Below are positions 1 through 64,000 of a stretch of DNA of 64,000 nucleotides, piece after piece (the first letter of the stretch is position 1; each line of letters starts with the position of its first letter). Under the pieces are notes generated by a model that ran no database searches, was not told the DNA's origin, and saw only the letters and a list, made by a program, of their open reading frames with translations. The stretch is from Felis catus (lineage: Eukaryota): assembly GCF_018350175.1 (NCBI RefSeq), contig NC_058372.1:29326001-29390000 (forward strand), read 5' to 3'. Position numbers and translations under genes: made by a program.

Positions 1-1087
1 GCGGCGAGGGGCCCCCACCCCTGGCCCTGCCTTCACCCCATAGAACAGTCGGTTCATGAGGGGATCCCCAGGGGACTGGGGGGCAGGTGGGGCTGGGGGT
101 GGGGGAGACAGAGGGGCTGCTGGTGGGGGCCGGGGTTGCACTGCTTCCTCTTCCTGCCCTCTAGAGCCTCCAGTCCCAGCGTCCTCTGGTGGGAAGGGGG
201 AGGGCACAGAGCTGCAGTTCTGCAGGGTTCTCAAAGGCCTGCCCAGAGCCCCCGCCTTCTCCTTCTCAGCCTCGCCTTCTCCAGCCTCTGTACCAAAGGG
301 CCCCAGATACTTCTCAGCAGACTCTGGGGGGACTGGTTTCTGAATTTGAGTCTCTGTGTCCCTGGGTGTCCATTCTCGAACCTTCCCAGAATTCAGAGTC
401 CATTTCCATCCTTCTGTCAGCCTCAGTCCCCTCTCACCATCCTGCACAGGGCTACGCCTTTGTTCTGCTGCCTCCACTTCTCCAGAGCTGCTGTCTGGAG
501 CCTCCCTACTCAGGGTCTCTGACAGCTCTGTAATCTCTTCTGAGGCCAGCGTTGGAATTGGCCTCTCTTTTCTCCCACATTCCTCTGAGCAGTCTTTTCT
601 TTTTTCTAAGCTCGGCCTCCACTCTGATATCTCCAGTTGTACCAAACTCTGTTCCTGAGACTCTCCAGAGTCGGGCCTCCATTTATGGGCCTCTGTCAGG
701 CCCATCTTCTGGTTGTCAGACTCCGCTGGGCTCAGTCTACTTTCCACCACCTCTTTTCTCCTCGGGCTTTGTTCTCCAGGCTCTGCCAGTCTCAGACTCC
801 ACTCTGGAGTTTCTCCCGGGCTCAGCCTCCATTTCCGCGCTTCTGACAGTCTGGAGCTGTTGTCTCCAGCCTCTCCTGGGCTCTGCCTCCAGTCCCAAGC
901 CTCTAAAGGCCTGGGGCTCGACTCTCGGGCTCCCCCTATCCTCTTCTCTCTGGCCTCCCTGGGACTGAGCCGATCTTCTCTCGACTCTCTTCCCTTGGGG
1001 CTCTGATCCCGCATCTCCCCAGGGCTGGGTCTCTGCTCCCTGGCCTCCAAAGTCCCGGGCCTTCTTTCTGCAAGTAGTTCTTCATTA

Positions 1088-1140
<53 letters not shown>

Positions 1141-1422
1141 CTCCTGCCGAATGAATCGGTTCTGGTGCACTGGCCCAATGGCCTCTAGGAGGACAGCCGA
1201 CTCGTCTGGGTCTGGAGGTCCAGCCTCTGTAGTCCCAGGTGTAGGGCTAGGCTCCCCAGGAGACAGACCAAGCTTGGCCCGGCGGCGCTCCAGGAGCCCC
1301 CGCTTCCAGGCTGGCATCTGGGACAGACGCTCCCGCTCTGCCTTCTCCCGGCCACGAAGGGCTGCCTCCTCCTGCCGTCGCCGGGCTAGCAGCTGTAGCT
1401 TCCAGTCTGGGATGGTGGCCAT
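1..1422 (-). CDS. PPP1R18: Phostensin / protein phosphatase 1 regulatory subunit 18, large first coding exon (continues beyond window start)
   Basis: ATG at 1422-1420 reads MATIPDWKLQLLARRRQEEAA. The frame stays open to base 1 and ends ...GDPLMNRLFYGVKAGPGVGAPRR, matching phostensin. A splice acceptor lies just upstream (exon starts 1450). Absent from the ORF track because there is no stop in the window. Syntenic with NRM-MDC1. Confidence 0.95.
1090..1137 (-). repeat. Pure (CAG)16 coding microsatellite (polyglutamine)
   Basis: 16 uninterrupted CTG units on the + strand, in the Gln frame of PPP1R18 (RQER-Q16-RNEELL). Confidence 0.95.
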
Positions 1423-1899
1423 GACCGCGTTGAGGTAAGGGTGCGGAGCGCTGGGGCCAGAGAACAGGAAGGAGAGGCTCCAGAGGCCCTGGGGGTGAGA
1501 CTGGGGGTGGGCGGAGAGGAAGTAGAGGGGGAGAGGTGGGACACAGAGATGGGCAAAGGAGCTGAGGGTGAAGACAGAGGGAAAGAGGGAGAAGACGGAA
1601 AGCAGAGAAAGGGGAAAACTACGAAAGTGAAGAAACAGCTGTGGACCAAGTGGGGGTGGGGTCGTGGCAGTGAGAGGAAGAGTGGAGATTCAGGGCAAAG
1701 AGGCAGGAGTCAGATTTGGTAATGTACGGTTAATGGTATCACAGTCCCAAGGATGTGAGAGGAGAGAAAGGCGGAAAAAGAAGCCGGCATGAGGGAGGAG
1801 AGAGAAAAGAGAGGAGGGGGAGGGGGGGTTGCGGGGGAGTAGGGGTCAGGTGAGGTTTCCCCACAGCTACTCCAGAGGCGGTTAGAGTGGGAAGGGAGG

Positions 1900-3400
1900 T
1901 CAGGGAATCCCGCCCGAGAAGGGGTGGTGGGACCTGAGGAGGGGGGGCGGGGAGGTGAGGAGGGGCGGAGAGTGGAGAGGTCCAGGGGAGCAAGGAGACT
2001 CCGGGGGCAGAGGGGAAATAGAGCTCCGCGGGAGGAGCGGGGCGCGCGTTTCAGCGCGGGCCGGGGAGGTCCTGGCTCCCCTCCCAGATCCGCTCGGGCC
2101 ACGCCTCTCCGGCCCCCTGCCGCCACCCCTCCGCCCTGCACTCCGCCCCCAGGCAGGTCGGGGGGAAATACCCTCCCTTGAGGACTTTCGGAACCCTGGC
2201 GTCCACCCCCACCCGTCCCGCCACCACCGCCTGCCTCTCCCACCTGCCGGGCCCGGGACCCTGGGTGCGGAGCACCGGCTCCACGACTCTGCTCTCCGGA
2301 CCTTCGAGTCCTATGCCCGGGTCTCCGATCTCACGGAACCCTGACATAGCCGGCCATCCCCACCCAGCTCGGACCGCACAGACAATCTCGGCACAAAGAG
2401 GAGACAGCCCAAGGTCCTGGCTGGGGGCAGGAGCGGGGACAGAGGGAGGAGACACCCCTTCCCCAAGTCTGAAGCCCCTCAGTCAACTCACTAGCCAGCG
2501 GGGTTCCCAGGGGAGGGGGTGCGGAGGAGCCTGGCGTCCGGAGGGAGGAGGAGAGAGGAAGAGGAGGAGAGTGGGATTGAGGGAGATCCGGAGACAGGAG
2601 GGAGGGGAGGAGGGAAGGAAAGGAGGAGGAGGGAAGACGGAGTAGAGGAGGAGGGACGGAGACAGAGACCTGGGGGCCGGGCGGGGGGCGGCGACCGCTT
2701 TGTCTGAGGACAATGGGGAAAGGGAAGGGGGCGCGGGGCGGGGCCCGAGGGGGCGGGGCCTCGCTCCAGAGACCCCGCTTGGGACTAGACTTTCCGACTC
2801 ACCCCTTTCCCGCCGCAACCCCTGGCCCTTCGCTCTCTGTCTTCAGGACCCTCAACCCACCCCCACCTCCCCAGTAGCCCTGGAGAACCTAGGTGTCCAG
2901 ACCCTCGCCCCCAGCTCACAGACTCAAGGCAGCGGCCCATGACTCAGGCCCCTCCAGGGACTTGGAGAGGAAGCAGCAGCTGCTGCGAGCCGGACCCGCC
3001 CTTCCCATCTCCTGCCGCTCCTCCCCACGCTTTTGCCTCCCCCCGCCCCCCACCCCGACAGCCTTTGTTACTGCGGGGTCCAGGGCCGCCACCAGGCTGC
3101 GGTGGGTCTGTGGAGAGCCGGGGCGGCTGGAGAAGTGCTCAGAAGCCAACGACTTTGGAAACTGGTTCCCCCACCAGAGCCAATGCCCCACTCTCTAGCT
3201 TCATCCTGTCTTCCATGGGTCCCCTGGTCTGCAGTGGGAAAATTGGGGAATTTGGAGGAAGGGGGACCGGGGAGATGGGGGTGGGTCTGCCGGAGTGGTC
3301 GCCGCCCAGCTGTCGCCAGAGGGCGCGGTGGCTGCCCAGACTCGAGTTTGGCGTGCCCTGGCTCCGCTTGCCTTCCGTCCCAAAGTTAGCCCTCTGGCTA
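1900..3400. promoter_or_regulatory. CpG-rich PPP1R18 promoter / 5' non-coding exon region
   Basis: High GC and CpG content, several GGGCGG boxes (~2680-2760), and minus-strand GTGAGT donors at ~2486-2491 and ~2797-2802. Confidence 0.7.
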
Positions 3401-3449
3401 GAGAAGACACTGACAGACTACATGGCATATGTAGAAAAAAAGGCTGAAT

Positions 3450-3455
3450 TTTATT
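3450..3455 (-). terminator. Probable NRM polyadenylation signal (AATAAA)
   Basis: TTTATT on the + strand, ~520 nt downstream of the NRM stop. Confidence 0.7.
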
Positions 3456-3972
3456 TTTCTGCTGCGCGTGTTCCTCGGGAGAACAGAAGAGCGGAAGGAT
3501 CCTCTCAACTAGGTTAGAGGACAGAGCCAGGGGCAGGGCCTAAAGAGGCCAGTGGGGCAGGCACTACCATCAAACCTGCAGACTCTGCTCCTAGGAAGGG
3601 AAGCTGGAGGAGAAGGAGATCCCTGAGGCACAGAATCAAGTAACAGTGGGAGGGAAGTGGTCAGGCCCACCCTTCTTCCTTTATAAGGAGGTTCTTGAGG
3701 CAGGTGGGTGGGAGGGGATCAAGCGGGGGATCAAGCCCTAAACTGTGAGGAGACATAAGTTTCCCACCTCCTTTTCCTGGCTGGTGAGAAGATCTTGGAG
3801 GTCCAGTGGTTGAAACTCAAAATTTAGGTATGGAGCTGGGCCCAAGGAGTGGAGGCTCAAACAAGGGAAGGGACAGCCCCTTCAGTCCATAGATTTGGGC
3901 CTCTGGTCTGAAGCAGCCAGGGCCTGGATGTTAAAGGAGAGGAAGTGCAGGGCTTGGAACCAGGCTAGCTCT

Positions 3973-6298
3973 TCACTCAGCCTCACCTTCCTGGGGCCGG
4001 GAGAGCAGGTTGAGTTTTCTTTGTAACTGGGCCCGGAGGTAGCGGAGGTCTTGCTGGTCAAGTCCGTGAGCCAGGCCCAGGTAGAGTGTAAGGAGGAGAG
4101 CAAGGAGGAGGCGGTCAGTGCCCAGGGTGGGCACCACCCACAGCACTGTCAGCAACTCCACACAGACTGGGTGGCGCAAGTGGGAGAAGAGTCTCAGAGC
4201 CCGGGGAGACTTCAGGGCCAGAGGCTCACCCAGCCCCAGCACATGGTAGTATACCTAGGAGGGAGAACAGCTTAGAAATGAAGTCAAACCCTTTTTGCAA
4301 CTTAGCCACCTCTTTCCTCCCTTTGGAGGAAACTTCCCCTTCTATAACTCAGGCCCAAGAACCACCCTTCTGAGACCTGGACTCCTGATTCTCATCTCTG
4401 CTAGGCCCAGGAGGCCTATGGTTTCTGACCTTTGAGGGAAAGCTGAGGGGAGACTCTCTTATAAGAAAAGGAAGTAGGCGAGGGAGTTGAAAGAAGAGGA
4501 AGGTGGAAGAGCATGGGAGGAGGAGGAGGAGGGAAATCCTTGAAAGGGAAAGAGGCATTCTAGAGGGAATCAGAGGTCTCAGGTAGCAATCTGGGAGCCT
4601 CACCTGTTTGAGGCCCATGAGCTCGGCGTAGTCAAAGACGAGAAGGATGCTGAAGATGAGGAGCCAGGCTATGACGTGGAGCACAAAGCAGAGAAGGGGC
4701 ACCCAGGTGGCCCATGGCTCAGCTCGAGCCTCCCACAACACAGGGCCTCTGGGTACAGGTTCCCAGTACCGCATCACCAACTGGGAAAGGATGAGGGGCT
4801 GGGTATCTCAGCAGCCTACCCTTGAAAGACCTAGACCCAGAGGCTGCCCCCACCCCAGGCTGGCCTGCAGTTCTCCCCACCTCTACCATGAGCGTCATAA
4901 ACAAAAATTCACCATGTGGAGCATCCCATGTGGGGTCCCAAGGATGTAAGGATAACCTGTATCTACCCTGAGGACTTAAGAGAACAGACGGGGGTGACCA
5001 GATAGGTACATAAAGTAGCCTGTGCCAAGCACACACTGAGAAAACAAATGTGTACTAACTGGGAAGCCTCCTCTTGAGACCTCAAGAAGTGATTCTGAAG
5101 AAAGGGTAGGACTGAAAGAGGTGTCACCAAAGGGATCTCAAGCAGAACAACATGAACAAAGTTGCAAAGGTGAGAATGCACATATGGTACTTGGGGAATG
5201 AGGAGTGGTACACCATTCTTGATAAGAAGAAGGATATGTGCTGTGGAGGAATGGAAGCTAAGATTAGAGTCCTAAACACCCTAAATTCCCCTAAACCCAC
5301 ATTTTATCAGAAGGCTAAGGTCCTTGCCCCTTCAACTGAGGGCACCCTTCTCACAGATTGTTTCCCTTGGGGACTCAGTGGCCAAGACCTCATACCTGCA
5401 ATGCCAGGGCAGTGCATGCCACGTACAGTGACCTCTGAAGAACCCCAAAATATCGAGACATCCACGCCTTCACTGTCTCAGTTGCCATGAGGCTGTGCTG
5501 CCCCACAAATAGTATCAGGAGACCCAGATCCCAAGCCAGGGGGGCAAGGATGCTGCAGTCCTGCAGAGCAGCCAGCCATCCTTGGCGGGCATCTAGGGGG
5601 AGTTCAAGAAGGGGACAAAAGATCAAGAAAGTTTCAGGAAACACCCCCTACCCTAATCTCCTCTTGGGGGTCCCAGGCCATGTCCTTTAATGCTTTCAAA
5701 AGCCTTAATGCTTCCTCTCCTGGTTTTTCCCATATTGCTTTTCCATTCTCTGCCCTTTCCCTTTTCCCCAGGCCTCCTTCAGAGTGGGGAGGAGGATTCC
5801 TTCAATCACAAAAGGCTTGGCTAGAGAGGCCACCATTGGACTGATCCTCGTGTTTTCGGTACTCCAAATGTGCCCTCTTTTTAACACTCCCCTCTCCATA
5901 GTCCTCTCTACAAAAGCACTTTCCTTTCCTCTGCTTCTTATCGCCTTTTCCCTCACCACTCAGTCCTAACTTCCGCCTCTCCAAACCGCTAATCCCTGAG
6001 TTCCTAATTTAGCCCTCCGGTCAGCCCTGAAGCTTCTCGGGCTTTCAAGGTTCTAGTTCCCTCTCCCGGACTTCCCCTGTCATTTGTCTCGAAGCCCCGC
6101 CCTCCCTCGCTCTCGTCCGGCTCCACCTCCAGCCACAGAGCTCATCCTCGATCCCTTCCGCTCACCCGGACCCCCAGGCTCCGGGAGCCCTCCAAGAAGT
6201 GGCCGAAGAGAGGTAAAGCGCACGAACTCCACTCCGGTGCCAAAAGCCAGGATGAAAGAGGCGAGGGCAGCAGGGACGAGGAGCAGAGATGGGGCCAT
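3973..6298 (-). CDS. NRM: Nurim, nuclear envelope membrane protein (262 aa, 4 exons)
   Basis: Exons 6298-6166, 5592-5396, 4780-4604, 4254-3973 total 789 nt, all GT-AG. N-term [34 protein letters not shown] motif, C-term [10 protein letters not shown]. Confidence 0.97.
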
Positions 6299-6299
6299 G

Positions 6300-6560
6300 G
6301 CGACACTCGGAGGGGTTGGGAAAAGGGCGGGTATGGGATTCCCGCGGCCGCAGGCCCCGCCCCCGCCCCCACCTCCAGCCTGGGGTCCTGCCCAGGAAGG
6401 CGTGGCTCCTTCGCGCCGCTGCCTCGGCGTGCGTTCTCCGCGCGCTTTTTTTTCACACTGTCCCTAGGGCGGGTCCCGGCGCCTTGACTGAGCCTGCGGT
6501 CGCCGCGTCATAGAAGGGAATGTTAGAATTCTGAGTGACAAGTGGAAACGTAGGCTGCTC
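6300..6560. promoter_or_regulatory. NRM CpG-island promoter
   Basis: CpG-dense, with tandem GC boxes at ~6354-6370 just upstream of the ATG. Confidence 0.7.
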
Positions 6561-7339
6561 TGCAGCCACTCGTGTGGGTTGAGTCGCAGCTCGGCTAGTT
6601 GTCTCATCTAAAATGAAGACCGTTCGTTCGTTTCTTTCAGGGTTCTTGTAGAAAACGAGAATTATAAACCGCCTTTTCTGTAACCTTAGCCACTAAACAT
6701 AGCCAAAGTCAGAGGTTACAAAGCGTCGGTTAACGCTTCAAATAGGAAACGGTGAGAGAACGGAAGACTGTTGACCGAGGCTGAAAACCCAAAGGTCTGA
6801 ATCACCTATTACATCTTGTTAAAAAGTTAGTGACCATTTTACCATAAAGTAAATTGTTTATTCTGTAACTTATTCTCTCCACTTGCCAAGGACAGAGAAT
6901 TTCTCTGTAACACTTAGATTATTTCTAATAATGCCAAAGGCTGTTGATCTATAATCATGAGAATAACAATGTTAAATATTTGTGATAGAAAATTTTGTGT
7001 TGTAAACTTTGTAGTAGGTTAATTTTACCCAAGCTTGTGATAATTATGACTTTACTCTGCAAGCTCATAAGCCTGACCACCATCCACGAGTCAGAAACCG
7101 CTAAGATCTTTTGTCTGAATTTTTTCCTCCAGACCTATTTGTAATACCTACAGAATAACATATTTGAAAAGCAAAGTAAAAATAAGGTTTTCCTCCATCT
7201 GAATTAAACATCATGTTGCTAAGGACCTAGTCACAGTACCTATGACCATAGCAGGGACCTTAGAACATCATGTAGCGAAATCCTTCAGCTTACAGACATA
7301 AGAATATAAAGAAAATTTACCAAGATGAGAACTAAGTTG

Positions 7340-7766
7340 CTGCTAGTCCTGTGGGCTCATGGATGAGAAAATTGCCAGGCAGCATCCCAAAGCCTTTACT
7401 TTCCTTCTGTTGGAGGATCAGTACTCCCACCCTCCTCTGAATCAGTGCTGTTGTAAACTATACCAGTCTTATGTTTTCCCTCCAGATGCACCCTTCACCC
7501 TTCTTGTTCGAGGTTGTCCCGAATGGACTAAATCAATGAAAATCACAGCTTTTATTGAGGAAGCCCTCTCTGCATAACTGCTCTCTCCTCTCAACCTTTT
7601 GGACTTAGAGGTGGTCACAATAGAGCTGTGAGTACTAGGGTACTGTAACATTATGATTTCTCTACACTCTCCCAACTTCCTTGTCATTTTCACTGTATTA
7701 AACTCTCTCCAATTATCCTAATTTGACTGTGCTGTTATTTCCTGCTAGGACCCTGATAGAAATACA
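7340..7766. mobile_element. Possible ancient ERVL-type LTR fragment
   Basis: Ends ...tttcctgctaggaccctgatagaaataca, resembling ERVL LTR termini. The family is not securely identified. Confidence 0.3.
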
Positions 7767-7996
7767 TTATTTGTACTACTATAGTATTCATTGGAAGTGT
7801 AAGAAAAGATCTCTATTCTCCAGAAGTTTAAACTGGGGCACTTCAATGTCACTAAGTCAAGATGCAGATGAGTGCTAAAATGGGGGTATAGAGACAGCTA
7901 GTACTGTAAGGCGCCCCATGAACCTCAAGGCCATAGACAGTTTCACACAGTACAAGATTCTGAGTGTGCAAGGGGACTAATATTTATTTGGGTCCT

Positions 7997-9047
7997 ACTG
8001 TGCTGACAGCTCATAGCCTGGAGCCTGCTTCAGATTCTGTCTCCCTCTCTCTGCCCTTCCCCCACCTTGTGCGTGTGTGCTCTCTCTCAAAAATAAATAA
8101 ACATTAAAAAAGAGAGACATGTTTATATGTTTAAAAGTCAGCAGTATGTGGCAAAGCTCATGCTCTTTCTACTACACCAAAGTTTTACAAACTTAAGTAT
8201 AATTTACTTGCAGAAAAGCCACTAACTAATCACCCATCTTTGTTATTAAAGTGAAATTCACATAACATAAAAACAACTATTTTAAAGAGAACAATCCAGT
8301 GACATTTAATACAATTCATAATGTGTGCAATCACCATCTCTATCTAGTTCCAAAGCATTTTTATCATTCCAAAATAAAACCCTATACCCATTAAGCAGTC
8401 ACTCCCCATTTCCCTTCTCCCAGCTGCTGACAACCACTACTCTACTCTGTCTCTATGAATTTACCTATTCCAAGTATTTCATGTAGGTGGAATCATCCCA
8501 GGTGACTTTGTGTCTGGCTTCTTTCACTTAGTATAATGCTTTTGAGGTTCATTCTCAAAACATTGTAGCAAGAATTGATACTTCATCTCCTTTTATGGAT
8601 GAATAATATTCTGTTGTGTGGATATGCCACATTTGTTTATTCACCTGTTAATGAACATTTTTCTTTTCACCTTTTGGCTCTAATGAAGTATAGATATGAA
8701 CATCTGTGTACAAGTATTTGTTTCAACATGTGTTTTAAGTCTTTTGGGTGCACACCTACTAGTGGAATTACTGGGTCTTTTGGTAATTCTATGTCTAATT
8801 TTTTAGAAATTGTCAGATTGTTTACCACAGCAGCTGAACCATTTTATATTCCCACCAGCAATATGTGATAAGGGTTCCAATTTCTCCACATCATTGAAAT
8901 CAACCAACTTTTAAACTTTAAATTTAAGGGGCACCTGGATGGTTCAATTGGTGGAACATGCAACTCTTGATCTTGGGGTTGTGAGTTCAAGCCCCACAGT
9001 GGGTGTAGAGCTTACTTTAAAGACAAAAATAAACAAATACATAAATA
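7997..9047. mobile_element. Truncated CAN-SINE (7997-8111), old L1M 3' fragment (~8240-8895, -) and short CAN-SINE (~8927-9047)
   Basis: SINE body and tail motifs. L1 antisense signatures include cttctttcacttagtataatg and ttttatattcccaccagcaat. Confidence 0.8.
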
Positions 9048-9131
9048 AGATGTAAGATTATAAATAAATAATACATAAATTTAAGATGTTTAAAAAAAAC
9101 CTGCACTACACCATAAGGCACAGAGTGAATA

Positions 9132-9137
9132 TTTATT
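9132..9137 (-). terminator. Probable distal MDC1 polyadenylation signal
   Basis: AATAAA in the minus-strand context gtgataaataaatattcactctgtgcctta, which I recall as the mammalian MDC1 mRNA 3' end. Confidence 0.7.
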
Positions 9138-9524
9138 TATCACAGAAATTAAACCTAAGCTCTAATTTTATAAATACTGGAAAAGCAGGCCAGAAAAGTG
9201 CAAAGATCTGCTCAAAGTCAAAACTAAAGAACACTTCTAACAAGATGGGGTGAAGAGAGAGGAAAATATTTTAGTAGCATTCCATACCTCCAACCTCAAA
9301 TTTACTCACTCCAAGCATCCCTTCAAGTTCTTGACACTAAAATTGTTTCTACTCTCTTTCAGAGGATGAATAAGAATCCCAGTCAAAGAGGGAGAGAGAT
9401 GGCTTCCAAACAGGAGGCAGGACACCATGTGTGCCACACAGCAGTAAGTACATCAGTCCTGCTAAGGGCAGCCACTTATGATATCTGAGAATGGGATTAC
9501 CCAACTCTAAGTGGCCATTTGAGA

Positions 9525-10284
9525 AATCTGTGTCTCATCAGGTGACCCAGCTGCCTCCCACTCCTTGTGTCTCAATCTAAACACTGAGTGACCACTGACA
9601 TGCTCCAACTCCTGGGCTGTAGTGTCTTTGTGGAGATGGTAAATAGACCTGAATAGCTTATAGGAGGCCCCTCCCTTCTCAAAGATGGGAGGGGTCTCTG
9701 CCTCAGTTTCCCCTTCTAGACAGCAGAGGGCTCTGGCTGTCCCCCACTGATATCATTATGGAACCCCAGCTGGGGTCCCTATTCAGTGCTGACTCCCCCC
9801 TCCTAGCAGCTGCTCTTCCAAACACACCCCTCCTCCTGCTGCCCCAGCCCTTGACACTGGCTGGCCTTCCCCCCCACACACAGGCCACGAGATGGGCTCC
9901 TGAGACCCTCCCCCAGCAAAGGGCTGCCTGCAGCTCATTCTGGAGAGAGAGAGCAGGCAAAAACTTGGACTGGCAGATAGAGGCCTGGGGAGTCAGAGTG
10001 CCTCAGTTTCCTCCTCAATAGCAACTGAGTATTTATAGTATCTGAAAGCAGGCTTGATACTTGATGGCACAAATGTAGACTTCATCTCCTTTCCCGCTTC
10101 CTGCAGGAAGCAGGATGGGGGCAGGTAGCACCTGGTAGGCAGGATGGTTTGCCCCTCCCTTCTCCATCCCTTCTGGAAGTTTTGGGGCCTTAGTGCCTGC
10201 AACAGCCAGCCTTGGGCAAATAAAAGACTAGGTTGTTTACTAAAAAACAAACAAACAAACAAACAAAAAAATACAAAAAAAAAA
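9525..10284 (+). pseudogene. Putative 5'-truncated retrocopy (mRNA 3' UTR fragment, parent unidentified), antisense within the MDC1 3' UTR
   Basis: GC-rich, non-SINE/LINE sequence. AATAAA at 10219-10224 is followed 17 nt later by an A-rich tail (10242-10284). MDC1 3'UTR-like sequence lies on both sides. No clean TSD. Confidence 0.65.
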
Positions 10285-10474
10285 CCAACTGTGGCTAAAA
10301 TCTCATTATCTTTTTGTTTATCCATAAGCCTTTTTAGCCCCACCCATGTTCCAAGACAAATCAGGTCAGTATACCCCAATTCTTTCTAAAGCCCTAGGTT
10401 CTTTCTTCCAAATCTTTTCTAACACTTTATTTACTGGTCTGGGAGGGAAAACAGTAAGTACTGTGGTGATGTTT

Positions 10475-13400
10475 TCACGAGGATGACATTTCCAAAGTGG
10501 AGAGGATGAAGGCCTCTGGCTTGGCTTCCTGCTTCAGCACTCCTGTCAGCAGGAACTCAGGTGAGAGAATGGGCAGCCCAACCCGAAATGGAATAGAGCA
10601 TCGAGAGAAGTCCTGGGAGCATGTAATCACAACTCTCTGAGGCTGGGAAAGACAGAGAGCAAAGACAAAGTCATGGGTGAAAAACAATCCTAGAAATAGG
10701 TTTGGAGTCCACAAATCAGTTTCAGCATCGCTACAATATACTTCCTGATAGGAAGCACACTTGCTGGAAGTACTCTTCCCAGAAAAACTGAACCTGAATT
10801 TATTCGAGCTTTTAAAATTAACTACAATTTACAAGGAATGTAAGAGATGGAAGAACAAGATAAATTACACAGCAAAGGAGCAAACAGAAAAACCCAGACT
10901 GGAACATTCTAAAGAACAACTGACATAGTTTCTGCAGGAAGTCAATGGAATAAGAAAGGCTGGGTGGGTTGGGGGGGTATCTTCTAGAGTAAAAGAGAAT
11001 TAAGAGACATGCAATTGTGAGGGGAGCCTGGGTGGCTCAGTCAGTTAAGCAACTTATTTCAGCTCAAGTCATGATCTCAGGGGTGATGAGATGGAGCCCT
11101 GAGTTGGGGCTCTGTGCTGTCAGGGCAGGGCCTGCTTGGGATCCTCTCTCTCTGCCCCTTCCTGCTCACATGTGCAAGCATACTCTCTCTCAAAAATAAA
11201 CAGGGGTGCCTGAGTGGCTCAGTTGGTTAAGCCTCCAACTTTGGCTCAGGTCATGATCTCACAGTTCGTGGGTTTGAGCCCCGCCTCAGGCTCTGTGTTG
11301 ACAGCCGAGAGCCTGGAGCCAGCTTCAGATTCTGTCTCTTTCTGCCCCTACCCTGCTTGCACTGTGTCTCTCTCTCTCTCAAAAGTAAATAAACATTCGG
11401 GGCGCCTGGGTGGCTCAGTCGGTTAAGCGTCTGACTTCGGCTCAGGTCATGATCTCACAGTTTGTGAGTTCGAGCCCCACATCGGGCTCTGTGCTGACAG
11501 CTTGGAGCCTGGAGCCTGCTTAGATTCTGTGTCTCCCTCTCTCTCTGACCCTCCCCCCTTTCATGCTCTGTCTCTGTCTCAAAAATAAATAAAAATTTAA
11601 AAAATAAATAAACATTAAAAAAGTTTTTTTAAATAACCATTAAAAAAAAAGGAGATTGCAATTGTGGCAATACTTGGACCTCATCTGAATCTTGACTTGA
11701 ATTATAAAGACACATTTTTGGCCAATTGGAAAAATCTGACTAATGGACTCTGAGAAAATGACAAGAAACTATTGTTAGTTTTGTTATGGATCAATAATGG
11801 CATTGTGATTATGTAAACAAACATATATCATTTCTTACAGAAGTATACTTTAAGTATGTAGGGGGAAATAATATGATGCTTGTAGTTTCCTTTAAGATAC
11901 TTCAGCAAAGGGGCGCCTGGGTGGCTCAGTCAGTAAAGCATCTGACTCTTGGTTTCAGCCCATGACATGATCTCATGGTTTGTGAGTCTGAGCCCCGCAT
12001 CAGGCTCTGCGCAGAGCCTGCTTGGGATGATCTGTCTCCCCTCTCTTTCTGCCCCTACCTTGCTCATACTCTTTCAAAATAAATAAACTTTACAAAACTT
12101 TTTTTAAGTACTTCAGCAAAGAAAAAAAAAGGGATAAATGCAGACGATATAGCAAAATCTAAGCTACCTTGTTAAATCTGAGTGACTGATATATGGAGGT
12201 TCATTGATATATGGAAGTTCTCTCTCCCTTTGTGTATATTTAAAATATTAAAAATGCAAAATAAAAATCCATTTGGAATCAGCAAACCTCTCCTACATTC
12301 CTATCCCTTTATATACCACAGAGCTTACCCCCACCCTCTCACTACTCTGTTTCTATCCATACCAGTATTCTCCAAACTTTTCCCATTCCAGCCACCTCTT
12401 TAACTGCCACCTCACTAGACCCAAAACATACCACCCATACCTTATAGGAGCGGGGCATGCTGGGTAGGACAGTGCCTCCACAGCAGCTGATGATCTCTCC
12501 CATTTGAGGTGGTGGTGGCTGGACTCCTGGGGTCACATGGATCTCATAGCCCTAAGCAGAAGAAAACAGTGAAGACCATAGATGTATGCACTGAAAGCCC
12601 ATGAACAGCTGGAGAACCTCAGGAAGGAGGCCTGAAGCATGGGGCAGAAGACAGCCTCTCACCTCTAGCAACCTTCTCTCCCGAGCCCGGCTCAGGGCAT
12701 CTCGAAGGCTGAAGCCAAAGTTCTTCTCCTGCTCAGGATCAGTCACCACATATTCATCCGGGGGCAAGAAGCAACCAGCCTTGCGGGACTAAGGAGAGCA
12801 GCAGTGAGCATCAAAGCTGAGCCCAGCCTACCACCCAGCTCTTCTGCTCAGCATGTGGACGGAGCTTATGAAATGTTCTTTGAATTAAGCTTTCTGCCTC
12901 ATTCACCTCCCTTGTCTTCCTTTACCCCCTTTCCCCTCACTACTTTCTAGAGCATCATGTGAGCAGTCTTCTGCCATCAATATCTCTGCTGGTGTGCTAT
13001 CACCTCCTGGCCTCTCACCTGGTGCAGCCAGTCCAGGGAGAGGATGGGGATCCCCCGCCCCAGGGCACACAGGAACTTGACCGTGCGGCGGACTCGATCA
13101 GTCACCAGGTGGGAAGCCTCTGCCACTGAGCTGGCCAGACTCCCACCCAGGGCCAGCACCGCCCGTTCTCCACGGGCATCCACCACACCTGTGAAGAGTA
13201 CCTGTGGAGGGAGTTAGCCTAAGCTGGTCACGGCAACCCATGCCATCAGTGTCTATCTCTGAACCCCTAAGTCTCCTCCCATCCTCCCATGTCTGTCTCC
13301 CACCAAGCCCCACGCCCCTTCTCTCCTACTTTGGGTGCTGTGGACTCTTGGTTAGGTTTGACCCGCCGAAGGCTGTGGCTTGGGATTCCCCTGGGCTCCT

Positions 13401-16400
13401 CCTCTGTTTGGTCTCTCTTTCTCTTGCCTGGTCCTGGAATCACTGCCACCTGGGATTGAGAAAGATCTTGCTGGGAGTTTCTGAGCCTCCAAGCCCTTGC
13501 CTAGCTTCATGGCCCCAGCCCTCACCTCACCTCGTCCTTCCTTGGGCTCTCTGCTGAATCTTCTTCCTCTTTGTGGAGGGACACGGTCTTCTGTTGGAGC
13601 CGTTTTTGAAGTGGGGGTGAATCCACAGTAGCCAAAGGCCTCTTGCGGCTCTGAGAGGGCTTAGACTGGGGCTCTGGGGTGAACTCAGATCTGCCTGCTG
13701 CCTCTACCTTTTGGATCTGGGTAGCATGAGTGGGGGCCTCAGGAAGCTGGGCAAGAGCAGGCTCGGGAATGGTCCTAAGAGACTCCACTGCTCTCACTGC
13801 TCGTCTTTGGTTCTTTGAGGATCGAGAGTTAGGTTCAGGAGGTGCAGAATGGGGCTCATGGACAATGGGAGCTGTGAAGGACCCATGCTTCCTTGTGGCC
13901 CTCCGCTTCCTGCTGCAGTTGGCTTGAGGGATGGGCTCAGGGGGAACAGGCTGGCCTATGGGGTCAGGATTCTGGGATTCATGGGTGGTAAGAACTGGTA
14001 CAGCACTTACTGTAGACCTTAGTGTCTTACCCTGACCACCCTCAGCTATAGCCTTAGGGGTGACCAATTGATCTATGGGGTTGAGAGATTCAAGGTCAGA
14101 GGCTGTAGATTCAATTGGTTGGGGGATCTTGACAGAGGACCTATGTATCCTTCCCCGAGTGGCCCGAAATGTAGGCTCAGGGGTGACAGGCTGATCTGTG
14201 GAGATGGAAGGCTGGAGCTCAGAGGCTGTGGGGACAACTGGCTCAGGGGTCTTGACCGAGGACCTTTGTGTCCTGCCCCGAGTGGCCCGAGGTGTGAGTT
14301 TGGGAGTGACAGGCTTGTCTGTGGGGGTGGAAGCCTGGAGCTCAGGGACTGTGGGGACAACTGGTTTGGGGGTCTTGCTAGAAGACCTGGGTGTCCTGCC
14401 CTGAGATTTACGTTTGGGGGTGACAGACTGGCCTTTGGGGGTGGTAGGTTGGAGCTCAGGGGCTGTGGGAACAGTTGGTTCATGGGTCTTGACAAAAGAC
14501 CTGGATGTCCTGCGCTGAGATGTAGGTTTGGGGGTGACAGACTGGTCTGTGGGGATGGAAGACTGGACTTCAGGAGCTGTTGGGACAACTAGCTCAGGAA
14601 TCTTGACAGAAGACCTAGGTATCCTGCTATGAGTGGCCCCAGTGAGGACAGACTGGTCTTTGGAGGTGGTAGGCTGGAGTTCAGGGGCCGTGGGGACAGT
14701 TGATTCAGGAGGGATCTTGACAGAGGACCCACGTGTCCTGCCTCGAGTGACTCGAGATGTGGGCTCAGGGGTGACAGGCTGGTCTTTGGAAGTAGAAGGC
14801 TGGAGCTTAGGGGCTGTGGGGACAATTGCTTTGGGAGTCTTGACACAAGACCTACGTGCCCTGCCCTGAGTAGCCCCAGATACAGACTCAGTGAGGACAA
14901 ACTGGCCTTTGGAGGTGGAAGGCTGGAGCTGAGAGGGTGTGGAAATAACCGGTTCAGGGGTTTTTACAAATTTATGTGTCCTGTCCTGAGATATGAGCTC
15001 AGGAGTGACAGACTGGTCTTTAGAGGTGGAAGGCTGAACATCAGGGGCTGTAGGGACAACTACTTCAGGGGCCTTGACAGAGAACCTTTGTGTCCTACCC
15101 CGAGTGATCCGCGATGTGAGCTCAGGGGTGACAGGCTGGTCTTTGGAAGTGGAAGGCTGGAGCTCAGGGGCTGTGGGGACAACCAGTTCAGGGGTCTTCA
15201 CAGAGGACCTACGTCTCCTGCCCCGAGTGACCTGAGATGTGGGCTCAGCACTGAGGGGTTGGTCTGTGGGAATGGCAGTATGAGGTTCAAGGGCTACAGA
15301 AGAAACTGGAGAGGGTGTCTTCCTGGAGGACCCTCGGAGCCTGACTTTGGATTTTGGCAAGGGAGTCTCTGGAACTTTCTGATTCCTGTTTTGCCTGGTC
15401 CTGGGAATGGGCTCTAAAGAAGATGGAGAGGAAGAACAGAAGGGCTGAGGCACAGGATGTTTTTGACTCTGAAAGAGGAGGGGGTTTTGGTGTGGGGCTG
15501 AAGCTTCAGGCACTGCAGGAGGCTGACAAGCATCTGTAGATTCCTGATCACCCTGAGGAGAAATAGAAGCAAGTGAGGGAGGAAGAGGCAGAAAGAAGAC
15601 AGTACTTGAATACTGTTCTTGATACTTGTTTATGGTTAGACTGTGTTCCTGGCATTTCACTTGTCTATGACCTCCCTTCCTAAGACTGGAAACTTCCTGG
15701 GGAGGGAGCAGTCCTCGTTCCCACAGACCCCACCTCATGCTAGAATAGTGTTCTCCATAGATGGATGATGGCAATAAGAGGATGGTTGGGGGGCGCCTGG
15801 GTGGCTCAGTCGGTTAAGCGTCCGACTTCAGCTCAGGTCACGATCTCGCGGTCCGTGAGTTCGAGCCCCGCGTCGGGCTCTGGGCTGATGGCTCGGAGCC
15901 TGGAGCCTGTTTCTGATTCTGTGTCTCCCTCTCTCTCTGCCCCTCCCCCGTTCATGCTCTGTCTCTCTCTGTCTCAAAAATAAATAAACGTTAAAAAAAA
16001 AATTTAAAAAAAAAAGAGGATGGTTGGAAAAAAGAGGGAAAAGACACAAAAAAATTGGATATTCTGAGTTAGGTACAGGGAGACAGAACTTGAAAAACAG
16101 ATACAGAAAATGACAGGTGCCAAGGGAAAGGGAAAGAAACCAACTAAGGAGTGGTGACAACAGATTAAAACTGGGAAGACAGAGAAAGGAGTAGATTGGA
16201 GCAAGGTTAGGGGAAGGAACAGTGGAATAGGAGGAGGCAGAAACAGCAGCTCTCACCCTGAAGGCCTTCTCAGCAGGTGGCACCTCACAAGTCAAGTGGC
16301 CTAGACAGAAAGTAAAAACAAGTGTAGCTGAGGTCTAAGCAGTCAGTCACTTGGGGGTTGATTAGCATGAAGGCTAACCTGGGGTTCCCCTCTGTCTTCA

Positions 16401-19400
16401 CTTACCTCTCTGCTGCCTCCTGGGGCTCATTGGGACTCCCTCTCCTCCACCTGACTGGCTCCCAGAAGCTACTGAGGCTGAAGCAAGTCCCTGATGACTG
16501 CCTGTCCCTGTTTCAAGCTCTAGTGTTGGACTGGAGGCTTGCCCTTCCTGGTCCTGGCTCCCTTTCTCAGTCTCCCCTCTCTGTGGGCCTCTCTCCAGTA
16601 TTATTTCCGGTACCTCAACTCCTAATCCATTTGGCTCACCCTCTCTCTCTAGTACTAATTTCTCTGTTTCTCTCTCAAATATTTCTCTTGCAAGAATCTG
16701 CTTTTCTATTTCTTTCTCTTGTATTTCCCTGGTTATCTCAATTTCTACGTTCAAACTCTCCATATTTCTTTTAATACTTGCAATTTTCACCTTTTGGTCA
16801 GACTCTTGTCCTTGAGTATCTCTAGCTAACACCTGTATCCCTCTGGTTAACTCTTCTTCTCCTATCACATCTTCTTGTTCTCCTGATGGCAGGTTCTCAG
16901 TTTCCCTGTCCAATGGTCCTCTCTCAGGGGCCACCCCCTCTGCTGCTTCTCTTGGTATCCCCATGTCTTTCTCCATAGTCTGCATCCCTTTGTCCTGAAT
17001 CCCCAATGGCTCTATGTGAACTGGGCTTCCTGGATTTTGGCCTTGTGGTATTGTCCAAGGTGTAGAGAGGCAGGATCCATGGGCATCAAGAGGAGCAACA
17101 ATGGGCTCGGGCTCAGGGGCCTCAGACTCTCTTGGACAGAATGGCTGTGTTGCCAAGACCTCCCACGGCTCATCCAAGGTACCTGGAAGGAGACAGGGAG
17201 AGAGAGAGATACAGATTGAAAATGTAACAGGTTGAGAAAAGATTAAGATAAATTCATGAACAGTAAACCTAAATGGATTATTAAAGGAAAGTTGGGAATA
17301 AGGAGGACAGTTATAACATTTAGTATTTGTCTAAAAAATAAGACCGCACACACATACATAAATTCTCATAGGGGTGCCTGGGTGGCTCAGTTGGTTAAGC
17401 ATCCAACTTCAGCTTAGGTCATGATCTTGTGGTTCATGAGCTCAAGCCCCACATCAGGCTCTCTGCTGTCAGCACAGAGCCCGCTTCAGATCCTCTATCC
17501 CCCTCTCTCACTGCCCCTCTCCAGCTCGTTCTCTCTCAAAATAAATAAATAAAGTTAAAGGGGCGCCTGGGTGGCGCAGTCGGTTAAGCGTCCGACTTCA
17601 GCCAGGTCACGATCTCGCAGTCCGTGAGTTCGAGCCCCGCGTCGGGCTCTGGGCTGATGGCTCAGAGCCTGGAGCCTGTTTCCGATTCTGTGTCTCCCTC
17701 TCTCTCTGCCCCTCCCCCGTTCATGCTCTGTCTCTCTCTGTCCCAAAAATAAATAAACGTTGAAAAAAAAAATTAAAAAAAAAAATAATAAAGTTAAAAA
17801 AAAAAGTTCTCATAGCAGCCTCTTTAAAAATGACGGAGGGGCGCCTGGGTGGCTCAGTTGGTTAAGTGTCCGGCTTGATTTCAGCTCAGGTCATGATCCC
17901 ATGATTCGGGATACTGAGCCTTGCATCAGGCTCTGCATTGACAACGAGAGCCTGCTGGGGATTCTCTCTCTCTCCCTCTCTCAAATAAATAAATAAACTT
18001 AAAAAAAAAAAATTAAAAAGATGATGGAGATGGAGAAACATCAGCAAAAGTCAAACAATATGAAAAAAACATGTAGAGGGAGAAAGCAATGATGCCAAGT
18101 TAGGGGCATGAAAGATAGAATAGCTTATACCTGTATCCTGGAAGCTACAGCAGGAAGGACCAGGCTCTTGGGGTAGAGTAACCAGAAACGCCTGGGTGGC
18201 TTCATCCTCCATGCTCTGGGCTGTTGCACAAGAAAAGCCAACTCAAGCACAGCTCCTCCACAGAACTCCAGGGTCCCATTCCTGGTTTCTTGCCTCACCC
18301 ATGCTAGCTTTCACAACCTTCAAGGACCACCACTTTGGGCTCCCAGGTCCCACCTGCACCAACATCCACATGACATGGATGTCCTCACCTTCCAGATTCT
18401 GATTGTCTCTCTCCACAAAGCACTGGGTAGCCTGTAGGTCCAGGTCTTCAGAATCTGGTGGAGGAAGAATAGAGGATCGATAATAAAAACTCTACCTGAC
18501 CCTTAATTCCTTACTCTCTCTACCATTTTCTCCCTAACCCAAATCCTTCTGCAATGGACCAAATGTGTGTATCCCCCAAATTCATATGCTGAAATCTAAT
18601 TTCCAACGTGAGTTTATTAGGAGGTGGGGCCTTAGGGAGATGATTAATACATGAGGATAGAACACATGTAAATGGGATTGATACCCTTAAAAAGAGACCC
18701 CAGAGGGGCCTGGGTGGCTCAGTCGGTTAAGCATCCGACTTTGGCTCAGGTCATGATCTCGCGGTCCATGAGTTCGAGCCCCGCGTCGGCCTCTGTGCTG
18801 ACAGCTCAGAGCCTGGAGCCTGTTTCAGATTCTGTATCTCCCTCTCTCTCTGCCCCTCCCCCGTTCATGCTCTGTCTCTCTCTGTCTCAAAAATAAACGT
18901 TAAAAAAAAAAAAAAGAGACCCCAGAGAGTTCCCTTGTGCCCTCTGCCATGTGAGGACATAGTAAGAACACAGCTGCCTATGAACAAGGAGGCAAGTCTT
19001 TACCAGAACATGACCAATCTGGCATTTTGATCTTAGACTTACCAGCCTTCACAACTGTGTGAAAAATAAATTTCTGTTATTTATAAGCCACCAGTATTCT
19101 GTTATTACAGCCCAAATGGACTAAGATACTCTATAAGCATTCTTTCTTTTAGGGGTCAAGGGAGAAGGCCAGCACTTACCACCGTGGTTGTCTCCAGAGT
19201 CCTGGGTCCTGTCCATATGTGGTTCTCTCTCCCTTTCTATGGAGGTCTGGGCTCCCTCTCTCTGTGGCTGGATGGATTCCCCTGAAGTGCCTGTGACCAC
19301 CAGATCATTAATATCCTCCCTTGAGACAGGGAGGTGATCCTGCTCCACCTGTGACACAAGTGACCCACCCTGGGCCCTCGCCTCAAGATCTCTCTTGTGC

Positions 19401-22155
19401 TCAAGAACAGCTACAGCCCTCTTTGCCCCAGCATCCTCTTCTGCTGGAAGCTGGCTCTTTCTTATATCTGCCACCACTGAAGCTGCTAAGGATATGCCCT
19501 CCACATCTGTCTCACAGTCCCCAGATGGAGGTTGGGCTTCCTCTAGATGCATCACAGGCAGCTTCGCTTGGCCCTCTTCTACTTCCACATCTGTTTGATC
19601 TGTCCATACCACAGGCACCTGATGCTTCTCCACAAGTATAACAGCTGACCCTGGTGGGACTTTCTCCTTCACTTGTATGTTGATGTCCACTGTGGCAGAG
19701 GCTTGGCTTCTCTCCAGATGGACCGCAAGTGAGCTCTTATCTTTGTCCACCCCTAGATCACTGTTTTGGGGAGGAGGTTGCCTCTTTTCTGAATATGCCT
19801 TGTCTGTGTGACCCTTGAAAACAGTTCCTCTCTTTTCCATTGGGAGCCCCTCCTCCTCCATGTCTGTGTCGCTGTCTCTCCCAGTAGAGGTTTGGTTTTG
19901 CTCCCGAAGGGCCACAGGTTGGGCCCTGTCCTCTTCCAAATCTGTATCTCTGTTCCATGTAGTGGCTCGGCTCTCTTTCAGATGTGCCAAAGCGAGTGCT
20001 GCTAAGACTTCTTCCTCACCATCTGTATTGCTGTCAATCACCACAGAGGCTCGGCTTCTCTCTAGAGGGACTGCCAGCTGGATCTCACCTTCCCCCACAT
20101 CTGTATCACTACCAGTTGGGCTCTCCTGTAGATGTACCAAGGCATGTGTCCGAGGACTCTCTGTACTAATTCCATGGAAGATTTGCCTCTTCTTCATAGG
20201 AACTACAGCTGGGGTTGCAGGGATCTCTTCTTCTTCCACATCAGTATCACTGTCTATGAAGTCAGAAGGCTGAGCCCTTTCCAAATGGACCACAGCAGGC
20301 CTTCCTGGAGGCCTGCTCTCATCATCCACATCTGTGTCACTGTCTTCCCCAGCAGGTTGGTTCCTCTCCAGTATCACCCCAAGTGGGACCACCCCATTCC
20401 TTGCATCCCTTTCAACTTCTGTGTCATTGTTTCTCTCTTTTACTGAACACTGATTCTTTTCAAGCTGGATTTCAGTTGCCATAGCTGTAGACTGTTTTGT
20501 CTCTGCAGTGGAGCCTCTTCTGGCAGTTGAGGAGGCCTCTCCTGATGCTGGATGTTGACTTTCTTCCTCATCTGTGTCACTGTCCAGGTTGAATGCAAAA
20601 GGTGGCCCAGGGCCATCTGGGGCAGGGGAAGGCCCCTCTTCATCACTGTGAAGGGAACAGAAAGCAAAGAATCTAAAGCATGTTTCCCAAGAAGGAATAT
20701 TCTACTCAACAGGGAGCTCCCTGAGAGCAGACACAAGGCAGTAGCTGTTTTTTTTCTCCCCAGCAATTAGTTCTCTACTTGGCACGTCAGGTTAATTAAA
20801 GTTCAGCTGAGCAAAAGACTATGTGCAATTCCCTGGCCCCACTTTCATGATAATCATCTCTCAGAGATGGATCCTATAGCCCTGGTTCCTCCTCCTTTTG
20901 AAGACTCAAGTATCTGGTCCTCTGCACTCACCTCTCTGGAACCACTGCAGCTAGAGGGCAGGTTCTTGGTTCTTTCACCACACACCTTTCTGAAGGAGAA
21001 TCTATAAAGAATAGAAAGGAGTAAGTTGACTATTTTAAACTCACCATCCCCATCTTCTCACCCACCCTCCCAATACACAAACATACCTACTTCCTCCTCT
21101 GAGTCCTCAGCCAACAGGAGTCCCTGGGGTTGAGTTCGTCCCTGTACCCTGGGTGTCTCTTCTATAGTTAGAGGGCCCCGGGAAACAAAGGCCAGGGGAA
21201 CATTCAGGCGATGGTACTGGCAGGGCAAGTCAGCAAAGAGAATCAACTCCTGGTCCCTCAGCCGATGACTCACCCCTGGGCTTAGGACCTTAGGAGGCCT
21301 TAGGACTTGAGTACCATTGAGGCTACCACAATCTTGAAGGACAGGTGCCTTGTCCCAGGCCAAGATTTCAATCACTGCATGTTGTTTGGAGATGGATGAA
21401 AAGGGCAGGATCACAGAGCAATCAGGCATTCGGCCTACCATATTCTTCCCGAGATACAGAGGGAAATCTAAGAATTAGAGAGGTAGATAGATTAAGGCCA
21501 GAGTCTTGGCCTGCTATCAGGAAAATATTCCTGTTAAGTACCCCACTACTAACTCAAGGTCTCCACATACACAAGAAAATAAAAGGCTGTAGTATACCTA
21601 AGTATTGAAGAATATAAGCAATGTTATTCATTGTCAATATCTATNNNNNNNNNNNNNNNNNNNNNNNNNNNNNNNNNNNNNNNNNNNNNNNNNNNNNNNN
21701 NNNNNNNNNNNNNNNNNNNNNNNNNNNNNNNNNNNNNNNNNNNNNNNNNNNNNNNNNNNNNNNNNNNNNNNNNNNNNNNNNNNNNNNNNNNNNTCTATCT
21801 GAATCTCTTCACCTTCTCCTACCAAAGTAAAATTGAGCCCATTGAGTCCAGGGCACTTGCCTGGAACAATCAATTCAATCAGCCCCCTCTTCTCCATTCC
21901 CAGTGAAAAACATTTTCAGATCTCCTTGAAATATATATAAGCTTCTTGCAACCTTCCAACTACCTCCCCATAAAAATAAGGGGCCTGTGTCAGTACTCGA
22001 GCATCTAATAACCTCTGACCTTTTTCTGGTCCATGGGCACTACTGAAGATATGCAGTCGTCCTACGGGCTCCAAGCTACACCCCAAGGATTCACTGGGTA
22101 TCTCTTTCTCCTCCTCTTCCTCAACCTCCCAGTTAATAGCTTGGGTGTCTTCCAT
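10475..22155 (-). CDS. MDC1: Mediator of DNA damage checkpoint 1 (1919 aa, 14 coding exons)
   Basis: Coding exons 22155-22020, 21467-21087, 21001-20932, 20645-19180, 18454-18389, 18220-18131, 17182-16406, 16300-16257, 15552-13531, 13449-13330, 13201-13019, 12788-12663, 12551-12441, 10642-10475 total 5760 nt, GT-AG and phase-consistent. MEDTQ start, FHA domain, SDTD repeats, TQxF motifs, PST repeats and tandem BRCT (VLFTGVVD...[20 protein letters not shown]). Confidence 0.97.
11020..12100 (+). mobile_element. Four CAN-SINEs (11020-11201, 11203-11397, 11399-11625, 11910-12100) within an old L1M fragment in the last MDC1 intron
   Basis: tRNA-like heads, (CT)n tracts and AATAAA tails. Outer TSD gcaattgtg, inner TSD aataaacatt. 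Confidence 0.9.
14098..15288 (-). repeat. MDC1 PST coding tandem repeat, 10 units of 37-42 aa
   Basis: Consensus [41 protein letters not shown]. Unit lengths 41, 41, 37, 41, 42, 37, 38, 38, 41, 41 aa. Confidence 0.92.
15790..16015 (+). mobile_element. Young felid CAN-SINE (SINEC_Fc type)
   Basis: Full length, CpGs intact, perfect TSD aagaggatggttgg. Confidence 0.93.
17371..18015 (+). mobile_element. Three CAN-SINEs (17371-17558, young 17559-17790, 17838-18015)
   Basis: SINE heads and tails. TSDs aataaagttaaa and ttctcatag. Confidence 0.9.
18550..19127 (+). mobile_element. MaLR solo LTR (MLT1A-like) interrupted by a CAN-SINE (18706-18914)
   Basis: MLT1 motifs cccccaaattcatatgctgaaatc, gccatgtgaggaca and aataaatttctgtt...taagccacc, ending gactaagata. 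SINE TSD aaaaagagaccccagag. Confidence 0.85.
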
Positions 22156-23849
22156 GACCTGGGAAAGAAACACATTATCATCATCTCTATCACAACATTT
22201 AATTAAAAAATATTTGTGATGGTTAGTGAGTTGGAGCTCAACATTGGGCTCTATGCTGTCAGCACAAAGCCAGCTTTGAATCCTCTGTCCCCCTCTCTTT
22301 CTGCCCTTCCCCCACTTACACACATGCACATGCTCTCCCTCTCTCAAAACTAAATAAAAATTTGTGACTATGATAAAAAATAAATATTGGTGGGGGATAA
22401 ATATTACAAGGTCCCAAGTACACAAATACATACAAACACACGTGCTTACGTACAGAGACAAACATTTTCAGAAACAATGTTTGCCTTAGGATATACAATA
22501 TACCGATAGTTTTCATTCCCGTTCTCTATTTTTTAAATGCTGATTTGCAACACACAGTTTGAAAAAAAAAACATTTCAAAGGGAGCCAAATTATGCTAAG
22601 CATCAACTATGTGTTGGGCATTGTGGTATATGTCAGGCATAGCAGACATAGGAGGCATGCATTTAGGAAAGTAATGCTAAAAATATTAAATGAGTTGCTC
22701 AGAATAACATAGCAAGTAGGTGGAAAGGACAAGAATAAATATGCTTCTGGAGGCAAAGTCCATGGTTTTTACACTTTGCCAGAACATCTCAGTATGATCA
22801 AACTGCAAAGAATCCTAACAGCTGATATACATACATGCTTGCTATGTGTGAAGCACTGCTCTAGTTAGTTTATATCTACCTATCTCTATATATGTACATA
22901 TATACATATAAGTACATATATTAATATACACAGATTCAGTCCTCACAAGAATCTTGTAAACAACTATTACTATATTCTATTTCTCAGATTAGGAAACTGC
23001 AACGTACATGGGTTCAAGAACTTGCCCAAGATCACCAAGATACTGTCCATCCTGTTTAACATTTGGTGGCTTTTCATGCCCACAGAATAAAGTAAAATCT
23101 CAACTCCATAGCAAGACCTTCCATGATCTGAACCTCAGGTCCTACAATGTATGCTCCCCTCCCCCAAAGCCTATGGTTCAGCCATATGGACCTTCTCCCC
23201 AATTTCCCAACACAGTTCCTGTTGTCTCCCACACCTGCATGCTTTAGCCAGTACCTTGGCCCTTAACTCCTAGTTTTCTGATCCAACTCCTACCCATGAT
23301 TTATGATTCAGTTCAAATGTCACTTCCAACAAAGCCTTTCCTGGAGTCTTCCCTGCTTTCTGGCATTCTTTGTGTACCCACATGTTCCACAGTGGTCAGT
23401 AAACTTGTCTTTCCCCTAACCTTTCTCACTATATTGTAACCAGTACTTTCCATTTCTGCCTTCACACACCCTCTCGAGAACTGGACCAGCAGAACTGTGT
23501 CTTTTCCCCTAGGGCACATCATATTCGCTCGACAGTACCTATTGTGTACCTGGTACTGTTCAAACCAAACATAAAATTAACCCTGCCCTCCTGTTGAAAG
23601 GGGATGAAAACTCAAAACAGGATGGGTGGAACTCACTTAGAAGGATGCCATCCCAGAGGTTAATTGTTGACAGGGAAAGTAGGACGCGTCCATGGGGATA
23701 GTGCTAACTCCGTCCTTAAGACTGGAGGATTCGGAGGGAGCCCGGGACCCTTGGCTCCAATCCAGTGGACCACCATCTTTGATCCCTACCCCAGTGGGTT
23801 CCCTCCAGGCCCAATGTCTCATACCTAAACTCGGGGAGGGGCGTCAAGT

Positions 23850-24550
23850 AAGGATGAGTATTATAATCCGAGAAGCAAACTTCCAAGTATCCTCCGCCCA
23901 GTCGCACCCAAGGCACGCCCCTCCCGCCCTCCGGGAGAACCAAGATGGCACCCGAGGAGTCGTGGGCGAGGCCCCCAGAACTCACCTACTTTGAGTCCCC
24001 GCGCGCGCCACCAGTAACGGCCACGACCCAGTGGCGCTAGAGCTCGTGCCGGGAGGGAGCCGATTCGCTGATTGGCTCCTGCTGCTGTCTTTCACAGCCC
24101 TGCTGCGCGACGATTGACGAAGCTCCCAACGCCGACACAAAGCCCCGCCCCCACCCTTAACAGCTTCAAGGGGCTGCTTCTCCCGGGAACCCGAAATCGG
24201 TTGAGGGAGGCGGCAATCGGAGGTTGCTCTGTGCGCACAGAATCGCGCACCTCGATTGGACAGCTCCGAGGCACAACCCACCACCGCTTCACCACCCACC
24301 GCCCACTTCCCGCGTAGATTTCCAAACCGCAACCACAGAGTCTGGCTGCCGCTGGCGGATAGAGGGGCTTACCATAGTCGTTGCCGGATGCGTTTACTGC
24401 AACCAGAGAGCCTTTCCCCGGTCCTCCGAAACATGGAGTCCGCTGACTCATGAGAAATGAAAATGAGGTGTGGGTTGCAGTCGTGGCTGGAGGCTGCAGT
24501 TTGGAGAACGGCCCGTAGGCGTGGCGCTTGAGGACTCCCTCATGGAACTT
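23850..24550 (-). promoter_or_regulatory. MDC1 CpG-island promoter and non-coding exon 1 (donor after 23986)
   Basis: CpG-rich. AG|GTGAG donor at 23986/23985, CCAAT boxes (~24071, ~24256), GC box (~24143), AP-1 TGACTCA at 24444-24450. Confidence 0.75.
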
Positions 24551-26078
24551 CATTTCCTTCTGATTTGGCTTTTTTAGTAGAAGTCATGTCTGTTGCTCCC
24601 TGAGAATACATCCCTGATGGACATTTGGTCATTTTCCTAAGGATCCGTAGGCGAAGAGAGAGAACTGTTTTGTTAACTATCTTAAAGGTTGACCAAGGTC
24701 TTTCAAGAGGTGTAGAAAGGATGATAAAATCATCTATTTCATGATCTCATACTAAGAGGAGAAGAGAATAGTAACAATTCGATATGTGTATAATTTAGGA
24801 AGTCTTTCTGCGTTCTTTATCTCACTTTCTTCCGACCACAACAATCAAATAAGGAGAAGTAGATTTTACAGAAGGAATTGAAGGTCTGCGCGGACCTCCC
24901 GAGGTTCCTACAGCTAATGTAAGGTAGAGACAACTTGAAACAAGTCCTCTAATTCTAAATTCTGAGCCCTCCCCACTACCACAAAATAACTGCTTTCATG
25001 GTGATCATGCTCCAAAACATGAAATATTCTCTTTTTAGTGGGCAGAGGGGGTCTTATACAACTTGATGTTTATTTTTTTAGGTGAGGAGAAATGTGTTGA
25101 ATGGATTGTGAATGATGATCTTGTTGTCCCATATTGTTACAGTGCTTCCCACACTCCATTGTTTATACACTTCCCACCAAATTGCAAGATCCTGAAGACC
25201 CGGGAGCTAATTTTTACTCTTTTTGTATCCGTAGCTTCTGGTTTGTTGGACACCTAGTTTCTATCAAACGAATTAACCCCTAAGAAGAGGCATGGTACCC
25301 TGACTTGAGCCCATCCAATTTTCTCCCATCAGCTCCCCTCTTTTGTTTCAATCCTGAGGCTTTTGAAAGATTGCAATGACCAGCCACCTAGTCAGTGAAT
25401 TCAGCAAACTGAAAAACAGTTCCAGTGAAGTGTCTAGAGAGGCAGGCTGGAAGACACTAAAATTCTACCACGCACTTCATCTCAACAGTTCTGTGACAAA
25501 AAGCGTCTTTAGTGCTGCTCTAAGGCCCAGAACCCATTACACGTAGACAAAGACTTCTGGCTTCACAGATTCCAGATAGTTTCTCTAAACCATTCAACTT
25601 ATTCTTTGAACACACCCTCAGACAATTATATCTCTCTTCTAAAAAGCCCTTGCTGCAATTTGGTTTCTTTCTAAACATTATCATTAGAAAACTTACAAGG
25701 AAATAGAGAGGTAATACGCTCTATCTGGGGGAGCAGCGGCTCACTGTCGCTCATGCCTAGGGGATCAGCCGTTAGATAGCAGAGCAGGGTGCCGCATTTC
25801 TCCCGTTTTCGCTGAGCTAAGCGGCCCTCTCTTCCCAAGAGCTACGGCAGCAGGGAGCGTTCGGGGCGTGCCCACTCCTCCTTCCAACGCCTGGCACCCT
25901 AAGGTTCCCAATTAGTGTGTCCCCGAAAACTACTCCCTCTTAGTACAAAAACTCAGGCATGGGGGAAAGAAATCTTGCGCAAGATCACTTTTCATCAAAA
26001 CAAAAAACAAAACCCAAACCAAAAATCCAGTATCCACCCATCCCTCCCTCCCTTTTGCAGCGTGGACAACAATGGAGG

Positions 26079-26092
26079 ACTACAACTCCCAG
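26079..26092 (+). promoter_or_regulatory. ZNF143/THAP11-type motif ACTACAnnTCCCAG in the TUBB promoter
   Basis: Exact ACTACAACTCCCAG, with CCAAT at 26124-26128 and GC boxes downstream. Confidence 0.7.
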
Positions 26093-26447
26093 TGAGGCCT
26101 GCGTTCCTCCATCCAAGCAGAGACCAATGGACGTCTCATACGTGAGTGGCATCGACTAATCAGGGCCAGCCTAGATAAGGCTTTGTCTCGGGACCGCGGC
26201 GCGGGGCGCGTTCTCCCGCCTCCCAGCCTGGGCGCACGCGCGCCCCGCCCTGCCCGCCTTCCCTCCTTTGCCCTCCCCTCTTCTTTCTCCCTCTCAGAAC
26301 CTTCCTGCAGCTGCGTTCGGACCTCGCTGCTCTAGGCTCCGGGACACGTCCCATCCTTCCAGCCTGCGACTAGCAGTATAGAAAAAAAATTCCATATCAT
26401 TTTCTTGCCCCCTACACATCTTGAGGCGAGCAAAAAATTTAAAATAA

Positions 26448-29753
<3,306 letters not shown>

Positions 29754-30740
29754 GAGCATCATCACCGTAGCCTTCTCTGTTCCCTCAGCCTTCTTCCTCA
29801 ACTGCCCCTGTCCTCTCCCTCANNNNNNNNNNNNNNNNNNNNNNNNNNNNNNNNNNNNNNNNNNNNNNNNNNNNNNNNNNNNNNNNNNNNNNNNNNNNNN
29901 NNNNNNNNNNNNNNNNNNNNNNNNNNNNNNNNNNNNNNNNNNNNNNNNNNNNNNNNNNNNNNNNACCTAGATTTCTGCCATTCTGGGTAACCTGGTATTC
30001 CCGTTAGGTATACATTTCTCTCATCTGTCCAGTTGATATTTCCCTTTGTTTAAGAAGCTGGAATTCATTAGATCTCATTTAGAACCATATGCTGAAAACC
30101 CAGTAGATGGCCACTATCCTAAGCCCATGTGGTAGCCCAAGGGAAAGGAAACCAACCCACCTCATAACAGAGGTACCTATAAGGAAGGGTTAGGGTTTTC
30201 TATTCCAGAGCGGTTTTGGGGAAGGCTATTGAAGTCCTGATTTCCGGGAATTTCCCTGTTATTTCTCAGCTTTAGGGAAGGTGTTAACAGTATTATCTCC
30301 ATTTTTAGTCTCCTTCCAAGCTCTGTCCTGTTTCCTTTGTAGGGTTCTGCCCACTCTGTTGAGTGGGATCCTTCCCTCTTCTATGCACCCTCTTTCACAT
30401 GTTGGATTCCTTTTTCCATGGTTGGAGAAGGCCAAAAGGGGGAAGAGGGACTGACTTTGGTCCCTAAAGCCTCCAGAAAGGCCCTCCCATCCCCACTTTT
30501 TCTTACAAACCTAGCCCTGCCATGTATAAGGTGTGTATTGCCACCTAAATACTTGAGTCATTCCTCCAGAGAAGGGACAAGGAGAACCCTCCATCTTTTG
30601 GCAACATCTCATCTCTTCCTTTTGCTATTCCTTTTATCCACCTGCCCTTGGTTTTGTCCTGTCCTACACTTCAAATTTCTATTTTGTGTTGAACTTGCTT
30701 TTTTTCATATTGAAAAGATGACATTGCCCCAAGAGCCAAA

Positions 30741-30746
30741 AATAAA
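30741..30746 (+). terminator. TUBB polyadenylation signal
   Basis: AATAAA ~990 nt after the stop, followed by a GT-rich element (gttgtgaggtgtgtg). Confidence 0.8.
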
Positions 30747-31005
30747 TGAGAATTGAAAAGAAGTTGTGAGGTGTGTGCTCATTTAGGGAAAGCTTGCCAG
30801 TGGACACATGAAGCTCAAGTTCAGTTATACATATACTCTGCTTTCCATAAGCTGACGAGAATATCCTTATACTTAACTGACTTTCATTTCTTAGCCCTAG
30901 TACCCAAACCACCCCACCACCCTTACTACCAGTCTCAGTAACTGGGATAGGCATAGGCTCAGATGCAGGATCTATGGACAGAAATGGGAACTGAGATGAA
31001 TGTTA

Positions 31006-31180
31006 GTGTGTAACTGGTTCCCAGACCAGCAGGCATCAACATCCTCTTGGAACTTACAGAAATGCAGATCCTCAGGCCTACTGGGATGTACTAAACCAGA
31101 AACCAGTTGAGTACAGCAATCTGTTTTAACTGTAGTCTGGGAGAATCTCATGAATGAAGAGTTGGAAGCTACTACTGCAC
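31006..31180 (+). mobile_element. MER5A-like DNA transposon remnant
   Basis: ccagaccagcaggcatcaacatc...ggaactt...gaaatgcagat...ctgttttaac resembles MER5A. Confidence 0.6.
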
Positions 31181-31559
31181 CACTTCCAAAGTATAGCGCA
31201 TCCAGGGTTCATTTGGGTTATGGCTCTGTGTCCTGTTTTCTGTTACCCTTTGGCATTTTCTCAGTTAACACAAGGGAAAGATAACTAGTGAGGGATGCCA
31301 CATCATGGTCTAAAGTGACTTACACCTAAGACCTACCCCATGCTTCTAAGTACACAAAATAAGTCTCAAAGCTACCTTAGAAATTTAAGTTAACATAATT
31401 TTCCTTGGCCCTATTTTCAGTAATTCTGGGGACTAGTGCAGTTCTCTCCTCTCATTTCAGCATGCTTTTTGCCTGTAGCCAACTTTTGCAGGAAAAAAAA
31501 AGTTGTGCAACTTTAACAGTGTATAAGTAACTTCTCCCATTCTAAAAAGTACTTAAAAA

Positions 31560-32258
31560 TTTTTTTTTGTATCTTTTTTGTTTTTGAGAGACAGAGCACG
31601 AGTTGGGGAGGGGCAGAGAGAGAGATGGAGCCACAGAATCCAAAGCCAGCGCCAGGCTCTGAGCTGTCAGCATGTGGGGCTCAAAAGCAGGAACCGTGAG
31701 ATCATGACCTGAGCCAAAGTGAGTCACTTAACCGACCGAGCCACTCAGGCGCCCCTTAAAATTTTTAATGTTTATTTTTGAGAGAGAGAGCGCGCGCACG
31801 TGCGTGAGCATGAGTGGGGGAGGGGCAGAGAGAGAAGGAGACACAGAATCTGAAACAGGCTCCAGGCTCTGAGATACCAGCACTGAGCTCAATTCAGGGG
31901 TTGAACTCTGGAATGGCAAGATCATGACCTGAACTGAAGTTGGATGCTTAACTGACTGAGCCACCCAGGTGCCCCAAAAGTCTACTGAATGAAGGGAACA
32001 AGCTACATACTAGCATTCATTTTGAATGAATTCTGCTTTATTAATTGTTAATCAGTATTTGTAATTTGTAGTTTTTTTTTATTTTTGAGAGAGTGTGAGC
32101 AGGGGAGGGGCAGAGAGACAGGGAGACACAGAATCCACAGCAGGCTCCAGGCTCCAAGCTGTCAACACAGAACCCAATGCAGGGCTTGAATCCACAAACC
32201 GCAAGATCATGACCTGAGCTGAAGTCAAATGCTTAACTGACTGAGCCACCCAGACACT
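31560..32258 (-). mobile_element. Three CAN-SINEs (31560-31755, 31760-31975, 32072-32258)
   Basis: Reverse-complement SINE heads and tails. Confidence 0.88.
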
Positions 32259-32628
32259 CTAGTGTTAGTGCTTAACAGGAATTGATTTGACAAAGTTGCG
32301 AACCTCCAGGCCATCTCTCAAGTTTGGGTCAGGAAAATTCTAGACAATAGGCTCACACAGTGTAATTAGGAAGTTAAATAAGCTGGGTGAGTAGGATAAT
32401 CAGAAGACTGGCATGGGAACCCTGGGGGACCGATACTCTTGGCAGTGTAGGGTTGGCAAGGGGAGCAACCATTCCCCTTCAAGGCAAGGCACAGGCAATT
32501 TGGCAAGGAGATGAGGGGTGGGACCCCAATGTCAAAGGACATGCTCAGGGAAGCCAGTTGTACATGCAGTATGGGAACCATTCTGGCAACTTGAGCCATG
32601 AGGCTAGGCATCAGCGAAGGTTGACGGC

Positions 32629-32982
32629 TCAAGCTGTTCGCAAAGGCTTGTGGTTAACCTGGCAAAAAGACAATGGTGATGACACTTGGGAACCAGGTAC
32701 CCTATTCTCCCAGCTCCCCATTTGGATGAAGGCTGAAGGGAGGACATGCATTTCCAGGAGTCTTCTAAGAAGTTTTTTTCTGCCACCCTACCCTACCCTC
32801 TTGTCAAGTGGTCATTAGGACCCATGTACAGCAACATATCACTGAAGAGGAGTGGAGAGGGCCAGAGCCCTTTCACAGACCCTCCTCAGCTCCTAATCTC
32901 TCAGTGCTTTCAATGAAGGCCTCAAGAAGGCTCCAAGGAAACTAACTTGAAGGGCACTTCTATATATTTTTAATTTTTATTT

Positions 32983-33020
<38 letters not shown>

Positions 33021-33174
33021 CAGGGGAGGGCCAGAGAGAGAGGGAGAGAGAATCCCATGCAGGTTTTGCACTGTCAGCACAGAGCCTAATGCAGGGCTCG
33101 AACTCAAAACTGAGATCATGACCTGAGCTGAAATAAGAGTTAGACACTTAACCAACTGAACCACCCAGGCACCC

Positions 33175-33231
<57 letters not shown>

Positions 33232-36200
33232 TTTTAATGTTTATTCATTTTTGAGCAACAGAACAGGAATGGGGGAGGGGCAGAAGAGAGAGGGAGACAG
33301 AGGATCTGAAGCTGGCTCTGAGCTGACAGCAGCGAGCCTGATGTGGGGCTTGAACTTACAAATCGTGAGATCATGACCTGAGCTGAAGCTGGATGCTCAA
33401 TCGACTAGCCATCCAGGTACCCCATATTTTATATATGTATAAAATCCCCTCAGCAATTCAACATAGTAAATAGTATTATTAACATGATTTTAAGGTGAGG
33501 AAAGAGGTACAGGGAAGTAGAAAACTTGTCTAAGATCACAGCTAGCAGGCACTGAAGCCAGAATTCACACCAGAAAAGTCTGGTTCCAGGGCCTGCTTTA
33601 TGACCTCTACCATAATCTATAGGTGAATAAACAGACACCAAGAAAAGCAGTAATATGCCTTGGAATTAATTGTCAACAGGCTGCAACTAGTTTCTTGTGC
33701 TAGTGGGGCCACAAGGCTCTAGAGGATGGTCAGCCTGGGCTTGAAGCCTAGCTTCACCAGCTGTATGACAGGGGCTAAGTTCCTTAACATATTGGAAGTT
33801 GTTTCTTTACTTTGTAAAATACTACTTACCCAAAGGATACTTTGATTTTAAAAAACAAACCATATGTGTAGAAGCTTAGCAGTGTGTCTGGCACATAGAA
33901 AACAAAAATGTCAGTGGTCCCCAAGCCTCCTTAGTGCTGGTCCCACTACTAGGCCTGCTGCATCACATGCCCCAGGAACCCAGAAATTCTGTTCCACAGC
34001 TCCCACCCTACAGACCCTCACCTGGGAGATGCTGACGCCTGTGAGTCTTTCCACGCTCTCTGGCAAGCGGCTCAGTATGTCCAGCACTTCCCCCGTCACT
34101 TTGGCCGCCCCCATGGCCCCGCCTCCACTGGACACCAGTGTGATCTTTTTGGCAGAGGTCAAGGGACCACTGATCTCCTCTGCTACCTGGTAGGTGAGAG
34201 ATGCCCACTCAGCACCTGTGGTCTGACCACACTCCTTCCTAAAACGTCTTACCCTGGGCTTCAAGATCCTTGATCTGCTTCACTTTGTAAAGATCATCCT
34301 TCCTCACTTTGGTTGCTGGCCTATAATTCCCACCCCTAATTTATGGTCCCCTAGCCTGGTTCTCCCCAAGCTCTTGCCCCTCATTTCCGCCCACCCTACA
34401 TTCCCTGGTTCTGTTCTTCTCCTGGTGCCCACACAACCTCCAGACCTGGGGCAGCTTCTCCAGCAGCATGTCCAGCTGAGCAGCCTCCTGGTACAGCTGG
34501 AATGCTTCCGCTTTCTTGGCCATCTGCTCAGCCTCGGCCCGGGCTCGAGCCCCTATGGCAAAGGCCTCAGCCTCCCCACGCATCTGAGAAGGGTACAGGA
34601 AAGTTGTGGTACTGATGGCTGTAGTTAAGGATAAGGAACCCCAGCTGATACAGCAACCCCTACTCCCTCCACAAGCCAGCAAGAGCCCCCTCTTAACTCA
34701 CCCTCACAGATTCAGCTTCTGCCTCAGCCTGCATAATCAGTTGAGACCTGGGCACAGAAGGGGAGGGAGGGGCTGAGGAGGGGCAAAAGGCAGACCCCAT
34801 TGGAGAGACAGAGGCTCCTGTAACCCGAGTTCCATAGAACTCAGTTCTTCATCTGGGGGCACCCACATGGTAAAGGATCCAGGATGGGGCCTGGGAAGGG
34901 GCATTTACTTCTCTGCCTCAGCTAGGCGCTCCAGCTTGTAGCGCTCAGCCTCGGCTGGCTTCCGAACTCGGGCCTCCAGCTCCTTCTCTCGGCGGGCGAT
35001 CTCCTGTTCCTGCACTGCCACCTGCTGGGCCCGCTCCACCACCTGCACCTGTACCCGCTGCTCCTCGATCTGCTGCTTAGTCTTGGCCACCTGGGTAGGA
35101 GTGATGCTCAATATCAGGGCTGAAGGGCAAGTTCCCAGGAACCGCAGAGAGAAGCCAGAGCTCCAGAGAGAGATATAAACAGAGTAGGTACATGAAGTTA
35201 GTCCTTGGCGGGTTCAGCCAGCCCAGCAAAGTCCATTTCCCATATGGATCCCAGTCATAGCTTGGGGGATGGCCTGATCCTTCTCAGAGGCAATATCAAG
35301 GGTAGGGCATTTTCTAGGCAGCCTCAGCATCAAGAGATGCGTAGGGCTGGGATCCAGTCCCTGTTCTCCCTTGGCCATGCTAAGTTTCCCTCTGTTGAGC
35401 TCCCCTATTAGTCTATTTCTCCACAGTGTCCATTGCTAGAGTACGAGCACTGGAGGGCTCTGGTGCACAGTGGCCGTCTTCCACCATTAGGCTCACTCAA
35501 ACCCATGTACTCCTCTCCATCTGTACTCCTGTAAACTTCCTGCAAGTCACCCTCAATTCTAGCCTGACCTGCCAACAGCTGCCTACTGGCTTGGGGCGGG
35601 GGCGGGGGCAGGGGCGGGTGTATGTACGTATCTTTTTCACTTTTATTTTTTGCATATGGTACAAATTCAAAAGAAAAAAAAATGAATAATGATAAGCAAG
35701 GCTTCCATCCACTTATTTCCTCAAACCACCTTGTTCCTTTCCCCAGAAGCAACCATTGTGACCAGCTTCTTGTGTATTCTCCTCCCAGGGACATTCAAAG
35801 CATCTACAAGAATGTGTACATATAGAATTCCTCTTATTTAGGCATATTTCTTTTTCTAATTCCTTGTAGAGTACAGAGATCAGAAGGCTCTTGCCAAGAT
35901 TTTGGTGAGAGGTACCAGAGAAAAACATGTGTCTTTATTATCTCACTGCTCTGGCTCAGCCATGTACCAACATCCCTGTGGGTCTTATCAATACCAGAGA
36001 TGGTGCCCAGCCTCTAATGCAGCCATCTGTTCACTCGAGAACAGTGCTTCTGAGTATGGCACCCTCCAGTGTCTTTGACCCTAAAATTCCAAACAGGTTC
36101 CAAACTGGACTAGTTGCTCTCTACCCCAGAGTGCAGGATCTCTCTGTGTTGGAGTCCCTCCTGCCCGCTTTAAGCCCACCTTTTTTTTTTTTTTTTTAAA

Positions 36201-39200
36201 TGTTGTTTATTTTTGAGACAATTCGAGAAACAGAGTGAGAACAGGGGAGGGGCAGAGAGGGAGACACAGAATCTGAAGCAGGCTCCAGGCTCTGAGCTGT
36301 CAGCCCAGAGCCTAATGCAGGGCTTGAACCCACAAACCATGAGATCATGACCTGAGCAGAAGTTTGACGCTCAACCCACTGAGCCACTCAGGCACCCTTC
36401 CTGTTTAAGCCCACCTTTTGATGAAATAACCCCCAGCAGCTTCCTCAGAAAGAGTATGTGGACAATAAGTTTTTGAGATCTTGCTTTTCTGAGGCTTTTT
36501 CCCCTACCTTTCTATTTGAATGACAATTAGGTTGAGTACAAGTTACTATGTTAAAATTCATTTTCCCAAAATAAATAAATAAATAAAGTTTTAAAAAGGT
36601 TGGGGGGGGGGGGACACCTGGGTGGATCAGTCAGTTAAGCGTCCGACTTTTGATTTCAGCTCAGGTCGTGATCTCACAGTTCATGGGTTTGAGCGCCACA
36701 TTGTGTCAGCTNNNNNNNNNNNNNNNNNNNNNNNNNNNNNNNNNNNNNNNNNNNNNNNNNNNNNNNNNNNNNNNNNNNNNNNNNNNNNNNNNNNNNNNNN
36801 NNNNNNNNNNNNNNNNNNNNNNNNNNNNNNNNNNNNNNNNTTTCTCCATGGTCTTCTAGTTTCTTGAGAAATCTGAAGTCATTTTGATGCCTGACCCTTT
36901 GAGATCTGTTCTTTTTCTGTGGAAGCTTTTAGATCCTTTCTTTGTTCTCCATGTTCTGAAATTTCACAGTGTAGTTGTTTTTCATTCATTGTATTACATA
37001 CTTGGTAGAGGGTTTCAACCTAGAAAGTCATACCTTTCAGAATAACCATTTAAAAATGTTTTCCAGGGGCGCCTGGGTGGCTCAGTCGGTTAAGCAGCCG
37101 ACTTCGGCTCAGGTCGTGATCTCGCGGTCCGTGAGTTGGAGCCCCGCGTCGGGCTCTGTGCTGATGGCTCAGAGCCTGGAGCCTGTTTCCGATTCTGTGT
37201 CTCCCTCTCTCTGACCCTCCCCCGTTCATGCTCTGTCTCTCTGTGTCTCAAAAATAAATAAAGGTTAAAAAAAAAATTAAAAAATAAATAAATAAATAAA
37301 TGTTTTCCATTGGCAATTTTCCTCCCAGTTACTTTGTTCTGTTGATTTATTAGATTAATAAATCTACAGATTAGGATTAATGAATTTATTAAAATTAGAA
37401 TAATTTATTAGAATTAGGTTAATAAATCCCTTGATTAGAATTTCTTTCAATGTGATTTCCGCCCTCATTTCTGCCATCTTATTAATTTCTAGGAGCTCTT
37501 TTAATTATTTACTTATTTTTAATTATTATTATTATTTTTTATTTTTGAGAGAGTGAGAGAGAGCACACACGCACACACCAGTGGGGGAGGGGCAAAGAGA
37601 GAGGGAGACACAGAATCCGAAGCAGGGTCCAGGTTCGGAGCTGTCAGCACAGAGCCCAACACAGGGCTCAAACACACAAACCGTGAGATCTTGACCTGAA
37701 CTGAAGTCGGACATGCAACCAACTGAACTACCCAGGCACCCCTAGGAGCTCTTTTATTTATATGTTTATTTATATTATTTTTGAGAGAACATAAGTGGGG
37801 AAGGGGCAGAGAGAGGGGGAGACCGAGAATCCCCAGCAGGCTCCACATGTCAGTGCAGAGCCTGATGCGGCGCTCAATCTCAGGAACCGTGAGATCATGA
37901 CCTGATCAAGATCAGACGTTTAACTGACTGAGCCACCCAGGCACCCCTAAGAGCTCTTTTTTTTTGTTTTCTGTTCTATGTCCTGATTTTCTGGATGTGA
38001 ATTTTCCTCTTATCTCACTGGGGGTATTAAAATTTTTTTTTTAACTTTCTTCTCCCTGCATAGTATATATATCCTTCAAATCACTTTGCTGTTTGTAGTT
38101 TTGGTCTCAGTCTTCCATGTTGCAGTATTCCCTCATATATCAGGTAATTCTTGGCTGTCTGCTCACAGTAAAGGAGGTTTAAAACAGTGAAAGGAAACTG
38201 TGGGCATGTGGATAAAGCTTGTTGACTTTGAGCTTCACTCTAGGGTGATTGGGCAGGTCACCTGCTGAGGAACCTCTGATTCAGAATCTTTAAGCCTTTC
38301 CCTTTGGATTGGTCATGTTCCCCAGCATGGTCTTCTGATGTCTTCTTTGGAAGATGGAGGGTCTGGGGGGCAAATGGGGTAAGGGAGTTAGGGGAGGCTG
38401 TCAGCATTTAGTATTCAATGGTCAGTCACATCGTGCCTGTCATTGATAAAGTACCAGGCCCTCACCTGTTTCTAGCTGGCTCATATCATATCCTCTAGTT
38501 TTCTCTTGTCAGATAATAAACTTCCCAATGTCTACTAGGGCAGAGAAGGGCCTATGACCAAAGACATAGGGAGCCAGAGAGGAGCTGAGAAGTGACTTTT
38601 TATCACATTTACCTCATTTCTCCTCATTTCAACAGTCTCATCACAACTCCAGAGGCACCTGTTGCTGCTATCTCCTGAGCCTCAGCTGATTACATTGCTT
38701 CTCCCTGCAGCTCTGGCTCAACTGTCTCAGACTGGCTTAGTCAATTATGATGGCTTTCTGGCTTCCAAAATGATATTATGCTTTCTGTTCCTTCTGATTC
38801 TATTCTCTGCATCTGTTTTCGTCTTCCCTTTCTTTTCAAAAATCACTCTATGTGGCTTTAGTGAGGTTTTAGAGGGAGTGCAATTAACTATATTTATTCA
38901 ATCCATCATCTTTGAGAAAGCTTCCAACTTAAATTCCTGCTTCCTCTCTTGTCTTCTGACAATCAATTCTCCACATAGCAGCCAGACTGATCCTTGTGAA
39001 AATGTAAATAGACCGTGGCACCACGCTGCTTAGAGTTCTCCAATAGTATGGGACACCTAAGTGCCTCAGTCAGATGAGCGTCTGACTCTTGGTTTTGACG
39101 CAGGTCATGATCTCATGTTTCGTGGGGTCGAACCCTGCACTGGGCTCTGCACTGGTAGTGTGGAGCATTCTTGGGATTCTCTCTCCCCCTCTCTCTCATC

Positions 39201-39231
39201 TTCCCCTGCTCTTGTGTGTACACTCTTTCTC

Positions 39232-39262
<31 letters not shown>

Positions 39263-42200
39263 CTCCAATAGCATTCTACTGGGTTTTGAATGCTAAGTCT
39301 CCATCACGACCACCTGAACCCTATGTGACCTGGCCATGCCTACCTTGCCATCTCACTGCATACCAGCCACACCAGATCAGAACCCTCCTTTCTGTTCCTG
39401 GGATATACCAAGCTTTCCTACCTCAGGGCCTTTGCACATGATGGTCCTCTGCCTAGCCACATATGGCTATTTATATTTAAATTAATATTAAATACAATTA
39501 AAAATTCTGTTCCTACATTTCACTAGCCACATTTGAAGCACTGAACATCACAGCATAGAGACGCCTGGGTGGCTCAGTGGTCAAGCATCCGACTTCAGCT
39601 CAGGTCATGATTTCGCAGTTCGTGAGTTCAAGTCCCACATTGGGCTCTGTGCTGACAGCTCAGAGCCTGGAGCCTGCTTCAGATTCTATGTATCCCTCTC
39701 TCTCTGCCCCTCCCCCACTTGCATTGTGTGTGTGTGTCTCTCTCTCTCAAAAATAAATAAACTTGAAAACGAATAAAAACAATTAAAAAATGTGTAAAAA
39801 AAATCACAGCACAGATTTACAGCACTTTCATCATCATAGAAAGTTCTATTTGAACAGCATTGGCCTAGAATGTTCTTGGTCCACAACTCTTTACATTGCT
39901 GGCTCCTTCTCATCTTCAGGTTTATCTCATAAATCACTTCCTCACTGAAGCTTTCTTGGATCACCCCTAACCTAATATAGTACCTCTCCACTGTTTTTTG
40001 CTCACTCTGTGTATTTCTATCATAGCACTTAAACAAGAACCCGTAAAAATTATGTACTTGCTTATTAGCTGTTTCCTGTGTTATAATGTAAGCTCCACAA
40101 GGGCAGGAATCTTTTCTGCCTTATATCCTTACCTCCAAAACAATGTCTGGCACATAGTAGGCACTTAATACATATTTATTGAATGAATCCTTATTTCATG
40201 AGCACCTAGCACAAAGCCTGGCACAAAATAAAGAACTCATAAAAGCTGGAACAGAGCCAAAATCAGCTCAATCCTTTGATCTTCAGACAAATAAAGCCAT
40301 TTTTAGAAGGTTAAGGACCACTCAAGCAAATGGTTTCCACAATGTTAATGCTTTTCAAACTCCAGTGTGTACATGAATCTCCTGGGGATTTTGTTAAAAA
40401 TGCAGGCTTTGGTGGCACAAAAACAGACACATAGACCAATGGAACAGAATAGAAACCCCAGAACTAGACCCACAAACGTATGGCCAACTCATCTTTGACA
40501 AAGCAGGAAAGAACATCCAATGGAAAAAAGACAGCCTCTTTAACAAATGGTGCTGGGAGAACTGGACAGCAACATGCAGAAGGTTGAAACTAGACCACTT
40601 TCTCACACCATTCACAAAAATAAACTCAAAATGGATAAAGGACCTAAATGTGAGACAGGAAACCATCAAAACCCTAGAGGAGAAAGCAGGAAAAGACCTC
40701 TCTGACCTCAGCCGTAGCAATCTCTTACTCGACACATCCCCAAAGGCAAGGGAATTAAAAGCAAAAGTGAATTACTGGGACCTTATGAAGATAAAAAGCT
40801 TCTGCACAGCAAAGGAAACAACCCACAAAACTAAAAGGCAACCAACGGAACGGGAAAAGATATTCGCAAATGACATATCGGACAAAGGGCTAGTATCCAA
40901 AATCTATAAAGAGCTCACCAAACTCCACACCCGAAAAACAAATAACCCAGTGAAGANNNNNNNNNNNNNNNNNNNNNNNNNNNNNNNNNNNNNNNNNNNN
41001 NNNNNNNNNNNNNNNNNNNNNNNNNNNNNNNNNNNNNNNNNNNNNNNNNNNNNNNNNNNNNNNNNNNNNNNNNNNNNNNNNNNNNNNNCGCCAGTCAGAG
41101 TGGCCAAAATGAANNNNNNNNNNNNNNNNNNNNNNNNNNNNNNNNNNNNNNNNNNNNNNNNNNNNNNNNNNNNNNNNNNNNNNNNNNNNNNNNNNNNNNN
41201 NNNNNNNNNNNNNNNNNNNNNNNNNNNNNNNNNNNNNNNNNNNNNNNNNNNNNNNNNNNCAGCAATAGCACTGCTAGGAATTTATCCAAGGGATACAGGA
41301 GTACCGATGCATAGGGGCACTTGTACCCCAATTTCATAGCAGCACTCTCAACAATAGCCAAATTATGGAAAGAGCCTAAATGTCCATCAACTGATGAATG
41401 GATAAAGAAATTGTGGTTTATATACACAATGGAATATTACGTGGCAATGAGAAAAAATGAAATATGGCCTTTTGTAGCAACGTGGATGGAACTGAAGAGT
41501 GTGATGCTAAGTGAAATAAGCCATACAGAGAAAGACAGATATCATATGGTTTCACTCTTATGTGGATCCTGAGAAACTTAACAGGAACCCATGGGGGAGG
41601 GGAAGGAAAAAAAAAAAAAAAAAGAGGTTAGAGTGGGAGAGAGCCAAAGCATAAGAGACTGTTAAAAACTGAGAACAAACTGAGGGTTGATGGGGGGTGG
41701 GAGGGAAGAGAGGGTGGGTGATGGGTATTGAGGAGGGCACCTTTTGGGATGAGCACTGGGTGTTGTATGGAAACCAATTTGTCAATAAATTTCATATATA
41801 TAAAAAATAAAAAGAAAAAAAAAAAAAAGAAAAAAAAATGCAGGCTTTGGGGGCACCTGGCTAGCCCAGTTGGTAAAGCATGTGACTCTTGACCTCAGGA
41901 TCGTGCATTCATGTCCCACACTGGGTCTGCAGCCTACTTAAAAAAAAAAAAAAAAAAATGCAGATTCTGATTCAGTCAGTAGGACTGGAGCCTGAGATTT
42001 TGTATCTAACAAGTTCCACAGTGATGCTGATGCTGATGCTGCTGGTAGGCAGACCATGCTGAGGAGCAAAGCACTATGCTACACTCAATTACCTGTCAAA
42101 CCACCAGGAATTTAACATCATAAACTAAAGAGGTTTTGCACTTCATTAGGCTTTCAGCCTATACCAATTCTTGGCAAAACCAAATTTCATAATATTGCCA

Positions 42201-45109
42201 TCCTTTGGGTAAAGGTCTCAAAATACAGTTGATTTTCATTATTTGTGGTAGATCTGTTCTATAGAGTAGCCATGAATGCTGAATTAGCAAATACTTATTT
42301 TGCTGTTAGGTTCCTGTGAGCCCTTGGTCACAACATTTTCATCAACAGATTAGTATATGTCCTTGTTTTACATGTGTTTCTGTTGAAAGATACCTTATGT
42401 AATATACATTGTTAATTCATTAACAACGAACTCATAGCCAAAAGCACTATAACTCCTGTCTGAAAGAAGCTTATCTAACACATGTATTTTCTCTATAGGC
42501 ATATCACAGCCTCCTTGCACTTAGAAATACTTAGCACTTTAGCAGTACGCTTGGGGGCCATTTTAAACAGCAAAATCACCAACAAAAAGTACAAAAATGC
42601 AAAAAACGTGGCAGTAAATATACTGTGAAAACGACAGTTTACCTTATGAGAGCTGAAACAGGAAGGCAGAACATCTTGTTCAACCTCCGCTGCACTGTTA
42701 GGCAACTCAAAGTTTTCACTGCTCTGTGCATTGTGTGCAAATGACCACAAAGGTGCCACAAGTACTGTTTCTGGGATTACCAATAAATTTTTGAGTAGGC
42801 AAATTCTCAAATACAGAATCTGCAAACAAAGAGGACTGATCATGCCTCCTTGCAATATCAAGGGCTGCCCATATCTCACTTTGCAGGATTCAAAGCTCAC
42901 ATCCATGTTTTTCTTCCTCATGCCCTTCTTGGATCACCAGGGCTGCTGTGAGCCCATGGAAAATCAGAAAAAGGTGCCCCTTCCCCTGGGTGGATGCGGA
43001 ACCATTGACCTGTGGCAGAATGCACAGTATGGTGAGCAGAGCATGCGCTGGATCCTAGCTCTGCTTCACCCCATTCACCCAGGTGCCCTTTCACAGGGAA
43101 CAGTCTGCCCAAACATATGACCAGTCCTATTGACCATATCCCTTCTTGGCCTTTACTTTTCAACTGAAATGGTTAGGTTTTTCAAATCTTCCTCATATGG
43201 AGGAGTTGGGTCAGAAATGGACAGCCAAAGGAAAGGGATCAGAGTTAGAATCTGAGAAAGTGTGGTAGCCTGAGATGGAGGGCCTGAGAGGAACTGCCCA
43301 GTGTGGTAGCTCTGACCTGAAGCTGATAGGCCAAGTCAGCCTGTGCTCGGCGGGTGTTGACCTCGATGTCATATGCAGCCTTCTTTAGCTCATAGTCTCT
43401 CTGTGCTTTGGCCATCTCGATCTCACTCAGGTACTGAGCAGACACCTTTTCCTGCTTGGCTTTGGCCTCCTGTCCACAAAGAGATCAGGAAGGAAGTCAG
43501 AGTAGGGAGAGGAAGGCCCCGCGGGGAGAGCCTGCTCCTCACCAGGCTCCCCTGCACGTGGCCTCATCTATGTCCTCTGCCAACCCAGCTCTACCAGACC
43601 TCACTCAGATGTGCCTCTTCCATCCCCTCTCCCGCTGCATGCCCAACAAATCCATAGTGACCAACTGACTCCCCAAGTGGGATCTATCTCACCCGGATCC
43701 CAGCATCTCTTTTGGCTTCTGCTTCCCCAATCCGAGCATCTTTTTGGACTTGAGCGGTTCGAGCCTTCCCTAAAGAGTGCAAATAATCCTGTGGGAGAGA
43801 AGCAGAAATCAGAATCCTCAGGAAGGTTTAAGAGATGGGAGCAGGGAACTGGAGAAGATCAGCCACCTAGGTATACCTGATCATCATGAATGTCCTTCAG
43901 GGTATAGCTAACCACACTGATGCCCATGTTGACCAGGTCTGAGGAGGCCACTTTGAAAACTTGCTCTGAGAATTTCTGCCTGTCCTTATAGATTTCCTAG
44001 GGTAACAGAATGGTAGGAAGGAGGAATTTAAGCTCTCAGTCCTCTGGCTACTGTCTCCCACAGACTAGCTTGGCCCAGAGGCCCAACTCACTCTGGTATG
44101 CCTTCCAGATCTTTCCCTGCCCTCTAGCCCACCTCCACAGTCATGTGGGCCATGATAGCCCTCTGGTGGCCCTCCAGAGTCTCCAGTGCAATGTGGGCAA
44201 TCTCAGCCTCTGTCTTCCCCAGGAACATCTGGCAGGCAGCTGCCAACATCTCCTTGTTCTGCCCCTGGATTTTCACCTGTAGCCAGAATAAGGATAGAGT
44301 GAGTGTGGTGAAGGTCTCATGAAGCCAGGTAGGAAGCAGGAAAAGAATGGAAGAGTCAAGTGCCTCGGGAGTCCCTGGAGAAGGTGAGACTTCGCAGAGA
44401 AATTTCTCTGCAGCCAGAGGTTGGGAAGGCCATGGTCAGAAGATTCTTAATGTCTGGGGACACAGAAGGTGACGAAGGAATGGACATCAGGGGAAAGGCT
44501 CTGAAAGCCTCACCTGGGCAATGCCAGTGACTGAGATGGGGACCCCATGGCGAGTGTAAACCTTTTCACTCTTGACATTGAGGGTCAGTGTGTTGAGAGA
44601 GATCCTATGGGAAAAAGGAGTGGACAGTGAGAAAAAAAAAAAAAAGGAAAGAGAGAAAACTAGGGTTCCCCTTCCCTGGTTCTCCTTCTACTTACCTCTG
44701 GATTTGCTGGATGCAGGGCAGGACAAAAACACGCCCTCCAGCTACCATGACTGGGGGGCTTCGGCAGAAACCTGCAAGGTGAGGGGGCAGTAAGTTGCAG
44801 TGGTGAGGGGTAGGGCTAGAATATGGAAGACTGAAAAACTGGGGTTGGGGGGATAATCCCCACGAGGAAATCTGGGAGCTGGAGGGGAGACAGTCTGGGC
44901 CTCGGAAGGGTAGCGACTGGTAATCACAAATGGGTGGCTTGCAGCCATGGGGGGTGGGGTGGACAGAAGGCTTGGCGCTGGGGACCTGGGAGGGAGAAGA
45001 GTAAAGGGCAGAGGCAGGACCGCAAGAGTCTGGGGGGGCACTGGCTGAGAAGAGAACATTACTTACCGGAGACCACCATGGCCTCATTTGGGCCACAGGT
45101 GAAAAACAT
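32629..45109 (-). CDS. FLOT1: Flotillin-1 (427 aa, 12 coding exons)
   Basis: Exons 45109-45067, 44771-44696, 44604-44514, 44276-44133, 43996-43877, 43788-43693, 43469-43317, 35090-34909, 34747-34702, 34583-34446, 34186-34022, 32658-32629 total 1284 nt. Reads [15 protein letters not shown]...VNHKPLRTA*. Confidence 0.98.
32968..33424 (-). mobile_element. Two CAN-SINEs separated by a (TA)~25 microsatellite (33177-33227)
   Basis: SINE motifs with (AG)n and (TA)n tracts. Confidence 0.88.
36181..39870. mobile_element. CAN-SINE cluster in the large FLOT1 intron (36181-36398 -, 36610-36840 +, 37066-37300 +, 37510-37742 -, 37752-37948 -, 39050-39259 +, 39558-39802 +) plus a MER3-like remnant (~39455-39870)
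   Basis: SINE heads, tails and TSDs (e.g. tttaagcccaccttt, agttctccaatag). MER3 motif agaaagttctatt. Confidence 0.85.
40411..41833 (+). mobile_element. 5'-truncated young LINE-1 (ORF2 C-terminus, 3' UTR, poly A)
   Basis: ORF2 peptides [14 protein letters not shown] and [24 protein letters not shown]-rich 3' UTR, A tail, perfect TSD aaaaatgcaggcttt(gg). Confidence 0.96.
42226..42838. mobile_element. MER82-like Tigger DNA transposon
   Basis: Termini cagttgattttcattatttgtgg ... gaggactg. Internal ggggccattttaaacagcaaaatcaccaacaaaaag. Confidence 0.75.
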
Positions 45110-45199
45110 GGCTCAGGTTAGAGCTGGAGGAAAGGGAGAGAAAAACTTTGCGGGCGACGTCCACAGAAGTGAATACTCTCTCTTTCCAAGGCCCAGTCC

Positions 45200-45950
45200 C
45201 TTCCACACCCGTGGGTCCGTTAAGACATTTCCCTCTGCAGTCCCACAGATCCCCAGCGGCTCCCTCCCACGCCGGCTTACGGCCACTCCCTGCCCCTGCC
45301 CCGTCCCGCCTTCAGTGAGGACAGTTTCTCGCTTATCTGGTAATGCTCTCCCGCGCCTAGCGGACCCCAGACCTTGAGCCACCCTCCCCGCTCCTCCGCA
45401 GCCCGACTACATCTCCCCTCCCCACCCACCTCCCCGCACGCTGGCTGCGGCCGGGCTGGGATCTCGGCAACGGCTGGGGCGCGCAGCCGATCTGGGGACT
45501 GAGCAGCGGTTCCGACGCACCGCCTTCCGGAAAGCTGGGCCTGCGCCCGCGCGGCTCACCCGGCCGCACCCTGTTGCTGCGGCAAACGCGACCCCGCCCC
45601 ACGCGGCGAGCCAGCCCCCCTCACCCCTGCGCCCTCGGCCCGCCCCTTTCCCGGCAGGCCACACTCTGGTTCGCAGCCAGCCAGCCAGCAGCCGGGCCTA
45701 CCGAGGCTGCTGGGCTAGCGGCCGCCCCCGCCGTCGCCCTTCCCCAGCTGCGAGCTCCGCCCCGGGATGCAGGACGTGACTTCCGTGGGCCTGGCAACCC
45801 AGGGCGGGGGACATTGCTTCATCTCGGATTTGCTCGGCTGTGCTAACTGGGAAAACCATGCGTTGGGCAAAGAACGACCGCATCCGGTCACCTGGGGCGG
45901 AGCGCCCGCTAGGGACGTGGACCCAGCTCCTCCCGCCGGCCCGAGGAAGA
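45200..45950 (-). promoter_or_regulatory. FLOT1 CpG-island promoter and non-coding exon 1
   Basis: CpG-dense, with a GTGAG donor at 45559-45555, an ETS-like gtgacttccg (~45777-45785) and GC boxes. Confidence 0.72.
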
Positions 45951-46006
45951 ATGGGGAATCGCCGCTTGCAAAGATACATTCAGATGACTGCTGATTGTAA
46001 ATCGAG

Positions 46007-46027
46007 TTTATTTGTGTTCACAGAACA
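46007..46027 (-). promoter_or_regulatory. IER3 3' end: constitutive decay element stem-loop (46015-46027) and AATAAA (46007-46012)
   Basis: mRNA reads UGUUC-UGU-GAACA (5-bp stem, pyrimidine-purine-pyrimidine triloop, Roquin CDE consensus), then AAUAAA. Confidence 0.85.
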
Positions 46028-46389
46028 TACCGGGCGACCCCACAGCCGCCCCCGATAGCTCACCGACCTTTGACACTGTAGCCACCCCTTGGGGGCAACT
46101 TCGAGGAGATCCTCGGACAAGGACCTTATTCCCAACAGTCCGCCAAAGCCTCACACAATAGATCCGTGGAGGTGACATCCTGGAGGACGGAATACCAGTC
46201 CCTAAACCTAAGACCCGCCACCATCCTTGCCTCAGCCCGGGCGCTCTCCAGGACCCAGATCCTCTCCATTCCTTCTCGGGAGAAGGATCTCCCTAAGTTC
46301 TGGCAGCCCTGCTTCCACGTTTCCCACAAAGCTCAAATACTAACAGATCTGCATTTTCAGTAGGGGGGCACATCTCACACCCCTGCATA

Positions 46390-46490
46390 AGTTAAAATAA
46401 ATATTACATACACCCCTCCATCACCTAGGGGAACATACATAAATACATATATAAATATTAATTAGGATCAATAAGAAATAAATTAATGAC
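46390..46490 (-). promoter_or_regulatory. AU-rich element cluster in the IER3 3' UTR
   Basis: Multiple AUUUA pentamers (TAAAT on + at ~46440, ~46452, ~46479) in an AT-rich island. Confidence 0.8.
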
Positions 46491-46685
46491 GCTCTTCCCC
46501 ACCCGGTCTCGCCCCGGAGTGTCGGTGCTCCTCTAATCCCAGGCTCGGGCTGGAGTCTCCGCTGCAGTGTTGTGAGTTAAAATTGCCTCGGAAGTCCCAG
46601 TTTGGGATACGCTCTCGCGCACCAGGTACACCTGGTGTTTCTTTGGCTTTTCGGATTCTTTTGAGGGGGATGTGGGGAGTCCCGG

Positions 46686-47255
46686 TTAGAAGGCGGCCGG
46701 GTGTTGCTGGAGAAATGTGCTGAGGTCCAGAGCGTAGTCTGAGGGCTCAGAGGTCAGATTAAGGGACTCGAGGACCGGGGGCGCAGGGGTGGGCGTGGGG
46801 GATGCGCCGCTGGAGGTGTCCTCCGGAGCCAAGGGTGCCGGCACACCCTCTTCAGCCATCAGGATCTGGCAGAAGATGACGGTGAGCAGAAGAAAAAGGA
46901 GCCTTTTGGCAGGGTTCGGATCCTCGACTGGCAGCTGGCGCCGGACCTGAAGAGAGACAACGAAGGGAACAGGTTAGCTGAGATCTCGGGGTTCGGCTGT
47001 TCCCGCTGCCCTGCCCCACCTGCTGCCTACTTCCTCCACACTCACCACTCGTGGGTACAGGACCCTACGGCTGCGCTTTCGATGCCCGCGGGAGGCGCTG
47101 GGGCGCGCGGCAGGGGCCACCGCGGGCTCCGGAAGAGGGTCGAAGGTGAAGATCTCAGGACCAGATCCCCGCCGGGGTCCGGGGCTGGAGGAGGAGACAG
47201 GGGTGGGGGCCCGCAGAACGGTCATGGTGGGGAGGGAGCTGCGAGAGTGACACAT
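46686..47255 (-). CDS. IER3: Immediate early response 3 (IEX-1), 156 aa, 2 exons
   Basis: Exons 47255-47046 and 46946-46686 total 471 nt. Reads MCHSRS...[12 protein letters not shown]...[18 protein letters not shown]...QQHPAAF*. Confidence 0.97.
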
Positions 47256-47382
47256 CGTGAGCTGAGCTGGGCGGAAGACCGAATGAGGACCCGTGGTCGT
47301 GCGGAGCAATTTTTGTACGCCCTGGAATGGGCGGATCCTTTTCGACTCCACCCACGACTGGGAGTGGTGGCCGGAGCGAGCT

Positions 47383-47392
47383 GGAAATTCCG
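47383..47392 (-). promoter_or_regulatory. NF-kB site, IER3 promoter
   Basis: CGGAATTTCC on the minus strand. IER3 is an established NF-kB target. Confidence 0.8.
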
Positions 47393-47496
47393 AAGATTAA
47401 GCCGAGAGAGGGAGTGGCCTATGCAAGTTTAGGCGCCCTAGTGTGTGTTGTGAGTGTGTGAGTTGTGAGTGGAGTGGGTGAGTTCCCGGACTTCAG

Positions 47497-47516
47497 GCAC
47501 ATGTCGGGACATGTGG
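47497..47516. promoter_or_regulatory. p53-family response element, IER3 promoter
   Basis: Two adjacent CATG-core decamers, GCACATGTCG GGACATGTGG, with no spacer. Confidence 0.8.
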
Positions 47517-47792
47517 TAGATGGAGACGGGCTAACAGATAGCTTAGAAGGTGGTTGGGCCACAGGTCCCATCTCTTGGGAAGCAGGGGGACTTACAAAAA
47601 GAAATCTTACTGCTACAATAGTGACCTAGCAAGTCAGGAAATTACAGTTACACAGGCACATTTATACTCTCGTAGATGCACGCAGAAAACGCACACACCC
47701 CAAGAGGAAAGTCATTACTGAAATAGCCAAGACGACATGGAAAAATGAACTACACACAGACACAATGCTTCCTGCCTCAACACACACTGTAT

Positions 47793-48257
47793 TGTAGGGG
47801 CAGTAAAAATGGTCTCTTCTTTGGCTGGTCTAATAATTAAGTTGATATAAGATAGATTAACAGGAAAAACAACAAGTTTAATTACCTACTTCTGGAACCC
47901 AGGAAGCCATGAGACTCAAGGCAGTAAAGCAATTGAGGCTTGTAAGCAATCTTGAGCTAGGGAATGGATCAGTGGCCTGGGGCTTCAAAGAGGAGGAGGC
48001 CAATTCAGAGGAAGATAAGAACCGAAGTTTGGGAGTCAGAAGTTTGCCTTGCCAAGAGTAAGTCTTTCAGATAAAAGGTTATTTGTGTAATAGCTCTCTT
48101 TATCTTTCAGGCCTCTATCTAAATTCTTTTAGCCAGTTGAGGGAGAGAGGTAAAAAGCTTTTCCTGAGTCTTCTGGGTGTTGATTGCCTTCAGCTCAAAA
48201 TAATTCACTTGGCATAGTGGCACATTTTGGCGTGGCCTATTCTGCTCTTCTTTAACG
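47793..48257 (-). mobile_element. ERV1-type solo LTR (MER34-like)
   Basis: Minus strand has gccaaaatgtgccactatgc...attattttgagctgaaggcaat and ends cctgttaatctatcttat...cccctaca. Homologous to 63303-64000. Confidence 0.78.
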
Positions 48258-48787
48258 TGTACATAACACATGCATGTGCGTGTGCGCACACACACACAGA
48301 GCAAAGGTGCAGAGACTTTGCAAGGACAACATAACAAAGCTACCCACTTAGATGTGTGCAGAAATGCTCACATAAGGCTGGTGCAGAAAGGCAAGAGGTT
48401 AGCAGCCACCCAGATTTGTCCCTTGTCATATAGAAAAAATAACAACATGTATGTGAAGAACATTTTAAACTGTGAGATGTTATGCAAATTTGGTAATGGT
48501 AATAAGAAGGGAGAGGTGCTTGGCTAAAAAAAAAAAATAGAGAATTGACACATTTTCATAACTGCCTTAGAGACAGCTGCTCATGGACACACAATTTAAC
48601 ATCCTTTGAGCATTCACTGGTGCTGGGTACCCTGTTGAAGGTACTGATCAAAGTACTAGGGTTATGAATTCCAGCATATGGGCTGCTGAGTGAGGCAAGC
48701 CAGATTTAGTGGGCACCTCACCCTTGTGGGCCTTACCTTATGCATGCGGGGGGGCACCCCAATCAGGAGAACTGTTTTGAGGATCTT

Positions 48788-49416
48788 TTTTAATTTTTTA
48801 TTTAATTTTTTAAAATTTCCATCCAAGTTAGTTAGCATATAGTGCAACAATGATTTTAGGGGTAGATTCCTTAGTGCTCCTTACCCATTTAGCCTGTCCC
48901 CCCTCCCATAACCCCTCCAGTAACCCTCTGTTTGTTCTCCATATTTAAGTGTCTCTTATGTTTTGTCCCCCTTCCTGTTTTTATATTATTTTTATTTCCC
49001 TTCCCTTATGTTCATGTTTTGTCTCTTAAAGTCCTCATTTGAGTGAAGTCATATGATTTTTGTCTTTCTCTGACTAATTTCANNNNNNNNNNNNNNNNNN
49101 NNNNNNNNNNNNNNNNNNNNNNNNNNNNNNNNNNNNNNNNNNNNNNNNNNNNNNNNNNNNNNNNNNNNNNNNNNNNNNNNNNNNNNNNNNNNNNNNNNNN
49201 NNNNNNNNNNNNNNNNNNNNNNNNNNNNNNNTTGGGCTATTGTTGATAGTGCTGCTATAAACATGGGGGTGCATGTGCCCTTAGAAACAGCACACCTGTA
49301 TCCCTTGGATAAATGCCTAGTAGTGCAATTGCTGGGTCATAGGGTAGTTCTGTTTTTAGTTTTTTGAGGAACCTCCATACTGTTTTCCAGAGTGGCTGTA
49401 CCAGCTTGCATTCCCA
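48788..49416 (-). mobile_element. 5'-truncated carnivore LINE-1
   Basis: ORF2 peptide [40 protein letters not shown] tgttttgagg(a/g)tctt. Confidence 0.93.
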
Positions 49417-50374
49417 TGTTTTGAGGGTCTTAAGGAAACTGAAGACTAAGTGTAAAGGGGGACCCAAAGGAACTAGTGTTCACGCCTGTCTAATCAATAA
49501 GGTGGAAAAAACAAAAAGGTAAGACTTCATGGAAGAGTGGCATTTGAGATGACTTTGAACTGTGAGTGGGATACCACAGAGTCAGATGTGTAAGATGACT
49601 GTGAGGAAGAGAATGGAATCAGCAAAGGCCTTGAGCTGGAAAAGTACAGGATATGTTTGGGGAATCACAAGAAAAACAATCTTACAGTAAGTTTCCTGTA
49701 AAGGAGTAGTGGGAAGTAATGATACTTGAAAGGAGGTAGGCAGAGTGGAGAGAACTTAGCTGCCAGGCCAGGAAATTGAGTTTGACTCTAGATTGTGGAT
49801 TCTGTGGGTCATGGGAGGATATAAAAGGAGGACAGTTCAAGCTGGGAACTAAGTAGGGCACGGGATAGGAGGCTATTGGAAAGGTTCAGGTGGAAGATAA
49901 CAAGGGCCTGAGATGGGCTATGGCAGAGGGAACCAGGAAGAGGGGTGCAGTAAGAGACACTTGTAGCACAGGACCACAGGGATTTAGTAATGAGATGGGA
50001 ATCGTTAGAATCACGGAGCATGGAGAGTGCGGTGCTGACAGTTAAGAATATGAAGGCTTTAAGGCTGACTCCAGGGATTTGAAATGCATCTGGCTCAGGT
50101 CTTTACTCCAGATCATATTATGCCTGGTGCACACAGAGTATGTATATGATCTCTTCCATTACAGTCTGTGCTGTGTCACACACGTCTTTGTGCCCTCCAT
50201 AAAACCCAGCAGAGTGCCTTACATGTAGTAGTGGCTCAAGAGTCTTATTAAATGAAAGCTGAAAATGCACATATGGTATTCACCCAGTGGCTGGGTCACC
50301 CCAAGCTTTGAGACATGGATACACTCTTTCAAGCCGCACATACAAAGTTACATCTTAAGAACAGCTGGGACAAT

Positions 50375-50375
<1 letters not shown>

Positions 50376-50408
<33 letters not shown>

Positions 50409-50553
50409 AGAGACGGAGAGAGACATGGCACAAGTAGGCTCCAGGCTCCGAGCTGTTAGCACAGGGCCCGATGAGGGGCTCGAACCCATGAACAGGAGCT
50501 CATGACCTGAGCTGAAGTTGGACGCTCAACCAACTGAGCCACCCAGGTGCCCC
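50376..50553 (-). mobile_element. CAN-SINE with long poly(A)
   Basis: TSD agctgggacaattctt. Confidence 0.88.
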
Positions 50554-52304
50554 TAGCTGGGACAATTCTTACACACATAACAAACAAGGAACATATGATG
50601 GTGTTTCTCAACCAAGGACATGTGGGATGCAAATAGAGGACATCCCCACAACTGGGCTAAAATAGATACACTATTTCTGTATATACAACTGCTTCCTGGG
50701 CCTCTATGTTTCTTTATTTTACACCCATCATTGCTGTCTAAACTCATGTATTACACACTTCTTCCTGACCAACATAAAACACACCTCTACAGAAACACAT
50801 CCCTTTCCCATACCTGCCTTTCACACCTGCCACCATTCTTGTTTTCACACCCAAGCAGTGAGCCCGCACAGCTACCTGCATCCTTATTCCAAGGGAACCT
50901 GCGCGCCACACAACTATTAAAATGAATACATGACTATTGGCATGCGTGCATGGGCCCACATACGTGCTCACACAGATGTAAATTGGGGGTGGGGGAGATA
51001 GTGATGATGGAAGAAACAGGCTTGGTGGGAGAGAGGTGGGGGCACCCAAGGTCAGGAATGCACAACTTGTTTATGATGGAAATTTTCTCTAGGGCATTAG
51101 GCAGGGGAGGGGAAACAAAGCCGGCTGTCAGGATCTTGTTTCACCACTACCTCCCACATCTGGAATCTGGGCCTCCAGCTGGGCCTAGTTATCTTTACTG
51201 TCCTCCCGGTACAGAGAGACCTTTCTTTGTGGCAAGTCTAGAATGGGACAGAGCAGAACGAGACAACCCATACTGCTCGCCATTCCTTCTCAACCAATGT
51301 CATCCCTGTTTCTGCTACCCTCAGAGACACACAGCTCTCCCCACCACCTCCTGACACACAGGAAGCTAGGGAAAGGTTGAGAGTGAATCATTAAGCCAAT
51401 GAAAGGGTGAGGGGGTGAGTGCTGGGGGATGAGTTAAGGCCAGGAAGGGCCAGGGGCTGAGATGGCAGCTGCACCAGTTCTCACTGCCCTAATCCTGGGC
51501 AAACAGGCCGCTGGCCCCTTTCCATTCCAGTGCTCTCACTGCTCCTCATTTCCTCTCCATCTTCCCCAGGATTGCCATGCTCCTTCACTCCCCTCATTTG
51601 ACCCGTGAGCTTGACCTCCTGCCAACCTCTTTCTTAGCCCTTGTGCATTTTCTTACAACACTTGCTACCTTGGGGAATCATTTTATCTATTTGTTTACTT
51701 TTTGTTGTTTGTCTCCCCCACTGGAATATAATCTCCATAAATATACAGGACCACATCCGCCCTTTTCCTCATGATGTCTTGGTGGTGTCTCCAGTACATG
51801 GCCTTTCACCTAGTAGGGGGTTAATAAATATTCTTAAATCCATCTTCTCTGAGGAGCTACCCCTCACCCTCAGAGGTATCTGTTTATCCAGCTGTGTCCC
51901 TTCAAAGGTTCCCCCCCCTCCCCCAATGCTTCCTCTCCAAAGAGGAGACGGGGGATGCTCAACTGTGGCTCAGGGGAATCTGCCATTAAATTGGAAATAA
52001 CTGTGCAGGCGAGGGTTGGCAAAGCCCCGGCCCTCACTCTGTATAAATCCCTGGCATAAGGGTGAGTCGTGCCTGTTGGCCACCTAGAGTATTGCTGCAT
52101 TGCTGACTGAAGGCTAGTATGGGGGACAAAGGTAATGGGAAGGAGACAGATATTTGGAAGTGGGAACTTTTGAAAAAGGGAAACAGGGTTAGAGGGCTGG
52201 AGTCAGGGTACTCAAGGAACAGAAACGGAAAAGCTCAGCAGCACCTGGATGTTTGGTAGATATTCAGTAACTTTGCTGACTTGACTTGGTTTTGCAGTAG
52301 AAAG

Positions 52305-53290
52305 GAGACATGATGTAGCAAAAAGAGCATATTAGAATCTAGTGGTGTTAGAGGAAACTGGGTTTAAACCCCAGCTTTGCTACCTATTAACTGTATGATA
52401 TTGGGCCAGCTACTTAATTTCTCTGAAAAGGTTCCCTCAATTGAAATGTGGGTGCACCTGCACCCCAAAGTTTATAGCAGCACTATCAACAATAGCCAAA
52501 NNNNNNNNNNNNNNNNNNNNNNNNNNNNNNNNNNNNNNNNNNNNNNNNNNNNNNNNNNNNNNNNNNNNNNNNNNNNNNNNNNNNNNNNNNNNNNNNNNNN
52601 NNNNNNNNNNNNNNNNNNNNNNNNNNNNACTAGAGGGTATTATGCTAAGCAAAATTTGTCAGTCAGAGAAAGACAAATATATGACTTCACTCATATCAAG
52701 ACTTTAAGACACAGAACAGATGAGCACAAGGGAAGGGAAGCAAAAATAATATAACAGGGAGGGGGACAAAACATGAGAGACTCTTTTTTTTTTAAATTTT
52801 TTTCAACGTTTATTTATTTTTTGGGGGACAGAGAGAGACAGAACATGAACGGGGGTGGGGCAGAGAGAGAGGGAGACACAGAATCGGAAACAGGCTCCAG
52901 GCTCTGAGCCATCAGCCCAGAGCCTGACGCGGGGCTCGAACTCACGGACCGCGAGATCATGACCTGGCTGAAGTCGGACACTTAACCGACTGTGCCACCC
53001 AGGCGCCCCGGGGACTCTTAAATACAGAGAACAAACAGAGGGTTACTGGAGGGGTTGTGGGAGGGGGGATGGGCTAAATGGGTAAGGGGCACTAAGGAAT
53101 CTACCCCTGAAATCATTGTTGCACTGTATGCTAACTAACTTGGATGTAAATTAGAAAAAGAAAAAAAAAAAAAAAAGAAAGAAAAATGGGCAAATTGGCT
53201 TTCAGGTTACTGTGAGGATTAAGTATATAAGTATACAGCTCCTAGGCACATAGCAGGCGCTTTTTCCCATGATGGCCACTATTATGATTA
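52305..53290. mobile_element. MIR remnant interrupted by LINE-1 (~52455-53185, +), itself interrupted by a young SINE (52783-53009, -)
   Basis: MIR core halves on both sides, L1 3' end with A tail, SINE TSD g(a/g)gactctt. Confidence 0.85.
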
Positions 53291-53411
53291 TATGAAGAGG
53301 GGCTACTTAGGGGGAGATATGGGCAGCAGTGAGCTAATCCAGGAGTAGAAGACCAGGGTGACAAAATAGCCTCAAAATGCTAACGTCATCAGGACATAGA
53401 ATTTCTCTTTT

Positions 53412-56034
53412 GGGGTGCCTGGGTGGCTCAGTCAGTTAAGCGTCTGACTTCGGCTCACGAGTTTGAACCCTGCATCGGGCTCTGTGCTGACAGCTTGGAG
53501 CCTGGAGCCTGCTTCAGATTCTGTCTCCCTCTGTTTCTGCCTCTCCCATGCTCATACTCTGCTTTTCTCTCTCTCTCAAAAATAAATAAACATTTTAAAA
53601 AATTAAAAAGAAAGGAATTTCTCTTTCTCTTTTCGCCCCAACCCCTTCCTTCCCTCTCCATCTCAGGCAGGTTTTGTGGCTTTTTTCTTTTCTTCAGAGA
53701 AGCAGAGACTTCTGCATTCCTAGTTCTTGTTCAGCTAGTTGACTGATTTTAAACACCCTTCCCCTGGCCCCATGCACACACATTCTAGCTGGAACAATTC
53801 TTGCCAGAGGCATGGCAGTAGGGTGAACTGCTGAATTCTTGGCAGCAAGTTAATAAATGACCCTCAAAGATGCCCATTTGGGCCTTAGGAAGGTCAAGAT
53901 CAGGCCCTGACAGTTTTCCCTGATGCAAAAGGAAGGCAAGAGTGCCTGGAGCACCAAGGCAAGGTCACAAGAGAGCATGATATCCCCCGTCCTGGTATAC
54001 AGCCTGGTCCATGCTAGTTCAGTCCAACTCAACCAAAATTTCCTGGAGGCTGCTGAGAATGGGTAGCTGGGAAAGGACCCAATGTGCCTGTTTTTGTGCC
54101 AACACTGGCTTTCTAGGACCCGGTGTTGTAGTTCCTCCCTTTGACCTCACATTTCTTCCTATCAGATAATAACTCCATGAAAGCAGGACTTTATCCATCT
54201 TGTTCACTGCTCTATATTCAGTGCCTAGAACTTTACTTCTCCATCATTACAGGCTGCCTGAAAAAGCTGGACACGTAGGGCCCTTTAACTCAATGTTACA
54301 GAGTTGTTCATGTGGGAAACAGCTTGCATCTCTCTGTAGAGTGCTCCCATGTCAGTATTGGAGAGTATGACTGCAATTTAATTCAAAGCATAATATGGGT
54401 GGTGGGGAAGGGGAAAGTGCAACAAGTAAAGTATTCCCCCCTTTGTCCGACCTTTTCAGACACCCTGTATTTACTGGATGAGTATCTGTAAAGTCAAGTG
54501 TTTAGATTAAAGGCTCTCTGATGTCTCTCCCTCCTCTGCAACCCCATGATTCACAGTGTCTTCCATGGGTTCTCAAAAGTTAAACTAGGCCTCCCTCCTA
54601 TTTTCAACACAGCCACCATAAGCCCTTTTCTTTGAAGGTTGGGAGAGGCCTCTAGGGGTGGGATGAGAGCTCCAGGCTGGCCTGCCTCCAGCTGCCAGCC
54701 GGCCCTCCTCCTGGTATCGCGTGTTAGCACTAGGGCTTGACTGCCTGCCAGGGGGTGAGCCCTGAAGCTGGTTTTCTGGGAAGGGTAGGTGCCTGTGTGA
54801 CTCAGAACCAAGTAGGGGAAAAAACATGTTCACTCAATCTCCGGCACCCTCCTGCCTGGCCTGGCTTTGGCCATGAGCTCATGAAAGAGGAAGCTGGGCC
54901 AGGCAGACAGTAACCCTGCCTTCCCTCAAGTTTTCTCTCCGTGGCCTCACAGATTCCCTGGAGTGTCTGGGCCTCATGTTGCCGTCATCCTGGCTCCAGA
55001 GTGGCCCTGACCCTTTTATGACAGTCTCCCTTCCCAGACGATTGGTCAGTTGTTTCCCCAGGTTGGAAATCCCACCCGGCACAGAAGGGGATTGCTCACA
55101 AGGGGAGGCTGAAAATACTCTGTCCCTTGGGTCTGTTGATTCCACCAGGAACCATGACTTGTTTGGGTTTGCTCCTGTAACCACTGAATCTCTGGAATAG
55201 ACCAAGAGGTTCTAACCCTGAGAGCCTGAATTAAGGAGCTAGGGTTCCCAGTTCAGGAAAGAAACAGAGGGTCTCAAACTACTGTGCAGCTGAGCTACTC
55301 TCAGGGTTGCTTTATACTGAGACTTATCTAATATTTTTGGCATGCAGAATAGTCCACTACCAGAAATGCACTTTTTATTTCAGTGGAAATTATGACAAGG
55401 ATGGGCCGCAAAGAACCTTCCTAACTCTCCTCCCCACTGTCCATCTTCTATGTCTTCCCCAGAGCTTTCTTGTTAAAAGATGGACTTGACTGGGGCGCCT
55501 GGGTGGCTCAGTCGGTTAAGTGTCCGACTTTGGCCCAGGTCATGATCTCACGGTTCGTGAGTTTGAGCCCCGAGTCGGGCTCTGTGCTGACAGCTTGGAG
55601 CCTGGAGCCTGCTTCGGATTCTGTGTCTCCCTCTCTCTCTGCCTCTCCTCAGCTCATGCTCACACTCTGTCTCTGTCAAAAATAAACTTAAAAAAAAAAA
55701 ATTTAAAAAAAAGATGGACTTGACCAAGTCAGTGCTTGCCAAGCAATTCTGTGCCTCCAAACTCTCCAGTAGGTCTGCGCTGGTTTCCAGACCTAAGTCC
55801 GGGCAACTTCGTGGGCTTTCTCTCTCAACTCCCCCAATGCTTTCCTCCTGACCGGAGACACAGCACTATTTTTTTCACATGTGCCAAACTCTTACTCATT
55901 GGACCCTTCACACATGACACATGCAGTTTCCTCTCTTTTTTCCTCTCCATCCTCCTGGGAATACCCTGCCCTTACTCCCACATGCAGAATTAGTCCATCT
56001 ACTTCTTTTTAAAAAAGTATATTTATTTATTTTT

Positions 56035-56099
<65 letters not shown>

Positions 56100-56614
56100 A
56101 CAGGTGGGGGAAGGGCAGAGAAAGAGGGAGACACAGAATCCGAAGCAGGCTCCAGCACAGCAGGCTGTGCTGACAGCTCGGAGCCCCAATGCAGGGCTCA
56201 AACTCACAAACCTGTGAGATCATGACCTGAGCTGAAGTCAGACACTTAACCAACTGAGGCACCCAAGCACCCCTAGTCCATCTACTTTGTACATAAACCT
56301 CTTGAGGCATAAAACACGGTTTACTATAGTCATTTGTTTATTGATCTTTCTGATTGCCTGGACATGCCATTGCCCTTTCTGGTTGCCATGACCAGACACT
56401 GTGATGCAGCCATTTTGATGCCAGGAACATTTTGACAAGGCAAAAAAGGTTATTAAATTGGGGCGTCTGGGTGGCTCAATAGCTTGAACGGCCAACTTCA
56501 GCTCAAGTCATGATCTCGCGGTTTGTGAGTTCGAGCCCCACATAGGGCTCTGTGCTGACATCTCAGAGCCTGGAGCCTGCTTCAAATTCTGTGTCTTTCT
56601 CTCTGCCCCTCCCC

Positions 56615-56656
<42 letters not shown>

Positions 56657-56846
56657 AATAAACATTAAGAAAAGTTTTTAAAAAGTTATTAAATTGTCAG
56701 CACTTAGAGAAAATAAAAAAGAGGGGTGCCTGTGTGACTCAGTCAGTTAAGCATCTGACTCTTGATTTCGGCTCAGGTCATAATCTCACAGTTGTGAATT
56801 GGAGCTTCACAACAGTCTCAGTGCAGAGTTCAGAGCCTGCTTGGGA

Positions 56847-56879
<33 letters not shown>

Positions 56880-58097
56880 CCTCTCTCTCTGCCCCTCCCC
56901 TGCTCGTTCTCTCTCTCTCTCTCTCTCTCTGTCAGAATAAATAAATAAACTTAAAAAAATAAATAAAATCAGAAAGAAATGTACAAACCAGGTTTTCTCA
57001 ACCCATCTCTATGAGTTGTGCTCATCCTGACTCCCACCTTTTCACATAGAAGTTGCTAGTGTTTGATGATATTACCTTTTATAAAAAGTCAGGTATATTG
57101 AAGTATAGCTTACATACAGTAAAATGCACCCTTTTTAGGAGTACAGTTTGATGAGTTTTGACAAACTAATATAGTTGTGCAAATGTCACCCCAACATGAT
57201 ATAGAATATCTCCATTGCCCCAGAAAGTTCCTCATGCTCCCTTATAGTCAATACCTGATCTCCACTCCCAGCCCCTAGCGACTACTGATCTGATTTCCAT
57301 TCATGTAGTTTTGCCTATCCTAAAATGTCATATAAATAAGACTATATGAGACACTCTTTTGTGTCTGGATTATTTTGTTTAGTATAATATCTCTGTGATT
57401 CATCCATGTTCTTGCACAAATCAGTAGGTCTTTCCTTTTGATTTCTGAATAGTATTCCATTGTATAAATATACCACAGTTGGCTACTCATTCACCATTGG
57501 TGGACATTTGTGTTTTTTTCTTCTTTTTGGCTATTATGAATAATGCTGCCATGAACTTTTTATATGACTCTTTTTGTGGACATGTGTTCTTTTATTTTTC
57601 TTGAGTAAGTATCTAGGAGTAGTATAATTAAGTATAGATTTAACTTTATAAGAAATTGCCATGTTGTTTTCCAGAGTGGTTTGCCATTTTATTCTTTGAC
57701 AGGACTATTTTATTTTTATTTTATTTTATTTTTTCAACGTTTATTTATTTTTGGGACAGAGAGAGACAGAGCATGAACGGGGGAGGGGCAGAGAGAGAGG
57801 GAGACACAGAATCGGAAACAGGCTCCAGGCTCGGAGCCATCAGCCCAGAGCCCGACGCGGGGCTGGAACTCACGGACCGCGAGATGGTGACCTGGTTGAA
57901 GTCGGACGCTTAACCGACTGCGCCACCCAGGCGCCCCGTGACAGGACTATTTTAAGGAAGTTGCCTCAAAACATCTCTGTTGCTGGGGCAGCTGACTGGC
58001 TCAGTTGGTAGAGCATGCAACTCTTGACCTCAGGGTGGTGAGTTCAAGCCCTACTTTGGGCTAAGTATAGCTTACTTAAAAACAAAACAAACAAAAA
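53412..58097. mobile_element. Intergenic CAN-SINEs (53412-53610 +, 55492-55712 +, 56005-56274 -, 56460-56685 +, 56723-56970 +, 57706-57937 -, 57985-58097 +) and an old L1M fragment (~57080-57690, -)
   Basis: TSDs gaatttctcttt, aaaagatggacttgac, tagtccatctactt, ttattaaattg, tgacaggactatttt. Confidence 0.88.
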
Positions 58098-59170
58098 ATC
58101 CCCGTCAACCAAATCTGCCAAGTGAAAATGTTTTCATCAGAGAACAGGTTCTCTTTTAGATTACCTCAAGGGACAGGGATGGGATGGAATGCAGCTATGT
58201 CCTTGGTTAGCTATTGATCCTCTAAAGGACTGGCATGTCCTCAGGATGCTGCAGCAATTTCCCTTGGAACTGCAGCAGCTCCAGGAACACACCCTCCTGA
58301 CCTCACCCAACAACCTTGTGGCTCAGTATGCCTGTCTGCCTTGCTTCCCGCTCCCTTGTAGGCACTGTTCTTTCTGACTGCTATACATGAATCAATTCAG
58401 TTAGTCTTCACAAACCCCTATTATTATTATTTATACCCTCATTTTACAGAGGAGGAAAATGAGAGGTTCAATGAGGCAGCTCAATTTCCCAAGACTACAT
58501 TACCATAAAGTAGTAGGAGTTAGACTGGATCTCTGGTCTATCTCATTCTGCAGTCCAGCTGTGTGGCATATTGATCAGAGTGAAGTCCAGAGCTAGTCCA
58601 CTTGGGTTCAATTTCATTGTTCAAATTTATATAGTATTCGTAGTAAGCCTCTGCAAAGAGGGCTTTTATAACATCTATTTTACAAGTGAAGAGATACCAA
58701 GGCTGTTATGCAGCAGTGGAGGGTGGGGGGAGTGCTGGGATTGCCATCCAAGAAGTTTGGTTCCAGAGACAGAGCAACCAACCTCTATGTTTTCCTGTCT
58801 TTCAACAATCCTCATTATTAATGTTATTATTTGGTTCACTTCCCTGGCTTTTAGTGTCTTTGGGGTTTTACACTGCTTTGACATTTGCATCTTTGCTTAG
58901 GTTTCACTTTCAAACTCTGAATGCGTTGTGCACTCACTCCCCAGGACGGAATAACTTTGGTGGGTAGGCCTTTTGGGCATGGGTACCTCTGGCTATATCA
59001 CTGCCCTTTGAGAAATACCTCTAGCTCAGGCAAGAATCCTAATCTAGCAGGCAAAGTCAGGGAGGTAAGTTATTTGCAGAAATAATGCCCAAGAAATCTC
59101 CTCCAGCTCTTTATCTCAAGAGGATAAGGACTTGAGATCATCTGAAGGGATTATTTGCTTCCATAAACAA

Positions 59171-59721
59171 TTTTTTTAAATATAATTTATTGTCAAATTG
59201 GCTTACAAACAATACCCAGTGCTCATCCCAACAAGTGCCCTCCTCAATGCCCATCACCCATTTCCCCCTCTCCCCCACCCCTACCCACACACCCTCATTC
59301 CATTTTCTGTATTTAAGAGTCTCTTGTGGTTTGCCTCCCTCCCTCTCTGTTTGTAACTATTTTTCCCCCTTCCCTTCCCCCATGGACTTCTCTTAAGTTT
59401 CTCAAGATCCACATATGAGTGAAACATATGATATCTGTCCTTCTCTGACTGACTTATTTCACTCAGCATAATGAGTGAACTTCCAGTTCTATCCACGTTG
59501 CTGCAAATGGCATGATTTCATTCTTTCTCATTGACAAGTAGTATTTCATTGTATATATAAACCACATCTTCTTTATCCACTCATTAGTTGTTGGATATTT
59601 AGGCTCTTTCCATAGTTTGGCTATTGTTGAAAGGACTGCCATAAACATTGGGGTACATGTGCCCCTATGCATCAGCACTGCTGTATCCCTTGGGTAAATT
59701 CCTAGTAGTGCTATTGCTGGG
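59171..59721 (-). mobile_element. 5'-truncated LINE-1
   Basis: [14 protein letters not shown]...CTPMF peptide. TSD tccataaacaa. Confidence 0.92.
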
Positions 59722-60594
59722 TCCATAAACAAATTTTGAATTCTTTCAGATGAGAGACAATCATTGAACCCCTTGTCAGGGCTTAATACTGTACCTGGCA
59801 CATATTAGGTACTCAATAGATTTTTACTGATTGGTTGATTGACTGATTGAATGAATGAATAAAGGACCCTGATTCTCTTAGTTTAGCTCTGTGCTGTCCC
59901 ATAGGGTTGCATGTAGCTATTTAAATTTGAATTAAAGAAAATTTAAATGAAGATAATGATGGTTATCATATTGGAAAGCATGGATATAGCACATTTCTAT
60001 CATCACGGAAAGTTCTATTGGACAACACTGGGTTAGATGATGGGGTGAGAGAAGAAAAACTGGTGCCCTATGCATTTTTATTGAAGGCTGATAGCTTTAC
60101 CTTGATTTTGATACTTTTAAAACAGCCTAGATCAGTCTTCTCTCATTAGATTATGTTGCATACTGCCCATTTAGAGGTCTCGGAATCACTTCAGAAATCT
60201 ATTATTGAAAAAGAGAAATATATCTCTGATCACACCCATGACCCAAACTTCTGAGAAAAAGAAGACAGGAGATTGAAGGAGGAACTAAAGCCACAGTTTT
60301 CTTTCTGTCATAGGCCACAGGGAACTAACCCATCCAGGGTGCCTTGTGCCCATTATCTCATCTGGTCCTCTCAACAGCCCTGTAGGACACAGAAGGGCAG
60401 TGAAGGTAAGTGGCTGAAGGTCATGTACTTGTGAAATGGTGGAGGTAAATCCCCATACTCAAAACATCAGTAGATTGAGTAACAACTGTGTTCCAACTAA
60501 GAGCAGTAGAAGACAGAAGGATGGATAAAATATGCTTTAAGAAGCTTATAACCCAACGAAGGGAAAATAAGAGAAACACATAACAACTATATAA

Positions 60595-60686
60595 TTGTAC
60601 ATATATACACGTGTATTTATGTATGTATATTATATACATACATGTATACATTAATATGTATATATTATATGTATGCATATATATAC

Positions 60687-60747
<61 letters not shown>

Positions 60748-60748
60748 T
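60595..60748. repeat. Alternating purine-pyrimidine compound microsatellite ending in (GT)11(AT)7(AC)12
   Basis: Read directly from the sequence. Confidence 0.92.
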
Positions 60749-61167
60749 AATAGCATATAACTAACATTTGTTTGGTGTATTAGAACTTATAAGTACTTTT
60801 CCTCAGCAAACAACTATGATGAATGTCAAATGAATGGAATGTTGATACAGAAAGCAAGCATTCTAGGAATTCAGAGCCGGGTGAGATCACTACAGGATGG
60901 GGTGAGGGGGAAAGTTTTCGTTGAGACACAGAACTAGCAAGAATGCTGGGCAGTCACACAAACCCAAATACAACTTCTTGCTTCTATACTAGAAATCTGC
61001 CATACTCTCCATTGCTTATAGTTTTTAATGAGGTGATTGTAAATTCATTTTACTTTCTAGAAAATAAAATGGTAACTGAGTGCTTAGAGGTCTGTGTTTT
61101 CTCTCTGATCCTCCATCCAAATGATCAACATATTAAAAACAACAACAACAAACCTCCCACACTTTTT

Positions 61168-61864
61168 TTTGAAATTTATTGTCAAATTGGTTTCCATACA
61201 ACACCCAGTGCTCATCCCAAAAGGTGCCCTCCTCAATACCCATCACCCACCCTCCCCTCCTTCCCACCCCCCATCAGCCCTCTGTTCTCAGTTTTTAAGA
61301 GTCTCTTATGCTTTGGCTCTCTCCCACTCTAACCTCTTTTTTTTTTCCTTCCCCTCACCCATGGGTTTCTGTTAAGTTTCTCAGGATCCACATGAGAGTG
61401 AAAACATATGGTATCTGTCTTTCTCTGTATGGCTTATTTCACTTAGCATCACAATCTCCAGTTCCATCCATGTTGCTACAAAGGGCCATATTTCATTCTT
61501 TCTCATTGCCACATAGTACTCCATTGTGTATATAAACCACAATTTCTTTATCCATTCATCAGTTGATGGACATTTAGGCTCTTTCCATAATTTGGCTATT
61601 GCTAAAAGTGCTGCTATAAACATTGGGGTACAAGTGCCCCTATACATCAGCACTCCTGTATCCCTTGGGTAAATTCCTAGCAGTGCTANNNNNNNNNNNN
61701 NNNNNNNNNNNNNNNNNNNNNNNNNNNNNNNNNNNNNNNNNNNNNNNNNNNNNNNNNNNNNNNNNNNNNNNNNNNNNNNNNNNNNNNNNNNNNNNNNNNN
61801 NNNNNNNNNNNNNNNNNNNNNNNNNNNNNNNNNNNNNNNNTTCATTTTGGCCACTCTGACTGGC
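61168..61864 (-). mobile_element. 5'-truncated young LINE-1
   Basis: Closely similar to the 3' half of 40411-41833. Perfect TSD acctcccacacttttt. Confidence 0.95.
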
Positions 61865-62871
61865 ACCTCCCACACTTTTTATGTGATTCTAGAAACATAG
61901 AGTAAGTTGGACATTCTAGATGTAAAAATATTTGAGTTGCTTTTACTTAATTACCCTGTGATGAGCATCCAGTGGTATAGCTCAAACACCTTACTTAACA
62001 CTCAGGGTTATGTAATGTCAATTCTGCCCATCAATTCCTGCGGTGTAGAATACATAAAACTCTAGCCCGGCATTCTGACTGGTCTTGCCTCAGTTCTCCT
62101 TACATAATCATGGCCACTTCCCTGTTGGTAGTGATTTAGAAATGTCTTTCTAAAGCTCTGTGCGCTTTGCCTCAGCTTCCTTTAATTTTTTCTAAAGCTT
62201 CTGTCTTTCTTCCTTTGGATTTCTTTGGTTTCAAGCCACAGATACTCATTATGGCTAACTTAAACAGAAATGTTGAATCCTGGGAGGATATTGGATAGCT
62301 CACAGAATCAAAGGAAGGCTAGAGAACCAGGCTTAAAGAACAGAGAAACAAAGGCAGCTCCAGGGGATTCAGTGGCAAAAATTAAATCTTGCCCTTGCCA
62401 CCTGCTGAAATGAATGAGTGACAATCAGATTTTTCCATCTTTCCCATTCAAATTCATCATTCCAAGCCCCAGAAGAGACAATCTGGTTAGCCTAGTTTAG
62501 GGGCCAGGGGGAGAAAGGAAACTTTACCTGACAGTCATGACGACTACATAGAGCAGAGAGTGTATGCTGGATGATCAAACCCCAGAAAATATCCACCATA
62601 CCCCATTTTCTCTTCCTAACCTCCATTTCCTACTTTTTCTAATTATTCATAATAGGAGTGACCAACATATCTTCCAAGGTTATAGAAAAGATACTTTAAA
62701 AAAAATCCATTTATATTGGAATTTTTCCCAAAAGGTATTAATGGTTGAGGAAGTTTGGCCCTTAACCCTCAGCAGGTGGTAGAAAGAGTAAAAAAGATAA
62801 TGTACGAAAAATGCCTATTACATGCTAACATGTAAGTTTCGGTAAATGTTATTGCCATCCCAGCGCTTCAC

Positions 62872-63090
62872 CAGTGGTGTGTCGGAGCCAGCTCATACAG
62901 CTCACACAAGGATCCAGGATCCAATCATTATATTTTTAGGATTTTTGTGAGCCAATTGACATAATATTAGTGGCTTGAAGTTGACCTTGATGGGAATTTT
63001 TACGCCATGGAAATTGGAATGTTGCAAATGAGGACTTGCCCCCTATCCCACCCCCAACATAGTAATTAATTATTTACCTGTCCACCACTG
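62872..63090 (+). mobile_element. MER63-like hAT DNA transposon
   Basis: Terminal inverted repeats cagtggtg...caccactg. Internal ggagccagctc and ccatggaaattgg. Confidence 0.72.
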
Positions 63091-63302
63091 CATCCACTTC
63101 TTTCTTCACAAAATGTGAGTAGAATCATGAAGGATTGAGTGCCAGTTAGGATTGGATTCAGCTGTGAGTAAAAACAACAACAGTGGTTTACTACCTATAA
63201 GTTAATTCTCTAGATTGAGGTAGGCAGTTCGGGCTTGGCTAGTAGCTCTAATTTGTTGCCTCACACAAACATGGCTTTTACTTCATGATATAAGATGGCT
63301 GC

Positions 63303-64000
63303 TGTAGGGGCCAAGGGCCGGCTGCCCCAGGATAGGCCAGTTTGGCATGAATTTTATTTTGAGTTATAAGCAATCAAAAATGCAGCTTCTCCTAATGGAG
63401 AAGCTCTTCACATCTCCCTCACTGCCTGTTTATACCAGAGGGAGCTCTCTTGTACNNNNNNNNNNNNNNNNNNNNNNNNNNNNNNNNNNNNNNNNNNNNN
63501 NNNNNNNNNNNNNNNNNNNNNNNNNNNNNNNNNNNNNNNNNNNNNNNNNNNNNNNNNNNNNNNNNNNNNNNNNNNNNNNNNNNNCCCCACAGTCAGCATG
63601 CAGAGCCTGACATGGAACTTGAACTCATGAAACCGTGAGATCATGACCTGAGCCAAAATCAAGAGTTGGCCTCTTAGCTGAGTCACCCAGAATCCCCTAA
63701 CAGAGATTCCTCTTTACCTAAGAAACTTATCTGCATAATAGGGAGATCTTTGTTTTTTTTCAAATATTCCTTTCACCTTCATGCTAATGGTCTCTCACCC
63801 CTTTGTATCATCAGACACTACCCCTCTCCCAAGCTCATATAAGCATCATGTTACCTTATTGTCTTTGGAATTTCATGTCTGTGTGGATTCCCTGCATGTA
63901 TGTTACATTTGATTTTTTTCCTGTTAATCTTTCTTATGTCAATTTGATTCTTAGTCCAGCTGGAAAGACTCTGAATGACAGAGGAAATCTCCCTCCCCAA
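63303..64000 (+). mobile_element. ERV1-type solo LTR (MER34-like) with nested CAN-SINE (~63456-63697)
   Basis: Starts TG, with ttattttgagttataagcaatc and cctgttaatctttcttatgtcaattt near the window end. Confidence 0.72.

What the first reader, a model, noticed from the sequence alone, without database searches (positions are those of the whole stretch)
9525..10284. Antisense retrocopied mRNA 3' end embedded in the MDC1 3' UTR: possible trans-antisense link between MDC1 and another gene
Seen: between the MDC1 stop (10475) and its distal AATAAA (9132-9137) lies ~720 bp of GC-rich sequence with no SINE, LINE or LTR signature. On the + strand it ends in AATAAA, 17 nt, then an A-rich tail, which is the layout of a processed mRNA 3' end. 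From recollection, the human MDC1 3' UTR matches both flanks (9113-9520 and 10285-10470) but lacks this block. Inference: an L1-mediated retrocopy of an unrelated gene's 3' UTR inserted antisense. Long MDC1 mRNAs would then carry hundreds of nt complementary to the parent mRNA, allowing duplex formation, endo-siRNA production, ADAR editing or masking of miRNA sites. I could not identify the parent and the TSD is not clean. The A-rich tract may partly predate the insertion.
Basis: partly seen in the sequence, partly recalled or inferred. Interest (0 to 1): 0.75.

Follow-up and report, generated by a model that had tools for sequence, protein, structure and literature searches.

The report
URM1 retrocopy antisense in MDC1 UTR
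A roughly 715-base, back-to-front copy of the tail end of the URM1 messenger RNA sits between the stop codon and the far polyadenylation signal of the DNA-repair gene MDC1 in a cat-family genome; long MDC1 messages would likely carry it and could pair with URM1 RNA, but it is probably a passenger of a kind already catalogued in humans.

Summary
A translated frame of the block hit 11 proteins, 10 of them spurious UTR translations. One is a rat model named after RIKEN 2900073H19, which is gene 68205, Urm1. Another frame joins a Pfam Urm1 domain to the block's homolog. Homology spans 9529-10242. One homolog stops matching at the first base of the A tail and continues in non-A sequence, so the tail was added to an RNA. 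This is a 5'-truncated, UTR-only retrocopy with no target-site duplication. It is antisense to MDC1 and lengthens the long UTR from about 600 to 1360 nt. Inclusion in MDC1 mRNA is likely but not shown. No evidence of regulation was found. The class is known: 69 human coding transcripts carry antisense retrocopy sequence (PMC7290577). Endo-siRNA output is minimal in non-rodent oocytes (PMC13399003). Age, empty site and cat URM1 identity are untested.

The parts
9527..10241 (+). 5'-truncated retrocopy of the URM1 3' UTR, with no coding sequence. It starts about 270 nt after the URM1 stop (estimated from P0132). The 5' junction lies between 9521 and 9529.
   Evidence: Homology seen from 9529 (P0132/P0137 aa 216; 0 of 40 shuffles reach the score) to 10242 (P0125).
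10219..10224 (+). URM1-derived AATAAA, 17 nt before the tail
   Evidence: P0121 and P0125 read through the same signal.
10242..10284 (+). A-rich tail with AAAC repeats (36 A of 43), absent from homolog P0125 at this point
   Evidence: Whether part of it predates the insertion is untested.
10475..10641 (-). Last coding exon of MDC1, with TGA at 10477-10475
10285..10474 (-). Proximal MDC1 3' UTR
   Evidence: no block homolog aligns here
10426..10431 (-). Proximal AATAAA of MDC1, with a purine-rich downstream region (U 22%, purine 69%), so likely weak
   Evidence: strength is inferred
9114..9520 (-). Distal MDC1 3' UTR, orthologous to the end of the human UTR
   Evidence: Primers of PMC9137087 Table S6. 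One matches 9479-9494 with 3 mismatches; the full-length-UTR reverse primer matches 15 of 15 gene bases at the distal end (by eye).
9132..9137 (-). Distal AATAAA of MDC1

Best explanation
The block is a 5'-truncated, A-tailed copy of the last ~715 nt of the URM1 mRNA, likely made by LINE-1 reverse transcription, lying antisense between the MDC1 stop and its distal poly(A) signal; long MDC1 mRNAs likely carry it as a passenger with probably no selected effect on URM1. Shown: URM1 origin, the end at the parent's poly(A) site, the added tail, orientation and position. Inferred: L1 as the agent, insertion into a T/A-rich spot without a clear duplication, use of the distal MDC1 signal, and near-neutrality. 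Its most likely real effect is in cis: a long UTR of about 1360 nt instead of about 600.
For: Parent, route 1: frame 9653-10018 hit 11 proteins; 10 of 11 align to the block. P0131 is a rat model named after RIKEN cDNA 2900073H19, which is gene 68205 (PMC2563021), which is Urm1 (PMC4366019). Parent, route 2: P0132 (E 2e-12) has Pfam Urm1 at aa 30-90 and the block's homolog at aa 216-363 in one frame. RNA origin: P0125 matches 9851-10242 (207 of 221 determined codon positions), then runs 72 residues with no A tract and no match to the MDC1 flank. All 11 homologs aligned fall inside the block and none reaches the flanks offered. No URM1 coding sequence is in the window (best E 0.025). Inclusion: the distal end matches the human full-length UTR primer. 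Six small runs from 4 studies, labelled 'RNA? (a guess)', hold 0.96-0.99 of the words of 9400-10420, which covers both junctions. Neutrality: the class is common (PMC7290577); such pairing erodes, and non-rodent oocytes make minimal endo-siRNA (PMC13399003); the antisense strand has no unusual fold (z 0.11).
Against: There is no TSD. No reads were laid, so strand, level and 3' end use are unknown. The six runs may be DNA. The six runs on record as RNA hold only 0.22-0.65 of the words. A proximal AATAAA could end MDC1 before the insert. Neutrality is argued from base rates; no constraint test was possible. The cat's own URM1 sequence and an empty orthologous site were not seen (searches found nothing).
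Confidence: 0.68

Rival explanations
1. Functional trans-antisense link: long MDC1 mRNA would pair with URM1 mRNA over ~700 nt and change its stability, editing or small-RNA output, tying DNA-damage signalling to Urm1 levels in felids.
For: Orientation and length allow pairing. Homologs are 82-94% identical at determined codon positions (inflated by local alignment), so the cat parent is probably about 90% or more (inference). Human precedents with correlated expression: NSD1/PRMT1 and ATR/EIF2AK1 (PMC7290577).
Against: No expression, duplex, editing or small-RNA data. The truncated oocyte Dicer is confined to Muridae and Cricetidae, and endo-siRNA levels in non-rodent oocytes are minimal. Separately expressed strands were not among the stronger RNAi inducers in mouse cells (PMC6391682 passages).
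Confidence: 0.08
2. The insert lies mostly outside MDC1 mRNA: felid MDC1 would end at the proximal AATAAA (10431-10426), which leaves the retrocopy as an intergenic fossil.
For: A canonical hexamer lies 43 nt after the stop. No run on record as RNA holds the whole stretch (0 of 6).
Against: The region downstream of the proximal signal is purine-rich, without a U/GU element. The distal signal is intact and matches the human UTR end. Six small RNA-like runs hold the whole stretch.
Confidence: 0.15
3. Cis effect under selection: the insert would retune MDC1 itself through UTR length (UPF1-linked decay), a replacement miR-22 site, or a plus-strand poly(A) signal that ends a cis-antisense RNA.
For: The UTR more than doubles. 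Mouse Mdc1 with a long UTR is UPF1-bound in spermatids (PMC4858158). The cat ortholog of the human miR-22 site lacks the seed match, while the insert has one at 9555-9549 (seed recalled).
Against: 407 of 2000 shuffles of the insert also hold that 7-mer. No plus-strand RNA was shown.
Confidence: 0.07
4. Not a retrocopy: ancestral MDC1 UTR, a transposon, or a DNA-level duplication.
For: No TSD; no repeat library was searched; the empty site was not seen.
Against: Homology to URM1 mRNA by two routes, ending at the poly(A) site with an added tail.
Confidence: 0.02

Closest known systems
Human protein-coding transcripts with antisense retrocopy sequence, trans-NAT candidates (Kubiak et al. 2020, PMC7290577; e.g. 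NSD1 with a PRMT1 retrocopy, ATR with an EIF2AK1 retrocopy)
   Same: A retrocopy inside a host gene's transcribed region, opposite to the host. The paper counts 71 transcripts with 56 retrocopies, 47 cases on the opposite strand, most in UTRs, and 69 coding transcripts complementary to a parent.
   Different: This one is felid, joins MDC1 and URM1, is UTR-only (CDS-based retrocopy catalogues would probably miss it; inference), and has no expression data.
5'-truncated processed pseudogenes made by LINE-1 (recalled knowledge)
   Same: mRNA 3' end, poly(A) signal, added A tail, 5' truncation.
   Different: No TSD found; no exon junction is included, so intron loss cannot be seen.
Antisense pseudogene-derived endo-siRNAs of mouse oocytes, e.g. 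Sirena/Elob (review PMC13399003)
   Same: An antisense retrocopy fragment in a transcript that could pair with the parent mRNA in trans.
   Different: That pathway rests on a rodent-specific truncated Dicer and uses lncRNA hosts. Here the host is a coding mRNA in a carnivore and no small RNAs were examined.

Membership tests
Retrocopy (RNA-derived copy of an mRNA) | Homology to the mRNA of a gene located elsewhere | tested here: met
   URM1 by two routes (36, 38); no URM1 coding sequence in the window
Retrocopy (RNA-derived copy of an mRNA) | Ends at the parent's poly(A) site with an added A tail, without the parent's downstream DNA | tested here: met
   AATAAA + 17 nt + tail. P0125 leaves the match at 10242 and goes on in non-A sequence. 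This rests on one unnamed homolog.
Retrocopy (RNA-derived copy of an mRNA) | Loss of introns | not testable with these tools
   The copy covers 3' UTR only, so no exon junction is expected
Retrocopy (RNA-derived copy of an mRNA) | Absent at the orthologous site in outgroups | tested here: inconclusive
   Searches for flank-spanning sequences found nothing; absence in human is recalled only
Canonical LINE-1 TPRT insertion | Target-site duplication | tested here: not met
   Best match 8 nt with 1 mismatch. Not filed as canonical TPRT; L1 involvement remains inferred.
Canonical LINE-1 TPRT insertion | Endonuclease-type T/A target site | tested here: inconclusive
   The left junction follows a short T run and the right end is A-rich, but the pre-insertion site is unknown
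Retrocopy-derived trans-NAT candidate in a coding transcript | Retrocopy antisense within the host's last exon | tested here: met
   Lies between the stop (10477-10475) and the distal signal that matches the human UTR end
Retrocopy-derived trans-NAT candidate in a coding transcript | Present in host transcripts | tested here: inconclusive
   Six RNA-like runs hold 0.96-0.99 of the words, but their kind is a guess and no reads were laid
Retrocopy-derived trans-NAT candidate in a coding transcript | Duplex with, or effect on, the parent mRNA | not testable with these tools
   No expression, cross-linking or knock-out data
Pseudogene-derived endo-siRNA source | 21-23 nt RNAs from both strands, Dicer-dependent | not testable with these tools
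   No small-RNA data; the prior is low outside murids
Known transposon or structured RNA | Match to a repeat or RNA family | tested here: inconclusive
   Rfam: no match near gathering score. No repeat library was held. URM1 homology covers the whole block.

The most novel reading that the evidence does not exclude
In cat-family animals, the long MDC1 mRNA is a natural antisense partner of URM1 mRNA. A UTR-only retrocopy wires a DNA-damage mediator to the Urm1 tRNA-thiolation pathway, switchable by the choice between a proximal and a distal MDC1 poly(A) site, and at the same time moves the MDC1 miR-22 site into the insert.
Probability: 0.07. Interest if true: 0.68.

Novelty: new member of a known kind. 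Interest (0 to 1): 0.3.

Why it matters
It is a clean, testable pair of named genes: two coding mRNAs with about 700 nt of complementarity, and two MDC1 poly(A) signals that would include or exclude the antisense stretch. That makes it a convenient case for asking whether mRNA-mRNA trans-pairing does anything outside mouse oocytes. In practice, probes, siRNAs or unstranded reads in this region can confuse MDC1 and URM1 in cats. As a class it is already catalogued, and most such inserts are probably passengers.

Tried and rejected
No whole genome is held for this window, so BLASTN to the parent was impossible. No reads were laid on the locus, so strand, level and ends of RNA stay open. The metagenome scan with a 22-nt motif found 0 stretches; with P0125, 341 pattern matches and none confirmed. 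Paper searches: motif 0, '2900073H19Rik' 0, URM1 + retrocopy 0. Exact look-up of 7 window ORFs: 0 of 7 in the collection. The distal-flank frame, searched to find an empty site, gave no candidate. P0129, 1 of the 11 hits, is repetitive, had no match in the window, was not looked up and was dropped. Rfam: 3 chance-level matches. The fold of the antisense strand is no better than shuffles (10 of 20). TSD rejected. The miR-22 site in the insert is not above chance (407 of 2000). The deletion primer match is not significant window-wide (0.83 expected); it counts only by its position. Dating: 14 differences between window and P0125 split 5/5/4 (window, P0125, unresolved) and P0125's species is unknown, so no age is claimed. 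Five look-ups of earlier findings showed nothing on this locus.

Full report
Setting. The window is from a cat-family genome: the large 5' exon of MDC1 is 99% identical to a cluster named for cheetah, 97% to Panthera, 87% to hyaena and 77% to dog. MDC1 runs on the minus strand, and its last coding exon ends in TGA at 10477-10475. No whole genome is held for this window.

Observation. 9521-10241 has GC 0.54 against 0.41 and 0.38 for the flanks. On the plus strand it ends in AATAAA (10219-10224), 17 nt, and a tail of 36 A in 43 nt. This layout occurs 4 times in the window, so it is not proof by itself. There is no target-site duplication; the best match is 8 nt with 1 mismatch. Its downstream region is purine-rich (U 22%, purine 69%), so it is likely weak (inference).

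Parent, route 1. Gene callers sometimes translate UTRs by mistake, so I searched with the block's longest plus-strand stop-free frame (9653-10018). It hit 11 proteins; 10 align to the block, and the repetitive P0129 does not. Of the 10 looked up, 2 carry names: an unnamed bat product, and a rat model 'similar to RIKEN cDNA 2900073H19'. A table row in PMC2563021 gives that clone as gene 68205 (passage), and a table row in PMC4366019 gives 68205 as Urm1 (passage).

Parent, route 2. A profile of these hits found one longer protein among 8000 candidates, P0132 (E 2e-12). It has a Pfam Urm1 domain at residues 30-90 and the block's homolog at residues 216-363 in the same frame. It is therefore a spliced URM1 sequence read through a frameshift into the UTR. 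From it, the block starts about 270 nt after the URM1 stop (estimate). The window holds no URM1 coding sequence.

RNA origin. All 11 homologs aligned by back-translation fall within 9543-10242, though 9200-10480 was offered (108-375 bits; 3 shuffles gave 17-22). A finer test extends homology to 9529 (0 of 40 shuffles reach the score). P0125 matches 207 of 221 determined codon positions, stops at 10242, the first base of the tail, and runs on for 72 residues that have no A tract and do not match the MDC1 flank. The source locus thus lacks the tail, as expected if the tail was added to an RNA; this rests on one unnamed homolog. The block is a 5'-truncated, UTR-only retrocopy of URM1. LINE-1 as the agent is inferred from general knowledge; the missing duplication keeps it out of the canonical class.

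Is it in MDC1 mRNA? Likely, but not shown. [quoted passage not shown] The reverse primer matches 15 of 15 gene bases by eye, and a deletion primer matches 9479-9494 with 3 mismatches (0.83 expected by chance window-wide). Of 24 runs listed, 14 under three organism labels hold 0.96-0.99 of the words of 9400-10420; 2 of these may be the source. Six of the 14 are small (22-216 million letters, 4 studies) and labelled 'RNA? (a guess: may be DNA)'. URM1 mRNA alone could not supply the flank and junction words. Against: those six could be capture or other DNA libraries; the six runs on record as RNA hold only 0.22-0.65; the proximal signal exists; and no reads were laid. If the distal signal is used, the UTR is about 1360 nt rather than about 600.

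How it most likely works. A URM1 mRNA 3' end was reverse-transcribed into the MDC1 UTR, opposite to MDC1. In that orientation its own poly(A) signal does not cut MDC1 short, which probably explains why it was tolerated (inference). Long MDC1 mRNAs would carry about 715 nt complementary to URM1 mRNA. Homologs are 82-94% identical at determined positions (inflated figures), so pairing is chemically possible. Nothing here shows that it happens or matters. The review PMC13399003 (passages) states that the truncated oocyte Dicer is limited to Muridae and Cricetidae, that non-rodent oocytes hold minimal endo-siRNA, and that antisense pseudogene pairing erodes over time. It also allows that another mammalian lineage might have evolved RNAi. 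In PMC6391682 (passages), separately expressed strands were not among the stronger RNAi inducers. The antisense strand folds no better than shuffles. I put a passenger with minor cis effects first (0.68), exclusion by the proximal signal second (0.15), then a functional trans link (0.08) and a selected cis role (0.07).

Comparison. PMC7290577 (passages and section 3.4.2) counts 71 human transcripts with sequence of 56 retrocopies, 47 cases on the opposite strand, most in UTRs, and 69 coding transcripts complementary to a parent; NSD1/PRMT1 and ATR/EIF2AK1 are examples. This locus fits that kind at the DNA level. I found no paper on it: URM1 + retrocopy gave 0 and the 3' end motif gave 0, in an open-access library only; retrocopy databases and bioRxiv supplements were not searchable. 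Other papers seen: PMC4858158 (passages), PMC5564639 (passages), PMC9137087 (passages), PMC1475852 (one passage, no use), PMC5408686 (listing only).

Not settled. The age and the empty site remain open (searches found nothing; absence in human is recalled). So do the identity to the cat's own URM1, whether the AAAC tract is older than the insertion, and all expression questions.

Verdict. The feature is real and the parent is identified. It is a new member of a known kind, with function unproven and probably absent. Interest 0.3.

Noticed in passing
window 9478-9463 and 9555-9549 (minus strand): The cat ortholog of the human MDC1 miR-22 site, placed by published deletion primers, lacks the seed match GGCAGCT (seed recalled). 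The insert carries one about 80 nt upstream, but 407 of 2000 shuffles do too.
   Followed up: partly
window 10431-10426 (minus strand): Canonical AATAAA 43 nt after the MDC1 stop; if used, MDC1 would have a UTR of under 100 nt.
   Followed up: partly
window 6298-10241 (plus strand): The retrocopy's plus-strand poly(A) signal lies about 3.9 kb from the GC-rich start of the next gene (NRM, name recalled from its N-terminus). It could end divergent transcripts that overlap the MDC1 3' end as a cis-antisense RNA.
   Followed up: no
window 9660-9950: This part of the URM1 3' UTR is well kept in rat and bat homologs (87-88% at determined positions), which may mark a conserved regulatory element of URM1.
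   Followed up: no
P0132-P0140 (unnamed): A cluster of 9 frameshifted, intronless URM1 translations on contigs up to 10.6 kb: probably another URM1 processed pseudogene in another mammal.
   Followed up: partly
window 9699-9710 and 9999-10010: Two copies of a short motif that I recall as MIR-core-like lie inside the URM1-derived block (repeat D8).
   Followed up: no
window about 21640-21800: Run of N (assembly gap) in an MDC1 intron.
   Followed up: no
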